A stretch of DNA of 64,000 bases. Source: a virus. The notes under the pieces are model-generated. The model was not told where the DNA came from and ran no database searches. It worked only from the letters and a program-made list of their open reading frames with translations. Numbering within the stretch: the first letter of the stretch is position 1; each line of letters opens with the position of its first letter. Below, one piece after another: positions 1 through 64,000 of the stretch. The translations under genes were made by a program, and so were the position numbers. The stretch lies in IMG/VR virus record IMGVR_UViG_3300017917_004266, positions 28,990 to 92,989 of that record; one strand, given 5' to 3'.

Positions 1-2
1 GT

Positions 3-1499
3 TTGACTGCTGGACTAGTATTATTTAATGATAGTACAATAAGTGGTTGGGGAAATACTGGAGCTTATTCAAATAGTGGAAATTATTTAACTGGAGTAAA
101 ACAAATAGGAGCAGGTGGAAACTTTTTAAATGCTTTATTGCAAAATGAAGTATTAACAGGCTGGGGGATAACTACAGGATTTTATCCAAAAATTGCTAGT
201 GGAGTCAAGCAATATAATAGTTCTCAATTTGGAACATATTATGAATATATAACTGGTCAAGAAATCAAAAATCTAGTCTCTGGTAACGCGCATTTTATAT
301 ACAACATAGAAGTAGAAAGACCAACTATAATAACAGAAATAACTACTGTTATCGTAAGCCAAATCTCTGGCTTTGAGAATCAAGTGCTATTTTCTGGAGT
401 AACTGGATATAATACTGGATGGTATAAAAATATTCCTCAATTTTGCGGGACAGGATTTCCAATGCATCTTGTATCTGGAATTATAGGAGTTATAACTGGA
501 AATGTATTAACTGGAATAGATATAACTACTTCATCATCTAGTTCTCAAAAAATAGTTTTAAATAATGAAACTTATCAAACTGGATTTTCTTCTGGAATTT
601 ATGATGCATCAAAGACTGGAAATTATATTTATGAATTTTCTTATATAAACAACGGATCTCAAGTTAATCTTTTTGATATCATTTATCTTGATTCTGGATT
701 TTATAGTTCTCAATCAAAAAATATTTTTAATCGAGCCAATGGATATATTGCAAATAAAACTACCAATTTAAATTATACAAAAAATTATACTTTGCAAAAA
801 AATCTAGATTATTTGAATTCTTTAGGAGTTGATTTGCTTTTACTTAATCAATTAATAGATAATAATGATATTTTAGAAATATATTTATTTAAAATTAATA
901 GTGGTTTAGATATTAATTTAAATAATTCATTATTATTAAGTAAAGCTTCTAAAAATTTTAGATTTGCAAATACTGGAGCAAATTACTCTGTAAATCTTAA
1001 TGGCATTGCACAAATTAGTGGTTTAGATTATTTACTTACTGGTACATTAGGGTCGCCAATAGCTTTATATGATATTTTTGATAATGTAGAAGGAGATTTC
1101 ATAAAAACTGGCGAAGCAATATTCACTTATACTGGTGAAACAGGAAGAAGTTTAAATAATAAAGATTTCTTATATTTGAATGGCCAAAAACTAATAAGTG
1201 GTTATCATTATAACTTTAATTCATCGAATATTAACTATAATACTGGAAATATACCTGTCACAGGTATAATTCATGCTTTCAATGTATTAATAGAGTATGA
1301 TAGATATACAGGTTCAATGTATACTTTTGATTTACCTAGATTTAGTAAAAATAGTGAATTAATATGGCTTAATGGAGTTAAATTAAAATCTGATAGTTAT
1401 TATGAAGTATCTGAAAATGATCAATTTTATAATCCAACTTTCTATGACAAAACAGATGTAATTATATATAATAATACGGATAATTATTTCAATGAGTAA
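3..1499 (+). CDS. Putative virion structural protein, 5'-truncated, with RCC1-like repeat remnant
   Basis: Open from window start; LVLFNDSTISGWG / ALLQNEVLTGWG repeats like those of 14078..17572; LNG-x-K-L motifs; TG/SG-rich. Confidence 0.55.
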   Translation: MTAGLVLFNDSTISGWGNTGAYSNSGNYLTGVKQIGAGGNFLNALLQNEVLTGWGITTGFYPKIASGVKQYNSSQFGTYYEYITGQEIKNLVSGNAHFIYNIEVERPTIITEITTVIVSQISGFENQVLFSGVTGYNTGWYKNIPQFCGTGFPMHLVSGIIGVITGNVLTGIDITTSSSSSQKIVLNNETYQTGFSSGIYDASKTGNYIYEFSYINNGSQVNLFDIIYLDSGFYSSQSKNIFNRANGYIANKTTNLNYTKNYTLQKNLDYLNSLGVDLLLLNQLIDNNDILEIYLFKINSGLDINLNNSLLLSKASKNFRFANTGANYSVNLNGIAQISGLDYLLTGTLGSPIALYDIFDNVEGDFIKTGEAIFTYTGETGRSLNNKDFLYLNGQKLISGYHYNFNSSNINYNTGNIPVTGIIHAFNVLIEYDRYTGSMYTFDLPRFSKNSELIWLNGVKLKSDSYYEVSENDQFYNPTFYDKTDVIIYNNTDNYFNE

Positions 1500-4400
1500 A
1501 ATTAAAGTAGAAGCTATAACATTAAACGGCTCTAATGAATATATGGGAGGAAAAATTTATTATTGTAATTTTTCTCCTAATTTTAGTGAAAAACCAACGG
1601 AATTACAAATTAATGTAATTAATGAAAATGGTAATTATCAAACTCCTACGATAAATTATAATTCTCCAGTTAAGGTTAAAATAGGTTCACTTGATCTTGG
1701 AGATATGTATCCTTATAAATATAAAAATAGATATTCTTCTCAAGGAAATATATTAGAAATATCATTAATTGATCCAAGTTTTGTGCTAGATAAAATTTTT
1801 ATTGGGCTAAATGGAAAACATGGATGGATAAATAAATTTGCTAAAAGTATGCAAGATATGTCTAAAAAAACATTTAGTGAATATTTAGATTCTATCAATT
1901 CTTCTTCTTCTTCTTCTTCGGCTTCTTCATCTTCAAACGATAAAGGGTCAGATGTATTTGAAAAATTAACAGATAATTTTTGGCTTATAGGTAGACAATT
2001 TCATCCATGTGATGAAAACAAAGACAATATTATAGATTTTGATGAAGCTTTTAATGTAGACCCATGTGATCCATGCCCATCTTGTCCAGAGGATAAATAT
2101 GAAAATCGTTGTCAAGAACTTGCTTATACTACAATATTTGAAATTGGATATTCATTTAAAGATCTTGCTTCTGCATTTCAAGCTTTTAAGCCAAGGCAAG
2201 GCAGTACAGAAATAAATATAGAAATACCAGCTGGAATATCTGGAAATAAAGATAAATATGAAAAATTTTATAGAGATTTTTTTGGACCTTTAAGAGAAGT
2301 TTTAACATCTTGGGCTAATGAATTTGGATTAAATTGGTTTTATGATATAAAAAATAAAACAGTTAGATTTATTGATATTTCAACAAAAGAGATTCAAGTT
2401 CCAGTTAATACTATTCTAAGTTACTATAAAAATGATAAATTAATTTCTTATGAACACGAAGTCTCTTCAGAAAAAACTGTTCAAAGAGGAGCAATTTCTT
2501 GGTATGAAAGAGGTGGTGAAAGAAAAAGTTTTGATTGTTCAAAAGCCACTACTACAATTCTTTCAGCTTTATATGGAGCAGATTATTTAGGAAATAGAGG
2601 AAGAACTCTTTTAAATGGTAAAGAAGTAAATTCAAATTGTGACGTTGTTGGGTCTATTTTAAGAGGTTATAATCCATTACTTAGAGATTTATTTTGGCTT
2701 AGAACGATGTATGGTATGAGATCATCAAAAGATATGATTCAATATATTTCAGATTTTAGTGTTACAGCAAACTCTAGTTCAAGTTCTTCTAGTGGTGATG
2801 AAGAAGAATATGTTCTTGCAAATAATAAAGTAATACCTGAATATGGTGATATGCAAATATTAGCAGTTATAGATTGTAACTTATCAAAATCAGAAAAAGA
2901 AAAAACAATATTTCAAAAGATAGCAAATCTTAATTATTCAGATCTTATTCTTCAAATGAATGAATTAGATGCAATTAAATTAGTAAATAATAGTGGATTT
3001 TTTGTTGTAGCATATATTGATGAAATTGCTCTTGAAAAAAGATATGAAATGGAAGACGAGCTTTTTGACTTTTTAGGAAAATTTTATGCTAGAGAAAATT
3101 TATTCAGATTATGTGGTTTAACTGGTAATGAAGAGTTTGTTAAAAATAATACAAATATAGAATCTGCAGATGGAAGTGCTCAAATTTATTCCAAAAGAGA
3201 TGGAATAGGAAGTCATCCATTAAGTAAGTATAAATTTTATAAAAGTGGATATCTTGGTTGTATAGTAAATGATGGAAATGTTTCAAAGATTAATCCTGCA
3301 ACACCAGGTAAAAAACTTCCATCAAGTACTCAAGGATTTGGATTAACATTAAGTAGAATAAATAATCAAGATGTTGTTAGCTCGTCAGATACTCCTCAAG
3401 ATTATGTAAATGCTGCGGGTGGTGCGGGATCATTATTTTCTAATAAAAAATCAAATGAAACTATACCAAGATTTGAACAAACAGCCATCATTTTAGATCG
3501 TGAACCAAAATGGGTACCAGAACCACAAACTTTTCAAGAAAACTTTAATCAAAAAATCTCTGATAAATATGGAGAATTAGAATGGAAATTATTTGGATCA
3601 AATGGCATTCCTCCAAATTCAACTTGGATGACATCTGCTTATGGTGGTAATACTGGATTTATTAAAGATGGAACTGCTGGAAAAATTAAAGTATTTATTG
3701 TACAAACTGGAGGTTTCAAAGTAACACCTAGTTCGCCACAACAATTTGAATCAACTGTAGAACATCCAACAGATAAAACTGCAAACCAAACAAAGAAAAT
3801 GCTAAGAAGAGTTGGCGGTAAATATTCTTCAGAAACAGCCATAGGTTTATTAAATAATAAATGTCATAAAATTACAATAGAAGATGGAAAAGAACTGCCA
3901 ATAATATATACTCCGCCACATACACTTGTGCCAAAAGCAACAAAAAATTTAATAGAAAAAGATGTACTAAAACAAACTGAAAGTAGAGGTGATAAAGCTA
4001 CTTCATGTGATACTGCACTAAAATCAGAAAAATTCAGAGTCCCAGCTTATAGGGTTTATGTATCTCAATCATTTAATCAAAGTGTTACATTACCCAAAAT
4101 TCAAACTGGCGTTTATACAGATATGTCTTGCGCGCAAGGCGTAAGAAGTCTAGATGTAGTTTATACAAAATTTACAAATGATGATTTTAAATCATTTACT
4201 GGTTCTAATGGATATGGTTGTATACCAAATATGAAATATCTTAATGATTTACATGTTGCTTATACAGGAAATGTATTTTCTAATATTGATCCAGATGATA
4301 GTCTAAGTTTAGAAATTAAAGGATTACCTAGAATATCAGATTATCAAAGTGAAATTTTAAATGGACTTGAAAATATAAGTATTCAAATTACTGACCAAGG

Positions 4401-4509
4401 TGTTAATACAAATTTACAGTATGGAACTAAATTAGTAAAAGGAATTTCTCCTGATTTATTAAAATTTCAAAACTCTAGAAGATTTGACAGACAAGCTAAA
4501 GGCGTATAA
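1492..4509 (+). CDS. Large virion protein, possibly tail/baseplate hub-like
   Basis: 1005 aa; GPLREVLTSWANEFGLNWFYD..VRFID resembles hub-protein segments; CDPCPSCP motif; two poly-Ser tracts. Confidence 0.4.
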   Translation: MSKIKVEAITLNGSNEYMGGKIYYCNFSPNFSEKPTELQINVINENGNYQTPTINYNSPVKVKIGSLDLGDMYPYKYKNRYSSQGNILEISLIDPSFVLDKIFIGLNGKHGWINKFAKSMQDMSKKTFSEYLDSINSSSSSSSASSSSNDKGSDVFEKLTDNFWLIGRQFHPCDENKDNIIDFDEAFNVDPCDPCPSCPEDKYENRCQELAYTTIFEIGYSFKDLASAFQAFKPRQGSTEINIEIPAGISGNKDKYEKFYRDFFGPLREVLTSWANEFGLNWFYDIKNKTVRFIDISTKEIQVPVNTILSYYKNDKLISYEHEVSSEKTVQRGAISWYERGGERKSFDCSKATTTILSALYGADYLGNRGRTLLNGKEVNSNCDVVGSILRGYNPLLRDLFWLRTMYGMRSSKDMIQYISDFSVTANSSSSSSSGDEEEYVLANNKVIPEYGDMQILAVIDCNLSKSEKEKTIFQKIANLNYSDLILQMNELDAIKLVNNSGFFVVAYIDEIALEKRYEMEDELFDFLGKFYARENLFRLCGLTGNEEFVKNNTNIESADGSAQIYSKRDGIGSHPLSKYKFYKSGYLGCIVNDGNVSKINPATPGKKLPSSTQGFGLTLSRINNQDVVSSSDTPQDYVNAAGGAGSLFSNKKSNETIPRFEQTAIILDREPKWVPEPQTFQENFNQKISDKYGELEWKLFGSNGIPPNSTWMTSAYGGNTGFIKDGTAGKIKVFIVQTGGFKVTPSSPQQFESTVEHPTDKTANQTKKMLRRVGGKYSSETAIGLLNNKCHKITIEDGKELPIIYTPPHTLVPKATKNLIEKDVLKQTESRGDKATSCDTALKSEKFRVPAYRVYVSQSFNQSVTLPKIQTGVYTDMSCAQGVRSLDVVYTKFTNDDFKSFTGSNGYGCIPNMKYLNDLHVAYTGNVFSNIDPDDSLSLEIKGLPRISDYQSEILNGLENISIQITDQGVNTNLQYGTKLVKGISPDLLKFQNSRRFDRQAKGV

Positions 4510-4511
4510 AA

Positions 4512-6608
4512 ATGATAACAAATAATTTTTTATATAGAAATTTTCTAAATCAAACTGGAGATTTTAATACTAGTTGGTTAATTTCTATTGATAATACAAC
4601 TGGATCTGGAAAATTTGGTATAAGTGGAACAGGAAATATTTATGGTTATACAATTAAAAGCGGAGAAATATATGATCCATATAATAATTTACTAGGGTCA
4701 TATACATCAAATAAATCTTTTTCATTAAAAAATGATATAATAAATTCTAAAGATACATTATACTATAATAATAACCCAAAATATTTTTTTAAAACTGGAA
4801 ATTTTTTTAATGGACATAATTATAATTACTTCTTCGTTGATCCTACTGGATTAAATTTAGATTTTGATTTTATTATCAAAGGGGAAGCCACAACCTTACA
4901 AATATCTGGATTAAATATAAGATCTAAAAATGATAATACAAATGAAATAATAAATTATGTAACTGGAAGAATTGTCAATAATAAACCAGAATTAAATGTT
5001 AAAATTTTTGATGGATTTATAAGTAGTAATCCACAGTTTACATTATCTGGATTACCATTATCATTTTATGATACTGGATATTTTTATATAATAACAGATT
5101 CTGGAACAACACAATTTAATAATAGAAATTTTACATTACCAATTACATTTAATACAAATTATGGACAAATATCTTTTGATTTTAATCTTATAAATCAATA
5201 TATACCATTGCAATTTTCTAGCCTTATAGTAACTCCAAGCGGGAGTGTAAATATTTTTGACAATCAAGTTTTAGCATTCAGTGTCCAATATGGAACTAAT
5301 AGTGGTTCATATTTAGATATAGAATTAAATTATATAAGTGGTTCTACTGGATTTTTTAGTGGAAATATACCTTCCACAGGATATGTTACAGATACAATTT
5401 CTGGTATTATAACTGGCTCTGGCTATCTAGAAAAAATATTAAATGCTCAAGTTCTTTTAACTGGATATAGCCCTTACAAAGAAATTAATGACTCTGGTTA
5501 TGTTACTGGTTTAAAAATAAATAAATTTATATATGCTACTGGAGATGTAAATTTAAATTATTCTATTTCTGGTACTGGCTTAGGAACTGGATACGTTTAT
5601 TTAACAATACCATCTAGCGGAGAAATAACTGTAACAGTTTCTGGCGCGGTTCCATATATCGGTGGAGGACCTTTATTTTATAAAACTGGTGGATTTATTT
5701 CAACTGGATCTAGTGTTGATATAAATAATAATCCTATAGAAATTACTGGATTTTCTAGTAATGTAACTAATTTTGTTACAGCTTTTTATACTGGAATAAT
5801 AACTGGAGTATATTTAACAACTGGTCAATATTCAAATAAACTATTTACTGGTCTTCATACTGGATCATTAGCTGGAAAAGAAGTTATTGGTAAACCATAT
5901 TATCAATTAGCTACTGGATTTGGAACAGGAATAAGTAAAACTGGAATTGTAGATGCAGATTTTTTTAGATTTTTTGAAGGAGGAAATTACTTCTTTACAA
6001 AAAATATAACTGGTATATCTGGTTTTTTTGCACTTAGTGATTCAAATAGAGTTATAACTGGTTTATCTGGAATATTAACTTGTAAACAAAGTTTAGAAAA
6101 TTTTAATTATTCTGGAGTATCAAAAATTACTGGAATAAATAATTTTAATATATATATTGATGAGTGTGATGAAGAAACTATAATGTTTTATTTCTTAGCT
6201 ACTGGCCGCGCTTCAGAAGGATTTAAATTATATACTTCTTTAGATAATAAAATTATAGAAGAAAAAAATATTCCTAAATTTATTATAGTCGCAACTACTG
6301 GAAATGAAACAGAATTAGCATATCTAGAGAATTTACAAAATTTAACTGGAAATTCTTATGGTACTGGAATAAGAACTAGGATATCTCATTTAGGAAATAC
6401 TATAAGTGGTAGTGGATATTTTAGTGGATTATTTTCGGAAGGTGCTTGCGAAAATAATGGAATATGGGAACATAATTTTGTAAATTATACAATTACTACA
6501 GGAAATTTTTATACAAATAATTATATTAATAAATTTTCAAGTAAGATATTATCTTCAGAAGAAAATATAATTGAAGATTTTAATTATATTAAATTTAATA
6601 TATTATGA
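4512..6608 (+). CDS. Thr-Gly/Ser-Gly-rich putative virion (tail/fibre) protein
   Basis: 698 aa, beta-rich composition, dozens of xTG/xSG motifs, tightly packed in structural operon. Confidence 0.5.
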   Translation: MITNNFLYRNFLNQTGDFNTSWLISIDNTTGSGKFGISGTGNIYGYTIKSGEIYDPYNNLLGSYTSNKSFSLKNDIINSKDTLYYNNNPKYFFKTGNFFNGHNYNYFFVDPTGLNLDFDFIIKGEATTLQISGLNIRSKNDNTNEIINYVTGRIVNNKPELNVKIFDGFISSNPQFTLSGLPLSFYDTGYFYIITDSGTTQFNNRNFTLPITFNTNYGQISFDFNLINQYIPLQFSSLIVTPSGSVNIFDNQVLAFSVQYGTNSGSYLDIELNYISGSTGFFSGNIPSTGYVTDTISGIITGSGYLEKILNAQVLLTGYSPYKEINDSGYVTGLKINKFIYATGDVNLNYSISGTGLGTGYVYLTIPSSGEITVTVSGAVPYIGGGPLFYKTGGFISTGSSVDINNNPIEITGFSSNVTNFVTAFYTGIITGVYLTTGQYSNKLFTGLHTGSLAGKEVIGKPYYQLATGFGTGISKTGIVDADFFRFFEGGNYFFTKNITGISGFFALSDSNRVITGLSGILTCKQSLENFNYSGVSKITGINNFNIYIDECDEETIMFYFLATGRASEGFKLYTSLDNKIIEEKNIPKFIIVATTGNETELAYLENLQNLTGNSYGTGIRTRISHLGNTISGSGYFSGLFSEGACENNGIWEHNFVNYTITTGNFYTNNYINKFSSKILSSEENIIEDFNYIKFNIL

Positions 6609-6614
6609 TTAGGT

Positions 6615-6643
6615 AGTGTAAAATATATAAAGGAAAAAGGAAA
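6615..6643 (+). promoter_or_regulatory. AGTGTAA motif plus AAGG-N3-AAGG leader
   Basis: AGTGTAA..AAGGAAAAAGGAAAATG. Confidence 0.65.
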
Positions 6644-9403
6644 ATGGAATTACCAATATATTTTAATCAAAGGTTTTCTAGGGGCGCAGGGACAAGTGAA
6701 CAATTTGGTTATAGCACATCAATAAATGATGCTGGAAATATTATATCAGTTGGAACATATGGAGGTTCTGGAGTTTACGTATATAAAAGTGGACAAAATG
6801 GATCTTGGTATTTAGTAGATAAACTTACTGGTCAAAAAAGTTCAGATTTAGAAATAGGAAAATTTGGATATGATTTAAAATTAAATGGTTTAGGAAATAT
6901 TCTTGCTGTTAGTGCTCCTTTTCGTGATGGTGAAGATTTTTCACCTTATAATGGTAGAGTATTTATTTATACTGGTATAAATAATAGTTGGATTTTAAAT
7001 GATCAATTAAATGGTATTCCTGGATTTGCTCAATATTTTGGTCACAGTTTAGATGTAAATTATTTAGGAGATACAATTGCAGTTAGTTCGCGCGGACAAG
7101 GAGTATCTGGACAAGTATATATTTATACAAATTATGAAGATAATTGGCAATTAAGTCGTATTTTAACTGGTAAAAGTAATTCATTTAGTTATCCAAATAG
7201 CGTATCTTTAAATAAGTCTGGAAATTTAATTGCTTTTGGTTCAGCATACGAAAATCAAAATTCTGGAAAAGTTTATATATTAGATTGGAAAATACCATAT
7301 CAAATTAATTTAAATAATTTTGAATTAACTGATAATTCAGAAGATATAAATGGAATATATACATATCAAAGTATTGTGCCCTTTTCATATGCGGCTACAT
7401 CTGGATATAAACATAATTCTTTGGATAGTTGGATTTATTTTTCTCCAACTAATAATAGATGGGAATTAGAAGCTAATGATTCTCCTGAATTTTATAATGA
7501 TAGTTCAGATATAAATATTTTACCTTTTACTGGATGGAAAATTGGACTTGCACAAGGGGCACCAGATGAATTAACTACTGGAATTATAAATTATATACCA
7601 AAACAAATTACTGGAGGTAATACTGCAAGATTATTTGGTATAAACTTAGATCTCAATAATGATGGAGATAAAATCTTAATTGGATCTTGGTATTCTGATC
7701 TAGGTTCTGGAGCAGCATATTTATTTACAGGAAATAATTCAAATTGGATACTTTCTAAAAAATTTACAGGAGATAATAATGATAATAATTTATATTCAGA
7801 TCAAAGATTTGGATATAAAGTAGATTTGAATGGAGATGGAAATATAGCTTTAATTAGCGAAAGTAAAGATTTTAATGGAAATGGTCCTTCTGCTGGAGCA
7901 GTATATGTTTTTAGTAATAATGGTACTTGGGGACTTAATAAAAAAATAACTGGAGATTATGATATTGATTTTGGTGATAATTTTGGTTTTAGTTTTGCAT
8001 TAAATGATTCTGGAAATATTGCAATTATAGGATCAATTGGTGATGGAAATAATTATAAAGGTGCAGCATATTTATATTCAAATGCAAATATTCAATATTC
8101 TAATTTTGCTGGCGAAACAGAAGTAATTTATAATGCAACACCAATAGAATTAAAATGCGATATAATAACAGGAAATTTTTCAATAAATCTAGATGGTCAA
8201 GATAATTTTACTCCACTTTATAATACAAAACATAAATTTATTATTTATAAAAGTGGTATCAATTATACGACTGGATATTTACCTATATATGAGAGTGAAT
8301 ATTCAAATTACAATAATCAAAATATAATTAAATATTCGGGAAGCTTTGACAAAGGTAATTATCAAATTAAAATAAAAAGCATTTATAATGATACAAATAT
8401 TTCATTTCCTAATTTATGTAATAATGGTATACAGGTTGCAAATATTATAGATGTAAGTTATAGTAATAAATCTGGATTAGCTTTATTTAAAAATTGTTCT
8501 TCTACTTTATATAAAGATTTCTTAAACAATAATTCTAATTTAAATGAAGTTGCGAACATATATATAACTGACCGTTTAGATATAACTGGTTTTGATTTTA
8601 TTAATGATTATAAAACTTATGTTGATTATATAAAAACTTTGGAACCCGTAGAAAAAGAAAAAGAGGGTATTTCATTAAATAGTGGAATTGATCATGCGGT
8701 ATCTAGGCTTAATTGGAAAAATAAAATAAAAATAATAAATATAGTAACAAATAATATTCCATACATTGAATCTGATGCAGATGATTGCGAAGTAGCATTG
8801 AATAATGATTATTTCACAAACCCAATAGAAATAAAATATTCTGATCTTTTAAATAAAATGATAAGTTATTCAAATACTCAAAATATTTCATTTAATTTTA
8901 TATATTTAGATAAAGAATTAAATCTTAATTTAGATAAGAAAAATTGTTTATATGATGAAAAAGATATAAAAATTTTATATGAAAAAGCTGCTCAATTAGG
9001 AAAAGGTTCATTTGGAAATAATAATTTATCTCAAGTTATAAATTCACAATTAAATTTATCAAATAATTTAAAAAGAATGAGATTTTGCGAAAGTTCATCT
9101 AGTTCTAGTTCTAGTGCCATAGATCAAATATTTTTAGAATATACATATGGAATAAATTCTCCGCAAGTTATGCCATTAAATGCTTATGGAGGTAAATATA
9201 CTGGTTTAAAAAACGATATAATAATAAGTGGGGCAACTGCTCCTATTTTAGTAGATATAGTATATAGAAAAATTTCTGGTGAGAATATTGGTATATATGA
9301 TGGAGTTTATACAAATTTAACTGGTAATTGGCAGATAGAGTATTTTGTTTCTGATGCAGATCAAAAATTTGCTACAAAAGATAGAAAGGTTTATATTATA
9401 TAA
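6644..9403 (+). CDS. FG-GAP repeat beta-propeller protein with C-terminal vWA-like domain
   Basis: Repeats FGYSTSIN..G, FGYDLKLN..SAP, FGHSLDVN, GAAYLF, GAVYVF; IIDVSYS (MIDAS DxSxS) and LNWKNKIKIINIVTNNIP. Confidence 0.75.
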   Translation: MELPIYFNQRFSRGAGTSEQFGYSTSINDAGNIISVGTYGGSGVYVYKSGQNGSWYLVDKLTGQKSSDLEIGKFGYDLKLNGLGNILAVSAPFRDGEDFSPYNGRVFIYTGINNSWILNDQLNGIPGFAQYFGHSLDVNYLGDTIAVSSRGQGVSGQVYIYTNYEDNWQLSRILTGKSNSFSYPNSVSLNKSGNLIAFGSAYENQNSGKVYILDWKIPYQINLNNFELTDNSEDINGIYTYQSIVPFSYAATSGYKHNSLDSWIYFSPTNNRWELEANDSPEFYNDSSDINILPFTGWKIGLAQGAPDELTTGIINYIPKQITGGNTARLFGINLDLNNDGDKILIGSWYSDLGSGAAYLFTGNNSNWILSKKFTGDNNDNNLYSDQRFGYKVDLNGDGNIALISESKDFNGNGPSAGAVYVFSNNGTWGLNKKITGDYDIDFGDNFGFSFALNDSGNIAIIGSIGDGNNYKGAAYLYSNANIQYSNFAGETEVIYNATPIELKCDIITGNFSINLDGQDNFTPLYNTKHKFIIYKSGINYTTGYLPIYESEYSNYNNQNIIKYSGSFDKGNYQIKIKSIYNDTNISFPNLCNNGIQVANIIDVSYSNKSGLALFKNCSSTLYKDFLNNNSNLNEVANIYITDRLDITGFDFINDYKTYVDYIKTLEPVEKEKEGISLNSGIDHAVSRLNWKNKIKIINIVTNNIPYIESDADDCEVALNNDYFTNPIEIKYSDLLNKMISYSNTQNISFNFIYLDKELNLNLDKKNCLYDEKDIKILYEKAAQLGKGSFGNNNLSQVINSQLNLSNNLKRMRFCESSSSSSSSAIDQIFLEYTYGINSPQVMPLNAYGGKYTGLKNDIIISGATAPILVDIVYRKISGENIGIYDGVYTNLTGNWQIEYFVSDADQKFATKDRKVYII

Positions 9404-9405
9404 TT

Positions 9406-10914
9406 ATGAAAATAAATACAATTCCATTTCCACGAGAAGAGATGTTCGGCGGTAATAATTTCGGTCAAGGAATTGCTATCAACAGTGGAGATTTGTGTTT
9501 AGTTGGAGCTCCTGGATATTATGATGGTGGTGGAGTTTTTATTTATCGTAAATACGATTCAGAATGGGGATGGAATAAAATTCAAGATATATATTCTGAT
9601 AACCCAAATTATGGTGATTTTTTTGGATATTCTGTTTCTATAAATGATAAAGGAGATGTCATAGCAATTGGTGCCCCAAATGCATCTTTAGGAGATGGCG
9701 AAGTTCATATCTATACTGGAAATAAATCTAAATGGAATAATGTTTGTAAAATAAGCGGTAATCTTTCTGGCAATGAGCATTTTGGTTTTGATTTAAAATT
9801 AAATTTAAGTGGAAATAGATTAATAGTTGGTACAATATCATCATCAAATACTGGCAAAGCTTATTTATATTCTGGTAGCGGAAATAATTGGAATTTAATA
9901 ACTGGTTTTTACGAAGTAGATGGTTATAATAATTCTGCAACCGCATATGGCAATAAAGTCTCAATTAGTAATAATGCAGTTGTTATTGGTTCAAAACTTA
10001 ACTCTAATAAAGGCGCTGTATTTATTTATACAGGAAATAATAATATTTGGAAAAAACATCAAATAATTTCTGGTTTAAATTCTGATTCTTTTTTTGGTGA
10101 TAATTTATATATTAATAATACTGGAAGTTGTATATTAATTAGTGCTCCAAATGATATATCTAATTCTGGCGTAGTATATTTGTATGAAAAAATAGGAAAT
10201 TATTGGCAGAATACATATTCTATAACAGGCGAATGGAAAGATACTGGTGAATTACCTCATCTTGGCCGATCTTTATATATAAATGAAAGCGGTAATTTTA
10301 TATTTACTTCCGATGATACAAATTATGGTACAATTTATAATTATAAAAAAGACACAAATTGGTATAAAAATTTAGTTATTAAAAATCAAAAAACATTTAA
10401 TGGAGATAAATTTGGGGGAAATTTTACTGTTACTAAAGATTCTAGCAAACTTTTGATAGGTGTTCCTAATTTTATATATACTCAAGGTCAAGCTTATATA
10501 TATTCCGAGCCTTGGAGCAATTTTAAAGAATATTATGGAGTAAATCAAATTGAAACAGAATCTAATTGTATTTGTAATCAATTATTAAATTGTGGCAATT
10601 GTTGTGGTGTTACTCCTTCATTTACTATAAATACAGGATATTTTAATAATTTAAATCAATTTGCAATAAATATAAATATTTTAATAAAAAATAATAATTG
10701 TAATTCAATTCTAGACACATATAATTTATATTCTAATGGTAATAAAATATATACAGATATATATCAAACTGGACCTTTTCAACAATATAATAAAATATTA
10801 GATTTAAAAAATATTAGTTTTCTCAACAATAATTTAATAAATTTAGAATTAAAAGTTTATAATTTAGGTAATATTTATCTATACGAAACTGGTATTAATA
10901 TTAACAATTATTAA
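9406..10914 (+). CDS. FG-GAP repeat beta-propeller protein
   Basis: FGQGIAI..VGAPG, FGYSVSIND..IGAPN, FGFDLKLN, GAVFIY, GVVYLY; CICNQLLNCGNCC motif. Confidence 0.75.
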   Translation: MKINTIPFPREEMFGGNNFGQGIAINSGDLCLVGAPGYYDGGGVFIYRKYDSEWGWNKIQDIYSDNPNYGDFFGYSVSINDKGDVIAIGAPNASLGDGEVHIYTGNKSKWNNVCKISGNLSGNEHFGFDLKLNLSGNRLIVGTISSSNTGKAYLYSGSGNNWNLITGFYEVDGYNNSATAYGNKVSISNNAVVIGSKLNSNKGAVFIYTGNNNIWKKHQIISGLNSDSFFGDNLYINNTGSCILISAPNDISNSGVVYLYEKIGNYWQNTYSITGEWKDTGELPHLGRSLYINESGNFIFTSDDTNYGTIYNYKKDTNWYKNLVIKNQKTFNGDKFGGNFTVTKDSSKLLIGVPNFIYTQGQAYIYSEPWSNFKEYYGVNQIETESNCICNQLLNCGNCCGVTPSFTINTGYFNNLNQFAININILIKNNNCNSILDTYNLYSNGNKIYTDIYQTGPFQQYNKILDLKNISFLNNNLINLELKVYNLGNIYLYETGININNY

Positions 10915-10919
10915 TAATT

Positions 10920-10947
10920 TAGACTTTTTTCATATATATGATATAAT
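10920..10947 (+). promoter_or_regulatory. Sigma70-like promoter (extended -10)
   Basis: TAGACT-16-TATAAT with TGn; ATG 7 nt downstream. Confidence 0.6.
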
Positions 10948-10954
10948 TTAATAT

Positions 10955-11389
10955 ATGGAAAATAATACAATCTTTCATCAATATTTTACACAAGTAGTAT
11001 TTTGGCTTATAACAAATGATATAATATTTACAAAAGCTTTCAAAGAGTTCGCTCCACAAGTAGCAGACAAAATAGAAACTTTTTCTAAAAACCCAAATTG
11101 TTCTTGTCGTGGAGCAATAGGAGATTATATTAATTCAAGTGAAAGTAATTATAGCAATACAAAAAGATTTGTATTAGATTTTCTTCAAAAAAATCCTCAA
11201 GTTAAAATAGATTTAGAAAAAATAGAAAAAGATAATAAAACTGTTGATGCAAGAGGCCAAGTTTTTAGAATAGCTAAAAATGACAAAGCATTTCAAGATT
11301 TTTATAGATATATGATTGAAAATAGATTTCAATATCGCCATTTTTCTATTGTACCAGATGGCGAAAGTTGGGTTATATTTTTCCTTTAA
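10955..11389 (+). CDS. Hypothetical protein (NPNCSC motif)
   Basis: 144 aa ORF with its own sigma70-like promoter; lacks the TG bias of its neighbours. Confidence 0.6.
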   Translation: MENNTIFHQYFTQVVFWLITNDIIFTKAFKEFAPQVADKIETFSKNPNCSCRGAIGDYINSSESNYSNTKRFVLDFLQKNPQVKIDLEKIEKDNKTVDARGQVFRIAKNDKAFQDFYRYMIENRFQYRHFSIVPDGESWVIFFL

Positions 11390-11404
11390 AACTAATATTA
11401 ATTT

Positions 11405-11458
11405 AGTGTAAATTATACTGGAATTTATATAATTCCAGAAAAAGGAAAAAGGTGAATT
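11405..11458 (+). promoter_or_regulatory. AGTGTAA motif plus AAGG-N3-AAGG leader
   Basis: AGTGTAA..AAGGAAAAAGGTGAATTATG. Confidence 0.6.
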
Positions 11459-12670
11459 ATGTCTACAGGTTATTTTGAGTTTAATGAAACTTATTGTCAT
11501 GATTTACCAACCTTAATTACTGGAATAACATATCAAATACCAACTGGTAAAGATGACAAAATCCTGATTGATATTAATAGTATTATTAGTGGATTTTATC
11601 GTAAGCTAGATAGTACAAGAAATCCAAATATAATAAATATTTCAAATTTACCTAATAATACTTATTATAATGCTCAAACAAAATATTTCCAAGGATATTT
11701 ACAAGATGATGGAGTTTATAGCTTGCATGTACATTTACTTGAATCTGGCGTTCTTTGCGATAAAGTAATCAAATTAAATTGTTATAATCCTAATAAAAAA
11801 TACATATATAAAGTAAACTATCCTAGCAATATAGGATTTATTAAATATAACCCTTTAGAAAGACTTGGAATAATTAATTTTCATGACTCAGATGCTAGAA
11901 AATATTTTTCTAAAACAAAAATATCTAATGTGGAAATTCAAGATAAAATAAGTGATTTTATTGGAGGACTAAAGAGTTTAAATATTTGGGATAAACTTGA
12001 AAATATTTGGATATTTAGATCAGAATATAATCTTGCTAGTGGAGCCAGTGGTTTTATTGATTTAAAAAATCCTAATTTTAGTGGATATATTTCTTCACCA
12101 ACTTATCAAGTAAATCATACATCAAGTGGTTATAAATTTGTTAATAATAATTCAAAATTTAATCTTTCTAGTAATATTAAATTTACTGGAGCAAATATAA
12201 GTATGTTTAGCGTTCTTGAAAGCAATAAAACTGCCGTACCTCATTTACCATATAGTACTTTATTAGCCCCAGAAAGTTATCAACAGAGTGGATTTAGATT
12301 TGGAATATTTAATACTTTAAATTATAGGAAATGGTTTACTTTATGGAATAGTGAGAGCATTCCGTCTAATGGTTTTGAAGTTAAAACAAATGCAGCAGGT
12401 CAAAGTTCAGAATATTCTTTCTTATCTGCTGGTATACAGAATAGCGGTACAGGATTTATACAAATTAATAGTGAATCACCAGATACATCAGCTAAATCAT
12501 ACAAAGAATATGGCTATGGAATTAATACATTTCCATATGTCGCTGGTGGTACAAATGTAATACCAAATCGTATAGTATTTTTTGCTATTTCAAAACAAAA
12601 TATCCTTAATAATCATTCTGGATTGATGAATTTAGTAAAAAACACAATTTGTGCTGATCTTAATTTATAG
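11459..12670 (+). CDS. Putative virion protein (Ig-like plus LamG/ConA-like region)
   Basis: SNLPNNTYYN..GVYSLHV resembles He_PIG-type Ig; FIGGLKSLNIWDKLENIWIF; preceded by AGTGTAA motif. Confidence 0.45.
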   Translation: MSTGYFEFNETYCHDLPTLITGITYQIPTGKDDKILIDINSIISGFYRKLDSTRNPNIINISNLPNNTYYNAQTKYFQGYLQDDGVYSLHVHLLESGVLCDKVIKLNCYNPNKKYIYKVNYPSNIGFIKYNPLERLGIINFHDSDARKYFSKTKISNVEIQDKISDFIGGLKSLNIWDKLENIWIFRSEYNLASGASGFIDLKNPNFSGYISSPTYQVNHTSSGYKFVNNNSKFNLSSNIKFTGANISMFSVLESNKTAVPHLPYSTLLAPESYQQSGFRFGIFNTLNYRKWFTLWNSESIPSNGFEVKTNAAGQSSEYSFLSAGIQNSGTGFIQINSESPDTSAKSYKEYGYGINTFPYVAGGTNVIPNRIVFFAISKQNILNNHSGLMNLVKNTICADLNL

Positions 12671-12697
12671 TGTAATTTATCAATAGGAATAAGGAAA
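12669..12697 (+). promoter_or_regulatory. AGTGTAA motif plus double AGG leader
   Basis: AGTGTAA..AGGAATAAGGAAAATG. Confidence 0.65.
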
Positions 12698-14074
12698 ATG
12701 GCAGATAAAAGTTATAATGTAAGTGTTGGGTATAAAAATATATCTAATATATATAATGATCTTGGATCTAGTTTGACTGGATTAAAAACAGTTAATGGAA
12801 ATTCTACATTTTATTTATTTAAATCATCACCAATTAATAAAATTGGTTATGTATTTGATCCAAATCAATTTCCAGCTTTTAGTTATGAATCAATAACCAT
12901 ATTTTATCAAGGTACAACTGGAGGAAATTCTAGTGGAATTATGATGGATAATAATACATGGATAAAAGATGATTTCTCAACAAATGTAGATAATTATCCA
13001 ATACCAGAAAATTCTCTTATATATCCTCAAATAGGTAATCCATCTACAATTAAAGTTGGAGATGGAGTAATAATAAAAGATCATCATTGTTACTATTTAA
13101 ATGAAATAGAAGCATCTGGTCTTTATTTTGAAAAAGGAAAAACATATCAATTTGTTCAAACAGGAATTTCAAACAGCGGCAATCCATTAAATATCTATGT
13201 TGATGAATATGGTAACAAAAAATTAGAAAAATATGTATCAATTAGTGGTACAGCTGGAGTTGACAGATACGTTACTGTTTCTATACCAAAATCTTATAAA
13301 GAAACAAATACTCTTTATTATGGAAATGAAAGTGGAGATTTTTTTGGCGCGCCAATTAAATTAATATCAACAGATTATTATTTAAAACATAATATAAAAC
13401 TTTTATGTTTTGGAGCAGTACATGATGGCGTTAAATATTATCTCCCAGATAGTATCTTAGATCAGAAATTTTTATTTACACAATCTTCATTAAATTATAC
13501 ATTATTAAAATCAGGAATTTATCCTATAGTTTCTAATCATGAAAATAATCAATATTCTACTTCTACATTATATAGAAGAAAAGACACGCTAGATATAAAC
13601 TTAGTTAAGTCTACGGGATATAACGGTACTATAATGGATAGAGACTTTGTTATAAATTATTTTGGCAATAAATTAAAATATACAAGAAATCCAATTGAAG
13701 CTTATGATTGGCCAGATCTTGGATGGTTATATTTTTTATTGGAGTATTTTACATTTGGTTGTTCTGGTCAATTAGATGCTTTTGAAATTGATCCAAAAAA
13801 ATACTATCAATATGGATATCAACTTTCTGGATGTGAACAATGTATTGAAAAAATTGTTTTAACTACTGGAGAGGGTAATATTTATAGCGGTAAAATAGAT
13901 ATTTATTATAATCCATTAAAATTAATTAATAATAGTTTTAGTAATCAATTTTTAAATGTAACAAGCGGTGATATAAGAACAGAAGATTTTATCTCCTTTG
14001 ATAATGTTCCAAATGTAAAATATACAAAAACTTTTTATCAAGATACTACTTATAGCATTCCAAGGAAAATATAA
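12698..14074 (+). CDS. Putative virion structural protein
   Basis: LYFEKGKTYQFVQTGISNSGNPL..TLYY segment resembles phage tail-associated beta domains; AGTGTAA upstream. Confidence 0.45.
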   Translation: MADKSYNVSVGYKNISNIYNDLGSSLTGLKTVNGNSTFYLFKSSPINKIGYVFDPNQFPAFSYESITIFYQGTTGGNSSGIMMDNNTWIKDDFSTNVDNYPIPENSLIYPQIGNPSTIKVGDGVIIKDHHCYYLNEIEASGLYFEKGKTYQFVQTGISNSGNPLNIYVDEYGNKKLEKYVSISGTAGVDRYVTVSIPKSYKETNTLYYGNESGDFFGAPIKLISTDYYLKHNIKLLCFGAVHDGVKYYLPDSILDQKFLFTQSSLNYTLLKSGIYPIVSNHENNQYSTSTLYRRKDTLDINLVKSTGYNGTIMDRDFVINYFGNKLKYTRNPIEAYDWPDLGWLYFLLEYFTFGCSGQLDAFEIDPKKYYQYGYQLSGCEQCIEKIVLTTGEGNIYSGKIDIYYNPLKLINNSFSNQFLNVTSGDIRTEDFISFDNVPNVKYTKTFYQDTTYSIPRKI

Positions 14075-14077
14075 TTT

Positions 14078-17000
14078 ATGTCTTCTTCTTTTATTAATTT
14101 GAAAGTAACTGGATGGGGATGGGAAGGATACAATATAGCAACAGGAGGGAATTTATTAACTGGAGTAATTGATATTAGCGCAGGTTATTACCATAATTTA
14201 GCTATTTTAAGTGGTGGAATAGTAACTGGTTGGGGACAAAGTCAAGGAGGAGAACTTGACTGTGTAGGTTTAACTGGAGTTAGTGGAATTAGCGCTGGTC
14301 TAGGATATAGTTTAATACTTTTTAATAATAAAACAATAACTGGATGTGGTAGAAATTCTTATGGAATAGCCACTGGAGGATCTGAATTAACTGGAGTTAA
14401 AAAAGTAATTGCAGGAAAATATAATAGTTTAGCACTTTTAGAAAATGGAATAGCAACAGGATGGGGATCTTTAACATGGGGAATTACAACTGGAGGAAAT
14501 GACTTAACTGGAATTAAAGATTTATACTTAAGCAAACCAGCGCCAAATACTGGACAACATTGGGTTATAGCATTATTAAATGATAATACAATAACTGGTT
14601 GGGGATTCAATGATGGCCATCAAAATATATATGGTGGAAATAACCTAACAGGAATAACTAACATAGCAATAGGATATGCTCATACAATTGCTCTTTTAGA
14701 AAATGGTACAATAACTGGTTGGGGATATGATTCTGGTGGAGGAGAGTCTATTGGCAATAGATCTAATATTAAGCAAATAGAAGCTGGATATCAAAGTAAT
14801 TTAGCTCTTTTAAATGATGGAACAGTTACTGGATGGGGAAATTCTGGATCAAATTATATAGATTGGAATGTAACTTCAGAATTAATTAATGTTCAAAAAA
14901 TTAGTTATGGTTACATACATGGTTTAGCATTATTACCACTATCTTCATCTTCATCTTCATCTTCATCTTCATCTTCATTTAATTTAAATAATATTTTTGA
15001 ATCTAATACTGGATTATTTTTATTTGATAATATTCAAATCCAAAATAAAAAGATAAGACCATCTTTTGATACTGGAGTTTATAATTATAAAACTGGACAA
15101 ATTAATATAAATAAATATATACAAAAATATATTAATCTTCCAGTATCTGGACTAAATTATAATAAACTTGCTGGATATAGGGTTTTAAATGATATATCTT
15201 TTATACCATTAAAAAATTATGTTGGTCATATTTATACTGGTTTATATTCTGGAAAAGAACCAGCAGAATATGAGACTGGTTTATATGGAATTCCAAAAGT
15301 AACAACAAATATAATATATGACAAAATAAATAGAATTGATTACCAAGCGTCAAAATATAAATATAATGTAAATGATAAATATAATCAACAGTTTTTACCA
15401 AAAACAGGCGAACCACATATTTTACTATTAGACTTAAATCTTTATGGATTTGAAGAAGATAAAATAGAAGATTGTGATATTGAAATGAACGCCGTAATTT
15501 TAAAAACAGGTTTCTTCAAAGATATACCTAAAAATCCTAGTATTTTAAACTTAAATATTATAGATAATATAAAACCAGTAGGTATTGTAGATCATATATA
15601 TCAATATATGGCTCAAAAAAGAGTATTACAAAATTTTGAAACAAATAATTTTATTAATTACGATAGTTCTTATTATAGTAATCAATCTTTAGAATTAAAC
15701 AATGAATATAAATATATAAAGAATGAAATTACAATAAACCCACCAATACTTTCTACTCAAAAAAATATTGGATTACCATGTTTATTTCAATATAAACCCA
15801 TAAATAATAATATAAAATATAATATTGGAAAATATAAATTTTTAGTTTATGATAAATCAAATAATTATCTACAAAGTGGCAATTATATAACTGGAACACA
15901 AACTGGATTTCTATACTTTTTAAGTCCAGGAACTTATATTACAATTATTTCTGGTAATGAAAGTGATTTTGTTTATTCAAATAATTCTCTAAATGAAAAG
16001 AATGAAAATATTAATTTACTTTCCATGGATGTAAATTTTGTAACTGGAGAAAAATTAAAAGAAATCTATATTGAAAATCAAGATAAAATTTGGGCAAGTT
16101 ACTTTCTTGGGTCAACAGAACTTATATCTGGTTCTGGATTTAATAGTTTAAATAGCGATTCTCCTGTAGCTTTTGCAATTGATTTTGAAAGAAATTTAAG
16201 CGGACAAGTAAATAGTCCATTTTTATTCTATAGAGAAATAACTGGTAATTATACAAATCTTTGCGCACCAAAAATTATCGTAATAACACCAAAAGCTCAA
16301 GCTTGTACTACTGCATTTTGTACAATTTGCCAAGATGCTGCTCAAAAATATAAAAAAGGAGAAACTTATATTGATGTTCCAAAAAAATATTTACCTTTAA
16401 CTATTTATGGTCAATATTTAAATTTTTATGAATCTCTAAGTGATTCTATCTATAGAGTTGCAATAGATGAAAATTTAACAAATTTATGTTGTTATTGTAA
16501 AGAAGTTGGATGTAGAGATTTATCTACTAAAATTAATATAAATTTAAATCTTCCTAAAGATGCAGTAAGTGGTGACGCAATATATTCTGGAGTATTTTTC
16601 TTAGATGATTCAAATCCATTGACTGTCCAAACAAAATATAATTACTATTATTATTCTGGACAAATTGCATTTAATAGTTTTTATGAAGGAGATAAAATAA
16701 TATTTAAACAATATCCTTTTGATTTTGATAGGGTATATAATACGTTATACGGAGAAAGACCTTATATTCCAGAATATAAAACAGAATTCATATATTCTAA
16801 TACAAGTGTAGGAAATAATTATTTTAGTGGTAAAACAGATTTAATTAATAAAATAAATCTAAAATTCGCATCATCAGGTTTATATTCTTGGAAACCATTA
16901 AAATATAATAAAACTCCACAATTTGAATATGGACCATTATTAACTGGAATAGACGCTGGAATTGATATAAGTGGAAATGATATTATTAATATAATTTCAT

Positions 17001-17572
17001 TAAGAAGTGGTAAATTTGGGAGTCATGATATAAAATTAGATTTACAACCAAGATTACAAATTTATAATTATCTTGTACCTAAAATAATAACATTACAAGT
17101 TTCTGACGATAATATAAATTGGACAGGAATAGTAACATCTCAAAATAGACAACCAGTTAATACATATCTTAAAAATCCAAATGCTATAGTTGGAGATATT
17201 TTATATGATCAAATAGAAAATACAAAATATACCGTCACAAAGAACATACCAATTTCATCTGAAATAGAAAATAAACAAGAAGAAGAAAAAGAAGAATCTT
17301 TAGAAGATTTATTAAATAGATTAAAAAGTGGAAATTTACAAATGTCTGGTCAAATTATTTGTTTGAAAGATCCAAATGGAAGTGGACAGGTTTGTGGAAC
17401 TGGTTTTATTGATTATCAATTACTTAATTTTTCTTGTAGACTTAGTGGTAGCGGAGAACAACCAGAAGAAACTGGCAAACCAAAACTTGAAACAGAGAAA
17501 AAAGAATTGGGATCATCATTAACAGAAGATATAGATAGATTTAGAATAGGATTTTATGATTATTTATCATAA
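14078..17572 (+). CDS. Large virion protein with N-terminal RCC1/BLIP-II-like propeller
   Basis: About 7 repeats of ISAGxxHxLAL..G.VTGWG, then a poly-Ser linker; ITLQVSDDNINW discoidin-like motif near C-terminus. Confidence 0.7.
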   Translation: MSSSFINLKVTGWGWEGYNIATGGNLLTGVIDISAGYYHNLAILSGGIVTGWGQSQGGELDCVGLTGVSGISAGLGYSLILFNNKTITGCGRNSYGIATGGSELTGVKKVIAGKYNSLALLENGIATGWGSLTWGITTGGNDLTGIKDLYLSKPAPNTGQHWVIALLNDNTITGWGFNDGHQNIYGGNNLTGITNIAIGYAHTIALLENGTITGWGYDSGGGESIGNRSNIKQIEAGYQSNLALLNDGTVTGWGNSGSNYIDWNVTSELINVQKISYGYIHGLALLPLSSSSSSSSSSSSFNLNNIFESNTGLFLFDNIQIQNKKIRPSFDTGVYNYKTGQININKYIQKYINLPVSGLNYNKLAGYRVLNDISFIPLKNYVGHIYTGLYSGKEPAEYETGLYGIPKVTTNIIYDKINRIDYQASKYKYNVNDKYNQQFLPKTGEPHILLLDLNLYGFEEDKIEDCDIEMNAVILKTGFFKDIPKNPSILNLNIIDNIKPVGIVDHIYQYMAQKRVLQNFETNNFINYDSSYYSNQSLELNNEYKYIKNEITINPPILSTQKNIGLPCLFQYKPINNNIKYNIGKYKFLVYDKSNNYLQSGNYITGTQTGFLYFLSPGTYITIISGNESDFVYSNNSLNEKNENINLLSMDVNFVTGEKLKEIYIENQDKIWASYFLGSTELISGSGFNSLNSDSPVAFAIDFERNLSGQVNSPFLFYREITGNYTNLCAPKIIVITPKAQACTTAFCTICQDAAQKYKKGETYIDVPKKYLPLTIYGQYLNFYESLSDSIYRVAIDENLTNLCCYCKEVGCRDLSTKININLNLPKDAVSGDAIYSGVFFLDDSNPLTVQTKYNYYYYSGQIAFNSFYEGDKIIFKQYPFDFDRVYNTLYGERPYIPEYKTEFIYSNTSVGNNYFSGKTDLINKINLKFASSGLYSWKPLKYNKTPQFEYGPLLTGIDAGIDISGNDIINIISLRSGKFGSHDIKLDLQPRLQIYNYLVPKIITLQVSDDNINWTGIVTSQNRQPVNTYLKNPNAIVGDILYDQIENTKYTVTKNIPISSEIENKQEEEKEESLEDLLNRLKSGNLQMSGQIICLKDPNGSGQVCGTGFIDYQLLNFSCRLSGSGEQPEETGKPKLETEKKELGSSLTEDIDRFRIGFYDYLS
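14942..14977 (+). repeat. (TCTTCA)6 tandem repeat encoding poly-Ser linker
   Basis: Six perfect TCTTCA units read directly. Confidence 0.9.
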
Positions 17573-17617
17573 TATAAAATATTTAAATTCTATATATAAA
17601 TATATATAATATATAAT

Positions 17618-19150
17618 ATGAGTGCAATAGTAGATGATATTTTATTTGTAAAAAATGACTCATTTGCTTCATATGTCAATCATTATCTTGAATATCAAGT
17701 AAAAAGTTTTGGTGATTTTATAGATTCAAATGCTTATTTAAGTCATCCTACACTTGGATTTACAAAAGATAATCGTATCACAGGATATATACCTCAAACT
17801 GGGTGGCATCCACAATATATATATTTTTATGATCGTGAAAGTAGAGCATCTGCAGCTAATATAATTATATACATATATCCTTCTCCAAGAGAAATAAAAT
17901 GCGAAGATTATTTTTTATCTAGCATACCATTAATATCTAATTGTGGAATAAATTCTCATTCAATTTCAGTTTTAATAGATAGTTTAACTTGTTATAAATG
18001 TGTATCAAATGATACAACAGATCAAACTTGTGAAATAAATGGTTATTTTAGTTTTCCTCCAGATTGTCCACCAAATTCGTTTTTATCTACGGTATATATA
18101 GGGGTTGGTAAACCATGTTATGAGTGTACTATTGGTTCTTCCTCGTCATCAGCATCATCATCGTCTTCATCTCCAGGTGTACCACCAGGAGGTGGTCCAG
18201 GAGCTGGCGCAGGTGGAGGACCAGGCCAAGATGATCCTGGATGGCCACCAGGAAGACCTCCAAGTAGTTCTTCATCTTCTTCGTCTTCATCTTCTTCCTC
18301 ATCTTCTAGTAGTTCTTCTTCCTCGTCGTCATCTTCTTCGAGTAGTTATTCTTCTTCGTCATCTTCTTGTATTGATTGTAGTAGTAGTAGTTCTTCTAGT
18401 AGCAGTGGACCTAGATATGGTGGTGGACCTGGTGGACCTAGTGGACCTGGTAAAAAAGGACCAGGATATGGTCCTAGACCTAGACCAAAGAAACCATGTG
18501 AATGTCCAGCTGGATACCAACAATCTCCTTGCCCAAATGATACTTGTGAAGATAGTGTATTTAATACAGGTAGTATAGTAGACTGTGAATCTGGAAGTAT
18601 TAGATGTGTAGTTTGTCGTCCAACTACTACACGCGCAGCAAGATGTGCAGCTTGTGATACTAGTGATCCACCTCGCTTTAATGCTTGTAAAAAACAAGAA
18701 GATCTACCAGGTTGTTCTTGGGGAAATTATTGTGAAGGAAGTTGGGCTGGCTGTACTGTATATCATGGTGGAGATCCAATTGAACCTCCATGTAAACGCT
18801 GGGTAGAAGATCCTTCTAAATGTCCAAAAGAATGTCCTCCTGCTCCAGAAGGGCCTTTACCACAATGTACAAAATGGGTATGTGAAAGTTATACATGTGA
18901 ATGTACTCGTTATGAAGGAGATAGCGCTTCAAATGTTGGAAAAAGAGTTGTAATGCGACCAGTACCTCCAGAAGAGTGTTCTTCTTCATCTTCTAGTGCG
19001 CCAAGTGCTGTAGTTAATCTATCTTTATTAAATAAATTATTAGATATTCAATTAGATGATAAAAATAATCAAAATTATTTAGATTTAAATAATTTAACTG
19101 ATGAAAAGATTCAAGAAGTAATTAATGAAATTAAAAATATTAATCAATAA
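17618..19150 (+). CDS. Cys-rich, poly-Ser, Gly/Pro-rich protein
   Basis: Ser run of over 30 residues, GGPG repeats, many Cys; locally elevated GC. Confidence 0.8.
   Translation: MSAIVDDILFVKNDSFASYVNHYLEYQVKSFGDFIDSNAYLSHPTLGFTKDNRITGYIPQTGWHPQYIYFYDRESRASAANIIIYIYPSPREIKCEDYFLSSIPLISNCGINSHSISVLIDSLTCYKCVSNDTTDQTCEINGYFSFPPDCPPNSFLSTVYIGVGKPCYECTIGSSSSSASSSSSSPGVPPGGGPGAGAGGGPGQDDPGWPPGRPPSSSSSSSSSSSSSSSSSSSSSSSSSSSSYSSSSSSCIDCSSSSSSSSSGPRYGGGPGGPSGPGKKGPGYGPRPRPKKPCECPAGYQQSPCPNDTCEDSVFNTGSIVDCESGSIRCVVCRPTTTRAARCAACDTSDPPRFNACKKQEDLPGCSWGNYCEGSWAGCTVYHGGDPIEPPCKRWVEDPSKCPKECPPAPEGPLPQCTKWVCESYTCECTRYEGDSASNVGKRVVMRPVPPEECSSSSSSAPSAVVNLSLLNKLLDIQLDDKNNQNYLDLNNLTDEKIQEVINEIKNINQ
18136..18490 (+). 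repeat. Low-complexity poly-Ser and GGP/GP coding repeats
   Basis: Mixed TCT/TCA/TCG/AGT runs and repeated GGTGGACCT units. Confidence 0.85.
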
Positions 19151-19980
19151 TGGAATATTCTCATACTTTTTTACCAATATCAAATAATCAAAAATATTTA
19201 ATACCTCAAGTTTTATCTTTTCTTTGTTTAAAAAAACAAAAATTAAAAATTAATCTCTATTCTACAAATGAACATATAAATATATGTAAAAAAATAGGAT
19301 TAAATTATGATAATTTTTATGAAATAAAAAATAATGAATTTTATGATTATTATTGGAGTTATTCTAAAATGGAAGTTTTAAAAAATAAAAAGAATCAAAT
19401 AATTATAGATCTTGATACATTTCTGTTAAAAGATATATCTAAAAATACTGATCACGCAGATTTAATTTTTCAAGACATAGAAATACTAAATGATTGTCCT
19501 TGGTATTTAGATCTAATTAATATTTTTAAAGAAAGTGTCCCATCTAAAGTTATACCTGAGTGGGATTTTTTAATAAAAAAATTTTATTCAAAAAATAAAT
19601 TAAAAATTAATTTAGGAGATGAATGCGCTTATAATTGCGCGATCTTAAGTTTTAAAAATCCAATTATAGGAGAAGATTACGCAAATAAATCTATATTAAT
19701 ATATCATTTTTTAAGAAAAAAATATGATATAGAATATTTAAAAAATATAAAATCTTTCCATTGTTTACCTATAATTCCAGAACAATTATTTCTTAAATTT
19801 TATGCAGAGTATCATAATCTAAATTGTATTAATACTATTAATAATATAAAAACCAAAAATAATTTCTATTGTCATCTTGGCGTATATAAAAATGATAAAA
19901 ATACTAAAGATATAATATTAAAAAATATCAAAAATATAGATGAAAATATATATGAAAATTTAATTAAATATATAGTGTAA
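19150..19980 (+). CDS. Putative GT-A fold glycosyltransferase (DUF6734-like)
   Basis: WSYSKMEVL..IIDLDTFL (DxD), YNCAIL, IPEQLFL, YCHLG; start overlaps upstream stop (TAATG). Confidence 0.55.
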   Translation: MEYSHTFLPISNNQKYLIPQVLSFLCLKKQKLKINLYSTNEHINICKKIGLNYDNFYEIKNNEFYDYYWSYSKMEVLKNKKNQIIIDLDTFLLKDISKNTDHADLIFQDIEILNDCPWYLDLINIFKESVPSKVIPEWDFLIKKFYSKNKLKINLGDECAYNCAILSFKNPIIGEDYANKSILIYHFLRKKYDIEYLKNIKSFHCLPIIPEQLFLKFYAEYHNLNCINTINNIKTKNNFYCHLGVYKNDKNTKDIILKNIKNIDENIYENLIKYIV

Positions 19981-20003
19981 TACTATTAAAGGTATAAGGC
20001 AAA
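19974..20003 (+). promoter_or_regulatory. AGTGTAA motif plus AAGG-N3-AAGG leader
   Basis: AGTGTAA..AAGGTATAAGGCAAAATG. Confidence 0.65.
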
Positions 20004-21671
20004 ATGGCTAAATATGCAAGAATATTCATGACTGGATTTAGAAGTGCTCCTGTTGATCCAGAAGTATTAAAAACTTTAGCTAATAGAAATATTTCTTATA
20101 AATCTTTTCCATTGAATAAAATAAAAATTCGTAATATTAGTTTATTTTCTAAATATGATATTAATTTAAATGATCAGAATATAATTCTATCTGGTATAGG
20201 TTCAATATATGATTCTACATATTCTGGAGATTTATATGCAAAAATAACTGGTATCGGAGAATTTGTAGACACAGTAACAACAAATATTTCTGGACTTGGA
20301 ATAGCCGAAGGTTATCATACAGGAATATTTAGCGGAGATCAAACTTTTTATGATAGAAAAAATAGACAAGTTTATCCAGTTAATGAAAATATAAACATTG
20401 AATCATCTCCTAATGTAAAGTATATCATTTCTGGATCTGGTTTAATTACTGGAAATAATTTAAATCCTGCTGATTTTACGTTAGTAGATTATACTGGATT
20501 TATAAATTCTCCAATTATTTACAGATCTAAAACTTATACTGGAGTATATAGTGGAACAGTTACATTAAGAGATAATTTTTATGATCCATCAACATTTGTT
20601 GTTTCATTTTTTAAAAATTATGATTATTTATTTACAGGAAGTAGTGGATGGTTTACATATTTTAATACAGTAAATAATACATCTACATCTATTAATGAAC
20701 AGCCAGGAATATATGTATTAAATAAAATTATGAATAATGGAACTGGTTTTACAATTTCAACTCAAAAAATTATTGCTAGTGGAAATATACCTAATGTTAA
20801 GCTTGGAAGAAAAAATTTAACTGGGTATGGAATACTAACTGGAAAATTAACTGGAAAAGTGCTAGAAATAGATAGCGGAGTATATGTATTTAATCAAATC
20901 ATAACTGGTAATGTTTTATCTGCAAAACAAGGAATAGCCACAGGATTTATTAATTCATTTAATTATTTAAATTTTAATAGTCCAGAAGAGTTTGATTTTA
21001 TAAATATAAATGATCCAAATAAAGACATAATAACTAGATTTACTTATGCAACTGGATCTTTATTTAATCCTCCATTATATTTTGATTCATTGAATACTTT
21101 AAATAATATTATCAATTCTGGTACTGGATCATATGGAATAACATCTGAGATATTAGGAGGAAAATTAAAAATAACCTCATCTACTTCTGGACAAAGTGGC
21201 AATTCAATATCAGTTACATCATTTGGAAGTGCAACTGCTCCATATTTTGATGTTCCTAACTTTTTACAAAGTGGAGTTACTTATTATGAACCATTAACTC
21301 CAACTGGTATATTTAGCGGTAATGTATATTCTATAGTATTTGCAACGGGTCTTTTCACAACTGGATATTCTGATTTTGTTACTGGAAACTTAACTGGAAT
21401 TTTAGGTTTGAAAAGATTTGAGGACGTATGGAATCTTTATGTATCAGATAATAATATATCTTATCTTTTTGTAAATACATTTACTGGTTTTACTTCTTCT
21501 ACTGGAGTTAAATATACAACTAATTTTATTGATGATCCTACTATCAATTTATATAATATTAAAGTTCAATATATAAATCCAAATGATGCTTTATTTGATG
21601 ATTCTGCAGAATTAAAAATAAAATTAAATAATAGTGGATCTGTTAACATAATATTAACTGGAGCACAATAA
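20004..21671 (+). CDS. Thr-Gly/Ser-Gly-rich putative virion protein
   Basis: 555 aa with many xTG/xSG motifs; AGTGTAA plus double AAGG leader. Confidence 0.5.
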   Translation: MAKYARIFMTGFRSAPVDPEVLKTLANRNISYKSFPLNKIKIRNISLFSKYDINLNDQNIILSGIGSIYDSTYSGDLYAKITGIGEFVDTVTTNISGLGIAEGYHTGIFSGDQTFYDRKNRQVYPVNENINIESSPNVKYIISGSGLITGNNLNPADFTLVDYTGFINSPIIYRSKTYTGVYSGTVTLRDNFYDPSTFVVSFFKNYDYLFTGSSGWFTYFNTVNNTSTSINEQPGIYVLNKIMNNGTGFTISTQKIIASGNIPNVKLGRKNLTGYGILTGKLTGKVLEIDSGVYVFNQIITGNVLSAKQGIATGFINSFNYLNFNSPEEFDFININDPNKDIITRFTYATGSLFNPPLYFDSLNTLNNIINSGTGSYGITSEILGGKLKITSSTSGQSGNSISVTSFGSATAPYFDVPNFLQSGVTYYEPLTPTGIFSGNVYSIVFATGLFTTGYSDFVTGNLTGILGLKRFEDVWNLYVSDNNISYLFVNTFTGFTSSTGVKYTTNFIDDPTINLYNIKVQYINPNDALFDDSAELKIKLNNSGSVNIILTGAQ

Positions 21672-22330
21672 TGCAAGTATTTAAAGGTATAACTACTCGT
21701 CAAGCTAATAACTATATTCCATTTGAAGTAACAACTATTAGGGAAAATGATAAAACTTATGCTATAGTTGAACCAAAATCTGTTATATATAGATCTTTTA
21801 ATTTAAAAGATATGATGATCTGGAGTGGTTTTTTAGATAATAATACTAGATCTTTGATACAAAGTACAGAAGGAAATATAAATGGACATACAATAAATAA
21901 TTTAGGAGTAAAATTAGAATTACAAGCATCTAAAAATAATCATATTATTTATTTAAGAGTTGGTGTTGGTCCAAATTTATATGCAACTGGAGCAGAAATT
22001 TTAGTTTCTGATATAAGTAATCCTTGGAGTGGTTATCCAGAACCATTTGAATATGTTCCAGGTTTAGAATTTGATGGACAGGGTAATTTAAAAGGAAGTG
22101 TAGTTTATAGAAGACAAACTGCAGCAATTTTTCCAATTGCTTATTTAACTCAAGATACTAGTCAGAATGGCAAAGCTATTTTAGTTGGAAAAGATCAAAA
22201 TTATAAATTAATTCAAGTTATAGATTATAATATAATGATGACTACATTTAATTATGATGGTAATCCTGTATCTTATGGGATTCCTTTTATGAACCCATTT
22301 TTCTATTATAGTAGTAGTTCAACTAGTTAA
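21671..22330 (+). CDS. Hypothetical (structural module) protein
   Basis: 219 aa, translationally coupled to upstream gene, Ser-rich tail. Confidence 0.5.
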   Translation: MQVFKGITTRQANNYIPFEVTTIRENDKTYAIVEPKSVIYRSFNLKDMMIWSGFLDNNTRSLIQSTEGNINGHTINNLGVKLELQASKNNHIIYLRVGVGPNLYATGAEILVSDISNPWSGYPEPFEYVPGLEFDGQGNLKGSVVYRRQTAAIFPIAYLTQDTSQNGKAILVGKDQNYKLIQVIDYNIMMTTFNYDGNPVSYGIPFMNPFFYYSSSSTS

Positions 22331-22333
22331 AAT

Positions 22334-23650
22334 ATGAGCAATTTAGTTTCAGCAAATTGGAATTTAACTTATGGAATGGATAATCCAAAGAATGTTTTAA
22401 ATAAAACAAGTCATTTTGGAGTAATGCCAATAAATCAACATTATTTATTTTTTAAAAATGGCGCGACTTCTGTAATGCAAAATGATACAAATATTTCTCC
22501 AGAATTAAAACAGGCTTTAGAAAGAGAAAATATAGCAAGAGCTAAAAGATATTATGGAAATGGGACAGAAAGACCAGCAGGGTTTACAGAGCAAGCTATG
22601 GCTGATTTATATTATAATAGTTATGGTTTAAATTTTAGAGTTGGAAGTCAAGGAATGCCAATTGATCCATTAACGGTATCTTTACTTACTGGAGGTCAAA
22701 CAAGTTTACTTGGTCTTCTTGCCTCTCAAACTATAGCTGCCCAATTGCAGATTGCAGCTATAGAATTATTTTATTCTTCAACAATATTTCAAATGCCAAA
22801 AATTGGATATACAGATTATTATACCTATAAAAGTAGCGCAAATCAAAAAAATGTAATTTTATCTTCTATAGTGAATAGAAAATATCCAAATTTTAATAAA
22901 AATATAAATAAATTAGAAAAAGATCAATTAGTTAATCTTTCAAGTCAAGAAGGCTTTAAAAAAATAACTGGAGGATCTAGTTATGATACAATTTTAAGTA
23001 AATATCAATTTAACGGAGGTTGTGGATTTCTAACAAGTATATTTAGAGATATAAACAGTACAAATTTACAAAAATTTATAGAAAATATAAAAAGTAATTC
23101 AGAAATAAAATATAGTCAATTAAATAAATTAAAAAGTAAATTTCAAGGAAATTCTATAGCGTTATCACAAGCCACAGAAAATTCAATTTTAAATGAGATG
23201 AAAGGAAAAATAAATGGAATGAGAAATATTTCTATATATATAGATTTTTCTGATTATACAACTGTTAAAATTAGTTCTAGTGCAAAAAGTTATGCTAATT
23301 CTCAAAAAGAAAAATCAATTTTTGGCCCATATATTTGCAGATCAAAAAAAGCTTTTTTATATTATCCAAAAATAATTATAATTCATCCAAAATATAGTAC
23401 TTTAGCTCGTTATTCAAATAATATTGAATGGAGTGGAGGAATTAATATATTTGGAAGTTATCCAACAATTTATCCAACAGGTTCTTTAAGTGATCTTGGA
23501 TCATTTGAATTATTAGCTAGAATAGCCTCGTTTGGAATACCACCAACAATAGATGGAGTATGTACTTATATTACAAAAGATGAAGCTTTTAGTTTAGGGG
23601 CCGCATATTCAGAAAATATACAAAGTTATAATTCTAAACCTATTTGCTAA
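22334..23650 (+). CDS. Hypothetical protein, end of + strand module
   Basis: 438 aa ORF convergent with the replication block. Confidence 0.5.
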   Translation: MSNLVSANWNLTYGMDNPKNVLNKTSHFGVMPINQHYLFFKNGATSVMQNDTNISPELKQALERENIARAKRYYGNGTERPAGFTEQAMADLYYNSYGLNFRVGSQGMPIDPLTVSLLTGGQTSLLGLLASQTIAAQLQIAAIELFYSSTIFQMPKIGYTDYYTYKSSANQKNVILSSIVNRKYPNFNKNINKLEKDQLVNLSSQEGFKKITGGSSYDTILSKYQFNGGCGFLTSIFRDINSTNLQKFIENIKSNSEIKYSQLNKLKSKFQGNSIALSQATENSILNEMKGKINGMRNISIYIDFSDYTTVKISSSAKSYANSQKEKSIFGPYICRSKKAFLYYPKIIIIHPKYSTLARYSNNIEWSGGINIFGSYPTIYPTGSLSDLGSFELLARIASFGIPPTIDGVCTYITKDEAFSLGAAYSENIQSYNSKPIC

Positions 23651-24419
23651 TCTTTTTTAGCCTATCAATAAGTTCAAAAATCTTTGCTTTAGGTATGTCA
23701 TTAATATGATTTAAATTTTCTGCATTATCAAATTTTTCTTTTATTAATTTATTTTTTAGAATATCAAAAGATATATTTTTGTCCTTCATAACCTTTTCTA
23801 AAAGAATGTGTGGAGATGTTGGATTATCTTGATTTTGAATACCTTCATCTAAAAGCTTCGCATCTCCTAATTCTTCTTGAGATACAATATTAATTTTTAA
23901 AAAATTACGAACACATCTTACAAATGCTCTATTTTCAGCAATCGCAGCTAAAAAAAATCTAGCAAAAGATTTTGTATTATTAATTGTTGCGTCTGCAAGA
24001 GCTTCAAATTCAACTACTCTACCATTTGTCTCATAATTAGGAATCCATTTAATTTTACATGATGTAGCAAAATAGTTTTCAGAGGCAGCAACTACTTTAT
24101 ATTCAACGCTAGTATAGCCACGAATCTGTGCAAGCTCTTTAATACCACCAAGTAAAATTAATAAATCTTTATCTTCAAGTTTTGATACGTCTGTTTCTTG
24201 GGTTTTTTGTCTATTTGGAACAAGATATTCTGTTTTTACCATCTTGCGCCAATTAATTGTTCCATCGTCATTGAATATATATTTAACACCTTCATCTTCA
24301 ATTAAGCCATATTTATTTCTAGTTGAAACTTTTGGAGGTTTATTAAAAGGCTCAACTTCTAATACTTCTTCAAGAAATTTAATATTTGGTTGAATAACTG
24401 TAGATTCTGTATTTTCCAT
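23640..24419 (-). CDS. Putative single-strand annealing protein (Rad52/Sak-like)
   Basis: LLGGIKELAQIRG and AAIAENRAFVRCVRNFLKI..SQEEL resemble the AE.RA..R motif of annealases; replication context. Confidence 0.45.
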   Translation of the reverse strand: MENTESTVIQPNIKFLEEVLEVEPFNKPPKVSTRNKYGLIEDEGVKYIFNDDGTINWRKMVKTEYLVPNRQKTQETDVSKLEDKDLLILLGGIKELAQIRGYTSVEYKVVAASENYFATSCKIKWIPNYETNGRVVEFEALADATINNTKSFARFFLAAIAENRAFVRCVRNFLKINIVSQEELGDAKLLDEGIQNQDNPTSPHILLEKVMKDKNISFDILKNKLIKEKFDNAENLNHINDIPKAKIFELIDRLKKISK

Positions 24420-24426
24420 ATTATAT

Positions 24427-24455
24427 AGTATAATATACTTTATTTATTAAGTCAA
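24427..24455 (-). promoter_or_regulatory. Sigma70-like promoter
   Basis: TTGACT-17-TATACT; ATG 7 nt downstream. Confidence 0.75.
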
Positions 24456-25625
24456 GTCTATACTAAAAATATAAAACTTTTCTGGATTTTCATTAATAAT
24501 ATTTATATTATATAATTCTTGTATATTTTCATTAATAGAATTTATTGGTTTATTATCAAAAAAAGCCTTTTCGCTTAAATAAACGCTTCCATTACTTAAA
24601 ATATAGTTATTTGATTTATAAAATAATTTATTAACATTTTTATTTATTAAATCCTCTATTTTTTTATGTTTTAAGCTAATATTTGATATTATTCCATAAT
24701 CCATAAAATCAATTTTATATTTATTTAAATTTTCTTTAGGTAAGTATGAGTACATTTGATATTTTATATTTTCATTTTTTAATTGTTTAATAAAATCTAA
24801 AATTGAATTATCTTCAATAAAAACATTTATCCCTATAATATGAGGTTTATGTTCTCTTAATATATTAATATCAATAGCCTGATTGGTAGCAATAATACAA
24901 GGCATAATTTTTAATTGATTTCTTAGATTATTTTCATTGAATAATAAGTCCATTCTATATATACAATGATTAATTCTCTGGCTTCTTTGAACTACATGAT
25001 TTGGAACAATATGAAATAATTTATTATTAAATAACTTTCCAAGATATATAGTATTAATAAGATTTATATTATTTTTTATATTTAAAAGTTTTAAAATACT
25101 TTGTGATATTTTTTCTGGTTTTATACTATTAATACTTTTTGGATCTTCTTGGGCAGAATAACTTGGTTTAGTGTCTCGTTCTGGTTCAAGCAAAATCATA
25201 TCTTTCTCTTCTGTCCAATATGGTTTAACATTTTCTATATTATTATTACTATATAATGCTACTATTTTTTTATTAAATCCAGATGCTATATGTGCGCCAA
25301 AACTATCTGCGCCAACATGCAAAATAGAATTTTTAATAATATAAGCAGCTTGACGAATATTAGTTTGCCCAACTAAATTATAAGTATTTTCTAAAATTTT
25401 TTCTTTTTCTCCACCAATTTGAACTATTTGAATATCATTTTCTTTTAAATGTGGTAAAATTAGATTGATAACTTCTTGCCAATAATCATAATCTTTAGCT
25501 GGATATTTACTGAATGGTTGAAAAGATATATATCTTTCAAAAGGTAATGGAAAGAACGATTCTAAAATAAATGGTTTATTTATTTTAAGACCGCAGGAAG
25601 TTGCGTATGATTCTACTAGGTGCAT
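24447..25625 (-). CDS. GT9 (heptosyltransferase-like) C-terminal half plus extra domain
   Basis: AKDYDYWQEVI, VQIGG, LHVGADSFGAHIASGFNKKIVALY. Confidence 0.75.
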   Translation of the reverse strand: MHLVESYATSCGLKINKPFILESFFPLPFERYISFQPFSKYPAKDYDYWQEVINLILPHLKENDIQIVQIGGEKEKILENTYNLVGQTNIRQAAYIIKNSILHVGADSFGAHIASGFNKKIVALYSNNNIENVKPYWTEEKDMILLEPERDTKPSYSAQEDPKSINSIKPEKISQSILKLLNIKNNINLINTIYLGKLFNNKLFHIVPNHVVQRSQRINHCIYRMDLLFNENNLRNQLKIMPCIIATNQAIDINILREHKPHIIGINVFIEDNSILDFIKQLKNENIKYQMYSYLPKENLNKYKIDFMDYGIISNISLKHKKIEDLINKNVNKLFYKSNNYILSNGSVYLSEKAFFDNKPINSINENIQELYNINIINENPEKFYIFSIDLT

Positions 25626-25628
25626 ATA

Positions 25629-26270
25629 TTAATGAAAATTTTCTCCATATTTAGGTAAAAATGCATGTTTTATTTCTATATTTGGTTCTACTATTATTCT
25701 ATGTCCAAATGCACGAACTTTCTCAAAAAAAGCTACATGATCCAATCTTTTATCATTAATATCATATTTTATTTTTTTATATAAATGAGCTGGAATAATA
25801 AAACAAGTTCCTACTGAATTAACTTCTGTTCTAATATCTCCATTAGATTTATTATATGGTGGTTTAAAATCAAATTTTATTCCTTGAGAATCAATAAAAC
25901 CATCAATATCATAGAATCTTTTCCAAGGCCACCAATCATTATTTTCTATATAAACATATGGCGCAACTACTTCTGTAGTAGAAATTGATAATAATTTTTC
26001 TATAATATCAAAAGGATATTCTACTATATCTACATCCATCCAAAAAACATGAGTATATTCATCCGTTAAATTATCTTCTATAATTTTATTTCTTAATTTT
26101 ACTAATTTTGCATATCTGTGTTCATTGCCTTCAATATATCCATCATATATAGCTCTCTTTTTATTTTTAAATGTTAAGTTATTAAATATATTATCTGCAT
26201 TTTGTTTCCAAAAAAACCAAGCTCCTTTTGGAGATATTAATTGTGGTATAAGAACTTTAGCTTCATTCAT
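25629..26270 (-). CDS. GT-A glycosyltransferase (GT2/Anp1-like)
   Basis: LRNKII..THVFWMDVDI (DxD), VVAP, VNSVGTCFII. Confidence 0.7.
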   Translation of the reverse strand: MNEAKVLIPQLISPKGAWFFWKQNADNIFNNLTFKNKKRAIYDGYIEGNEHRYAKLVKLRNKIIEDNLTDEYTHVFWMDVDIVEYPFDIIEKLLSISTTEVVAPYVYIENNDWWPWKRFYDIDGFIDSQGIKFDFKPPYNKSNGDIRTEVNSVGTCFIIPAHLYKKIKYDINDKRLDHVAFFEKVRAFGHRIIVEPNIEIKHAFLPKYGENFH

Positions 26271-28179
26271 CTTTTAAATCAAAAGCTATTTTATCTTTAC
26301 CATTATGTTGATAATTAAATAGTCTCTGAGTTCCTATGTGTGGAAGAAAAGCTATTTCAAAATAACCATTGTGACTTCCTGCCCCTTCTAACCATAAAAG
26401 TTGGTCCATCTGCGGTACATATTGTATTACTTTATCTACATATGGATTTCCATCTAATATAGAAAAGTATTGAGGATTCGTTGCAACAAAAAGTTTTTTA
26501 TTTGGATATTGTTTTTTAATTGATGAAAATAAACTCGTAGACATATATATGTCACCTATAGACTCTGGCATTACATATAAAATTCTATCCTTTGGATCGC
26601 CTTGCCCTATCACTTCTTCAAATGTAACTTGTTTATTTTTTTGATTTTCTTGTGCAGCAATTTGTCTGAAATATTTTTCAATATCTTGACGTTTAATACC
26701 CTTTGAAATTTCATTCATCCAATATTTGTGTCCATCATCATTATCATCTACATGATGCATTTTTAATAAATTATGATACATATAAGTTAACCATTCGGAA
26801 TCATCTTTTATTTCTGGTATTTTATGGAATGGATCTCTATCTTCTTCTTTTGTAGAAAAATCATAAGATGTGAATGGTGCAGAATCAATAAATTCTTCTA
26901 TATATTTACCTATAACTTCTACAGAAAAATTATTTATTGTCCATTCTCTGGCTATTTTACCAATCTCTTTTCTTTTTTGAGGAGACATATTATAAATTTT
27001 ATTTAATTGTTTTGCTATTGAATTTGGTTTTGTAGAAGCTTTAATAAATTCTGTTCCATGCTCTCTATACTCTGACCATTCTAATGGAAACGAACCAGAG
27101 CCTTCTTCACACATTTCTTCTCCACAACTATAATTTGTTACTAAAGTAATTAGTTCAGTAAGTTTAGCTTCTTGGATTGGTATTTCTTGTCCACCGCTTG
27201 TAAAAGGATGACAATAAACATCCATTAAATTATAAACTTCATTTAGTTGTTCTTCTGTTACTCCTAATGAAACATTAGTTGTTATTTGTGATTTTTGTGT
27301 GTTACAAAATTTGCAGTCTACATCTTGACCATGGAATGGTTTAATTTCATAATTACCACAATTTTTACATATATATGTAGTTAAAATTTCTTTAAAATCA
27401 ATATTATATTCTTTTGCTAAACGATGAATATTCCATCCTTCTGACCAGTGCGTATGAAGTAAAAGATATGTATTTTTAATTTGAGGATTACTTCTTTTCC
27501 ATAAAGCATATCCTTCTAAAAGATTAGGTACACTTTTTCTTAATTGATTTCTAAACACAAATCCAATTATAAAAGCATCAAGAGGTATATTATATTTCTT
27601 TCTAAGATTTTGTCTTTGTTCATTTTCTAATCTATAAAAACTTTTAGTTTCTATTGGTCCATGCACTGTTTTTACGTGATTATGTCCAATATCATTCAAA
27701 GCCTTTGTCGCGAAATTACTCCATATCCAATAATTTTTAATCTTAGAAGCTTTTTCAACTGCAGTTGGAAGGATTGGCAAAGAGTCTAATGTTGTCCAAA
27801 GAACCGAAGTTATTTTATTGAACCATTTTTTATCAATAGCAAAATCTATCCCCCAAATATCTTGTACTGCAATATAGACATCTGGTTTTTCTTCTTGTAT
27901 TATTTTATCCAAATAGTGTGCTCCATAACTGGCTAGTCTAGCGACATTTGGATCTTTATTTAATTCTTGAAATTCTTGTTGATTATTTGGTAATGATCCT
28001 ACACTTTTCCATGGTGTACGTTCAAATTCTGGATGAGCATATGTTAATCCACAAGAATAATGAGTTATATCATATTTGCCAGTTTTATATAAATAGCTTA
28101 ATAAGGCTTTTGCTGCCCTACCAAACCCAGTTTTAGCTAAACTAAAGTCAGATTGATATACTAACTTCTTTCTTCTCAT
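26263..28179 (-). CDS. GT4 glycosyltransferase with Zn-ribbon insertion, fused to GT9 N-terminal domain
   Basis: TGFGR, RNQLRKSVP, LNEVYNLMDVYCHPFTSGGQEIPIQEA; CKNC..CKFC; ESIGDIYMSTSLFSSIKKQYP..GNPYVDKVI. Confidence 0.8.
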   Translation of the reverse strand: MRRKKLVYQSDFSLAKTGFGRAAKALLSYLYKTGKYDITHYSCGLTYAHPEFERTPWKSVGSLPNNQQEFQELNKDPNVARLASYGAHYLDKIIQEEKPDVYIAVQDIWGIDFAIDKKWFNKITSVLWTTLDSLPILPTAVEKASKIKNYWIWSNFATKALNDIGHNHVKTVHGPIETKSFYRLENEQRQNLRKKYNIPLDAFIIGFVFRNQLRKSVPNLLEGYALWKRSNPQIKNTYLLLHTHWSEGWNIHRLAKEYNIDFKEILTTYICKNCGNYEIKPFHGQDVDCKFCNTQKSQITTNVSLGVTEEQLNEVYNLMDVYCHPFTSGGQEIPIQEAKLTELITLVTNYSCGEEMCEEGSGSFPLEWSEYREHGTEFIKASTKPNSIAKQLNKIYNMSPQKRKEIGKIAREWTINNFSVEVIGKYIEEFIDSAPFTSYDFSTKEEDRDPFHKIPEIKDDSEWLTYMYHNLLKMHHVDDNDDGHKYWMNEISKGIKRQDIEKYFRQIAAQENQKNKQVTFEEVIGQGDPKDRILYVMPESIGDIYMSTSLFSSIKKQYPNKKLFVATNPQYFSILDGNPYVDKVIQYVPQMDQLLWLEGAGSHNGYFEIAFLPHIGTQRLFNYQHNGKDKIAFDLKDE

Positions 28180-28183
28180 TAAG

Positions 28184-28729
28184 CTACCAAAGTTCGCTAT
28201 CTTCTTGATTTTCTGATGCTACTTTTTCTACATTTTCCTTTTTAGCATTTTTTAGTTTCTTAATCATTTCTACCCTAAGTGAATCAAATACTGAGTCTAG
28301 AGCATAAGATAAAAATTGTTTTAAAAGCCTAGCTTCATTAAAATAAAATCCAATTACATAAGATTGTTTATTTTCACTATTTTGTTTGTCTGTTTTAGAT
28401 ACCATATATGAAAAACCAACATGTTTTTCGTCTTTAATATATGGGCTGAATTTAATTTGTGTAGTCTGCTTTTCTGAAGTATGGTATGCAGAGAATTCTG
28501 TTCCTCTTTCAATAGCGTCCAAAATGCCAGCGGCTTCTGTTAACGAAAATTTAATTTTTACGCTTTTTGCTGGATTATTTTGATTTTCTGCAAAAGAGCC
28601 TATCCTTTTTACATCATTCCATGATGCCTGTTTAATTAGTGAACTCCAAATAGAAGAGTCTTTTTCATTTACGCTAAAGCTACAAGCTGTACCTGTATTT
28701 TTACTGTTTGGTTTATAAAATGATATCAT
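28184..28729 (-). CDS. Hypothetical, possibly Whirly/PC4-like ssDNA-binding protein
   Basis: FYKP, IKFSLTEAAGIL, duplicated beta-beta-alpha pattern, acidic/aromatic C-tail (EDSELW); next to dnaE. Confidence 0.35.
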   Translation of the reverse strand: MISFYKPNSKNTGTACSFSVNEKDSSIWSSLIKQASWNDVKRIGSFAENQNNPAKSVKIKFSLTEAAGILDAIERGTEFSAYHTSEKQTTQIKFSPYIKDEKHVGFSYMVSKTDKQNSENKQSYVIGFYFNEARLLKQFLSYALDSVFDSLRVEMIKKLKNAKKENVEKVASENQEDSELW

Positions 28730-28735
28730 ATTAAG

Positions 28736-28764
28736 ATAATATCTTATGTTTATTTAAATGTCAA
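28736..28764 (-). promoter_or_regulatory. Sigma70-like promoter
   Basis: TTGACA-17-TATTAT; ATG 6 nt downstream. Confidence 0.7.
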
Positions 28765-31325
28765 GTTTTTATATTTTTGACTTCACTTAATTTCATATAA
28801 ATATCATGATCTTGTATTGCTGCTATATCTGCAAATACACAATCATCTCTTTTTATAGCTTTAAATATAACAATATTTCCTTCTTCAAAGTTTTTATTTT
28901 TATTTAATATTTTATTATTATCAATTTTATCATTAAACATTAATACTGTTAATGTTCCAGTTTCATCTGATACTTTTAATCTTACATATTTTGTTTTCTT
29001 TTCATTTTTAGCTGTTCCAGAATATGCTTCATCTACTTGGGCTACAAAAGAAATTTTTGTATTAATAGGAATATCATTAATATCGTTAATTGATATTAAA
29101 TTATCTTTTTTATCTATAAATATATCTTTTAAAGTCTTTTCGTATGTATAGCCTAGAAGTTTCTTTTCGTAATACCAATTAGCAAAACTTTCACTTTTGC
29201 TATTTTGGTTATATATTTTTAAATAAGGTTCATATTTCGTTTTGATTGTTTCTAATCTAGAATCTTTAATAATAATTTTATTCTTTTCATCTGTAAATTT
29301 ATTAAGATGCTTAATGATTCTAATTAAATCTTCATCAAATTTTGAAGCGAAAGAAATAACGTACTTCTTTTCTTTTGTGGTTAAAATATTCCATAATTGA
29401 GCTTCTAGAACTATTTTGCTTCTACTTTGTTTAAAGCCACTTAAAGCCCCAGCTTGTATAAGCGAGCATAAAATGCCAATATTAAGATCTGCTTCTTCTG
29501 CGGCTTGAAATATTTCAAATTTATTAGAATATTTATTTCTAAAACTATTTAATTTTTCAATTGATTTATCACTAATTCCTTTTACAGAAAGTAATCCAAA
29601 TCTAATATTATCTTCTTCAATAGAAAAATCCATTTCAGATTTAATTATATGAGGTTTTAATAATTGAATATTAAAATATGCCATTTCTTTTTGAATTTTA
29701 GAAATTTCACCAATTGGATCTGGTTCGTGTCGAGTCATTTTTAATAATGATAAAAAGAATTGTTTTGGATGATTAAATTTAAGATAAATTGTACATGCTG
29801 CCAATGCAGCATAAGCTAGAGAATGAGATTTATTAAATGAATAATTTGCTGAATCTTCTAAAATTTTCCATAAAATTTCTCCAACTTCTTTTGGTAATTT
29901 ATTTTGTTTACATTTATTTTCAATTTTCTTTTTCCAATCTTTAATTTCATCTACTTTCTTTTTACCAACAATTCTTCTTAAAATTTCTGCTTCATCTAAT
30001 GTAAAACCAATTTTATGCGCCATTCTCATTAATTGTTCTTGATAAAGAGCTACTCCACCAGTTTGTTTTAAAATATCATCAAAAAATGGATGTATGCCTT
30101 CATATTCTTGAAAATTTGTATATTTAGCGTATTTATCAACAAATTGTAAAGCCCCAGGTCTAGCTAAAGCTAATACTCCACTAAGTTCTTCTAGATTTTT
30201 TGGTTTTACTTTTTGACAAACTTTAAAATTTGTATCTGCTTCAATTTGAAAAAGTCCATGCGGAGACTTTAAATCTTGTAGATTCCTATATATAGACTCA
30301 TGATTTAAATCAATATCTGTAATTTTAATTCCAATATTTTTACAAACATCATCTACTACAGATACGCTTCTTAATCCAAGAATATCTAATTTAATATTAA
30401 ATAAAGAAACCCAACTCATATCAAAACTTGAAACGGCTTCTTTATCACTAGATAATTCTGTTGGGCATGCTTCATTAAGATTATCATGAGATAAAAGAAC
30501 TCCAGATGGATGTACTCCTTTATTTTTAATTAAATTTCTTAATTTTAAGGCTATTTGATATATTTCTTTATTTTCTTCACACCATTCTTTAAATTTACTT
30601 ACTTCTTCATATGCAGTAGAAATATCTTTTACTTGACCAAAAATTTTAGGAATTAAAGATGATATTTCTGTCATTTCTTGATCTGTTTTTTCTCCAATTA
30701 TCTTTCCACATTCTTTAATAAGAAGTTTACCACTAAGAGTATTAAGAGTTAATATTTTACTAGTCTTACCTAAAAATTTATTTTCTAAATAATTTAATAC
30801 TTTACCACGATTATAATAACAAATATCAAGATCAACGTCGCACATTAAACTGCCATCTAAATATGTTATTCCATCAACAACTTGCTTTTTAGCTCGAATC
30901 TTGGATATAAATCTTTCAAAATAAAGATCATATTTAACAGGATCTATTCTTGTTACTCCAATAAGATATAATATTAGTGAACCTGCGGCAGAACCTCTTC
31001 CTAAACCTACTGGAATATTATTTTCATTACAATAATTGATAACATCCCAAACTAATAAAATATAATCAATAAATCCCAATTCTTTTAAAGTTTCAAGTTC
31101 ATATTTAGCTCTTTCAATATATTTTTTATATTCAGTAGAATCTTTATTAATATTTAAATCTTTAAAACCTTTTAATGCTAAAGCTCTTAAAAAATCATAA
31201 TTTAGTGAGTCTTCGCTAATTCCTACTTGATGTTTGTACTTATTATCTATTTTAAATTCTGGTAATCTAACGCCATGAAGTGGTAAATCTAAATTTTTAA
31301 ATTGTAATTCAAAGTCTTTAATCAT
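28761..31325 (-). CDS. dnaE: DNA polymerase III alpha catalytic portion (no PHP domain)
   Basis: GRGSAAGSL, LYFERF, DVDLD, HPSGV, KLDILGL, YQEQLM, YSFNKSH, IRFGLLSVKG, C-terminal OB fold. Confidence 0.95.
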   Translation of the reverse strand: MIKDFELQFKNLDLPLHGVRLPEFKIDNKYKHQVGISEDSLNYDFLRALALKGFKDLNINKDSTEYKKYIERAKYELETLKELGFIDYILLVWDVINYCNENNIPVGLGRGSAAGSLILYLIGVTRIDPVKYDLYFERFISKIRAKKQVVDGITYLDGSLMCDVDLDICYYNRGKVLNYLENKFLGKTSKILTLNTLSGKLLIKECGKIIGEKTDQEMTEISSLIPKIFGQVKDISTAYEEVSKFKEWCEENKEIYQIALKLRNLIKNKGVHPSGVLLSHDNLNEACPTELSSDKEAVSSFDMSWVSLFNIKLDILGLRSVSVVDDVCKNIGIKITDIDLNHESIYRNLQDLKSPHGLFQIEADTNFKVCQKVKPKNLEELSGVLALARPGALQFVDKYAKYTNFQEYEGIHPFFDDILKQTGGVALYQEQLMRMAHKIGFTLDEAEILRRIVGKKKVDEIKDWKKKIENKCKQNKLPKEVGEILWKILEDSANYSFNKSHSLAYAALAACTIYLKFNHPKQFFLSLLKMTRHEPDPIGEISKIQKEMAYFNIQLLKPHIIKSEMDFSIEEDNIRFGLLSVKGISDKSIEKLNSFRNKYSNKFEIFQAAEEADLNIGILCSLIQAGALSGFKQSRSKIVLEAQLWNILTTKEKKYVISFASKFDEDLIRIIKHLNKFTDEKNKIIIKDSRLETIKTKYEPYLKIYNQNSKSESFANWYYEKKLLGYTYEKTLKDIFIDKKDNLISINDINDIPINTKISFVAQVDEAYSGTAKNEKKTKYVRLKVSDETGTLTVLMFNDKIDNNKILNKNKNFEEGNIVIFKAIKRDDCVFADIAAIQDHDIYMKLSEVKNIKT

Positions 31326-31533
31326 TTCCTAATTCCTCATCCAATTTATCTATTTTTTCACTAAATTGATTTAATCCACTAATTAATATTTTCATAGAAT
31401 TTTTATCTTTTAAAGAATAAAATACATCTGCTTTACCTGTTTTTTTACCTTTTTGAACAGTTATTAAAAGATATTCAATATTTGAATCATCTAATTTTTG
31501 TAACATATCATATATATCATCTAAAGATGCCAT
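31318..31533 (-). CDS. Small hypothetical protein
   Basis: 71 aa, overlaps dnaE start. Confidence 0.55.
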   Translation of the reverse strand: MASLDDIYDMLQKLDDSNIEYLLITVQKGKKTGKADVFYSLKDKNSMKILISGLNQFSEKIDKLDEELGND

Positions 31534-31534
31534 A

Positions 31535-32173
31535 TTAAATCTCCACTTGCCATTTTAATTTATTCCATACTTTTAAATTTAAGTCAAGATCATTAATAGC
31601 ATCATGCAATTTATCATAATCATGTTCAATACCATTTTCCTTGCCAAGGAAACTTAATGAACTTTTAACATCTTTTCTTTTAGTATGATATATTTTATAT
31701 TGATATTCTAATAAATTTTCAGTTGTTTTATATGGTGTTCCATATTTAATTCCTCTAGCTATACAATTTGTATCAATAATCTTATTTAAAATATGATCCC
31801 AATGGCAGCCCATGTGTTCGTATAATTCTTTAATTAAATATATATCAAAACCTAATATATTATGACCAATAATATAATCGGCATGATCTAACCAATCTTT
31901 TATCGTTGGAAATGCATCTTTTATTTTAAGTCCTTCTTTTTCTACTTTTTTATGATCGTATCTAGTAATTCTTGCTGCGTCTTGGCTTATTTTTAAATCT
32001 GTATCCCAATGTATATAATAGTTTTTACTGTCAACTTTAAAATCCCCTTTAGCTTTTATCATTCCTATTTGCCAAGGAAGATTATGGCAAAAATTTAAAC
32101 ATAAATTAAATGTCTCCATATCTATAAAGATATAGGTTTTATTCTTGTTGTATCTTAAAAGATGTTCGTCCAT
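31535..32173 (-). CDS. DEDDh 3'-5' exonuclease (DnaQ/epsilon-like)
   Basis: FIDMET, GHNILGFD, IIDT, LHDAINDL. Confidence 0.9.
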   Translation of the reverse strand: MDEHLLRYNKNKTYIFIDMETFNLCLNFCHNLPWQIGMIKAKGDFKVDSKNYYIHWDTDLKISQDAARITRYDHKKVEKEGLKIKDAFPTIKDWLDHADYIIGHNILGFDIYLIKELYEHMGCHWDHILNKIIDTNCIARGIKYGTPYKTTENLLEYQYKIYHTKRKDVKSSLSFLGKENGIEHDYDKLHDAINDLDLNLKVWNKLKWQVEI

Positions 32174-32174
32174 A

Positions 32175-32648
32175 TTAATCTAAAAATGGGTCTTTAATTG
32201 GTTTTATAAAATTATTTAATCCTCTTATTTTATAATGCCAATTTAAATATTCTACTGGAGATAAATGATACCATCCACTAGGATTCGTAAGATTATACAT
32301 TGAAAATTCAGAAAGATCTTGAAGAAATGCAACAATATGTGCTTCGACTTGTAATCTGTTAGCTACTTTCCTGATTCTTCTTGCTTGAGTATCTCTAATT
32401 TCAAACCTATGAATAATTGCATCAAAATAAGATGTTGGTGGCCTATACTGTCTATCAATCCTTGTTAATTCTAATACGGCAACAGGATCTTCTTCTCCAT
32501 TTTTGTATCCCCATTCAATTTGATCAATATCTGATGCGTACAATTTAGGTTGATCATAAATCCATTTTTTATAATCTCTTAGTCTATCTTCTCGATCTGT
32601 TCTTTGAATAGCTTTTGTACCATTTATTGTTAATTTTTTAATAAGCAT
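32175..32648 (-). CDS. Hypothetical, possible PD-(D/E)XK-fold protein
   Basis: SDIDQIE..VAVLELT..Q arrangement resembles a degenerate restriction-endonuclease fold. Confidence 0.35.
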   Translation of the reverse strand: MLIKKLTINGTKAIQRTDREDRLRDYKKWIYDQPKLYASDIDQIEWGYKNGEEDPVAVLELTRIDRQYRPPTSYFDAIIHRFEIRDTQARRIRKVANRLQVEAHIVAFLQDLSEFSMYNLTNPSGWYHLSPVEYLNWHYKIRGLNNFIKPIKDPFLD

Positions 32649-32649
32649 A

Positions 32650-33399
32650 TCATCCTCCTAGTGCTTCAAAACAAAATTGATTGCTCGTCATATGATTTAA
32701 TTCTGGTTTATTTAATGTTGTTCTATTATTTATGCATCTGAATGTCAAATAAGATTTAAAATCTTTTTTTGATTTATAATAAATACTTTTTGTATTAATT
32801 ATTTTTAAATTATTCGCTTCAGTATAATTTTTTATTTTATTTTTAATTATAAAGTCAAATGGTAAATGATTATGTTCTATGAACATTATTGGTTTTGTAA
32901 AATCAAAATTAGGTACACATATAAAATTTTTTAAAGTATTATTGAATATAAAAGAATCATAAAATGGAATAGCTAGAATTAGATCTTCTTCAGACCATAA
33001 ACTATTAAGATTTTTATAATCTATTCTTGGTTCGTAATAAAATCCCTTTTTTGCTGCTAATGAAAATATATTTATAAGTTTTTTATAACCATTATTTGTT
33101 TTAAAAAATATAATAATTTTTGATGTTTTTATTCTGGATTCTTCAGTTTTATCTTCAATATTATCATTAATTGATAATCTTAATCCGTATCGTAAATTTA
33201 TATTATGATTTTTACAATTTGTATATGCCTGTAAAAATGACGACATATTATCTTCTACTAAATACAGATTTTTAATATTATTTTTAATTGCAATATCAAT
33301 AATTGAATCTGGATCATCTTCTTTGACTTCTTCATCTTCTAAAGTCAAAATTGATCTACCTATGCTAAAATGAGATTTAAATAAAGGTATAGTTTCCAT
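32650..33399 (-). CDS. Stand-alone PHP domain of DNA polymerase III alpha
   Basis: PLFKSHFSIGRSILT, EDNMSSF, GYKKLINI, FYYEPRID: DnaE N-terminal pattern with degenerate metal ligands. Confidence 0.85.
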   Translation of the reverse strand: METIPLFKSHFSIGRSILTLEDEEVKEDDPDSIIDIAIKNNIKNLYLVEDNMSSFLQAYTNCKNHNINLRYGLRLSINDNIEDKTEESRIKTSKIIIFFKTNNGYKKLINIFSLAAKKGFYYEPRIDYKNLNSLWSEEDLILAIPFYDSFIFNNTLKNFICVPNFDFTKPIMFIEHNHLPFDFIIKNKIKNYTEANNLKIINTKSIYYKSKKDFKSYLTFRCINNRTTLNKPELNHMTSNQFCFEALGG

Positions 33400-33409
33400 T
33401 TATAAATAA

Positions 33410-33438
33410 ATATTAGTATAAATATATAAGTATGTCAA
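33410..33438 (-). promoter_or_regulatory. Sigma70-like promoter
   Basis: TTGACA-17-TAATAT before the PHP gene. Confidence 0.65.
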
Positions 33439-34388
33439 CCTAGAAAATCATCTGTAGAATCATTCTTTTTTAAAGTATTAAATTTTGGGCATCCATCATA
33501 ATTTCTTTTTTCAATTTTAAATCCTTTAATATCTTTAAATTTACCATCTAAACTCGTTTCTATAATTTCATTTTTTTCATTTAATTTTACATAATATTCA
33601 TATGCATCTCTATATGGACACCTCCAATTTCCTATTCCACACATCCATTTATTTTTATCATTATCTATTGCAAAATTAGATTTTGCTGAATTTTGATCAA
33701 ATTTATTAATATAGTCATTAATATGTTCAAGATAATATTCAAATCCTTTAATTTGTTCATCTGTAAATTCAAGTTCTTGTATTGGTTGTTTTGGAAATCT
33801 TAAAAATAAAAATCTTACAATAGGTTTAAGCTTAGGCCATAATTTTTTACTTGCAAGACTATACATCATGGCTTGAATATTAGCTTCTAAATCATCTCCT
33901 CTAAATTTAGCTTTGGAGCTTTTGTAGTCAATTATAACCATTTTATTTTTTGATTTAATAGGCTTATCAATAAAACCCTTAATATGATATTTAGGCTCGT
34001 CATTCTTAATCTCAAAAGCATATTCTGGAGATATGATTTTGCCATCTTTTTCTCCAAAAAAATCATGTTTTAATCCAACCATTATCATTTGGTCTAAAAT
34101 TTCAAAATTTGATTCATCTAAACCAACCCTTACTTTTAATTTTTTAACTAATCTTGTAATAGCTTTACTTCCTTTTATTGAATTTTTTTTAATAATTTTA
34201 TTATAATGAGATTTATGTTTTGAATTCAAAAGAAGTTCAAAAATAGTATGACAAATTGTGCCTCTTAATGCTCCATCGTTTTGCGTTTGAGGCACTTTTG
34301 TATGGTAATTATTCCAATAAACCCATGAACAAGTTTCAAGAGTTTTAATTCTAGATGCAGATAATATTTTTAAAGATTTTTTTTCCAT
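33435..34388 (-). CDS. PD-(D/E)XK exonuclease (RecB/AddB/Cas4-like)
   Basis: LSASRIKT..C, GTICH, KGFIDK, IIDYKS, QAMMY, C-terminal Cys cluster. Confidence 0.85.
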   Translation of the reverse strand: MEKKSLKILSASRIKTLETCSWVYWNNYHTKVPQTQNDGALRGTICHTIFELLLNSKHKSHYNKIIKKNSIKGSKAITRLVKKLKVRVGLDESNFEILDQMIMVGLKHDFFGEKDGKIISPEYAFEIKNDEPKYHIKGFIDKPIKSKNKMVIIDYKSSKAKFRGDDLEANIQAMMYSLASKKLWPKLKPIVRFLFLRFPKQPIQELEFTDEQIKGFEYYLEHINDYINKFDQNSAKSNFAIDNDKNKWMCGIGNWRCPYRDAYEYYVKLNEKNEIIETSLDGKFKDIKGFKIEKRNYDGCPKFNTLKKNDSTDDFLG

Positions 34389-35275
34389 TGTAAAATTTCT
34401 TCTGAATTCATTTCTCCAAAATCTTTTTTGCTTGGCAAACTAATACAAAGTTGTTTTGGATCAAAATATCTTAATAGTTTATTATAAGCTTTTTTTGCTG
34501 CATTATTTCCTGCATTATTATTATTTTCATCGTTATTAAATGATATATGAATTTTATTTGGATCTATTTTTAATAAAATATTTAATATTGATATACTAAT
34601 TTCTAATCCAAAAGTAACTATTGTATTTTTTATTCCATTTTGATATAAAGATAAACAATCTCCTATACTTTCAATTAAAAGAATTTCTTTGCTTTTTTTA
34701 ATATCTTCAATATTTAAAAATGTTGGATAACACCAAGAATTCTTATCCCCAAGATGCTTCCATTTAATTTTACTTTTATTGGTGATATCTCTTCCAGAAA
34801 AACCAACTATTTCATTTCTGCTATCAAATATTGGGAAAACATATCTTTCTTTCATCTTACCAGCAGAAGCTATTCCGCCTTGAAATAGTTCGATTGTTTC
34901 CTTCTGCACTCCTCTATTTATCCAATAATCATGTGTTTTAGATAATTTAAGCAAAAGATCTTTATCAAAAATTTTTTTATTTTCTATTTTTGGTTTTTCT
35001 ACTTTTGGTGTAAAATATTGAAAATTTTTATTTTTTAACCAAGTTTTTGCTTGGTCTTCTGTATCTAATTTTAAACTTAATCTGACTAATGAATTAAAAT
35101 CTCCACTTATATTTTCTTTAAAATCTACCCAAAAACCAGTATCTTTATAAATTCTTAATACAGTATCATTATCGCTATCTCTATAAATAGGTTTAGCTCT
35201 ATACTCTTTGCCAAAATCTTTTAGAGTATATCCAATACTAGTTAAAATTTCATGAATACTTATTCCTGTTTCCAT
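34370..35275 (-). CDS. dnaG: DNA primase (DnaG/TOPRIM)
   Basis: RYVFPI..IVGFSGR, LIESIGD, FNND..AG, KKDFGE. Confidence 0.88.
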   Translation of the reverse strand: METGISIHEILTSIGYTLKDFGKEYRAKPIYRDSDNDTVLRIYKDTGFWVDFKENISGDFNSLVRLSLKLDTEDQAKTWLKNKNFQYFTPKVEKPKIENKKIFDKDLLLKLSKTHDYWINRGVQKETIELFQGGIASAGKMKERYVFPIFDSRNEIVGFSGRDITNKSKIKWKHLGDKNSWCYPTFLNIEDIKKSKEILLIESIGDCLSLYQNGIKNTIVTFGLEISISILNILLKIDPNKIHISFNNDENNNNAGNNAAKKAYNKLLRYFDPKQLCISLPSKKDFGEMNSEEILQWKKNL

Positions 35276-35919
35276 TTTAATGCCTCACTAATTATTGGAA
35301 ATTTTTTAATAAATATTTTTTTACATTTATCTGCAATTATCCTGTGTTCTTTTTGAGTGTTTTGTTCCGTCCTTAATTCTAAATAATGAATCCAACTTCT
35401 TAAGGAGCCTTTCATATACATAGTAGTTTGAGTTGTTAATGGTAAAATCATTCTGGCTATTTCTTTTGCTACTCCATTTTCTATCATTGTTTCATAACAA
35501 TGTTGAGATAGTGATAGCGATTCAACTAAAAGTTCGGTAACTTTATCGTAAGCGTCTGTATTCATTGGCATTAGATGCTCACCAACTTGTCTATTTTTAT
35601 CTCCTTGTAAACGAAGTTCAATATCTTCGAATTCATTTGCCGTACTATATCTTTGGCTAAACTCTTGAAATGAAAATGAACGATGTCTTAAAATTTGAGC
35701 TGCTATTGCTCTGCTTGTTTTAATTTCTAAAGTCATATCAACCATTTCAAATGGTGACCAATGTTTATGTTTAATTAAAAATGCTAATAACTTTGGTGCA
35801 GTTTCGGTATTCATTTGATTTGATGGATTACTAACTCTAGCGCAATAGGCTATTAAGTCTTCTGGATTTTTAATGCCTTTAATTTCTGGTTGCGTAATTG
35901 ATATTAATTCAACATTCAT
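35260..35919 (-). CDS. thyX: FAD-dependent thymidylate synthase
   Basis: HWSPFE, QILRHRSFSFQEFSQRY, EIARMILP. Confidence 0.97.
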   Translation of the reverse strand: MNVELISITQPEIKGIKNPEDLIAYCARVSNPSNQMNTETAPKLLAFLIKHKHWSPFEMVDMTLEIKTSRAIAAQILRHRSFSFQEFSQRYSTANEFEDIELRLQGDKNRQVGEHLMPMNTDAYDKVTELLVESLSLSQHCYETMIENGVAKEIARMILPLTTQTTMYMKGSLRSWIHYLELRTEQNTQKEHRIIADKCKKIFIKKFPIISEALKWKQE

Positions 35920-37400
35920 AATAATTCTCCATCATTTTGATTTCTATCATTAAGTTCATATTGTTCTCTTTGTCTTTCCGCGACATCAGCCAAAGAACCA
36001 TGCTCTGTAATATTAAAATTTTCTACTCTATAATTTAAATAATTTTGAGCCCAAACTTCTTTTCCTGTTGAATCTAGCCTACGAACAATATCTTGATGGC
36101 CAGCTGAATCTTTTCCTTGGAACCTTGTTTTTGTTGGTATTAATTTATGCGTTCCAAATTCTTGTCCATCAAGAGAAAGTTCATCTAGTGTTTTTCTTCT
36201 AAAAATTGCTACAAATGAAGCAAACCATTGTAATCTATCAGATAATGATATAGCAGAAGCATCATCAACAATATCAGAACCTTTTCTATTAAATGATTCA
36301 CCACTTCTATTTAGTTGCATGGCTGTAATAATTGGTGCTTGGAGTTCCTCAGAAATTCTTTTTAGTTTATCAATTTTATCACCAATTGCTTGGTGCTCTG
36401 CCCAATTTTGGCCAACTTTTTCCCCAGTTAATTTAATGTAATCATAAGCAATAACAGCTTGATTGCCTCTTCCAACTTGAGATAAATGCCATCTTCTAAT
36501 AATTGAACAAATTTGGTCAATATTTTTAGAACCAACATGATAATGATCATATTGATAATTTTTAATAATAGACCAAGCATTTCTTACTTTTGTTACCATT
36601 TCTTGATTTTTTCTCCAATTTCCAGTTTCTAAATACCATACTGGCACACCAGTCAATGAAGATATCATTCTAAAACGAATATCAATTGCTTGCATTTCTG
36701 TATCTAATATTAAAGCTTTTGTTTTATTCTTTGGATTAATAGATGTTTTAAAACACATATCGTTAATCCAAGTTGATTTTCCTTGACCTGGCCTACTTAC
36801 AATTGCATAGATATTTCCATTTTTTAAACCTCCATATAAACGATTAAATTCTGGATATGGCGTTATTAGGCCTATTTCTTCTTTAGGGTTATTACCTATT
36901 TCTTCAATAATATCTTCTGCATCTTTAAAAAGATTAATTGGTATATCATTTGTAGAGTATGCTGAAATTTTTCCATTATACATCGCATCGGCATCCGCTA
37001 AAAGTTGATCTACTGTTAGTTCACTATTTTTTGTTATAAAATTTTTAATTTTATCTGCTGTTTCAATTATTTCTCTTCTTATTCTTAATTTTAGTAATTC
37101 TTGACAAGCTTCTAATGTGGCTTTTTCAGTAATTTGAGAAAAACTTAAGTTATCAATATAATCATATATATTGATATCATCTTTGAATGAAATACCTAAA
37201 TTTTTAATTTTTTCTGCAAGCAATACTTTGTCTACGTTCTCTCCTTTATGTCTCATATTTTTATATATAGCATATATAGTCGAATGGACATCGTTAAAGA
37301 AATCGTTTTCTGAGATAAAAACATCTACATCTGCGAATAAATTTTGGTATTTTAATAGCCCGCTCAGTACATGGCGTTCTATTTGAACAGAATATATCAT
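35916..37400 (-). CDS. dnaB: Replicative DnaB-like helicase
   Basis: SRPGQGKST Walker A, DTEM, DYIKL, QLNR, KTR; N-terminal ERHVLSGLL. Confidence 0.92.
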   Translation of the reverse strand: MIYSVQIERHVLSGLLKYQNLFADVDVFISENDFFNDVHSTIYAIYKNMRHKGENVDKVLLAEKIKNLGISFKDDINIYDYIDNLSFSQITEKATLEACQELLKLRIRREIIETADKIKNFITKNSELTVDQLLADADAMYNGKISAYSTNDIPINLFKDAEDIIEEIGNNPKEEIGLITPYPEFNRLYGGLKNGNIYAIVSRPGQGKSTWINDMCFKTSINPKNKTKALILDTEMQAIDIRFRMISSLTGVPVWYLETGNWRKNQEMVTKVRNAWSIIKNYQYDHYHVGSKNIDQICSIIRRWHLSQVGRGNQAVIAYDYIKLTGEKVGQNWAEHQAIGDKIDKLKRISEELQAPIITAMQLNRSGESFNRKGSDIVDDASAISLSDRLQWFASFVAIFRRKTLDELSLDGQEFGTHKLIPTKTRFQGKDSAGHQDIVRRLDSTGKEVWAQNYLNYRVENFNITEHGSLADVAERQREQYELNDRNQNDGELL

Positions 37401-37407
37401 CTTTTAT

Positions 37408-37436
37408 ATGATACCAAAGTAAAAATTAAAAGTCAA
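37408..37436 (-). promoter_or_regulatory. Sigma70-like promoter
   Basis: TTGACT-17-TATCAT; dnaB ATG 7 nt downstream. Confidence 0.75.
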
Positions 37437-37441
37437 GTGTT

Positions 37442-37720
37442 TTAATTTTCTTCTTGTGGCTCATCAAAATTATCATCATCTTCTTGATTTTTTCTTGCTA
37501 TTAAATCGGTCGTTGCTTCTAAATTAAGTTGATCAATACTTTGGCTCCATGTATTAACGTAATATAAAAGAGCCATGGCGTTTATTTGATTATCGAATTT
37601 AGTAAATACTTGAGGTTCTCCTTTACTTGAAAAATTAAACATGATATATCCTCCGAAACTGCATTCATCAATTTGTTTTAAAAGAGATTCTGGTACTTTA
37701 AATTTTTTCTTATTGGTCAC
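37442..37720 (-). CDS. Hypothetical protein
   Basis: 92 aa, GTG start 9 nt after AGTGTAA motif, acidic tail. Confidence 0.6.
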   Translation of the reverse strand: MTNKKKFKVPESLLKQIDECSFGGYIMFNFSSKGEPQVFTKFDNQINAMALLYYVNTWSQSIDQLNLEATTDLIARKNQEDDDNFDEPQEEN

Positions 37721-37729
37721 TATCCATTT

Positions 37730-37736
37730 TTACACT
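37730..37736 (-). promoter_or_regulatory. AGTGTAA motif
   Basis: 9 nt before GTG at 37720. Confidence 0.55.
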
Positions 37737-38155
37737 TAAATAATTAAAATTCCAAATTTTTCTTCTATATATTGTGGTGATAAAATTTTTAAATCAGATT
37801 CATACAATTCTAAGAATTTAAATTCATTTAATTCAAGCCACCTTTCCTTTTTTACATCTCTTTTTATACTATTCAAATATTTTAATCGAGAATCATCATG
37901 AAAAAATTTATTAAATGATTCGTGTTGATCTCCTTGTATTTCAACGGCTATTTTTTTTGTTGCATTTAATAAATCAACTTTAAGCATTGTTCCGTATACT
38001 GGAAATTCTTCATATACAATATGATTTTTCCAATATGTATAAAAAAATTGCTTGAATTTAAACTGTAATTTACTACGACTTTTACCCTCCCAATTTATTA
38101 AATTTTTTCTGACATTCTTATTAACGAGTTTACCGTTAATATTTAATAATCTCAT
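37736..38155 (-). CDS. Vsr/DUF559-like endonuclease
   Basis: VDLL..IAVEIQGDQH..RDVKKERW. Confidence 0.7.
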   Translation of the reverse strand: MRLLNINGKLVNKNVRKNLINWEGKSRSKLQFKFKQFFYTYWKNHIVYEEFPVYGTMLKVDLLNATKKIAVEIQGDQHESFNKFFHDDSRLKYLNSIKRDVKKERWLELNEFKFLELYESDLKILSPQYIEEKFGILII

Positions 38156-39294
38156 GATGCTAGAGTACTTATAAATTTATTATAAAAATATTCTGTAATT
38201 GTTTTATTTTCTTCAAGATATAGACGTAAATTATCAACGCCTTGATGTTGTTTTTTAAGCTCTATATTTGATTTTTTAAGTTCTTCTATTATTTCATCAG
38301 AGAATGTTACCCATGCACCTTTAGCTGTAGCAAATTCCCAAGAAAGAATTTGGTCTATTACTTCGTATTCTTTCCAAACCGATGAACCTTCTTTTCTGCC
38401 ATATTTAATTGGATATTGAACTTTAGAATTCGTAGATTCATTTGTTGATTTTTTAATTGCAATTTTTACATTATGACCAATAATTTTATTTTTAATTGCA
38501 TCATATTTTTCATTTGGTTTTTCAAGAATAAGATCTTTATTATAACGAGGCTCAAATTCAAGAATCCAATTAGCGAAATGTAATAACGCATTACCGCCAG
38601 TAGCGGTTGTTTGTCTTACTTCTTTGTTTGCTGCATATGGATCAAGTTTAATATCAGAACGTACTTGGCTAATAAAAATTGCCATATGACCGCGCTTAGA
38701 TAAGGCTAGGGATATTTTCTTCATAAGCATTGAAGAAATAACTGCTCCTCCTGCTACTTTAGTTGCTTCGCTCAAAGTCTTTTCTTTATCGCCTTTTGTA
38801 ATAAGTCCATCAACTGAATCAAGAATAAAAATATATCTTTTATTTTCATCATTTGCTTGAATTAAATCTTTCATTAATTCAGAAACTGTTTCAAAAATAT
38901 TACATTCAAAAACAAAACAAGTTCCATCAACCCAATCTTTAGGATCTGTTACAAAGTTAATTCCTGATCTATCTTTTATTTCTTTACTAAGACGGCCTTC
39001 GGCTTTAAAAAGTAAAGCTCTAGAATCTTTTACTGTTTTTAAGAAATTTTTTGCTATTTCAAGTGCTTCTGATGTTTTCCCTCCTTCGTTCATGCCAATA
39101 AATCTATGTAAACCTGGAGATAATCCGCCACTCGTAGCAATATCTAAATTAAGACTTCCAGTAGAAACTTTATAATAAATTTCATCTTCAAAATTATAAT
39201 GATCTTCTTTATTTTCTTTTAAAAATGATAATAATCTATCTGACGCAGATGGACCAGTAGATTGAACGACTTCTTCTTTAGGTTTTCTTCCCAT
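38152..39294 (-). CDS. recA: RecA/UvsX-like recombinase
   Basis: STGSLNLDIA..GG, GMNEGGKTS, LDSV, FISQVR, GGNALLHFA, KGAW. Confidence 0.93.
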   Translation of the reverse strand: MGRKPKEEVVQSTGPSASDRLLSFLKENKEDHYNFEDEIYYKVSTGSLNLDIATSGGLSPGLHRFIGMNEGGKTSEALEIAKNFLKTVKDSRALLFKAEGRLSKEIKDRSGINFVTDPKDWVDGTCFVFECNIFETVSELMKDLIQANDENKRYIFILDSVDGLITKGDKEKTLSEATKVAGGAVISSMLMKKISLALSKRGHMAIFISQVRSDIKLDPYAANKEVRQTTATGGNALLHFANWILEFEPRYNKDLILEKPNEKYDAIKNKIIGHNVKIAIKKSTNESTNSKVQYPIKYGRKEGSSVWKEYEVIDQILSWEFATAKGAWVTFSDEIIEELKKSNIELKKQHQGVDNLRLYLEENKTITEYFYNKFISTLAS

Positions 39295-39622
39295 ATCTAA
39301 TAAATTCTAGCAAACTTTTAGGTTTTTGGCAAACTTTTTTATCTTGTCCAAATTTATTTTGTTTTAATTCAATATTATTTTTATTTAATTTTAAATTAAA
39401 TAATTCGTATTCTTTTAAAAGAAAAGCTTTTCCTTCTGATTTTAAAAACCATGCTAATGAAGGAGGGGAACTTTTTAGCTCTTTTAATTTATCCCAAAAT
39501 TCAAATGAATTAAATTTCTTAATTAATCTTTTAGCTATTTTTATTTCTCTTGGCCAATTAATATTTTTTTTAATATATTTAACTACTATTAATTGACAAA
39601 GTTTATGGTTTGATTTTAACAT
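39278..39622 (-). CDS. Hypothetical protein
   Basis: 114 aa basic ORF overlapping recA start. Confidence 0.55.
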   Translation of the reverse strand: MLKSNHKLCQLIVVKYIKKNINWPREIKIAKRLIKKFNSFEFWDKLKELKSSPPSLAWFLKSEGKAFLLKEYELFNLKLNKNNIELKQNKFGQDKKVCQKPKSLLEFIRYGKKT

Positions 39623-39630
39623 TTAAAAAA

Positions 39631-40260
39631 TTAAAAATCTATTTTTAGCTTGATAGTATCTTCTTTCATATTAGCTACTTCGCCAGACGGAAATGAATCA
39701 AAAGCTATAGTATATCTTGTAGATTCATCATCATTAGGTTCACATCCATGAGATAATAATCCAGGAAACAATATTAATTTTCCAGCTTCTGGTCTAACAT
39801 AAAAATAATGATAGTTGTTATGTTTTAAAAAACACTTATCCCAAGATGGAGAGTCATATATATAATATGTTTCTCCACCTTTACCTTCTAGAGAAGTTGT
39901 TAGATAAAAAACTCCACTAATTATTGACATTGGATGTGAATGTACATGATGACGTTCATTTTTTTTACTTTTATTTGCCCATGAATGTATAACTTTATGT
40001 TCTCCTTTGTATCCAACATCTTTAGCTACCATAGCGAGGCACTCATTAAACCATTTATGTAGATCATTAAATTTTGGATTATATAATAAATTTAAATTTT
40101 CTTGCTTTTCTTCTTTTTGTTTTATATTAGGTATACTTATTTTATTGTGTGTATTTTGATAAAAATCTAATTTTAATACTTCTTCATAAGAACTTTTTAA
40201 AAGTTCATCTGAGGCTTTAAATTCATAAATAATGTCAATAAAAGCATTTAGCTTTTTCAT
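39631..40260 (-). CDS. 2OG-Fe(II) oxygenase family protein (TIGR02466-like)
   Basis: SWAN, HVHSHPMSIISGVFYL, GKLILFPGLLSH, RYTIAF. Confidence 0.85.
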   Translation of the reverse strand: MKKLNAFIDIIYEFKASDELLKSSYEEVLKLDFYQNTHNKISIPNIKQKEEKQENLNLLYNPKFNDLHKWFNECLAMVAKDVGYKGEHKVIHSWANKSKKNERHHVHSHPMSIISGVFYLTTSLEGKGGETYYIYDSPSWDKCFLKHNNYHYFYVRPEAGKLILFPGLLSHGCEPNDDESTRYTIAFDSFPSGEVANMKEDTIKLKIDF

Positions 40261-41420
40261 ATCGAAGATATGTCTGATATTACCATTTTTTCAATTAAAT
40301 TGTCAAATGAAATTTTTGGTTTCCAGCCGAGTTCTTGTCTTGCTTTACTCGAATCACCTAATAATAATTCTACTTCTGCTGGACGATAAAATTTTGGATT
40401 AACTTTCATTAAAAGTTTATATTCATCTTTATTATTTTTTAAATAATAACCTTCATCTTCTGGTCTGCCATCATTTACATAAATCCAATGACCTTCTATA
40501 CCAGCAATTTTAAATGCTTTTTCTACAAACTCTCTAATAGTATGAGTTTCGTTTGATGAAAAAACATATTCTTTTGGAGTCCCATTATAATTAGGATTAT
40601 ACTTGTCTTGATTAAGCATCATCCATACTCCTTCTATAAAATCTTCTGAGTCGCTCCAATCTCTTTTTGCATCTAAATTACCTAATTCTAATGGTTTAAA
40701 ATCTTCATTATTTTTCAATGCATGATATATTCTAGCTACATTTTTAGTTATTTTTCTTGTTACAAATTCTTCTCCTCGTCTTGTGCCTTCATGATTAAAT
40801 AACCATCCCTGAATTGCATAAAGATTATAAGAGTCTCTATATACTTTTATTAATTGTCTAGAAGCAGCTTTACTTGCTCCATATGGGCTTCTTGGTCTTA
40901 ATGGATGTTTTTCATCTTGCGGAGCATAAATAACATTTCCAAATTCTTCGCTAGAGCCAGCTTGATAAAGCCTACATGTTGGTTTATATAATCTAATAGC
41001 TTCTAGGATATCTAAAATAGCAGTAGAATTAGCTGCCCAAGTTTGTCTGGCAAAATCCCAACTACTAGCCACAAAACTTTGTGCTGCAAAATTAATAAAA
41101 TAATCTGGCTGTAATTTTTCAACAATTCTTGCAATTGCATGAGAATCTGTTAAATCAAAATTAATTAAATGAAATCTATCAGAATTAATATGATTAATAT
41201 TTTTATGATTATAGACACTAAGCCTTCTTACTCCACCAAATATAGTATAATCTGTATTATTTAATAAATAATCAACCATATGACTTCCATCTTGACCAGT
41301 TACTCCAGTAACAATAACTACTTTTTTATCTTTTATTAATTTAATTGCGTCTTCAATATTTAAAATATTGGCAGTATCTATTTTTTTACCATAATATGTT
41401 TCTTTTAAAGAATTACTCAT
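40257..41420 (-). CDS. gmd: GDP-mannose 4,6-dehydratase
   Basis: TGVTGQDG, AAQSFV, PRSPYGASK, FNHE, FVTRKIT, LGNLDAKRDW, RPAEVELLLGD. Confidence 0.95.
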   Translation of the reverse strand: MSNSLKETYYGKKIDTANILNIEDAIKLIKDKKVVIVTGVTGQDGSHMVDYLLNNTDYTIFGGVRRLSVYNHKNINHINSDRFHLINFDLTDSHAIARIVEKLQPDYFINFAAQSFVASSWDFARQTWAANSTAILDILEAIRLYKPTCRLYQAGSSEEFGNVIYAPQDEKHPLRPRSPYGASKAASRQLIKVYRDSYNLYAIQGWLFNHEGTRRGEEFVTRKITKNVARIYHALKNNEDFKPLELGNLDAKRDWSDSEDFIEGVWMMLNQDKYNPNYNGTPKEYVFSSNETHTIREFVEKAFKIAGIEGHWIYVNDGRPEDEGYYLKNNKDEYKLLMKVNPKFYRPAEVELLLGDSSKARQELGWKPKISFDNLIEKMVISDISSI

Positions 41421-41487
41421 TTAAAGATTTTAAATTTTTGAATTGTATATTTCCAATAAATATTTAATAAATTTTATTTTAAAAAAT

Positions 41488-42255
41488 CTACATGCATAAT
41501 TTATTATATACTTCTTTAATCCCATTCTCTAAGCCTATAACTTCTATAGGTAAATTACTTATTCCACAATAATCTTGTAATATAACATTTCTTTCTATAT
41601 TAATATGTACTTTATAATTAGCAAGATTATTAATGAAATTGGCTATATTTAAAAGAGTTTTTTTATTTTTATAAGAACAATCAACTTCCTTTTGTAAATT
41701 CTCATTACATATATAATAATTAATAAGATTCAAAAGATCTTTCATATAAAAAAAATCCATTAATTTATTAGCATGAATTAACATTGGTTGTTTATTTATA
41801 TATCTTAAAAGATTGGCTTTTATAAATCTTGTATCTAATTCATTTTCATCAAAAACAGCAAATATTCTTATGTTATAAAAATTATCTTCTTTTTTTATTA
41901 TCTCATTAATTATTCTTTTGCTTTCAGCGTATTGACTTTCGTGATCCCAAATTTCTGCGCCAGAACCAAAAGATATTAATTTACTAAATTTATTTTTATT
42001 TAATAAAAGATTATTAAACATTTTTAAATTACTATCTAAAACTGATGTATCTTCTGTTTTTAATCTAGAACCGCCTTTAATAGCCGTATGAATTACGATA
42101 TCAAACTTTTTATTTTCAAACCATTTATTTGTAGCATCAGTATCCTCTAAATCAAAATTTACTCTAGAGATATTTGTTATATTATGCAGTTTGGATAAAT
42201 TATTGTTGATTGATTTAGCTATATATCCATTACCACCAGTAACTAAAATTTTCAT
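41488..42255 (-). CDS. NAD-dependent sugar epimerase/reductase
   Basis: TGGNGYIA, FGSGAE, YAESK, DFFY. Confidence 0.8.
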   Translation of the reverse strand: MKILVTGGNGYIAKSINNNLSKLHNITNISRVNFDLEDTDATNKWFENKKFDIVIHTAIKGGSRLKTEDTSVLDSNLKMFNNLLLNKNKFSKLISFGSGAEIWDHESQYAESKRIINEIIKKEDNFYNIRIFAVFDENELDTRFIKANLLRYINKQPMLIHANKLMDFFYMKDLLNLINYYICNENLQKEVDCSYKNKKTLLNIANFINNLANYKVHINIERNVILQDYCGISNLPIEVIGLENGIKEVYNKLCM

Positions 42256-43262
42256 ATAACTTGTTTTAATTCTTTTACATTAATTGGTATTTTTTGAAAG
42301 CCAAAGGAGTTATCCATTAGTATCATATTAATCGTTGAGTTATCCGTGTTCTTTTTATCTTTTTTAGATTTTTCTATTAGATTATTTTTATTTATATCTT
42401 TTAAAAGATATGGACTAAAACCTGCTGACTGTATTATTTTAGTTAAAGTTTCATATATATCTTTAGTCGTATCATTTGACAATAAACCAATCTTTGAAGA
42501 AACTTTATTTGCTAATATCATTCCAAAAATAACAGCTATACCATGAGGTATTTGATAGTTTGTTTCACTTTCTATTGCATGACCAAATGTATGTCCAAAA
42601 TTTAAAACCTGTCTTTTATTTAAATCTAGTTCATCTTGCTCAATAAATTCTTTTTTGATATATAAGCATCTTTTTATAGAATCTTGTAATTCCATAAGAT
42701 CTTTATCTATTAATCTATCCATGCCTGTATTAAATTGTTCGAAAGATGATAATCCGCCTATTAAATGTAATTTTATTACTTCTCCGAGACCACTAAAATA
42801 ATCCTTTGTCTCCAATGTTTTTAAAAACTCAGAATTTATTATAATTTTAGATGGTGGATAGAATGTGCCAATTACATTTTTAAAAGAATCTAAATTTAAA
42901 GAAGTTTTACTTCCTATACAAGAATCAGCTTGAGCTAAAAGAGTAGTTGGTACGTAAGTCCAATCTACTCCTCGAAATAATATATTCATTGTAAATCCAC
43001 AAATATCTTGAGTAATTCCACCACCAATTACGATTACCTTAGTATTCTTTTTTATATTCTTTTTTAATAACTCTTGGCATACATAAATAGATGTATCAAT
43101 ATTTTTTTTGCTTTCTATTGCTTCAATAAGTATGGGTTGTTTATGGAATTTATTTGAATATAGTTGATATATATTCTTATCCGCAACTACAAAATCATTA
43201 TCTAGATTTAAATCTGTCTCAAAAGAGACTGAGTAGTTTTTATAAAAAGAGTTTACTAACAT
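42252..43262 (-). CDS. 3-dehydroquinate synthase-like sugar-phosphate cyclase
   Basis: GGGITQD, PTTLLAQADSCIGSKT, GLGEVIK, LNFGHTFGHAIE, HGIAV, DKK. Confidence 0.9.
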   Translation of the reverse strand: MLVNSFYKNYSVSFETDLNLDNDFVVADKNIYQLYSNKFHKQPILIEAIESKKNIDTSIYVCQELLKKNIKKNTKVIVIGGGITQDICGFTMNILFRGVDWTYVPTTLLAQADSCIGSKTSLNLDSFKNVIGTFYPPSKIIINSEFLKTLETKDYFSGLGEVIKLHLIGGLSSFEQFNTGMDRLIDKDLMELQDSIKRCLYIKKEFIEQDELDLNKRQVLNFGHTFGHAIESETNYQIPHGIAVIFGMILANKVSSKIGLLSNDTTKDIYETLTKIIQSAGFSPYLLKDINKNNLIEKSKKDKKNTDNSTINMILMDNSFGFQKIPINVKELKQVI

Positions 43263-43909
43263 ATAGATAATCCTCCATCCACAGATATAATTTGACCAGT
43301 TATTTTTGTATTTAAACTTAAGTTATAAACTGCTTCCGCGATTTCTTCTGGTTTTAAAAGTCTTTTAATAGGAATCATCTTTTTGATTTCTTCTATTTGT
43401 TCCAGAGAATTATTTTTGTAAGTTAATTCTGTTTCTACATAACCTGGACATATACTATTTACTTGTATGTTATGCTCTGCTAATTCCAAAGCCGAACTTT
43501 TTGTTATTGAATCTAATGCTGCTTTAGAAGCAGAATATATAGCTCTACCCTTTTTAGCTGTATAACTTAAAATGGAACTGATGTTAATAATATGGCCTTT
43601 TTTATTCTTAATCATATTTTTTGAAAGATTTTTAATTAATAAAAGAGGTGCTATTGTATTTACTTGAAAAGTATTTGCTATATTTAGAATATCTAAATCT
43701 TTTAAATATGAGATATTATTTATTCCAGCATTGTTAATTAATATATCAATATCATCTGTAAATATTTCGCAATATTTTTGTATAGAATTAAAATCTATTA
43801 AATTTAATTCTGCTTTATTTGGGGCATAGACTTTATGATTCTGTTCTTCAAATTTATTTCTTATTGCAAGCCCTATACCTCTAGATCCTCCAGTTAAGAA
43901 TACTTTCAT
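43256..43909 (-). CDS. SDR oxidoreductase (FabG-like)
   Basis: TGGSRGIG, NNAG, YSASK, VNSICPG, ITGQ..VDGG. Confidence 0.92.
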   Translation of the reverse strand: MKVFLTGGSRGIGLAIRNKFEEQNHKVYAPNKAELNLIDFNSIQKYCEIFTDDIDILINNAGINNISYLKDLDILNIANTFQVNTIAPLLLIKNLSKNMIKNKKGHIINISSILSYTAKKGRAIYSASKAALDSITKSSALELAEHNIQVNSICPGYVETELTYKNNSLEQIEEIKKMIPIKRLLKPEEIAEAVYNLSLNTKITGQIISVDGGLSIC

Positions 43910-44991
43910 AATCCTCTTTGGTATATGCTCTTTTTAAGATTTTCATTCTTAGAGTATTCACAATCAATATCATCAATCATCATAGCTGCATCTTTTTTGC
44001 AGTCTTTATTTAAGATAAAACCATAATCTCCTAGCATTAATTCTCGAACTGATATTTGTCCTTTTTGTATGGGGATTGCTAAATAAATATCATCCTTGTC
44101 AATAGTTTGACCAGCTTTTAAATCTTTCTTAAAGTAAACTCCTCTTATATAATTATCTAAGAAATTAGATTCTTCCTCTAATGGAAGAATTCTTTCTTGT
44201 GAGGAGTATCCGCAAATTATCTTTGCTTTATGCCAAGCCTTAAACCATTCGTCTATTTCTTGTGGTAAAGCAGAATATTTTGAGATTTCTTTACCATCAG
44301 AATTAATATCAATGTGCTTTTCAAATGTTCTAGCTCCTTTGGCATAAGATGCAAGCATTGAGTCATATGAATTTCCATGTTCGTGAGTAGATAATCCTAT
44401 TGTATTTAATGGGTATCTATTAATTAGATAGTCAATTTGATTCAATTGTAAATCTTGAATTTTTGTTGGATATGTGGCTATACAATGATTCAAGGCTAAT
44501 GGAATATTTCTATTTGCAAAAAATCTAACTAAATCATCTGTATCTTTTAAGGATAAACCTCCCAAAGAAACTATTACTGGTTTTCTAAGTTCTGCTATCT
44601 TATTTAATAAGACCCAATCATTATTATCAGCGCTAGCTACTTTAATAATTGGTAGATTTAATTTATCACAAAAATCAACAGATTTTTCATCAAATGGAGT
44701 AGACATGGGTATCATGCCATGATGTTTAATACTGTCAATTAATGTCTGGTAGTCTTTATCAGACATCTTTGTTTCTATTGTTCTTCTTATATATCTAATA
44801 TCTTTTCTATCTTTAAAATCTTTATGAATAAAATTCTCTACATCTCTAAATTGAAGTTTAATTGCTGCTTTTACATTATTAAACTTAACAATTTTTGCAA
44901 ATTCGCTTACTATCTTTAAGCCTCTTTCTAGGCTACCTAAGTGATTATTAGTCATCTCTAGCACGAATAGATCTTCAAATATATTATTCAT
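43906..44991 (-). CDS. N-acetylneuraminate synthase family (NeuB/SpsE) protein with SAF domain
   Basis: EMTNNHLG, AIKLQ, STPFD, KVAS, HCIATYP, GLSTH, FEKH. Confidence 0.88.
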   Translation of the reverse strand: MNNIFEDLFVLEMTNNHLGSLERGLKIVSEFAKIVKFNNVKAAIKLQFRDVENFIHKDFKDRKDIRYIRRTIETKMSDKDYQTLIDSIKHHGMIPMSTPFDEKSVDFCDKLNLPIIKVASADNNDWVLLNKIAELRKPVIVSLGGLSLKDTDDLVRFFANRNIPLALNHCIATYPTKIQDLQLNQIDYLINRYPLNTIGLSTHEHGNSYDSMLASYAKGARTFEKHIDINSDGKEISKYSALPQEIDEWFKAWHKAKIICGYSSQERILPLEEESNFLDNYIRGVYFKKDLKAGQTIDKDDIYLAIPIQKGQISVRELMLGDYGFILNKDCKKDAAMMIDDIDCEYSKNENLKKSIYQRGL

Positions 44992-45008
44992 AATAGATTA
45001 TATTAAAT

Positions 45009-46760
45009 TTAATTGAAATTGTCTGATATAAACATATCTGTTAATTCTCCAGGAATTATCTTTCCATTTTTATCTATACCTTTTGGTACTACTTTTGGTT
45101 CAAATGTTTCATTTTCATGAGCAAATATTTCGCATAATACTGGTTTATTTATATTTAAAACTTCAACAATAGCATTATCTATTTCAGAATTATTATTTAT
45201 AGATAAATAATCAATATCGAATCCATAAGCTATTTTTTTAAAAGAAGGAGTTGAAACGCCATTATTTGGTCCAGAAGCATATTCATTTCCTTTAAAGAAT
45301 AATTTCTGAGTCTGTTTTATAGAAAAATAGCCATTATTGTTAATAATAAATAATTTTATTGGTAAATTATAATATTTTAATGTTTGTAGTTCTTGCAAAT
45401 TCATCATTATACTTCCATCACCTTCTATACAAATTATATCTTTTTTATTATTAGCAAAACAGGCTCCAATTGCGGCTGGTAATCCATACCCCATAGAAGC
45501 ACATCCAACATTAGTAAAAAGTCTTTGATTTTCTTTTAATCTTATGGATTGTTGAGTTACTACGTGAGCTGCTCCATCGCTTGTTACTATTGGGATATTT
45601 GTTGGTAAAATTTTGGCTAACTTTTCTATAAAAACATAGATGCTAGTCTTATCTTTTAAATTATGGTGTTTATCAAAAACGAATCTATCTTCAAGTCTTA
45701 AATTTTTACAATAATTTCTCCAAATATTAACATTTGGTTCTTTGACTGATCTATTAATTAATGATAAGAAATTTTTAATATCAGCTTTAATTTTTATATC
45801 AATATTAAATTTATGTTTATTTATCTCATTTTCATCAATATCTACTATAACTTTTTTTGCATTTTTCGCAAAAGCATTTACATTATAACCAGTAGTTTTT
45901 AATATTAATCTTGAACCAAAAACAAGTAAAAGATCGCATTCTTGTATAATTTTATTTGAAGATCTTTGACCTAAGATACCATGTCTACCAACATAGTATT
46001 CATAACTTTCATTAACAGTATCAATTGCGCTATGGCAATTAGTCATAACAGGAATTTTTGTTTTATTTAAGAAATCATAAAATTCTTGTATTGCTCCAGA
46101 TAGTCTAATTCCACTTCCAATTACTATAAGTGGTTTTTTGCTTTCGTTAATTAAAGATAAAACATTTTCTAAATCTATTATATTAATGAACTCTTGATTA
46201 TTAGGTGGAGTAAAACTTTCTATTGATTCTGGATCTATATCTGCTCCTTGAATATCTAAAGGAATATCTATCCAAACTGGCCCTTTTCTTCCAGAGGTAG
46301 CTTCATAGTATGCTTTTTCTAAATGATATTTAATTGTGTTTTTATCCGTAATCATAACGGCATACTTTGTCATAGGCTTTACAGATTCAATAATTGGATA
46401 TTCTTGATCTCCTATTTGTCTGCATTTAGTATTTTGAATTGTCTGATTTAAACTAACTTGTCCAGATAAAAATAAACAAGGAATAGAATCAACCCAGCAT
46501 CCAAATACTCCATTTAAAGCATTGATTCCTCCAGGCCCAGTTGTAACTAATGCAACTCCTAAATGATTATTAATCCTGCAATAGCCTTCTGCTGCAATTG
46601 CACAAGCTTGTTCGTGATGATTACATACGTAATTGATATTTTTATTTTTACCTAGTGAATCTATTAAATGAATACATCCGCCACCAGAAACAGTAAAGAC
46701 TTCTTTTATTCCTTTTTCTATTAAAAAGTTAACAATGAAATCTGAGACTTTCATTACCAA
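45009..46760 (-). CDS. ThDP-dependent enzyme (acetolactate synthase-like; YerE-type carboligase candidate)
   Basis: HHEQA, TTGPGGIN, GPVWIDIPLD, SMGYGLPAAIG, GDGS..NN. Confidence 0.9.
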   Translation of the reverse strand: MVMKVSDFIVNFLIEKGIKEVFTVSGGGCIHLIDSLGKNKNINYVCNHHEQACAIAAEGYCRINNHLGVALVTTGPGGINALNGVFGCWVDSIPCLFLSGQVSLNQTIQNTKCRQIGDQEYPIIESVKPMTKYAVMITDKNTIKYHLEKAYYEATSGRKGPVWIDIPLDIQGADIDPESIESFTPPNNQEFINIIDLENVLSLINESKKPLIVIGSGIRLSGAIQEFYDFLNKTKIPVMTNCHSAIDTVNESYEYYVGRHGILGQRSSNKIIQECDLLLVFGSRLILKTTGYNVNAFAKNAKKVIVDIDENEINKHKFNIDIKIKADIKNFLSLINRSVKEPNVNIWRNYCKNLRLEDRFVFDKHHNLKDKTSIYVFIEKLAKILPTNIPIVTSDGAAHVVTQQSIRLKENQRLFTNVGCASMGYGLPAAIGACFANNKKDIICIEGDGSIMMNLQELQTLKYYNLPIKLFIINNNGYFSIKQTQKLFFKGNEYASGPNNGVSTPSFKKIAYGFDIDYLSINNNSEIDNAIVEVLNINKPVLCEIFAHENETFEPKVVPKGIDKNGKIIPGELTDMFISDNFN

Positions 46761-47707
46761 ATAAATTTATGTTTATAATATTGAACGATGTCTGGTATCT
46801 GCTTATCAAATACTGCTTCAGCTTTCCATCCTAATGTTTTTAATTTATCATCATTTAAAGCATATCTAATATCTTGTCCTGCCCTAGAGAATGAAAAATC
46901 AACATAATCATTGATATTAAAATCAGTATGATTTAAAAATGAACTTACAATTTTTTTGACTGTATCTAAATTTGACTGTTCAAATCCACCAGATATATTA
47001 TATATATCATTTCTTACTTCTTTTTCTATAATTTTAATAATTGCTTTTGCCGTATCCTCTGCATGTAACCAATTTCTTATTGGAGTTCCATTATTATGAA
47101 GCGGAACTTTTCTTCCTAAATTTAAATATTTACATGTTTTAGGTATTAATTTTTCTATATATTGTCCTATACCATAATTATTCGTTGGCCTAACTATTAT
47201 ATAATTTATATTATATGTTCTTGCCCATGCTAAAATTAACATATCTGCTGCTGCTTTTGTTGCTGAATATGGATTAGAAGGTTTTAAAATATCTGTTTCT
47301 AAATGAATTCCATTACTTATATCTCCATATACTTCATCTGTGCTAAAATGCAAAAGTATTGGTTTTTTATCTGATTCTTGTCTATAGTTTTTAATTAGAT
47401 TTAATATATTATGAACGCCATTAATATTAGAATGTATAAAATCATCACTATTGCTTATAGAATTTCCAACATGAGTTTCTGCGGCTGTGTTTATAATATA
47501 ATCACAATCATATAAAAATTTAAGATCATTTATATCACAATGGACAAATGAAAAATTCTTATATCTATTAAATTCATCTAATAAATCTTTATTTGCTGCA
47601 TATGTAATTTTATCAACACCTTTCACAAACCATCCTTTTTGTAAACATAATCTTGTTACATAAGATCCAATAAAACCTAAGCAGCCAGTTATATATACTA
47701 TTTTCAT
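46754..47707 (-). CDS. rmlB: NDP(dTDP)-glucose 4,6-dehydratase
   Basis: TGCLGFIG, DKITYA, AAETHV, STDEVYG, PYSATKA, NNYG. Confidence 0.9.
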   Translation of the reverse strand: MKIVYITGCLGFIGSYVTRLCLQKGWFVKGVDKITYAANKDLLDEFNRYKNFSFVHCDINDLKFLYDCDYIINTAAETHVGNSISNSDDFIHSNINGVHNILNLIKNYRQESDKKPILLHFSTDEVYGDISNGIHLETDILKPSNPYSATKAAADMLILAWARTYNINYIIVRPTNNYGIGQYIEKLIPKTCKYLNLGRKVPLHNNGTPIRNWLHAEDTAKAIIKIIEKEVRNDIYNISGGFEQSNLDTVKKIVSSFLNHTDFNINDYVDFSFSRAGQDIRYALNDDKLKTLGWKAEAVFDKQIPDIVQYYKHKFIW

Positions 47708-49029
47708 ATTGTTTTAAAGAAATCATTTACTACTTGCTCTACATAATCTAGTTGAATTTTAGTTATAACTGGACTTGTGCCTAAAAAGAAAGTGTCTGTT
47801 GTGACTTTTCTTGCAACTGGATATTTTTTTATAACATCCTCTTTAGGCATAATATCAGAATAAGCTGGTTGTAGCATAATATTACCAGCAAAATATGGGC
47901 GAGTTTGTATTTTTCTATCCTCTAGATAATTAACAATATCTTTTCTTTTAAAGGGGGTATTATCTTTAATTGTTAGAGCAAAAGCAAACCAACTAGGGTC
48001 AGACCAATCTGTAGCTTTTGGTAATATAAAATATTCTTGAAATTTATAAAATATTTGAGAAAGTCTTGCATGATTAAGTTTTCTTAGAGTGTTTATCTCT
48101 GGAAGTTTTTTCATCTGAACTAAACCTATTGCGGCTTGTAACTCTATTGGCTTTAAATTATAACCAATTTCATCATATACATATTTATGATCAAAAATTT
48201 CGTTTGGTAAAGAAGGAAGCCAATTTGCGAATCTATTTTTGCAACTTCCGTTCTTTAATAGATTTGCTTTTTTACCAACACAATAACATCCTCTACCCCA
48301 TTCACGAAAACTTCTTGCTACAATTTCTTGCTGATGAGTATTACATGCAACAAAACCACCTTCTCCCATTGTCATATGATGAGCTGGATAAAAAGAACAG
48401 CTCGCAAATTCTCCAAAGCTACCTAAAGGTTTATTATCGAATGTTGAACCGAGAGCATCACAACAATCTTCAAGAAGAATTAAATTATAATCTTTTATTA
48501 TCTCCATTAATCTTCTCATGTTTGGTGGATTACCTAATACATGAGCAAATGTTATAATTTTAGCTCCATTTTTTGCTTGTTCTTCTACTTGATCTAAATT
48601 AAGATTAAGAGTATCTAAATCAATATCTGTAAAAACTGGTTGAAATCCAACTTGAAAAATAGGATTAATTGTAGTTGGAAATCCAGCTATTGGAGTTATT
48701 ACTTTTGTTCCTTTCGTCAAATTGTAAAGTCTTTTAGATGTCATCGCTGACATCATTATTAAATTAGAACTACTTCCACTATTTGTCAATATTCCATATT
48801 CTTTATTTAAAAGTTTTGGAAATTGATTTTCAAAAGATATCCCTTTATCGCCAAGAACTAGCCAGCCATTTAAAAGACTTTCTATTCCAGAAAGATATTC
48901 TTCATTTGAGAAGTGTGGTCCAGCATATTGTACCCAATCTTTCCCAGCTTCCCAAATTTTATTTAATCTTTTCTCTGATAAGTATTCTGAGATATCAGAT
49001 AAAATTTTTATTAGTTTAGAGTCCATCAA
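47704..49029 (-). CDS. rfbH: NDP-4-keto-6-deoxyglucose 3-dehydratase (E1)
   Basis: NSGSSSN, FPTT, EDCCDALG, SFYPAHH (His replaces the DegT Lys), WGRGCYC..C Fe-S motif; ATG at 49026 likely start. Confidence 0.9.
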   Translation of the reverse strand: MMDSKLIKILSDISEYLSEKRLNKIWEAGKDWVQYAGPHFSNEEYLSGIESLLNGWLVLGDKGISFENQFPKLLNKEYGILTNSGSSSNLIMMSAMTSKRLYNLTKGTKVITPIAGFPTTINPIFQVGFQPVFTDIDLDTLNLNLDQVEEQAKNGAKIITFAHVLGNPPNMRRLMEIIKDYNLILLEDCCDALGSTFDNKPLGSFGEFASCSFYPAHHMTMGEGGFVACNTHQQEIVARSFREWGRGCYCVGKKANLLKNGSCKNRFANWLPSLPNEIFDHKYVYDEIGYNLKPIELQAAIGLVQMKKLPEINTLRKLNHARLSQIFYKFQEYFILPKATDWSDPSWFAFALTIKDNTPFKRKDIVNYLEDRKIQTRPYFAGNIMLQPAYSDIMPKEDVIKKYPVARKVTTDTFFLGTSPVITKIQLDYVEQVVNDFFKTI

Positions 49030-49033
49030 TATA

Positions 49034-49062
49034 ATTTTATTATATATTTATAATATAATCAA
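49034..49062 (-). promoter_or_regulatory. Sigma70-like promoter of the sugar operon
   Basis: TTGATT-17-TAAAAT; ATG (49026) 7 nt downstream. Confidence 0.65.
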
Positions 49063-49065
49063 GTT

Positions 49066-49785
49066 TTATTTAACTATATATTGACTATAATGATTGGCTA
49101 AATATATTCTTTCACCTAGAGATTTTCCTGGCCAATGTATCATAAAATCTCCTTGCTCCCATTGTCCATAATTTCCATAAAAATCTTGCTGTTTCCTAAA
49201 TCTTTCTATTGCACTGCCAAAATTATGATCTGGATACATTAAATAATTATAAGAATTAAATGTTTTTTGTGGCACAATTTTAGTTATATCTGAATATTTA
49301 GGTTTTGGACAATTATCGTTACATGGAACGAAATTTTCATCATGGTAAAGTCTTACCATTTCTATGATGGCTTGTTGTTCAGCCCAAGGATGTTTTCTAT
49401 ATTTTCCATAAAGATCTATAATTTCATTAAAAAATTCAATAGATCTTGAATTATTTTTAATTAAAAATGCATCAGAATTAATATCATTTGCATCTGTGGC
49501 TATAAAAAAATCGTGCTTATCGTCTGTCATATCTTGTAATCTTAAAGTATAATTTGTAATTAATGTATCTGTTCCACACCAAAATAATAAATCACACTCA
49601 TTATTTTTTAAAAGTTGTAAGGTTTGATATATTTTTTCAAAACCAGTATGTTCAAATTTAAAATCTGAGGTTTTTTCTACAAAACGATATTTTTGAATAT
49701 CACAATATTCTCGTTTATTCTTAGAAGTTATTTCTGCTAATGGACCATAATTTCCAGTCCATAATGTAAAAACTATAACTCTCAT
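49066..49785 (-). CDS. GT34 (GMA12/MNN10)-like glycosyltransferase
   Basis: NKREYC, LFWCGTDTLITN, INSDAFLIKN, EQQAI, FNSY, GDFMIHWPG. Confidence 0.8.
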   Translation of the reverse strand: MRVIVFTLWTGNYGPLAEITSKNKREYCDIQKYRFVEKTSDFKFEHTGFEKIYQTLQLLKNNECDLLFWCGTDTLITNYTLRLQDMTDDKHDFFIATDANDINSDAFLIKNNSRSIEFFNEIIDLYGKYRKHPWAEQQAIIEMVRLYHDENFVPCNDNCPKPKYSDITKIVPQKTFNSYNYLMYPDHNFGSAIERFRKQQDFYGNYGQWEQGDFMIHWPGKSLGERIYLANHYSQYIVK

Positions 49786-50120
49786 GTTTTTACTTCTTTA
49801 ATCTTTTCTGAGAAAAATTTATTTTGTAATTCGCATTTTCTTTTATATCTTAACATATTAGCTTCATCTACTTCTTTAGCAGTAATTGATCCATATCTTG
49901 CTTTTTCGACTGCATCAAAAGTAATTTGATTTGCTTCTATCATATTTTTGTATTCTATAGAATGAATTACATCTTGCATTAATTTACTACCTATTTGTCT
50001 TTGTATATAAAAGAAGCACTCTTTCCATATAGGGTCTAGATTTTCATTAATTGTTTTCTTGACATGCAATATACTTAAATAATCAAAAGCATAAGCTTCA
50101 TCAACTAGTAGATCTATCAT
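49782..50120 (-). CDS. DUF6165-like helical protein
   Basis: AFDYLSILHVK..NMLRYKRK; start re-assigned to MIDLL (50120) to avoid overlap. Confidence 0.5.
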   Translation of the reverse strand: MIDLLVDEAYAFDYLSILHVKKTINENLDPIWKECFFYIQRQIGSKLMQDVIHSIEYKNMIEANQITFDAVEKARYGSITAKEVDEANMLRYKRKCELQNKFFSEKIKEVKT

Positions 50121-50137
50121 TAATAATGATAATAAAT

Positions 50138-51055
50138 TTAAAATATTAAATCCAAATAATCTTCTTTCCAAAATGGGTAAATTTCATGATTAAAAGCTTT
50201 TTTAAGATTATCATATGAAAATTTTGGTACTAGTTTTGTTTCTTCATCTTGATGCAAATGAATATTTTGTGGATATAGCCAATTCATATCTGGTATGGCT
50301 ATGTCTTTTAAAACTGGTAAAACTACATCTGAGGCTTTTATTGGAATATTTATTATGATTATAGATTTGATATCAAAACAGGCTGCTAAATTCATAAAGC
50401 CACTATTTACTCCTATAAAATATTCACAAGTAGATAACTCTTCTATAGAATCTATTATAGGTTTACTACAAAAACTATTACAATTTTCTAATCCAACAGA
50501 TTCATTCCCAAATTCTACAAATGAGTATTCTGGGTTATTAATAATAAAATCATTAATAACTTTAATATTTTCCTTATAAATTTGTCTTGGGTTATTATGT
50601 ATATTTAATAAAAATGCACTTGATCCAGTACTAAGATGTATGCCTACTTTATTTTTAATTTTTTGTTTATTTGTAGTTAAATATGATTTTGGTTTTTGAT
50701 GAATAGGTAGATTTAAAAATCTACGCATCTTTTGTATTAGATGACCACTACCAGCATTATAGAACTCAAGCATCTCTATACGAAAAAAAGAGTTACTATT
50801 TATATGATTTGATTCTTTAAATTTATTAAAAAATAATATATCAGAAAAATGCCTTGAAGGACTAAATATATTCAAATCACTTCTTGTATTTTCGTCTTTA
50901 AATAATAAGTTATTTAAAACTACAGCATCGCCAATACCTTGATTATAATTTATAATATTCTTTTGATTACAATTATTGATTATTTCTTCTATAGGTTTTT
51001 TTTGAGAAACCTTATTAGAATAATAGGAAATAATATAATCTTTTACATTATTCAA
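50138..51055 (-). CDS. GT9-like glycosyltransferase
   Basis: GIGDAV, KVGIH, CEYFIGVNSGFMNLAA. Confidence 0.75.
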   Translation of the reverse strand: MNNVKDYIISYYSNKVSQKKPIEEIINNCNQKNIINYNQGIGDAVVLNNLLFKDENTRSDLNIFSPSRHFSDILFFNKFKESNHINSNSFFRIEMLEFYNAGSGHLIQKMRRFLNLPIHQKPKSYLTTNKQKIKNKVGIHLSTGSSAFLLNIHNNPRQIYKENIKVINDFIINNPEYSFVEFGNESVGLENCNSFCSKPIIDSIEELSTCEYFIGVNSGFMNLAACFDIKSIIIINIPIKASDVVLPVLKDIAIPDMNWLYPQNIHLHQDEETKLVPKFSYDNLKKAFNHEIYPFWKEDYLDLIF

Positions 51056-51062
51056 GATAAAT

Positions 51063-51091
51063 ATTTTATATTAAATAAGTATTATAGTCAA
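51063..51091 (-). promoter_or_regulatory. Sigma70-like promoter
   Basis: TTGACT-17-TAAAAT; TTG start 7 nt downstream. Confidence 0.7.
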
Positions 51092-51390
51092 GAAAGATTA
51101 TGTTCTTTTTTTGTTTTTTCTGGAATAGCGGCTACAAAATCAGCACCCTTGCTTTTTGCTTTTTTATATAATTTTTTAATAAAGGCATCATAAGTCATAT
51201 TGCCTTTCATGCGTCCAAAATTACTAATTGCATCACGAACATCTTGTGGGGTAACAATTGGAAAGCTACGAGTTTCTGGAAAAAGAAAATCGCTATCTTT
51301 TAGTTCACTTCTTTTTGTGCCTTTGTAAGTTTTTTGATAGGCTTCTGTTTCTGTGATGTCAACTTCTAGATATTTAGCTTTGTATCCCAT
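51088..51390 (-). CDS. Hypothetical protein (DUF6582-like)
   Basis: RSELKDSDFLFPETRSFPI..DVRDAISNFGR. Confidence 0.5.
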   Translation of the reverse strand: MGYKAKYLEVDITETEAYQKTYKGTKRSELKDSDFLFPETRSFPIVTPQDVRDAISNFGRMKGNMTYDAFIKKLYKKAKSKGADFVAAIPEKTKKEHNLS

Positions 51391-51394
51391 ATAT

Positions 51395-52036
51395 TTATAC
51401 TAATGTTAGCAAGTATTTTAATTGATTTAAACTACCAAGAATTTCATCTCTAATATTCAATAGATCTGTATCTTTTGTAGAATCTAATTGGTTACTTAAA
51501 CCAATAAGAAAATTGATATAATTATCAGTAACTGCAATAAAATCTGAACTAGAATAATTTGTAAGAGATAAATTAAATGTACTGGCAGAAATTACTCTAC
51601 CATATTTACCCATATATGTTTCAATAAATTCATCAATATTTGATATTAAACTTCCTACGATTTCATCAAAACTTTTATGTTGTGAGAATGATGTTGTTTG
51701 CCAATGAAAAATTTTATATTGATTTTGCATTTGAAGCATCATAGTTTGAATTGTTTCGCCTTTACCATCTACTTCAGCTTTGGTTTCTACTTCTGGCGCA
51801 GTAACTGCATTATTTGTTGTTTCAACTTTTGGTTCCTCAACTTTATTCATATTTTTAATATCCTCTGAAAAATCTATTTCGATCTCTGCTTTTGCTTTTT
51901 GTTTTGGATTACGATAAGTATTTAAGCAAATTGCTATTTTTTGATTTTGTGGGCGATCTTCTTTTCCGATTTTATGCATACAACGACCCATATAGTCATT
52001 TTGTGACTCATTCTTTTTTGGTTGAGGTATTGGCAT
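51395..52036 (-). CDS. Ferritin/Dps-like (DUF5856-like) protein with N-terminal phage module
   Basis: FHWQTTSFSQHK..IDEFIETYMG..LLNIRDEI; N-terminal PIPQPKKNE..RCM..AIC. Confidence 0.7.
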   Translation of the reverse strand: MPIPQPKKNESQNDYMGRCMHKIGKEDRPQNQKIAICLNTYRNPKQKAKAEIEIDFSEDIKNMNKVEEPKVETTNNAVTAPEVETKAEVDGKGETIQTMMLQMQNQYKIFHWQTTSFSQHKSFDEIVGSLISNIDEFIETYMGKYGRVISASTFNLSLTNYSSSDFIAVTDNYINFLIGLSNQLDSTKDTDLLNIRDEILGSLNQLKYLLTLV

Positions 52037-52044
52037 ACAATTAT

Positions 52045-52051
52045 TTACACT
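52045..52051 (-). promoter_or_regulatory. AGTGTAA motif
   Basis: 8 nt before ATG at 52036. Confidence 0.6.
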
Positions 52052-52058
52052 TAATATA

Positions 52059-52952
52059 TTAAAAATTACTAAAATAATTATTAAGAAAACTAAATATGGC
52101 TAAAATCATTATTGGCCCAAATGCACCAACTCGCATAAATACTATAATACCAATATGTAAAAGTATACCTAAGATTATACCTATTGGTCTAAATTCAGAT
52201 ATAAAAAATAATGGAAAAGCCATATATTCAAAAATTATTGTTGCCCACGTTAATAATTTTAAACTAAAATCTAAATATTTATTTAAAGGCAATTTAAAAT
52301 ATATTTTTCTACCATATGTTGCATGATAAATAACTTTTTTAATAGCATATCCGCTTAACCATTCGTCATATTTTAATTTAACCATCGCAGAAAATAAATA
52401 CATCATACATATATTTATTTGGAGCAATCTAATTGTCCAACCATTTATAAAATCAAGATTTGATGCTATGCCTAAAATATTATCTATAGAATATCTTGAA
52501 CCACAATCTATAAATATAAGAGATATTAACATGAATCTTATAACTACATCTCCAGCAGTACTAATTATTGGGTGTATTCTATTTTGAATTGATATAAAAC
52601 TTATTGTAAAAATAATTAATGATATATTTGTAAACAATCCTATAATTGAAGTTATTCCAAAAATAAAAAATAAAATAAAAATTATTTTATGAAATAATTT
52701 AGAATGTGGAAATATATTAAATAATGATAGATGAGGATATGTATTTTTATCAACATATAAATAATTTTTACCATCAAAAATACCATCTGGTTTTGAAAAA
52801 TTCCAAATGTCTCTTATCATTGATAAAAACCATAAAATTGGAAAACTACAATATGTAATTCTTAAAAAAGATGCAAAAGAAGTATGTATATTATATCCAA
52901 GAAAAAAATTACATATATCCTGTATTTGCATTGTATACTCCAAACCATTCAA
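52059..52952 (-). CDS. HTTM-domain membrane protein (SdpB/gamma-carboxylase N-terminal-like)
   Basis: Multi-TM; YSID, RLLQ..MYLFSAMVKL..WLSG, TIIFE, LHIGI. Confidence 0.8.
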   Translation of the reverse strand: MNGLEYTMQIQDICNFFLGYNIHTSFASFLRITYCSFPILWFLSMIRDIWNFSKPDGIFDGKNYLYVDKNTYPHLSLFNIFPHSKLFHKIIFILFFIFGITSIIGLFTNISLIIFTISFISIQNRIHPIISTAGDVVIRFMLISLIFIDCGSRYSIDNILGIASNLDFINGWTIRLLQINICMMYLFSAMVKLKYDEWLSGYAIKKVIYHATYGRKIYFKLPLNKYLDFSLKLLTWATIIFEYMAFPLFFISEFRPIGIILGILLHIGIIVFMRVGAFGPIMILAIFSFLNNYFSNF

Positions 52953-53472
52953 ATATAATATTAAAATGTAAAGGTTTTAATCTTTTTTCAACTGTTTCTT
53001 TTGCTTCAAAAGAAGAATATGTAACTTCTTCTATTTTCAAATATAAAAGTATTTCATTTTTATTTTTATAAAATTCCTTTAAAGATTTAAGGAAATAATT
53101 ATTTATAAATTTAAGATCTAAAAATAAATATTTAACTGCTAATGAATATCTTGCTCTTTTTGAATTTATTTTAATTAGACCAATTTCTTTATTTTCTTTT
53201 AAATACCATATATTTTTACTTTGGGCAGTTTGAGCTGTTATTTTTATATCAGTAAAACTATCTCCAATTATATCAAACATATTTGATGTTGTACTTAATT
53301 CTAATAAATCAATAAATTGTTCAATCTTTTTATAAATAAATTTACCTTTTTCGTTTTTATCAAATTTAATAATTTCTAATGGTCCGATTATTTCCCCATT
53401 TATACATATCCAAGAAAAAAGATTAAATAATATAAATATTATTTTAAATATAAGAAAAAAAAATTCCATCAT
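52909..53472 (-). CDS. Membrane-anchored partner of the HTTM protein (SdpA-like position)
   Basis: N-terminal TM; overlaps HTTM gene start. Confidence 0.4.
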   Translation of the reverse strand: MMEFFFLIFKIIFILFNLFSWICINGEIIGPLEIIKFDKNEKGKFIYKKIEQFIDLLELSTTSNMFDIIGDSFTDIKITAQTAQSKNIWYLKENKEIGLIKINSKRARYSLAVKYLFLDLKFINNYFLKSLKEFYKNKNEILLYLKIEEVTYSSFEAKETVEKRLKPLHFNIIFEWFGVYNANTGYM

Positions 53473-53515
53473 AAATTATAATTATAATAAATTTTATTAT
53501 CTAATTTTTATATTG

Positions 53516-53610
53516 TGACAATTTGTCAAAAATTTAAGTTATAATAATATGTCATTTTGTCTCTATTTAATATTTTTATATCTGTAGAAAGTTGGCATAT
53601 ATCTTGCATA
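53516..53610 (+). promoter_or_regulatory. Sigma54-type promoter with upstream inverted repeat
   Basis: TGGCATATATCTTGCA (GG 53594-5, GC 53606-7, N10); TGACA-ATT-TGTCA at 53516-28 and TGTCATTTTGTC at 53550-61. Confidence 0.7.
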
Positions 53611-53638
53611 TAAATAATACAAAGGAGGTATAAAAACT

Positions 53639-53995
53639 ATGCTATTAACATTAAGAAATGGACATAGACCATTAGATATATTTGAAAATATATTTAATGA
53701 TTCTATATTTAATTACGATAAAGAGTATTCTGACTTTGTATTAGAAAATGATCAATATTCCCTTGAAATTCCTCTCGCAGGATTCAAAAAAGAAAATATT
53801 GATGTTACTACAAATCAAGAATATCTAACAGTTAGGGCTACAAGAAAAGAAGGCAAAGTAAAGTATGAGAAGTCTTTTTACTTGCCAAGAAAGGTAGATC
53901 TTTCAGAGGTAAAAGCAAAGCATGAAGATGGTTTGCTTTTAATTACCTTTGGTAAAGAAAATAAAAAATTACAAAATAAAATAAAAATAGACTAA
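53639..53995 (+). CDS. hsp20: Small heat shock protein (Hsp20/alpha-crystallin)
   Basis: LEIPLAGFKKENIDV, FYLP..VD..VKAKHEDGLLLI; SD AAAGGAGG. Confidence 0.92.
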   Translation: MLLTLRNGHRPLDIFENIFNDSIFNYDKEYSDFVLENDQYSLEIPLAGFKKENIDVTTNQEYLTVRATRKEGKVKYEKSFYLPRKVDLSEVKAKHEDGLLLITFGKENKKLQNKIKID

Positions 53996-54002
53996 TAATA
54001 AT

Positions 54003-54033
54003 CTTAGCGTCAAGTTCAATCCTTGGCGCTAAG
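54003..54033. terminator. 12-bp hairpin after hsp20 (possible terminator or processing site)
   Basis: CTTAGCGTCAAG-TTCAATC-CTTGGCGCTAAG with one G.U pair; no clear U tract. Confidence 0.55.
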
Positions 54034-54047
54034 TGTAATAGTTTTAT

Positions 54048-54122
54048 ATGACTATTTCTTCTGTATTAATTTGTGTTGCTGTTTTTGTTTATATATTCTA
54101 TTTAGAAGCTAGAATTAAATAA
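54048..54122 (+). CDS. 24-aa hydrophobic micropeptide (not in ORF track)
   Basis: MTISSVLICVAVFVYIFYLEARIK*, ATG 9 nt after AGTGTAA; fills the gap exactly. Confidence 0.5.
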   Translation: MTISSVLICVAVFVYIFYLEARIK

Positions 54123-54389
54123 TTATTTATCAAGATAATTTTTAATGTTTTCTATTAATTTTTTTCTTTTTCTACGTTCTAATACGGTTATAAATGTAGC
54201 TACTGATATTGGAAAAAATATTCTAAGAAAAAATTGCATATGATCTTCTTTTGTTAATAGATCAAAATAATTAATATAAAGATCACTCATACCCCAAAGA
54301 GTAAAGAGCATAGCTGGAATAAATATAATAAAGAAAACTTTATCGTAATATTTTAAATTATTCCACCAATTTAATATTTTATTAAACAT
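54123..54389 (-). CDS. Small two-TM membrane protein
   Basis: Two hydrophobic segments and basic tail; AGTGTAA upstream. Confidence 0.6.
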   Translation of the reverse strand: MFNKILNWWNNLKYYDKVFFIIFIPAMLFTLWGMSDLYINYFDLLTKEDHMQFFLRIFFPISVATFITVLERRKRKKLIENIKNYLDK

Positions 54390-54399
54390 AACATACTCT

Positions 54400-54406
54400 T
54401 TACACT
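54400..54406 (-). promoter_or_regulatory. AGTGTAA motif
   Basis: 10 nt before ATG at 54389. Confidence 0.6.
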
Positions 54407-54722
54407 AGTATGGAGTAGCTAATGGAGGATTAAAATTACTCATAACTGGAGGGATTTGATTATCTATATTAGATTGTTCTTTACCACTTGATGTATCTAA
54501 TTCGACACTTAATGCTTCATCTATATTTAATTCTTTATCTCCTACATTAAACATTGTAGTTTTTCCATCCATTTCTACTATTACTGGAGAAGTATGTCCA
54601 TCTATACTTAAAAGAATTTCACCTTTATTATTTCTTTTTAATGAAACTTTAATTTGATTTTCTGTATAACAATAAGTTGTTAAAACTATTGCAGCTAATA
54701 TTATTAATAATATTTTTTTCAT
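54405..54722 (-). CDS. Small secreted protein
   Basis: MKKILLIILAAIVL signal-like N-terminus. Confidence 0.6.
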   Translation of the reverse strand: MKKILLIILAAIVLTTYCYTENQIKVSLKRNNKGEILLSIDGHTSPVIVEMDGKTTMFNVGDKELNIDEALSVELDTSSGKEQSNIDNQIPPVMSNFNPPLATPY

Positions 54723-54958
54723 TTCTTAAATTCTCCTGCGGCAGTTTGAATATCTAATTTATTTGCTGTTTCTTTTACTGCTATTGATCCTAATAAAGTA
54801 ACGATCAATAAAAATACTAATGCTAAAGAATAATATGTTTTTTCTTCTGCTTTCTTTTTGGCTCTATATTGATGAAAATTATATATAAATTTTTCTGTTT
54901 GTTCAGAAGTTGGAACATAATAAGTTTCTTTTAATAAAGTTTTCAATCTATTATCCAT
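54719..54958 (-). CDS. Small single-TM protein
   Basis: 79 aa, one TM, coupled to the PEP-CTERM gene. Confidence 0.55.
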   Translation of the reverse strand: MDNRLKTLLKETYYVPTSEQTEKFIYNFHQYRAKKKAEEKTYYSLALVFLLIVTLLGSIAVKETANKLDIQTAAGEFKK

Positions 54959-56885
54959 TTCTTCTCAATCTCCTAGCGAATAATAAAATAGCAGAACCAA
55001 ATACTAAAAGACCAAATGGAGAAGGCTCTGGTATTATGTTGACAGTTGATATATAGCCAAGAGTAGAGTCAGCTAATGTAGCTTGACTTGTATTTACAGA
55101 ATAAGAAACATCTTGAGAACCTGTTCTTGTTAAGAACTCATTATATGTTTCATATGTTAAGCCATTGAATGTTAATGTTCCAAAGCCGCTTTGAAAATAC
55201 ATATTATAAGTTGCATTTGCTATATCACTATTAAAATCATTAACATTAAAAAATCCAGCTTGAAATGTAGAGTTTAAACTACTAAGTAAATTATTATACA
55301 TTAAATTATAAGCGTTTGAATTTAAATATAGATTAACAATATTTGCAGATGTTAATGCTACTGTAAATGGCGGAGTATTTGTTATTTTTAATACGTCATT
55401 ATTATAAGATGTACCATTATGCAGTAAGTCGCTAGTAATCTCAAATGCGAAGCTCATTCCCCCACTTGGGTCTACTGCTCCTACGGTTAGTAATCCTGGA
55501 CTATTTCCTGGACTTACAATAGCATCTCCACCAATTGTACCAGCAATAATTCCATTTCCATTTAATGTTGTGCCTGTATTATTTGCGCTTAGAGAAGTTC
55601 CTTTGTATATAAAAACATTTCCTGTTCCAAAAGCAGATCCATTAGTATTGTTTACGCTAATATTCCAACCTGTTCCACTAGAATTAAAATATGTGTTTCC
55701 AGAATATGTACTAGCGCCATTAAATGCCATTGTCCTGCCTCCTACAGAACTTGAACTATTTGTAAATATTAAGCCTGTACTGCTATTAACAAATCCTCCA
55801 TAAATGGTAGTAGAGTTATCTACTTTGATAGATCTAGTAGCATTATTTAAATCAATACTACCACCAAGAATATTTGCCCAACTTAATCCTCCAATAGTGA
55901 CATCTCCATTTAACAAAATATTATTATTAATCATTCTAACTGCATCGCTATTGTCTCCTATGCTTTGGCTCTGGCCAAATGTTGAGCCTTGATTGAGTAC
56001 AAGTCTTGCAGTACCAAATGCGTTTTTATTAGCATATCCTAATTGTCCATATACATTAATATCTCCTGTAACAGTATTGCTTCCTCTTAATTCTACAAGG
56101 CCTGTGTTAGCGCTTTCATTGATAGATAGCGCTCCATCTGCAGATGAAGTAATGTCGCCAGTAACAATTAATGCTCTGCTAGTAGATGACCCTGTGCCGA
56201 GAATAAGTCTAGAGCCATTATTAATAGTAATATTACCATTAATTCTATTTGTTGTAGAAGAGTCTGTGATAGAAACTACTACGTAACCTGTACCTGTAGT
56301 AGCTATTGTCATAGGCACATTCACGACTGTCGAAATAGCGTTTGATGCTAATCCTATTCTAGAATTTACTCCAGTAGATGCATCTGTATTACCTACAATA
56401 GTTAGTAATGAGCCTACTCCACCATTAATAGGACCCGTAACTCCCAATGTCGCTCCCGAAGACCCCCAATTTAAATTTATTCCTGCACCTAAAGTAATGC
56501 CATTTGTGCTTCTAATATATCTATTTTGTGAAGATGTAGTTCCACTATTCCAAAAAGTATAACCAGAAGAATTTACTTGAACATTATTTGCGTATACAGT
56601 ACTACTACTTAAAGTAACTTGACCAGCTATTCCTTGAAATATAGCTACATTAGTTGGTCCCGTTCCCGCGCTTGTCCAACCTCCAGATACCGTTGTAGTT
56701 GTTCCATTAATATCTGTAGACCATGTTGTTCCTGTAGTAGTCCAATTTCCAGTACCACCAACTCCAGAAGTTGTACCATTAACATCCCAATATAATGTTG
56801 CAGCTTTTACATTTGAGCATAAAAAAACCGCAATTAAACTTGCGGCTGTATTTTTTAGTAACCTTTTAAATAGGTTTATTTTCAT
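54951..56885 (-). CDS. PEP-CTERM surface protein with autotransporter-like beta-strand repeats
   Basis: Signal peptide then ATLYWD..G.GNW; GSNTVTG, GASTYSGNT, SPGNSPGLLT; C-terminal IPEPS-TM-RRLRR. Confidence 0.9.
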   Translation of the reverse strand: MKINLFKRLLKNTAASLIAVFLCSNVKAATLYWDVNGTTSGVGGTGNWTTTGTTWSTDINGTTTTVSGGWTSAGTGPTNVAIFQGIAGQVTLSSSTVYANNVQVNSSGYTFWNSGTTSSQNRYIRSTNGITLGAGINLNWGSSGATLGVTGPINGGVGSLLTIVGNTDASTGVNSRIGLASNAISTVVNVPMTIATTGTGYVVVSITDSSTTNRINGNITINNGSRLILGTGSSTSRALIVTGDITSSADGALSINESANTGLVELRGSNTVTGDINVYGQLGYANKNAFGTARLVLNQGSTFGQSQSIGDNSDAVRMINNNILLNGDVTIGGLSWANILGGSIDLNNATRSIKVDNSTTIYGGFVNSSTGLIFTNSSSSVGGRTMAFNGASTYSGNTYFNSSGTGWNISVNNTNGSAFGTGNVFIYKGTSLSANNTGTTLNGNGIIAGTIGGDAIVSPGNSPGLLTVGAVDPSGGMSFAFEITSDLLHNGTSYNNDVLKITNTPPFTVALTSANIVNLYLNSNAYNLMYNNLLSSLNSTFQAGFFNVNDFNSDIANATYNMYFQSGFGTLTFNGLTYETYNEFLTRTGSQDVSYSVNTSQATLADSTLGYISTVNIIPEPSPFGLLVFGSAILLFARRLRRNG

Positions 56886-56891
56886 ATTTCC

Positions 56892-57425
56892 TTACTCCTT
56901 TTTAAGTTCATCTAATTTAATAGACACCTCTGGTTTAATTTCGTTCATTTTTTTTTCTTTTAATCTTTGCACATATATCCAATCATCTGCAAAAAATCCT
57001 TCTTTAATTATTATACCATAAGTTTTAGTAACATATAATTTTATTTTTTCTTGATATTCATTTTTATTTCCAGCAGAAGCAATTGGCATTGTTCCCCAGT
57101 TTGGGTCATACATCCATAATGAATTAGCATATTCAAATATTGTTACGGCATGCCCAATTATCATATCTGGATCATCTTTATAAGAATATGTAAAACAATA
57201 TATAGTATTCCAAACTTCTGTATGTGTTTTAAGATAAAAATTACATTTAGAAGCCCAAATTAAAGAATCAACAAAACAAGAATTGGGTATATTAGTTACA
57301 GATGTATAATATTTAAAATTAAATCCCCATTTAAAGAAAAACCACCAAGATATTATTATCGCAACTCCAACTAATATTAGTTTTGATCTACCAAACCATT
57401 TTTTAATTTTCTTTTTGATTTTCAA
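56892..57425 (-). CDS. Membrane-anchored papain/transglutaminase-like protein
   Basis: N-terminal TM; NSC..GHAV..WMYDP Cys-His-Asp order. Confidence 0.5.
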   Translation of the reverse strand: MKIKKKIKKWFGRSKLILVGVAIIISWWFFFKWGFNFKYYTSVTNIPNSCFVDSLIWASKCNFYLKTHTEVWNTIYCFTYSYKDDPDMIIGHAVTIFEYANSLWMYDPNWGTMPIASAGNKNEYQEKIKLYVTKTYGIIIKEGFFADDWIYVQRLKEKKMNEIKPEVSIKLDELKKE

Positions 57426-58479
57426 TCTTTTTAAGTTGAATTTCTGTTTTTCCTAAAAGGTCACCTTTTTTCCAAGTTGATCCATCATTTGTACATTCAT
57501 AAACTACTCCATAACCCATATCTTCTGGAAGTTCTCTAATTTCTTTTACTGTGCCTTCGCTGCCGTAATGTTTGCACATGGCATTAATGTTTTTAACTTT
57601 ATCTCCTATATCAAACATACAATGATGATCCATTGGTTGACATATCATTTCTTGAGCTTGAGCTTCTTCTTTATTAAACATTACATAATTGTGGATTGTA
57701 ATAATATAATCTTCTGCGAGCGCAGCCATTTGTTGTAAGAATGGCTCTGTTAGATTTTCTTTAACTATTGGATCTTCTAGCTTATTCAAAATATTTTGCG
57801 CATGAACTTGAATTGAAGTAATTGAACCAACAATCATTTCATAAAAATCTTCTTTATAATCTTGTAGTTCTTCCTCTGGGCTTTCAATTTCTTCTACGTT
57901 ATTTAATTCTGCAGTCATTAATTCGTTTTGATCAAATTCTGTTTCGCCATCCCATTCATATTCTTCGTTTAAATAATCATTAGCTTGTGCTTTTTTAATG
58001 GCTTCTTCTGTTGGACGATCTGGAGAACCTGGCCTTGCTGGACGATAATTCTTTCCCATTCTTTTCTTTTTTTGTTGAATGTTATACCATAAACCCTTAT
58101 TTTTAGCTTGAACATCTACTTCTAGTGTTATTTCTTCTTCTAAATTTTGAACTGATCCACAATTTGGTTTACCACATGATCCTGTGATTTTACTAACTGG
58201 TTTAGCACTCCACATTTTACAACTCCAATAATTTGCTTTCCATTTTGGACCAGGATTACTACAGCCATGTCTAGATCTATATGCTTTTCTTCTTTCTGGA
58301 TTATCTCTTTTAATTGACATATTTGGATCACCAAAAGTAACTTTTACAATATTACCTTTATCATTTTTAACATAAACACCAAATTTCTTTTTGCTTCCTT
58401 TTGGAAGTCTAAATGGTTTATTTAATGGTGCTTTACCTTTTTTGACTGCTTTTAATTGTTCAGAAAAATCTATTTCCAT
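57403..58479 (-). CDS. Modular phage protein (possible internal head protein)
   Basis: Basic module KVTFGDPNM..RSRHGC..YWSC, GLWYNI..RPTEEA module, acidic linker, C-terminal SH3-like GDKVKNIN..HYGSEG. Confidence 0.55.
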   Translation of the reverse strand: MEIDFSEQLKAVKKGKAPLNKPFRLPKGSKKKFGVYVKNDKGNIVKVTFGDPNMSIKRDNPERRKAYRSRHGCSNPGPKWKANYWSCKMWSAKPVSKITGSCGKPNCGSVQNLEEEITLEVDVQAKNKGLWYNIQQKKKRMGKNYRPARPGSPDRPTEEAIKKAQANDYLNEEYEWDGETEFDQNELMTAELNNVEEIESPEEELQDYKEDFYEMIVGSITSIQVHAQNILNKLEDPIVKENLTEPFLQQMAALAEDYIITIHNYVMFNKEEAQAQEMICQPMDHHCMFDIGDKVKNINAMCKHYGSEGTVKEIRELPEDMGYGVVYECTNDGSTWKKGDLLGKTEIQLKKIENQKEN

Positions 58480-58491
58480 AATCTCTTTATT

Positions 58492-58498
58492 TTACACT
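58492..58498 (-). promoter_or_regulatory. AGTGTAA motif
   Basis: 12 nt before ATG at 58479. Confidence 0.6.
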
Positions 58499-58504
58499 TT
58501 TTAT

Positions 58505-58533
58505 TTGACAAAATACTAATAAAAACTTAATAT
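58505..58533 (+). promoter_or_regulatory. Sigma70-like promoter upstream of structured RNA
   Basis: TTGACA-17-TAATAT. Confidence 0.65.
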
Positions 58534-58540
58534 AGTATTA

Positions 58541-58845
58541 AATAGCTTCCTAATAAAGCAGTTTTGTGGATAGTCAAATAAATCCTCTAATATCTTAGCC
58601 TTGCGATGGCAACGTCTATCAGGCTGACGACCATTAAAAATTCACTTGTTTAAAAGCTTGTGATGAAATGTAGGTGTAAGGGATGGCAAAATGTAAAGGA
58701 ATAACCTACCGCGTTCCTATAAATGCCATAGCCATCTTCAGAAGAAATGCTGAAGATAAAGGAGTCAAAAGAAAAGTTGGCGAAGATATTAAATAAAATC
58801 TTATAAAATATATTTTTATGAGGTAAAGCCTGTTAGGATATCAAA
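58541..58845 (+). ncRNA. Candidate ~300-nt structured ncRNA of unknown family
   Basis: ORF-free GC-enriched island with nested stems and a pseudoknot (see findings). Confidence 0.65.
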
Positions 58846-58972
58846 GAAAAGTTATTATTTCATACACTTGATTAAATTTTTTTTATAAATGTTAATAAAA
58901 TTTTATTTTTTTCTTTTTTATATCTTAAATAAGATGTAACATAAGTATCTCGTAAATACGAAAGGTTTTATA

Positions 58973-61225
58973 ATGATACATGTAAAAAAGCGTAATGGTA
59001 GTACTGAAAAATTTAATATAGAAAAAATTCATAGAATAATAAATTGGGCAGTAAAAGATTTAAGCAATGTAAGTCTAACAGATATAGAAATAAACGCAAA
59101 AATTAATATTCATGATGGAGTTACTACAAAAGAGATCCATAGATTATTAGTTGAATCTGCTGCTAATTTAATATCTGTTGAAAAACCAAATTATCAATTT
59201 GTTGCTAGTCGTTTATTAAATTATCAATTAAGAAAAGACGTTTGGAAGGGGAAACATGCACCAAGACTTTCTGAATTTATTAATCAGGGTATTAAAAATA
59301 AAATTTATGATCCTATTATTTTAGAAAAATATTCAGAAGATGAGATTAATAAAATGGGAGAATTTATTGATCACGAAAGAGATTATAATTTTACATATGC
59401 TGGAATCAAACAATTATGTGATAAATATTTAATTAAAAATAGAACTAATGGTAATATTTTTGAAACTCCACAGTTTGCATATATTTTAATTGCTGCTTAT
59501 GGATTTATATTTTATCCAAAAGAAACAAGACTAAATTATGTAAGAAAATTTTACGATGCTATTAGTAAGCATAAAATTAATTTACCAACACCAGTAATGG
59601 CTGGAGTAAGAACTCCAAGCAAAAATTATGCAAGTTGCTGTTTAATAGGAGTTGATGATACTCGCGAAAGTATTACCGCTAGTGCTACAGCAGTTAGTAT
59701 GGCTACTGCTAATAGATGTGGTATTGGAATTGATGTGTCAAAAATTAGAGCTATTGGGTCTCCAATTAAAAATGGAGAAGTTGTACATACAGGATTAATT
59801 CCATTTCTTAAAATCTATGAAAGCAGTGTCAAAGCTTGGCAACAAAATGGACTTCGTGGTGGAAGTGCTACTTGCAATATTCAATGGTGGCATTATGAAA
59901 TAGAAGATATTGTCGTATTAAAAAATAATGCTGGCACAGATGATAATAGAGTTCGTAAACTTGATTATACTGTTGGTATGAGTAAATTATTTTATGACAG
60001 AGTATTAAAAGATGAAGAGATTACTTTATTTAATACAGCAGAGATTCCAGAATTATATGAGGCTTGGGGTACGAAAGATTTTGATAAAATCTATAAAGAA
60101 TGTGAAACTAAGAAATTAAAAATTAAAAAGAAGGTTTCTGCTCGTAAATTATTTTCTTTGATCATCAAAGAGAGGGTCGAAACTGGTAGAATTTATATTC
60201 TTAACGTAGATCATGCTAATAATCATGGAGCTTGGTTAGATAAAGTCACCATGAGTAATCTTTGCACCGAAGTTATTCATCCAACGATTCCTTTAAATGA
60301 TTATCATGATAAAAATGGTGAAATTGGAATGTGCATTCTTTCAGCAGTAAATATGCTAGAAATTAAAAACTGGCAAGATCTTGAAAAGACTTGTGATCTT
60401 ATCGTAAGATTTCTTGATGAGATCATTGAAATTCAAGATTACTTTAATATTGCTGCTGAAAATTTTGCAAAGAAACGCAGAAGTCTAGGAATAGGAATTA
60501 CTAATCTCGCTGCATTTTTAGCTAAAAATGAATTAAAATATACTTCTGATAAAACACTTGTTGTATTAGATGAATGGATGGAGCATTTTCAATATTATCT
60601 TTTAAAATCTAGTCTTGAGTTAGCTAAAGAAAAAGGAAAATGTGAAAAATTTGATAGAACAAAATATTCAAAAGGAATTTTATCTATTGACACATATAAA
60701 GATAAAGTAGATGAATTATGCAAAAGAAAATTATTTCTTGATTGGGAAAACCTAAGAAAAGAAATAAAAGAATTTGGATTAAGACACTCAACATTATCCT
60801 CTTGTATGCCTTGCGAAAGTAGTTCTGTAATTCAATCTTCGACTAATGGAGTAGAACCAATTAGAAGCTTAATAACTTATAAAATGAGTAAAATGGGTAA
60901 ATTACCAGTATTAGTTCCTGGAGTTGGTAAGTATGATGATAATTATGAGTTAGCTTATGATTTTAAAGATAATTCTGGTTTATTAAAAATTAATGCAATT
61001 ATTCAAAAATATATTGATATGGCTATATCAACTAATGTGTACTATAACTATTCTCATTATGAAAATAATGTTTTACCAGATGCAAAAGTAATGAAAGAAA
61101 TTATGTATGCTTATTCTTTGGGTTTAATTAGTTTATATTACAATAATACAGATGATGGAGATAAAGAACAATTAATGAATCAAAAAGAAGATCGCGATTG
61201 TTCTTCTGGAGCATGTAAATTATAA
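58973..61225 (+). CDS. nrdA: Class Ia ribonucleotide reductase alpha subunit with ATP cone
   Basis: VKKRNG, PTPVMAG, SCC, SNLCTE, MPCESSS, STNGVEP, C-terminal CSSGAC. Confidence 0.97.
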   Translation: MIHVKKRNGSTEKFNIEKIHRIINWAVKDLSNVSLTDIEINAKINIHDGVTTKEIHRLLVESAANLISVEKPNYQFVASRLLNYQLRKDVWKGKHAPRLSEFINQGIKNKIYDPIILEKYSEDEINKMGEFIDHERDYNFTYAGIKQLCDKYLIKNRTNGNIFETPQFAYILIAAYGFIFYPKETRLNYVRKFYDAISKHKINLPTPVMAGVRTPSKNYASCCLIGVDDTRESITASATAVSMATANRCGIGIDVSKIRAIGSPIKNGEVVHTGLIPFLKIYESSVKAWQQNGLRGGSATCNIQWWHYEIEDIVVLKNNAGTDDNRVRKLDYTVGMSKLFYDRVLKDEEITLFNTAEIPELYEAWGTKDFDKIYKECETKKLKIKKKVSARKLFSLIIKERVETGRIYILNVDHANNHGAWLDKVTMSNLCTEVIHPTIPLNDYHDKNGEIGMCILSAVNMLEIKNWQDLEKTCDLIVRFLDEIIEIQDYFNIAAENFAKKRRSLGIGITNLAAFLAKNELKYTSDKTLVVLDEWMEHFQYYLLKSSLELAKEKGKCEKFDRTKYSKGILSIDTYKDKVDELCKRKLFLDWENLRKEIKEFGLRHSTLSSCMPCESSSVIQSSTNGVEPIRSLITYKMSKMGKLPVLVPGVGKYDDNYELAYDFKDNSGLLKINAIIQKYIDMAISTNVYYNYSHYENNVLPDAKVMKEIMYAYSLGLISLYYNNTDDGDKEQLMNQKEDRDCSSGACKL

Positions 61226-61227
61226 TT

Positions 61228-62292
61228 ATGAAAAGTGTTTTAAATTTAAAAAATATAGATCATACCAAACAACCATTATTTTTTGGTGAAGATCTTAATT
61301 TACAAAGATATGATCGTTTTAAATATCCTATTTTTTTTGAATTATTTAAAAAACAAGAAGAATTTTTCTGGTGGCCTCATGAAATAGCCTTAAATAAAGA
61401 TCGTAGCGATTATAAGGAATTAGCTGGTCAAGAAAGATTTGTTTTTGACACTAATTTAAAATTTCAAACTCTTGGTGATAGTATGCTATCAAGAAGTATT
61501 CATTCATTAAAAGATTACGTAAGCAATCCAGAACTTGAGATTTGCATGAATACTTGGCAAAGATTTGAGGGAATCCATAGTTATTCTTATTCATATTTAC
61601 TTAATAATGTTCATCCAGACGCTAGTAAATTCTTTGATAGTATAATGGAAGATAAAGAAATAGTATCTCGCGCAGAATTAATTAGGAATAATTTTGATAA
61701 AATCCTTGGTGATGACGATAAGAAGGATTTGAAACAGAAAATATTTGATTGTATACTTTCTGTAAATGTTATGGAAGGTCTTGTATTTTATGTTTCATTT
61801 GCCTGTTCTTTCTATTTTGGATATCGTGGAAAAATGGAAGGTAATGCTAAAATTATTAAGTTTATTCAAAGAGATGAAGCTTTGCATTTTGCCACAACTC
61901 AAAATTTACTTAAAATTCTAAAAGAAGAAGAAAAGGAAGGCTTTACATCTATAGCTAAAAAAAGCGAAGATAAAGTATATGCATTCTACGAACAAGCCGC
62001 TAAAAATGAAATTGAATGGGCTGAGTATCTATTTAGTAAAGGATCTTTACTAGGCTTAAATGCTGAAGTTTTAGGTGGTTATTCAAAATGGCTCTGCGAC
62101 GCTCGTCTACGATCATTAGGGTATAAGAAAATATTTAACCAAAAGGATAACCCTATTGCTGGATGGTTAGATAGCTACCTTGACAGTAGCAAAGTTCAAG
62201 TCGCCCCGCAAGAAACTGAGATTTCTACATATAAAATTGGAGCAAGAAAAACTGATATATCTGATGATGATTTTGGTGATTTTAAACTATAA
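61228..62292 (+). CDS. nrdB: Ribonucleotide reductase beta subunit
   Basis: FWWPHE, EGIHSYSY, EGLVFYVSF, RDEALH, VAPQETE. Confidence 0.97.
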   Translation: MKSVLNLKNIDHTKQPLFFGEDLNLQRYDRFKYPIFFELFKKQEEFFWWPHEIALNKDRSDYKELAGQERFVFDTNLKFQTLGDSMLSRSIHSLKDYVSNPELEICMNTWQRFEGIHSYSYSYLLNNVHPDASKFFDSIMEDKEIVSRAELIRNNFDKILGDDDKKDLKQKIFDCILSVNVMEGLVFYVSFACSFYFGYRGKMEGNAKIIKFIQRDEALHFATTQNLLKILKEEEKEGFTSIAKKSEDKVYAFYEQAAKNEIEWAEYLFSKGSLLGLNAEVLGGYSKWLCDARLRSLGYKKIFNQKDNPIAGWLDSYLDSSKVQVAPQETEISTYKIGARKTDISDDDFGDFKL

Positions 62293-62306
62293 TATCTAAT
62301 ATTTAA

Positions 62307-62313
62307 AGTGTAA
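62307..62313 (+). promoter_or_regulatory. AGTGTAA motif
   Basis: 8 nt before ATG at 62322. Confidence 0.6.
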
Positions 62314-62321
62314 ATATCTAT

Positions 62322-62654
62322 ATGAATTTAGATATAACTTTATTATTTAATATAGTTTTAGGGGCATTATCTTTTCTAGGTGGATGGCTTTTTACTAGAG
62401 TATTTTCTATATCTGATCGTCAAGAAAAACTTATTAAAGATTTAAATGATAAAACATTCAGCGATTTCATATCTTTAAGAAAAGAAGTAGAATTAGAAAG
62501 CCGCAAACACCAACAAGAAATAGCTGATTTAGCTTTAAAGGTTAGTACAACTTATGTAACAAAAGAGTCTTTTGAAGCATATTTTGATAGAATAGAAGCT
62601 AAACTTGATCGTAATTTTGAAATTATACAAAATTATTTAATGAATAAAAAATAA
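62322..62654 (+). CDS. Single-TM coiled-coil protein (holin-like?)
   Basis: N-terminal TM; YVTKE..RIEAKLD; AGTGTAA 8 nt upstream. Confidence 0.5.
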   Translation: MNLDITLLFNIVLGALSFLGGWLFTRVFSISDRQEKLIKDLNDKTFSDFISLRKEVELESRKHQQEIADLALKVSTTYVTKESFEAYFDRIEAKLDRNFEIIQNYLMNKK

Positions 62655-62675
62655 AAATTAACTGTAATAGTTAAT

Positions 62676-63191
62676 GTGATACTTTCAGATAGAGATATAG
62701 ATTTTTTTGCTAAAAAATTAAATTTATCACCAGAAAAAACATTTATCTTATTAGAAGATCCAGATTGTTTACCAGAAATTTTAAATAAAATTTGTGAAGA
62801 TGAAATAAATGGTATAGTTGATATTAGCTTTCCAGTATTTGCTGAATTAACTATTATAAAATATAGTAAAGATTTAAAATATTCTTTTGAAGAAAAAGAA
62901 TATATTTCAGAAATTGTAGGATCAAAATTCTATGATTTAATAGAAACTCCGTTACAAAATAAATATTTTTTTACATTAAATCAAGATGAGGACACAGCAA
63001 AATCTATACTTGTTTTTTTAGGATTTTTTTATAAAAGTTTAGAAAAACTTAGAAGATCTTATCCGTCAGAAAATATATACTATAATATAGCTAAAAATGG
63101 TTTTGAAAATTCAAACAAAGAAGAAATATCTTATCATTTAAAAGATTGGATTAAATTATTAAGAAGAATACAAAACGAAGTCTGGTTTTAA
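62676..63191 (+). CDS. Hypothetical protein
   Basis: 171 aa, GTG start after ACTGTAA variant motif. Confidence 0.55.
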   Translation: MILSDRDIDFFAKKLNLSPEKTFILLEDPDCLPEILNKICEDEINGIVDISFPVFAELTIIKYSKDLKYSFEEKEYISEIVGSKFYDLIETPLQNKYFFTLNQDEDTAKSILVFLGFFYKSLEKLRRSYPSENIYYNIAKNGFENSNKEEISYHLKDWIKLLRRIQNEVWF

Positions 63192-63198
63192 ATTTTAA

Positions 63199-63765
63199 TT
63201 ACATGTTTAGTTTAACTAAACAATAACCATTTTCATCTACTTTTGATAAAAATTTACCTATTATTACATATCCATTTGTTGCAATTTTTCCATCTGATCC
63301 AGCATAAGCAGAAGCTCCAATAGATGGAGATATGCTACTAACAATTTGTATATCATTAATATAAATTAATCCTTTAGTTAAAATTGGAACAGCATGAATT
63401 TTTGGTAGAACTACATTCATTTCTGCCATTTTTCTAGGATTAAATATTAACTTATTTCCATTTTCGTCTTTTTCTCTTACATCATAAAGTAAAATTCCAA
63501 TTGGTCCAGGAGTATCATTAGAATTTACTGTTGGAGTTACAGAACCAACGATATTAAATAAATTATTTATTGTATTAGTATATTTTTCTCCTGGAGCATC
63601 ACTAGATAAACTAATTGGTCCTTCGCTAGAAATATCTGATCCATTTTTATCTTTCCAAGACGTTACTGGCTTTACAAGTGTTCCTTTTGTTGCCTCCATA
63701 TCGCATGCAAATAAATTAATTACATCATGTTCATTATAATCACGAAATGGTTTTAAATTAGGCAT
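63199..63765 (-). CDS. Putative capsid decoration/cement-like protein
   Basis: KGTLVK, PIGILLYDV, VPILTKG, IGKFLS pattern typical of head-decoration proteins; AGTGTAT upstream. Confidence 0.45.
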   Translation of the reverse strand: MPNLKPFRDYNEHDVINLFACDMEATKGTLVKPVTSWKDKNGSDISSEGPISLSSDAPGEKYTNTINNLFNIVGSVTPTVNSNDTPGPIGILLYDVREKDENGNKLIFNPRKMAEMNVVLPKIHAVPILTKGLIYINDIQIVSSISPSIGASAYAGSDGKIATNGYVIIGKFLSKVDENGYCLVKLNM

Positions 63766-63877
63766 ATATAATATGATACACTTAAAAAAATATTTTATCG
63801 ATTTTTTTTAAAAATTTCACATATTTAATTTATCTATGTAATTAAAATTAGTTCTTTATAAAATAAAAAAGTCCATT

Positions 63878-64000
63878 TTGGGTGAATTCGGTGGAAGTCT
63901 TAAAGAGATTATACCGAGCCAAGACAACTGGGAAAGATAGGTTGTAAGGTGTAACGACTAGGCGATTGAGTCCCAACAATAATATTGCCCACGAGCGCCC
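63878..64000 (+). ncRNA. Group I intron catalytic core (IA-like), truncated by window end
   Basis: P3 GGGTG/CGCCC; P element AATTCGGTGGAA; Q element ATACCGAGCC (P4 TCGGT/ACCGA); P6a ACAAC/GTTGT; R element GTGTAACGACTA; P7.1 GGCGAT/ATTGCC. Confidence 0.75.

What the first reader, a model, noticed from the sequence alone, without database searches (positions are those of the whole stretch)
58505..58845. Unannotated ~300-nt highly structured RNA with pseudoknot upstream of nrdA
Seen: a GC-enriched ORF-free island directly after TTGACA-17-TAATAT. Terminal stem TCCTAATA(58548-55)/TGTTAGGA(58831-38); long-range stem TAATATCTT(58588-96)/AAGATATTA(58783-91); hairpins CGTC/GACG, TCAC/GTGA, ATCTTCAG(58734-41)/CTGAAGAT(58750-57) and CTTATAAAA/TTTTATGAG; ATGGCA(58683-88)/TGCCAT(58724-29) enclosing AGGAA/TTCCT, whose loop ACCTAC(58704-09) can pair with upstream GTAGGT(58670-75) as a pseudoknot. 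G.U pairs favour the + strand. I do not recognise tRNA, tmRNA, RNase P or intron signatures. An AGTGTAT on the - strand at 58862-68 could give an antisense transcript. Inference: a novel ncRNA, ribozyme or cis-regulator of nrdAB.
Basis: partly seen in the sequence, partly recalled or inferred. Interest (0 to 1): 0.8.

Follow-up and report, generated by a model that had tools for sequence, protein, structure and literature searches.

The report
New knotted phage RNA, twin motifs
The gene-free stretch before nrdA is a separately transcribed gene for a roughly 314-base, triple-pseudoknotted non-coding RNA of uncultured lake phages; it matches no catalogued RNA family, is not an nrdA leader, and carries two exposed 12-13-base tracts that always mutate together, a testable clue to a function that is still unknown.

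Summary

- **Structure:** in 62 distinct homologues from four diverged clades, 94.8% of cells pair, against 30-43% in slid controls. 57 of 80 pairs change on both sides.
- **Gene:** it runs about 58540-58853 (+), behind a conserved TTGACA-17-TAATAT promoter, with no intrinsic terminator.
- **Family:** no Rfam family matches at E up to 10 in three clades, and ARAGORN finds no tRNA or tmRNA. A core-pattern scan of 185,579 prokaryote genomes gave only false positives, while viral and lake metagenome contigs gave about 127 distinct copies.
- **Not an nrdAB leader:** in two clades the nrdAB block is inverted relative to the RNA. There the RNA lies back to back with a phage tmRNA gene, and nrdA keeps its own upstream elements everywhere.
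- **New feature:** two single-stranded tracts, RGA-N(1-2)-YYA(A)WWGRRAANN at 58761-58777 and 58836-58852, are identical in every copy across at least 9 haplotypes, including a shared insertion. No complementary partner was found in the RNA or in the phage contigs searched.
- **Best reading:** a trans-acting RNA scaffold that presents twin arms to one shared partner. The mechanism is inferred, not shown.

This scan had already found the same family on other phage DNA.

The parts
58505..58533 (+). Sigma-70-type promoter of the RNA gene: TTGACA, 17-nt spacer, TAATAT
   Evidence: scores it 10 of 12. The equivalent TTGACA-17-TATTAT lies before the homologue in L139. TTGACA and a -10 element are also conserved upstream of clade D copies.
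58540..58853 (+). The RNA gene, about 314 nt. It starts at the near-invariant 5' ACAUA (AAAUA in this window) and ends at the last conserved base of the second twin motif.
   Evidence: Conservation starts and stops at these limits in alignments A1, A2 and A3. Model R1 matches 58538-58856 at 236.8 bits. No intrinsic terminator follows.
58545..58559 (+). S1 hairpin: GCUU (58545-48) pairs with AAGC (58556-59). The loop is CCUAAUA.
   Evidence: All 4 pairs change on both sides and 99.6% of cells pair (helix 1). Clade D has CCGC/GCGG, UCGC/GCGA or GUAUUA/UAAUAC instead.
58566..58587 (+). S2 hairpin: GGAU (58568-71) pairs with AUCC (58582-85). In clades A and B the loop holds GUCAAA, a partial third copy of the motif.
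   Evidence: The helix is GUUGA/UCAAC in clade B and AUUGA/UCAAU in L096. It is 8 bp in clade C and 10 bp in clade D. helix 3: all 5 pairs covary, although the alignment is poor here.
58588..58600 (+). S3, 5' strand (UAAUAUCUU, A, GCC). With 58779-58791 it forms the long-range helix that closes the core.
   Evidence: helices 4 and 5: all 9 pairs change on both sides, 97-100% paired. Clade B has AUCAAUCC/GGAUUGAU, clade C UAGUAUAUAGUCC/GGGACUAUAUACUA and clade D UUAUUAGUUC/GAACUAAUAG.
58606..58634 (+). S4 (AUGG 58606-09 with CCAU 58631-34) encloses S5 (CGUC 58613-16 with GACG 58626-29). The S5 loop carries AGGCU 58621-25, which is the 5' strand of pseudoknot PK-B.
   Evidence: helices 6-8. S4 is 100% paired and 3 of 4 pairs covary (AUAG/CUAU, UGGG/CCCA, CAGG/CCUG). 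S5 switches between C-G and U-A.
58642..58663 (+). S6 hairpin: UCAC (58642-45) pairs with GUGA (58660-63), around a small inner hairpin.
   Evidence: helix 9: 4 of 5 pairs covary. Variants are CCUUC/GAAGG, CCUUU/AAAGG and CCACU/AGUGG.
58670..58729 (+). H-type pseudoknot domain. PK-C is GUAGGU 58670-75 with ACCUAC 58704-09. S7 is AUGGCA 58683-88 with UGCCAU 58724-29. S8 is GGAAU 58698-702 with GUUCC 58713-17.
   Evidence: helices 11-13. PK-C is 95% paired and 2 of 6 pairs covary. In S7, 5 of 7 pairs covary (AUCGCA/UGCGAU, CUAACA/UGUUAG). In S8, 4 of 5 covary (GGUCG/UGACC, GGAUG/CAUCC, GACA/UGUC).
58735..58756 (+). S9 hairpin: UCUUCAG pairs with CUGAAGA.
   Evidence: helix 14: all 8 pairs covary. 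In clade D it is a short GGCC-GAAA-GGCU hairpin.
58761..58777 (+). Twin motif, copy 1: GGAGUCAAAAGAAAAGU. It is single-stranded and lies between S9 and the 3' strand of S3.
   Evidence: The core is identical to copy 2 in all of about 127 distinct sequences, across at least 9 haplotypes.
58779..58791 (+). S3, 3' strand (GGC, G, AAGAUAUUA).
   Evidence: See the S3 5' strand (helices 4 and 5).
58799..58823 (+). S10 hairpin: UCUUAUAAAA pairs with UUUUAUGAGG.
   Evidence: helix 15: 6 of 9 pairs covary. Clade D has CUUUGUAU/AUACAGGG.
58827..58837 (+). 3' strands of two long-range pseudoknots. AGCCU 58827-31 pairs with the S5 loop (PK-B).
   Evidence: PK-B is 99.4% paired and 3 of 5 pairs covary (helix 8). 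Its variants are GGGCU/AGCCC, AGACU/AGUCU, GGAGCU/AGCUCC, GAAGCU/AGCUUC, AGAGCU/AGCUCU and AAAGCU/AGCUUU. PK-A is 89% paired, 1 of 4 pairs covaries, and it is absent in subclades D2 and D3.
58836..58852 (+). Twin motif, copy 2: GGAUAUCAAAGAAAAGU, at the 3' end of the conserved RNA.
   Evidence: Conservation stops 1-2 nt after it.
58861..58972 (+). The upstream control region of nrdA itself, not part of the RNA. It holds ATACAC 58862-67, TGTTAATAA 58890-98, a T-rich TTTTTTTCTTTTTT 58906-19 and TGTAACAT 58935-42.
   Evidence: the same four elements precede nrdA in clades A, B, C and D and in L010, whether or not the RNA is adjacent.

Best explanation
**Shown:**
- Window 58540-58853 (+) is a stand-alone gene for a roughly 314-nt non-coding RNA. 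It has its own conserved sigma-70-type promoter, which suggests early transcription by host RNA polymerase.
- The RNA folds into a compact core of about ten helices, locked by two well-supported long-range pseudoknots (PK-B and PK-C) and a third, weaker one (PK-A).
- The family is confined to a group of uncultured, AT-rich phages whose contigs reach about 172 kb. They come from freshwater metagenomes, and their NrdA is only 53% identical to that of the nearest cultured phage, pelagimyophage HTVC008M.
- The gene moves as an independent cassette, so it acts in trans and is not an nrdAB leader.

**Inferred:** the fold serves as a rigid scaffold that displays two single-stranded, purine-rich arms of the same sequence, each preceded by RGA. 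In every lineage the two arms carry the same substitutions and even the same 1-nt insertion. The simplest reading is that both arms recognise one and the same partner by base pairing. That partner would be a pyrimidine-rich RNA or DNA that itself varies between lineages: about ACUUUUCUUUGA for clades A-C and ACUUCCCAAUGA for clade D. The RNA could bind it bivalently, as a sponge, clamp or antisense regulator, or alternately.

The partner has not been identified. It is not in the RNA itself, not in the neighbouring tmRNA, and not detectably in the phage contigs searched. It may be host-encoded.
For: **Real RNA and fold:**
- Covariation statistics.
- Strand-specific G.U pairs, 285 cells against 40 A.C cells.
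- A fourth clade with only 54-84 bits to the model keeps every helix through compensatory changes.

**Own transcription unit:**
- Promoter conserved in the relatives examined.
- No terminator.

**Independence from nrdAB:**
- The nrdAB cassette is inverted relative to the RNA, and other contexts occur.
- nrdA has its own conserved upstream elements in all clades.

**No known family:**
- Rfam gathering scan of the whole window, plus E up to 10 scans on clades A, B and D.
- ARAGORN finds nothing here.
- No reverse transcriptase in four genomes, one of them 100% complete.

**Distribution:** 85 viral and 103 metagenome stretches match the core pattern. In the prokaryote genome collection there were only 2 matches, and both failed the covariance model.

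**Twin arms:** about 127 distinct sequences and at least 9 core haplotypes, with no discordance inside the core. The haplotypes are:
- UCAAAGAAAAGU
- UUAAAGAAAAGU
- UCAUUGGGAAGU
- ..GGGAAAU
- ..GGGAAAAU (shared insertion)
- ..GGGAAGA
- UCACUGGGAAGU
- ..UUGGAAAGU
- ..GGGAAUU

The R of the preceding RGA also tends to match between the two copies.
Against: - No partner was found. There is no consistent complementary site inside the RNA.
- There is no excess of complementary 12-mers in G000 or in eight relatives' records. There is none in the phage tmRNA.
- Transcription, RNA ends and single-strandedness of the arms are predictions only.
- Concerted change could instead reflect a shared protein, two identical processing sites, or homogenisation of short direct repeats by template switching.
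- Some close relatives (NrdA 78-92% identical) show no copy in 106-157 kb of contig, so the RNA is not essential to the whole group.
- In clades A, B, C and D1 part of each arm region can also pair with the S1 loop (PK-A). That would explain some, but not all, of the concerted positions.
Confidence: 0.4

Rival explanations
1. RNP scaffold. The two identical arms are tandem binding sites for two copies, or a dimer, of one sequence-specific RNA-binding protein from the phage or the host. The RNA would sequester that protein or assemble with it.
For: Each arm is bipartite: an RGA, then 1-2 nt, then YYA(A)WWGRRAANN. Two sites about 75 nt apart on a rigid fold would suit a dimer. A small 69-83-aa ORF lies next to the RNA in clades B and C.
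Against: Positions that a protein does not contact should drift independently. Instead, single substitutions at five different positions and a 1-nt insertion are always shared. No protein gene is a constant neighbour. The 69-aa ORF lies 7-10 kb away in clade A and was not found in the window. GGA is not conserved in copy 2 of clade D, which argues against CsrA. The clade D arms are not ARN repeats, which argues against the Hfq distal face (established knowledge of those motifs).
Confidence: 0.2
2. Self-processing or processed RNA. The two identical tracts are two copies of one cleavage or ligation site, recognised by the RNA's own catalytic core or by one endonuclease. Copy 2 would set the mature 3' end. 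Copy 1 would release or rearrange the 3' module of about 75 nt.
For: There is no terminator, and conservation stops 1-2 nt after copy 2. The fold is intricate, pseudoknotted and has invariant junction nucleotides, as in ribozymes.
Against: No match to any self-cleaving ribozyme, intron or RNase P model in Rfam. No guide sequence complementary to the tracts was found within the RNA. Cutting at copy 1 would sever the covarying S3 helix and two pseudoknots from the core.
Confidence: 0.12
3. Primer or origin RNA that works by realignment. The purine-rich 3' tract of the transcript hybridises to template DNA at either identical copy, forming a stable purine-RNA:pyrimidine-DNA hybrid. This would prime replication or allow template jumping, in the manner of ColE1 RNA II, retroviral polypurine tracts, or the repeat-flanked templates of telomerase and DRT2 RNAs.
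For: Identity of the two copies is what realignment requires, and it would need no third partner. The tracts are polypurine. The gene has a strong promoter and no terminator. GC skew changes sign at the locus in this window.
Against: No reverse transcriptase (PF00078) in four genomes, one of them complete. In clades B and C the RNA is a lone opposite-strand gene with no strand switch around it. The segment between the copies is itself tightly base-paired. Clade D arms are only partly purine.
Confidence: 0.1
4. One reading: a cis-acting leader or riboswitch that controls nrdAB.
For: In this window and in clades A and D it lies 120-140 nt upstream of nrdA, on the same strand, with no terminator between.
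Against: In clades B and C nrdAB is inverted relative to the RNA, and elsewhere nrdAB is absent within 5 kb. nrdA keeps its own upstream elements without the RNA. No cobalamin or other riboswitch model matches.
Confidence: 0.03

Closest known systems
ROOL (RF03087) and GOLLD (RF01998): large 'ornate' non-coding RNAs of phages and prophages
   Same: These are also large, highly structured stand-alone RNAs of unknown function. They are carried by phages and often lie next to tRNA or tmRNA genes. In clades B and C the RNA here sits back to back with the phage tmRNA.
   Different: Neither Rfam model matches at E up to 10. This RNA is 290-325 nt, against roughly 580-800 nt for those families (from memory). 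Its helices and pseudoknots are different. The twin concerted motifs are not a described feature of ROOL or GOLLD, as far as I know.
tmRNA (SsrA)
   Same: It is also an RNA of about 300-400 nt, rich in pseudoknots. The same phages encode one, and in two clades it lies about 290 nt away on the opposite strand.
   Different: There is no tRNA-like domain, no tag reading frame and no ARAGORN call. There is no sequence similarity to the phage tmRNA and no complementarity of the twin arms to it.
RNAs with repeat-flanked templates: telomerase RNA and the DRT2 defence reverse-transcriptase ncRNA. Also the two identical polypurine tracts of retroviruses (established knowledge, not tested here).
   Same: In those systems two short identical tracts must stay identical because a polymerase or primer realigns between them. 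AAAAGAAAAG is also a classic polypurine-tract sequence.
   Different: No reverse transcriptase gene was found in these phages. The segment between the tracts is a conserved, base-paired part of the fold and not an obvious open template.
ColE1 RNA II (plasmid primer RNA)
   Same: It is a promoter-driven, terminator-less, multi-helix RNA whose fold positions a purine-rich segment (from memory).
   Different: There is no sequence or model match. No origin evidence exists. The context of the RNA varies between clades.

Membership tests
Any Rfam 15 family (4227 models) | A covariance-model score at or above the family's gathering threshold | tested here: not met
   There were no hits in the whole window at gathering thresholds. 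At E up to 10 on clades A, D and B the only hits were unrelated chance matches of 13-19 bits.
tmRNA / tRNA | A tRNA-like acceptor and T-arm, and for tmRNA a tag reading frame | tested here: not met
   ARAGORN finds none in the window, yet it does find the true phage tmRNA in relatives. There is no similarity between the two RNAs.
Bacterial RNase P RNA | The conserved regions CR-I to CR-V, with the P4 pseudoknot in the canonical order | tested here: not met
   No RNase P model matches at E up to 10. The only resemblance is a short look-alike of CR-I: GAGG(U/G)AAAG followed by a pseudoknot strand, at 58820-31. It lies near the 3' end, not in the 5' part.
Cobalamin or other riboswitch acting as an nrdAB leader | A match to an aptamer model, and a constant position upstream of the regulated gene | tested here: not met
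   No riboswitch model matches. The position relative to nrdAB is not constant.
Group I / group II intron | A match to the catalytic core model, and insertion within a gene | tested here: not met
   There is no Intron_gpI or group II match at this locus. The same search does detect a group I intron fragment at 63815-64000, so the tool can see them in this window.
ROOL / GOLLD | A match to RF03087 or RF01998 | tested here: not met
   Searches give no match.
RT-associated ncRNA (retron msr-msd, DRT2-type template RNA) | A reverse transcriptase gene in the same element | tested here: not met
   PF00078 is absent from G000 and three relatives, including a 100%-complete 172-kb genome. The search's own control genomes were positive.
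CRISPR mini-array or repeat mimic | Repeats of 28-37 nt flanking a variable spacer of 30-40 nt | tested here: not met
   The identical tracts are 12-20 nt. The 58-75 nt between them is conserved and base-paired. No CRISPR repeat family matches at this locus.
Trans-acting base-pairing sRNA or sponge with duplicated seed (what it may work like) | An identified complementary target whose changes track the seed | tested here: inconclusive
   The seeds change in concert. No complementary site stood out in the RNA, the tmRNA or the phage records. Host genomes are unknown.

The most novel reading that the evidence does not exclude
A new class of phage RNA machine. Its rigid triple-pseudoknot core holds two identical guide-like arms that pair with one lineage-specific pyrimidine-rich target, either host or phage nucleic acid. 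It could act as a programmable bivalent clamp or sponge, or as a realignment (template-jump or priming) device that needs both copies to match. Either way it would be a base-pairing-programmed function with no described counterpart in phages.
Probability: 0.3. Interest if true: 0.85.

Novelty: categorically new. Interest (0 to 1): 0.72.

Why it matters
Large RNAs with several pseudoknots and this much covariation have almost always turned out to be ribozymes, RNP cores or elaborate regulators, so each new class is rare.

This one is carried by an abundant but uncultured group of lake phages. A strong host-type promoter drives it, which points to a role early in host takeover.

The twin arms give an unusually direct experimental handle. 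Their sequence predicts the sequence of the unknown partner, lineage by lineage. The function can therefore be pursued by pull-down, by compensatory mutagenesis and by matching arm haplotypes to host genomes. If the arms are guides, the RNA would be a naturally reprogrammable recognition module.

Tried and rejected
- **Rfam:** a whole-window scan at gathering thresholds and three relaxed scans on different clades gave nothing consistent.
- **Cultured phages:** blastn of the locus against 50,697 phage records found no match. The nearest cultured NrdA is only 53% identical, from Pelagibacter phage HTVC008M.
- **RNAalifold on plain MAFFT alignments:** it recovered only part of the fold, because the variable helices were misaligned. 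I solved this with a hand-built structure and a covariance model.
- **Raw column-pair covariation listing:** too noisy, because of the clade structure. I replaced it with a helix-level scan.
- **Partner inside the RNA:** a duplex scan found no site conserved across clades. UUUUG of J1/2 with CAAAA was considered. The L096 G-to-A change proved instead to be compensated within S2.
- **S5 loop partner:** the alternative AGCC at 58730-33 was rejected, because clade D lacks it while the 3' partner covaries strictly.
- **Partner in the phage genomes:** complementary 12-mers are no more common than in the control.
- **Partner in the phage tmRNA:** none found.
- **tRNA anticodon-loop pairing:** it fits the clade D arms (UUGGGAA against a Gly-CCC type loop, from memory). 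It fails for clades A-C, because position 37 of the loop would have to be a pyrimidine.
- **T-rich tract upstream of nrdA:** UUUUCUUUU is complementary to AAAAGAAAA. The tract is unchanged in clade D, whose arms differ, so I treat this as chance.
- **Constant protein neighbour:** none exists.
- **Reverse transcriptase:** none found.
- **Prokaryote genomes:** the core pattern gave two hits, and both failed the model.
- **Relatives without the RNA:** four related phage records were searched and none gave a hit, including two of 106 and 157 kb.
Full report
**What the window is.** The window is the last 64 kb of a 93-kb IMG/VR viral contig estimated at 61% complete. Around the finding lie these genes:
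- two unknown minus-strand genes (56892-57425 and 57403-58479);
- the ORF-free stretch;
- nrdA (58973-61225) and nrdB (61228-62292), confirmed by Pfam.

The nearest cultured NrdA is 53% identical, from pelagimyophage HTVC008M. The phage therefore belongs to an uncultured group.

**Checking the observation.**
- The + strand folds better than shuffles (z = -2.9) and better than the - strand (z = -1.6).
- Rfam gives nothing in the whole window at gathering thresholds. At E up to 10 on the locus it gives only two chance matches. ARAGORN finds no tRNA or tmRNA.

**Homologues.**
- An NrdA-based search of viral contigs returned 80 loci.
- blastn and nhmmer found the RNA in about 30 of them. Only four had it upstream of nrdA. 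In the rest it lay about 2 kb downstream of nrdB on the opposite strand.
- A scan with the two conserved 17-mers added 60 loci, giving 50 distinct full-length sequences in three clades, A, B and C.
- I derived a consensus structure by hand from clade comparisons and a helix-level covariation scan, and built covariance model R1 from it.
- R1 then found a fourth, much more diverged clade, D. It scores 54-84 bits, has 43-47% GC, and sits upstream of nrdA as in this window. Further D subclades followed.
- A more general core pattern found 85 viral and 103 metagenome stretches. It found only two hits among 185,579 prokaryote species genomes, and both failed the model. In all there are about 127 distinct real sequences.

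**The fold** (window coordinates):
- S1: 58545-48 with 58556-59.
- S2: 58568-71 with 58582-85.
- S3, long-range: 58588-600 with 58779-91. It encloses S4, S5, S6, S7, S8 and S9.
  - S4: 58606-09 with 58631-34.
  - S5: 58613-16 with 58626-29.
  - S6: 58642-45 with 58660-63.
  - S7: 58683-88 with 58724-29.
  - S8: 58698-702 with 58713-17.
  - S9: 58735-41 with 58750-56.
- S10: 58799-808 with 58814-23.
- Three pseudoknots:
  - PK-B: the S5 loop 58621-25 with 58827-31.

On 62 distinct sequences, 94.8% of cells are standard pairs, against 30-43% when partners are slid by 1-3 columns. 57 of 80 pairs change on both sides. The covariation score is 0.417 against 0.05-0.08, and no shuffle out of 500 reaches any measure.

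PK-B is especially convincing. Its variants are AGGCU/AGCCU, GGGCU/AGCCC, AGACU/AGUCU, GGAGCU/AGCUCC, GAAGCU/AGCUUC, AGAGCU/AGCUCU and AAAGCU/AGCUUU. PK-A is the weakest element and is lost in subclades whose S1 loop is UGAAAG or AUUAAA.

G.U cells outnumber A.C cells seven to one, so the + strand is the functional strand. The alignment was fitted to the model, which inflates the pairing percentages somewhat. The clade D compensations are also visible in a plain MAFFT alignment.

**Transcription unit.**
- TTGACA-17-TAATAT at 58505-33 has counterparts before every homologue I inspected.
- The near-invariant ACAUA begins 7 nt after the -10 element.
- Conservation ends 1-2 nt after the second twin motif.
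- No intrinsic terminator follows here or in L139. How the 3' end forms is unknown.

**It is not an nrdAB leader.**
- In the window the order is: 358-aa gene (-), RNA (+), nrdA, nrdB, 110-aa gene and 171-aa gene (all +).
- In clades B and C the nrdA-nrdB-110-171 block is inverted relative to the RNA. The RNA then converges on the end of the 171-aa gene. A 69-83-aa ORF plus a phage tmRNA gene sit divergently just upstream of the RNA.
- In other relatives no nrdAB lies within 5 kb.
- In clades A and D the tmRNA lies 6-10 kb away. None lies in the 93 kb of this contig.
- nrdA keeps the same four upstream elements in every clade, with or without the RNA: RTACAC, TGTTAATAA, a T-rich tract and TGTAAYAT.
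- Four related phage records gave no hit for the RNA, among them 106 and 157 kb of contig.

**The twin motifs.** Two single-stranded tracts, at 58761-77 and 58836-52, share a core that is identical within every sequence but differs between lineages:

| Lineage | Copy 1 | Copy 2 |
|---|---|---|
| A, B | UCAAAAGAAAAGU | UCAAAGAAAAGU |
| C, L130, L096 | UU... | UU... |
| L121 (within C) | reverted to UC | reverted to UC |
| D1 | UCAAUUGGGAAGU | UCAUUGGGAAGU |
| L069 | GGAAAG | GGAAAG |
| L068 | ACUGGG | ACUGGG |
| L074 | GGGAAUU | GGGAAUU |
| D2 | GGGAAAU | GGGAAAU |
| D3 | GGGAAAAU | GGGAAAAU |
| L003 | GGGAAGA | GGGAAGA |

- The D3 change is a shared 1-nt insertion.
- There was no discordance inside the core in about 127 sequences.
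- The purine in the preceding RGA also tends to match between the copies.
- Independent drift, or recognition by a protein, would not produce identical changes at many different positions. That argues for a shared base-pairing partner or for a mechanism that requires the two copies to match.
- I looked for a partner and found none. I searched the RNA itself, the phage tmRNA and nine phage records, where counts were no higher than in a reversed-pattern control. No reverse transcriptase is encoded.

**Reading.**
- Shown: a stand-alone, promoter-driven, triple-pseudoknotted RNA family restricted to this phage group and matching no catalogued family.
- Inferred, at about 40%: a trans-acting scaffold that presents two identical arms to one nucleic-acid partner, possibly host-encoded.
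- Rivals:
  - a protein-binding RNP scaffold;
  - two identical processing sites of a ribozyme or nuclease;
  - a primer or realignment RNA.
- The cis-regulator reading is essentially excluded by synteny.

**Earlier notes of this scan.** After I had reached the structure, the clades and the twin motifs, I looked up earlier notes. The same family had already been reported from other phage contigs, with the same main conclusions. One of those notes gave me the tmRNA-neighbour lead, which I then verified myself. PMC10690425 lists over ten thousand candidate structured RNAs from IMG/VR. Its text does not mention this locus, and I could not search its motif list, so prior listing as an uncharacterised candidate cannot be excluded.

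Noticed in passing
window 63815-64000 (+), cut by the contig end: The 5' part of a group I catalytic intron: Rfam RF00028, 34.6 bits, E = 2.6e-07, model positions 1-155 of 253. It runs off the end of the contig and no obvious upstream exon was examined.
   Followed up: partly
L139:5965-6352 (+), L119:10838-11256, L090:4415-4802, L096:6799-7186, L095:11653-12039, L153:5074-5461: These phages encode their own tmRNA of 386-419 nt. The predicted tags are AKTAKYKGHISARVSLVEETASVA and close variants. In clades B and C the gene lies about 290 nt from the new RNA on the opposite strand.
   Followed up: partly
L139:5726-5932 (+) and homologues in 67 loci: A conserved 69-83-aa ORF (MEIIKNKARW..., two conserved Cys-containing stretches) lies between the RNA promoter and the tmRNA gene in clades B and C. 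In clade A it sits next to the tmRNA, 7-10 kb from the RNA. No homologue was found in this window. Its function is unknown.
   Followed up: partly
window 58861-58972, and the 125 nt upstream of nrdA in L002-L059 and L010: A conserved four-part upstream region of nrdA is present in all clades: RTACAC, TGTTAATAA, TTTTTTCTTTT and TGTAAYAT. It is probably a phage-specific promoter or operator set. It was not analysed further.
   Followed up: partly
window 58973-63191 compared with L139:341-5345: The whole nrdA-nrdB-110aa-171aa block is inverted between clades of otherwise syntenic phages.
   Followed up: partly
window 58573-58581, the S2 loop: In clades A and B the S2 loop carries GUCAAA(U/A)AA, a partial third copy of the start of the twin motif. 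In clade D the S2 loop carries ACUCC-AAAAA, which resembles the clade D motif start ACUCAA.
   Followed up: no
G004:5467-5478 and G005:52209-52220 (records of L003 and L009): A further same-sense copy, TCATTGGAAAGT (one mismatch to the twin motif), lies 12-19 kb downstream of the RNA in two clade D phages. It may be chance or may lie in a conserved coding sequence.
   Followed up: no
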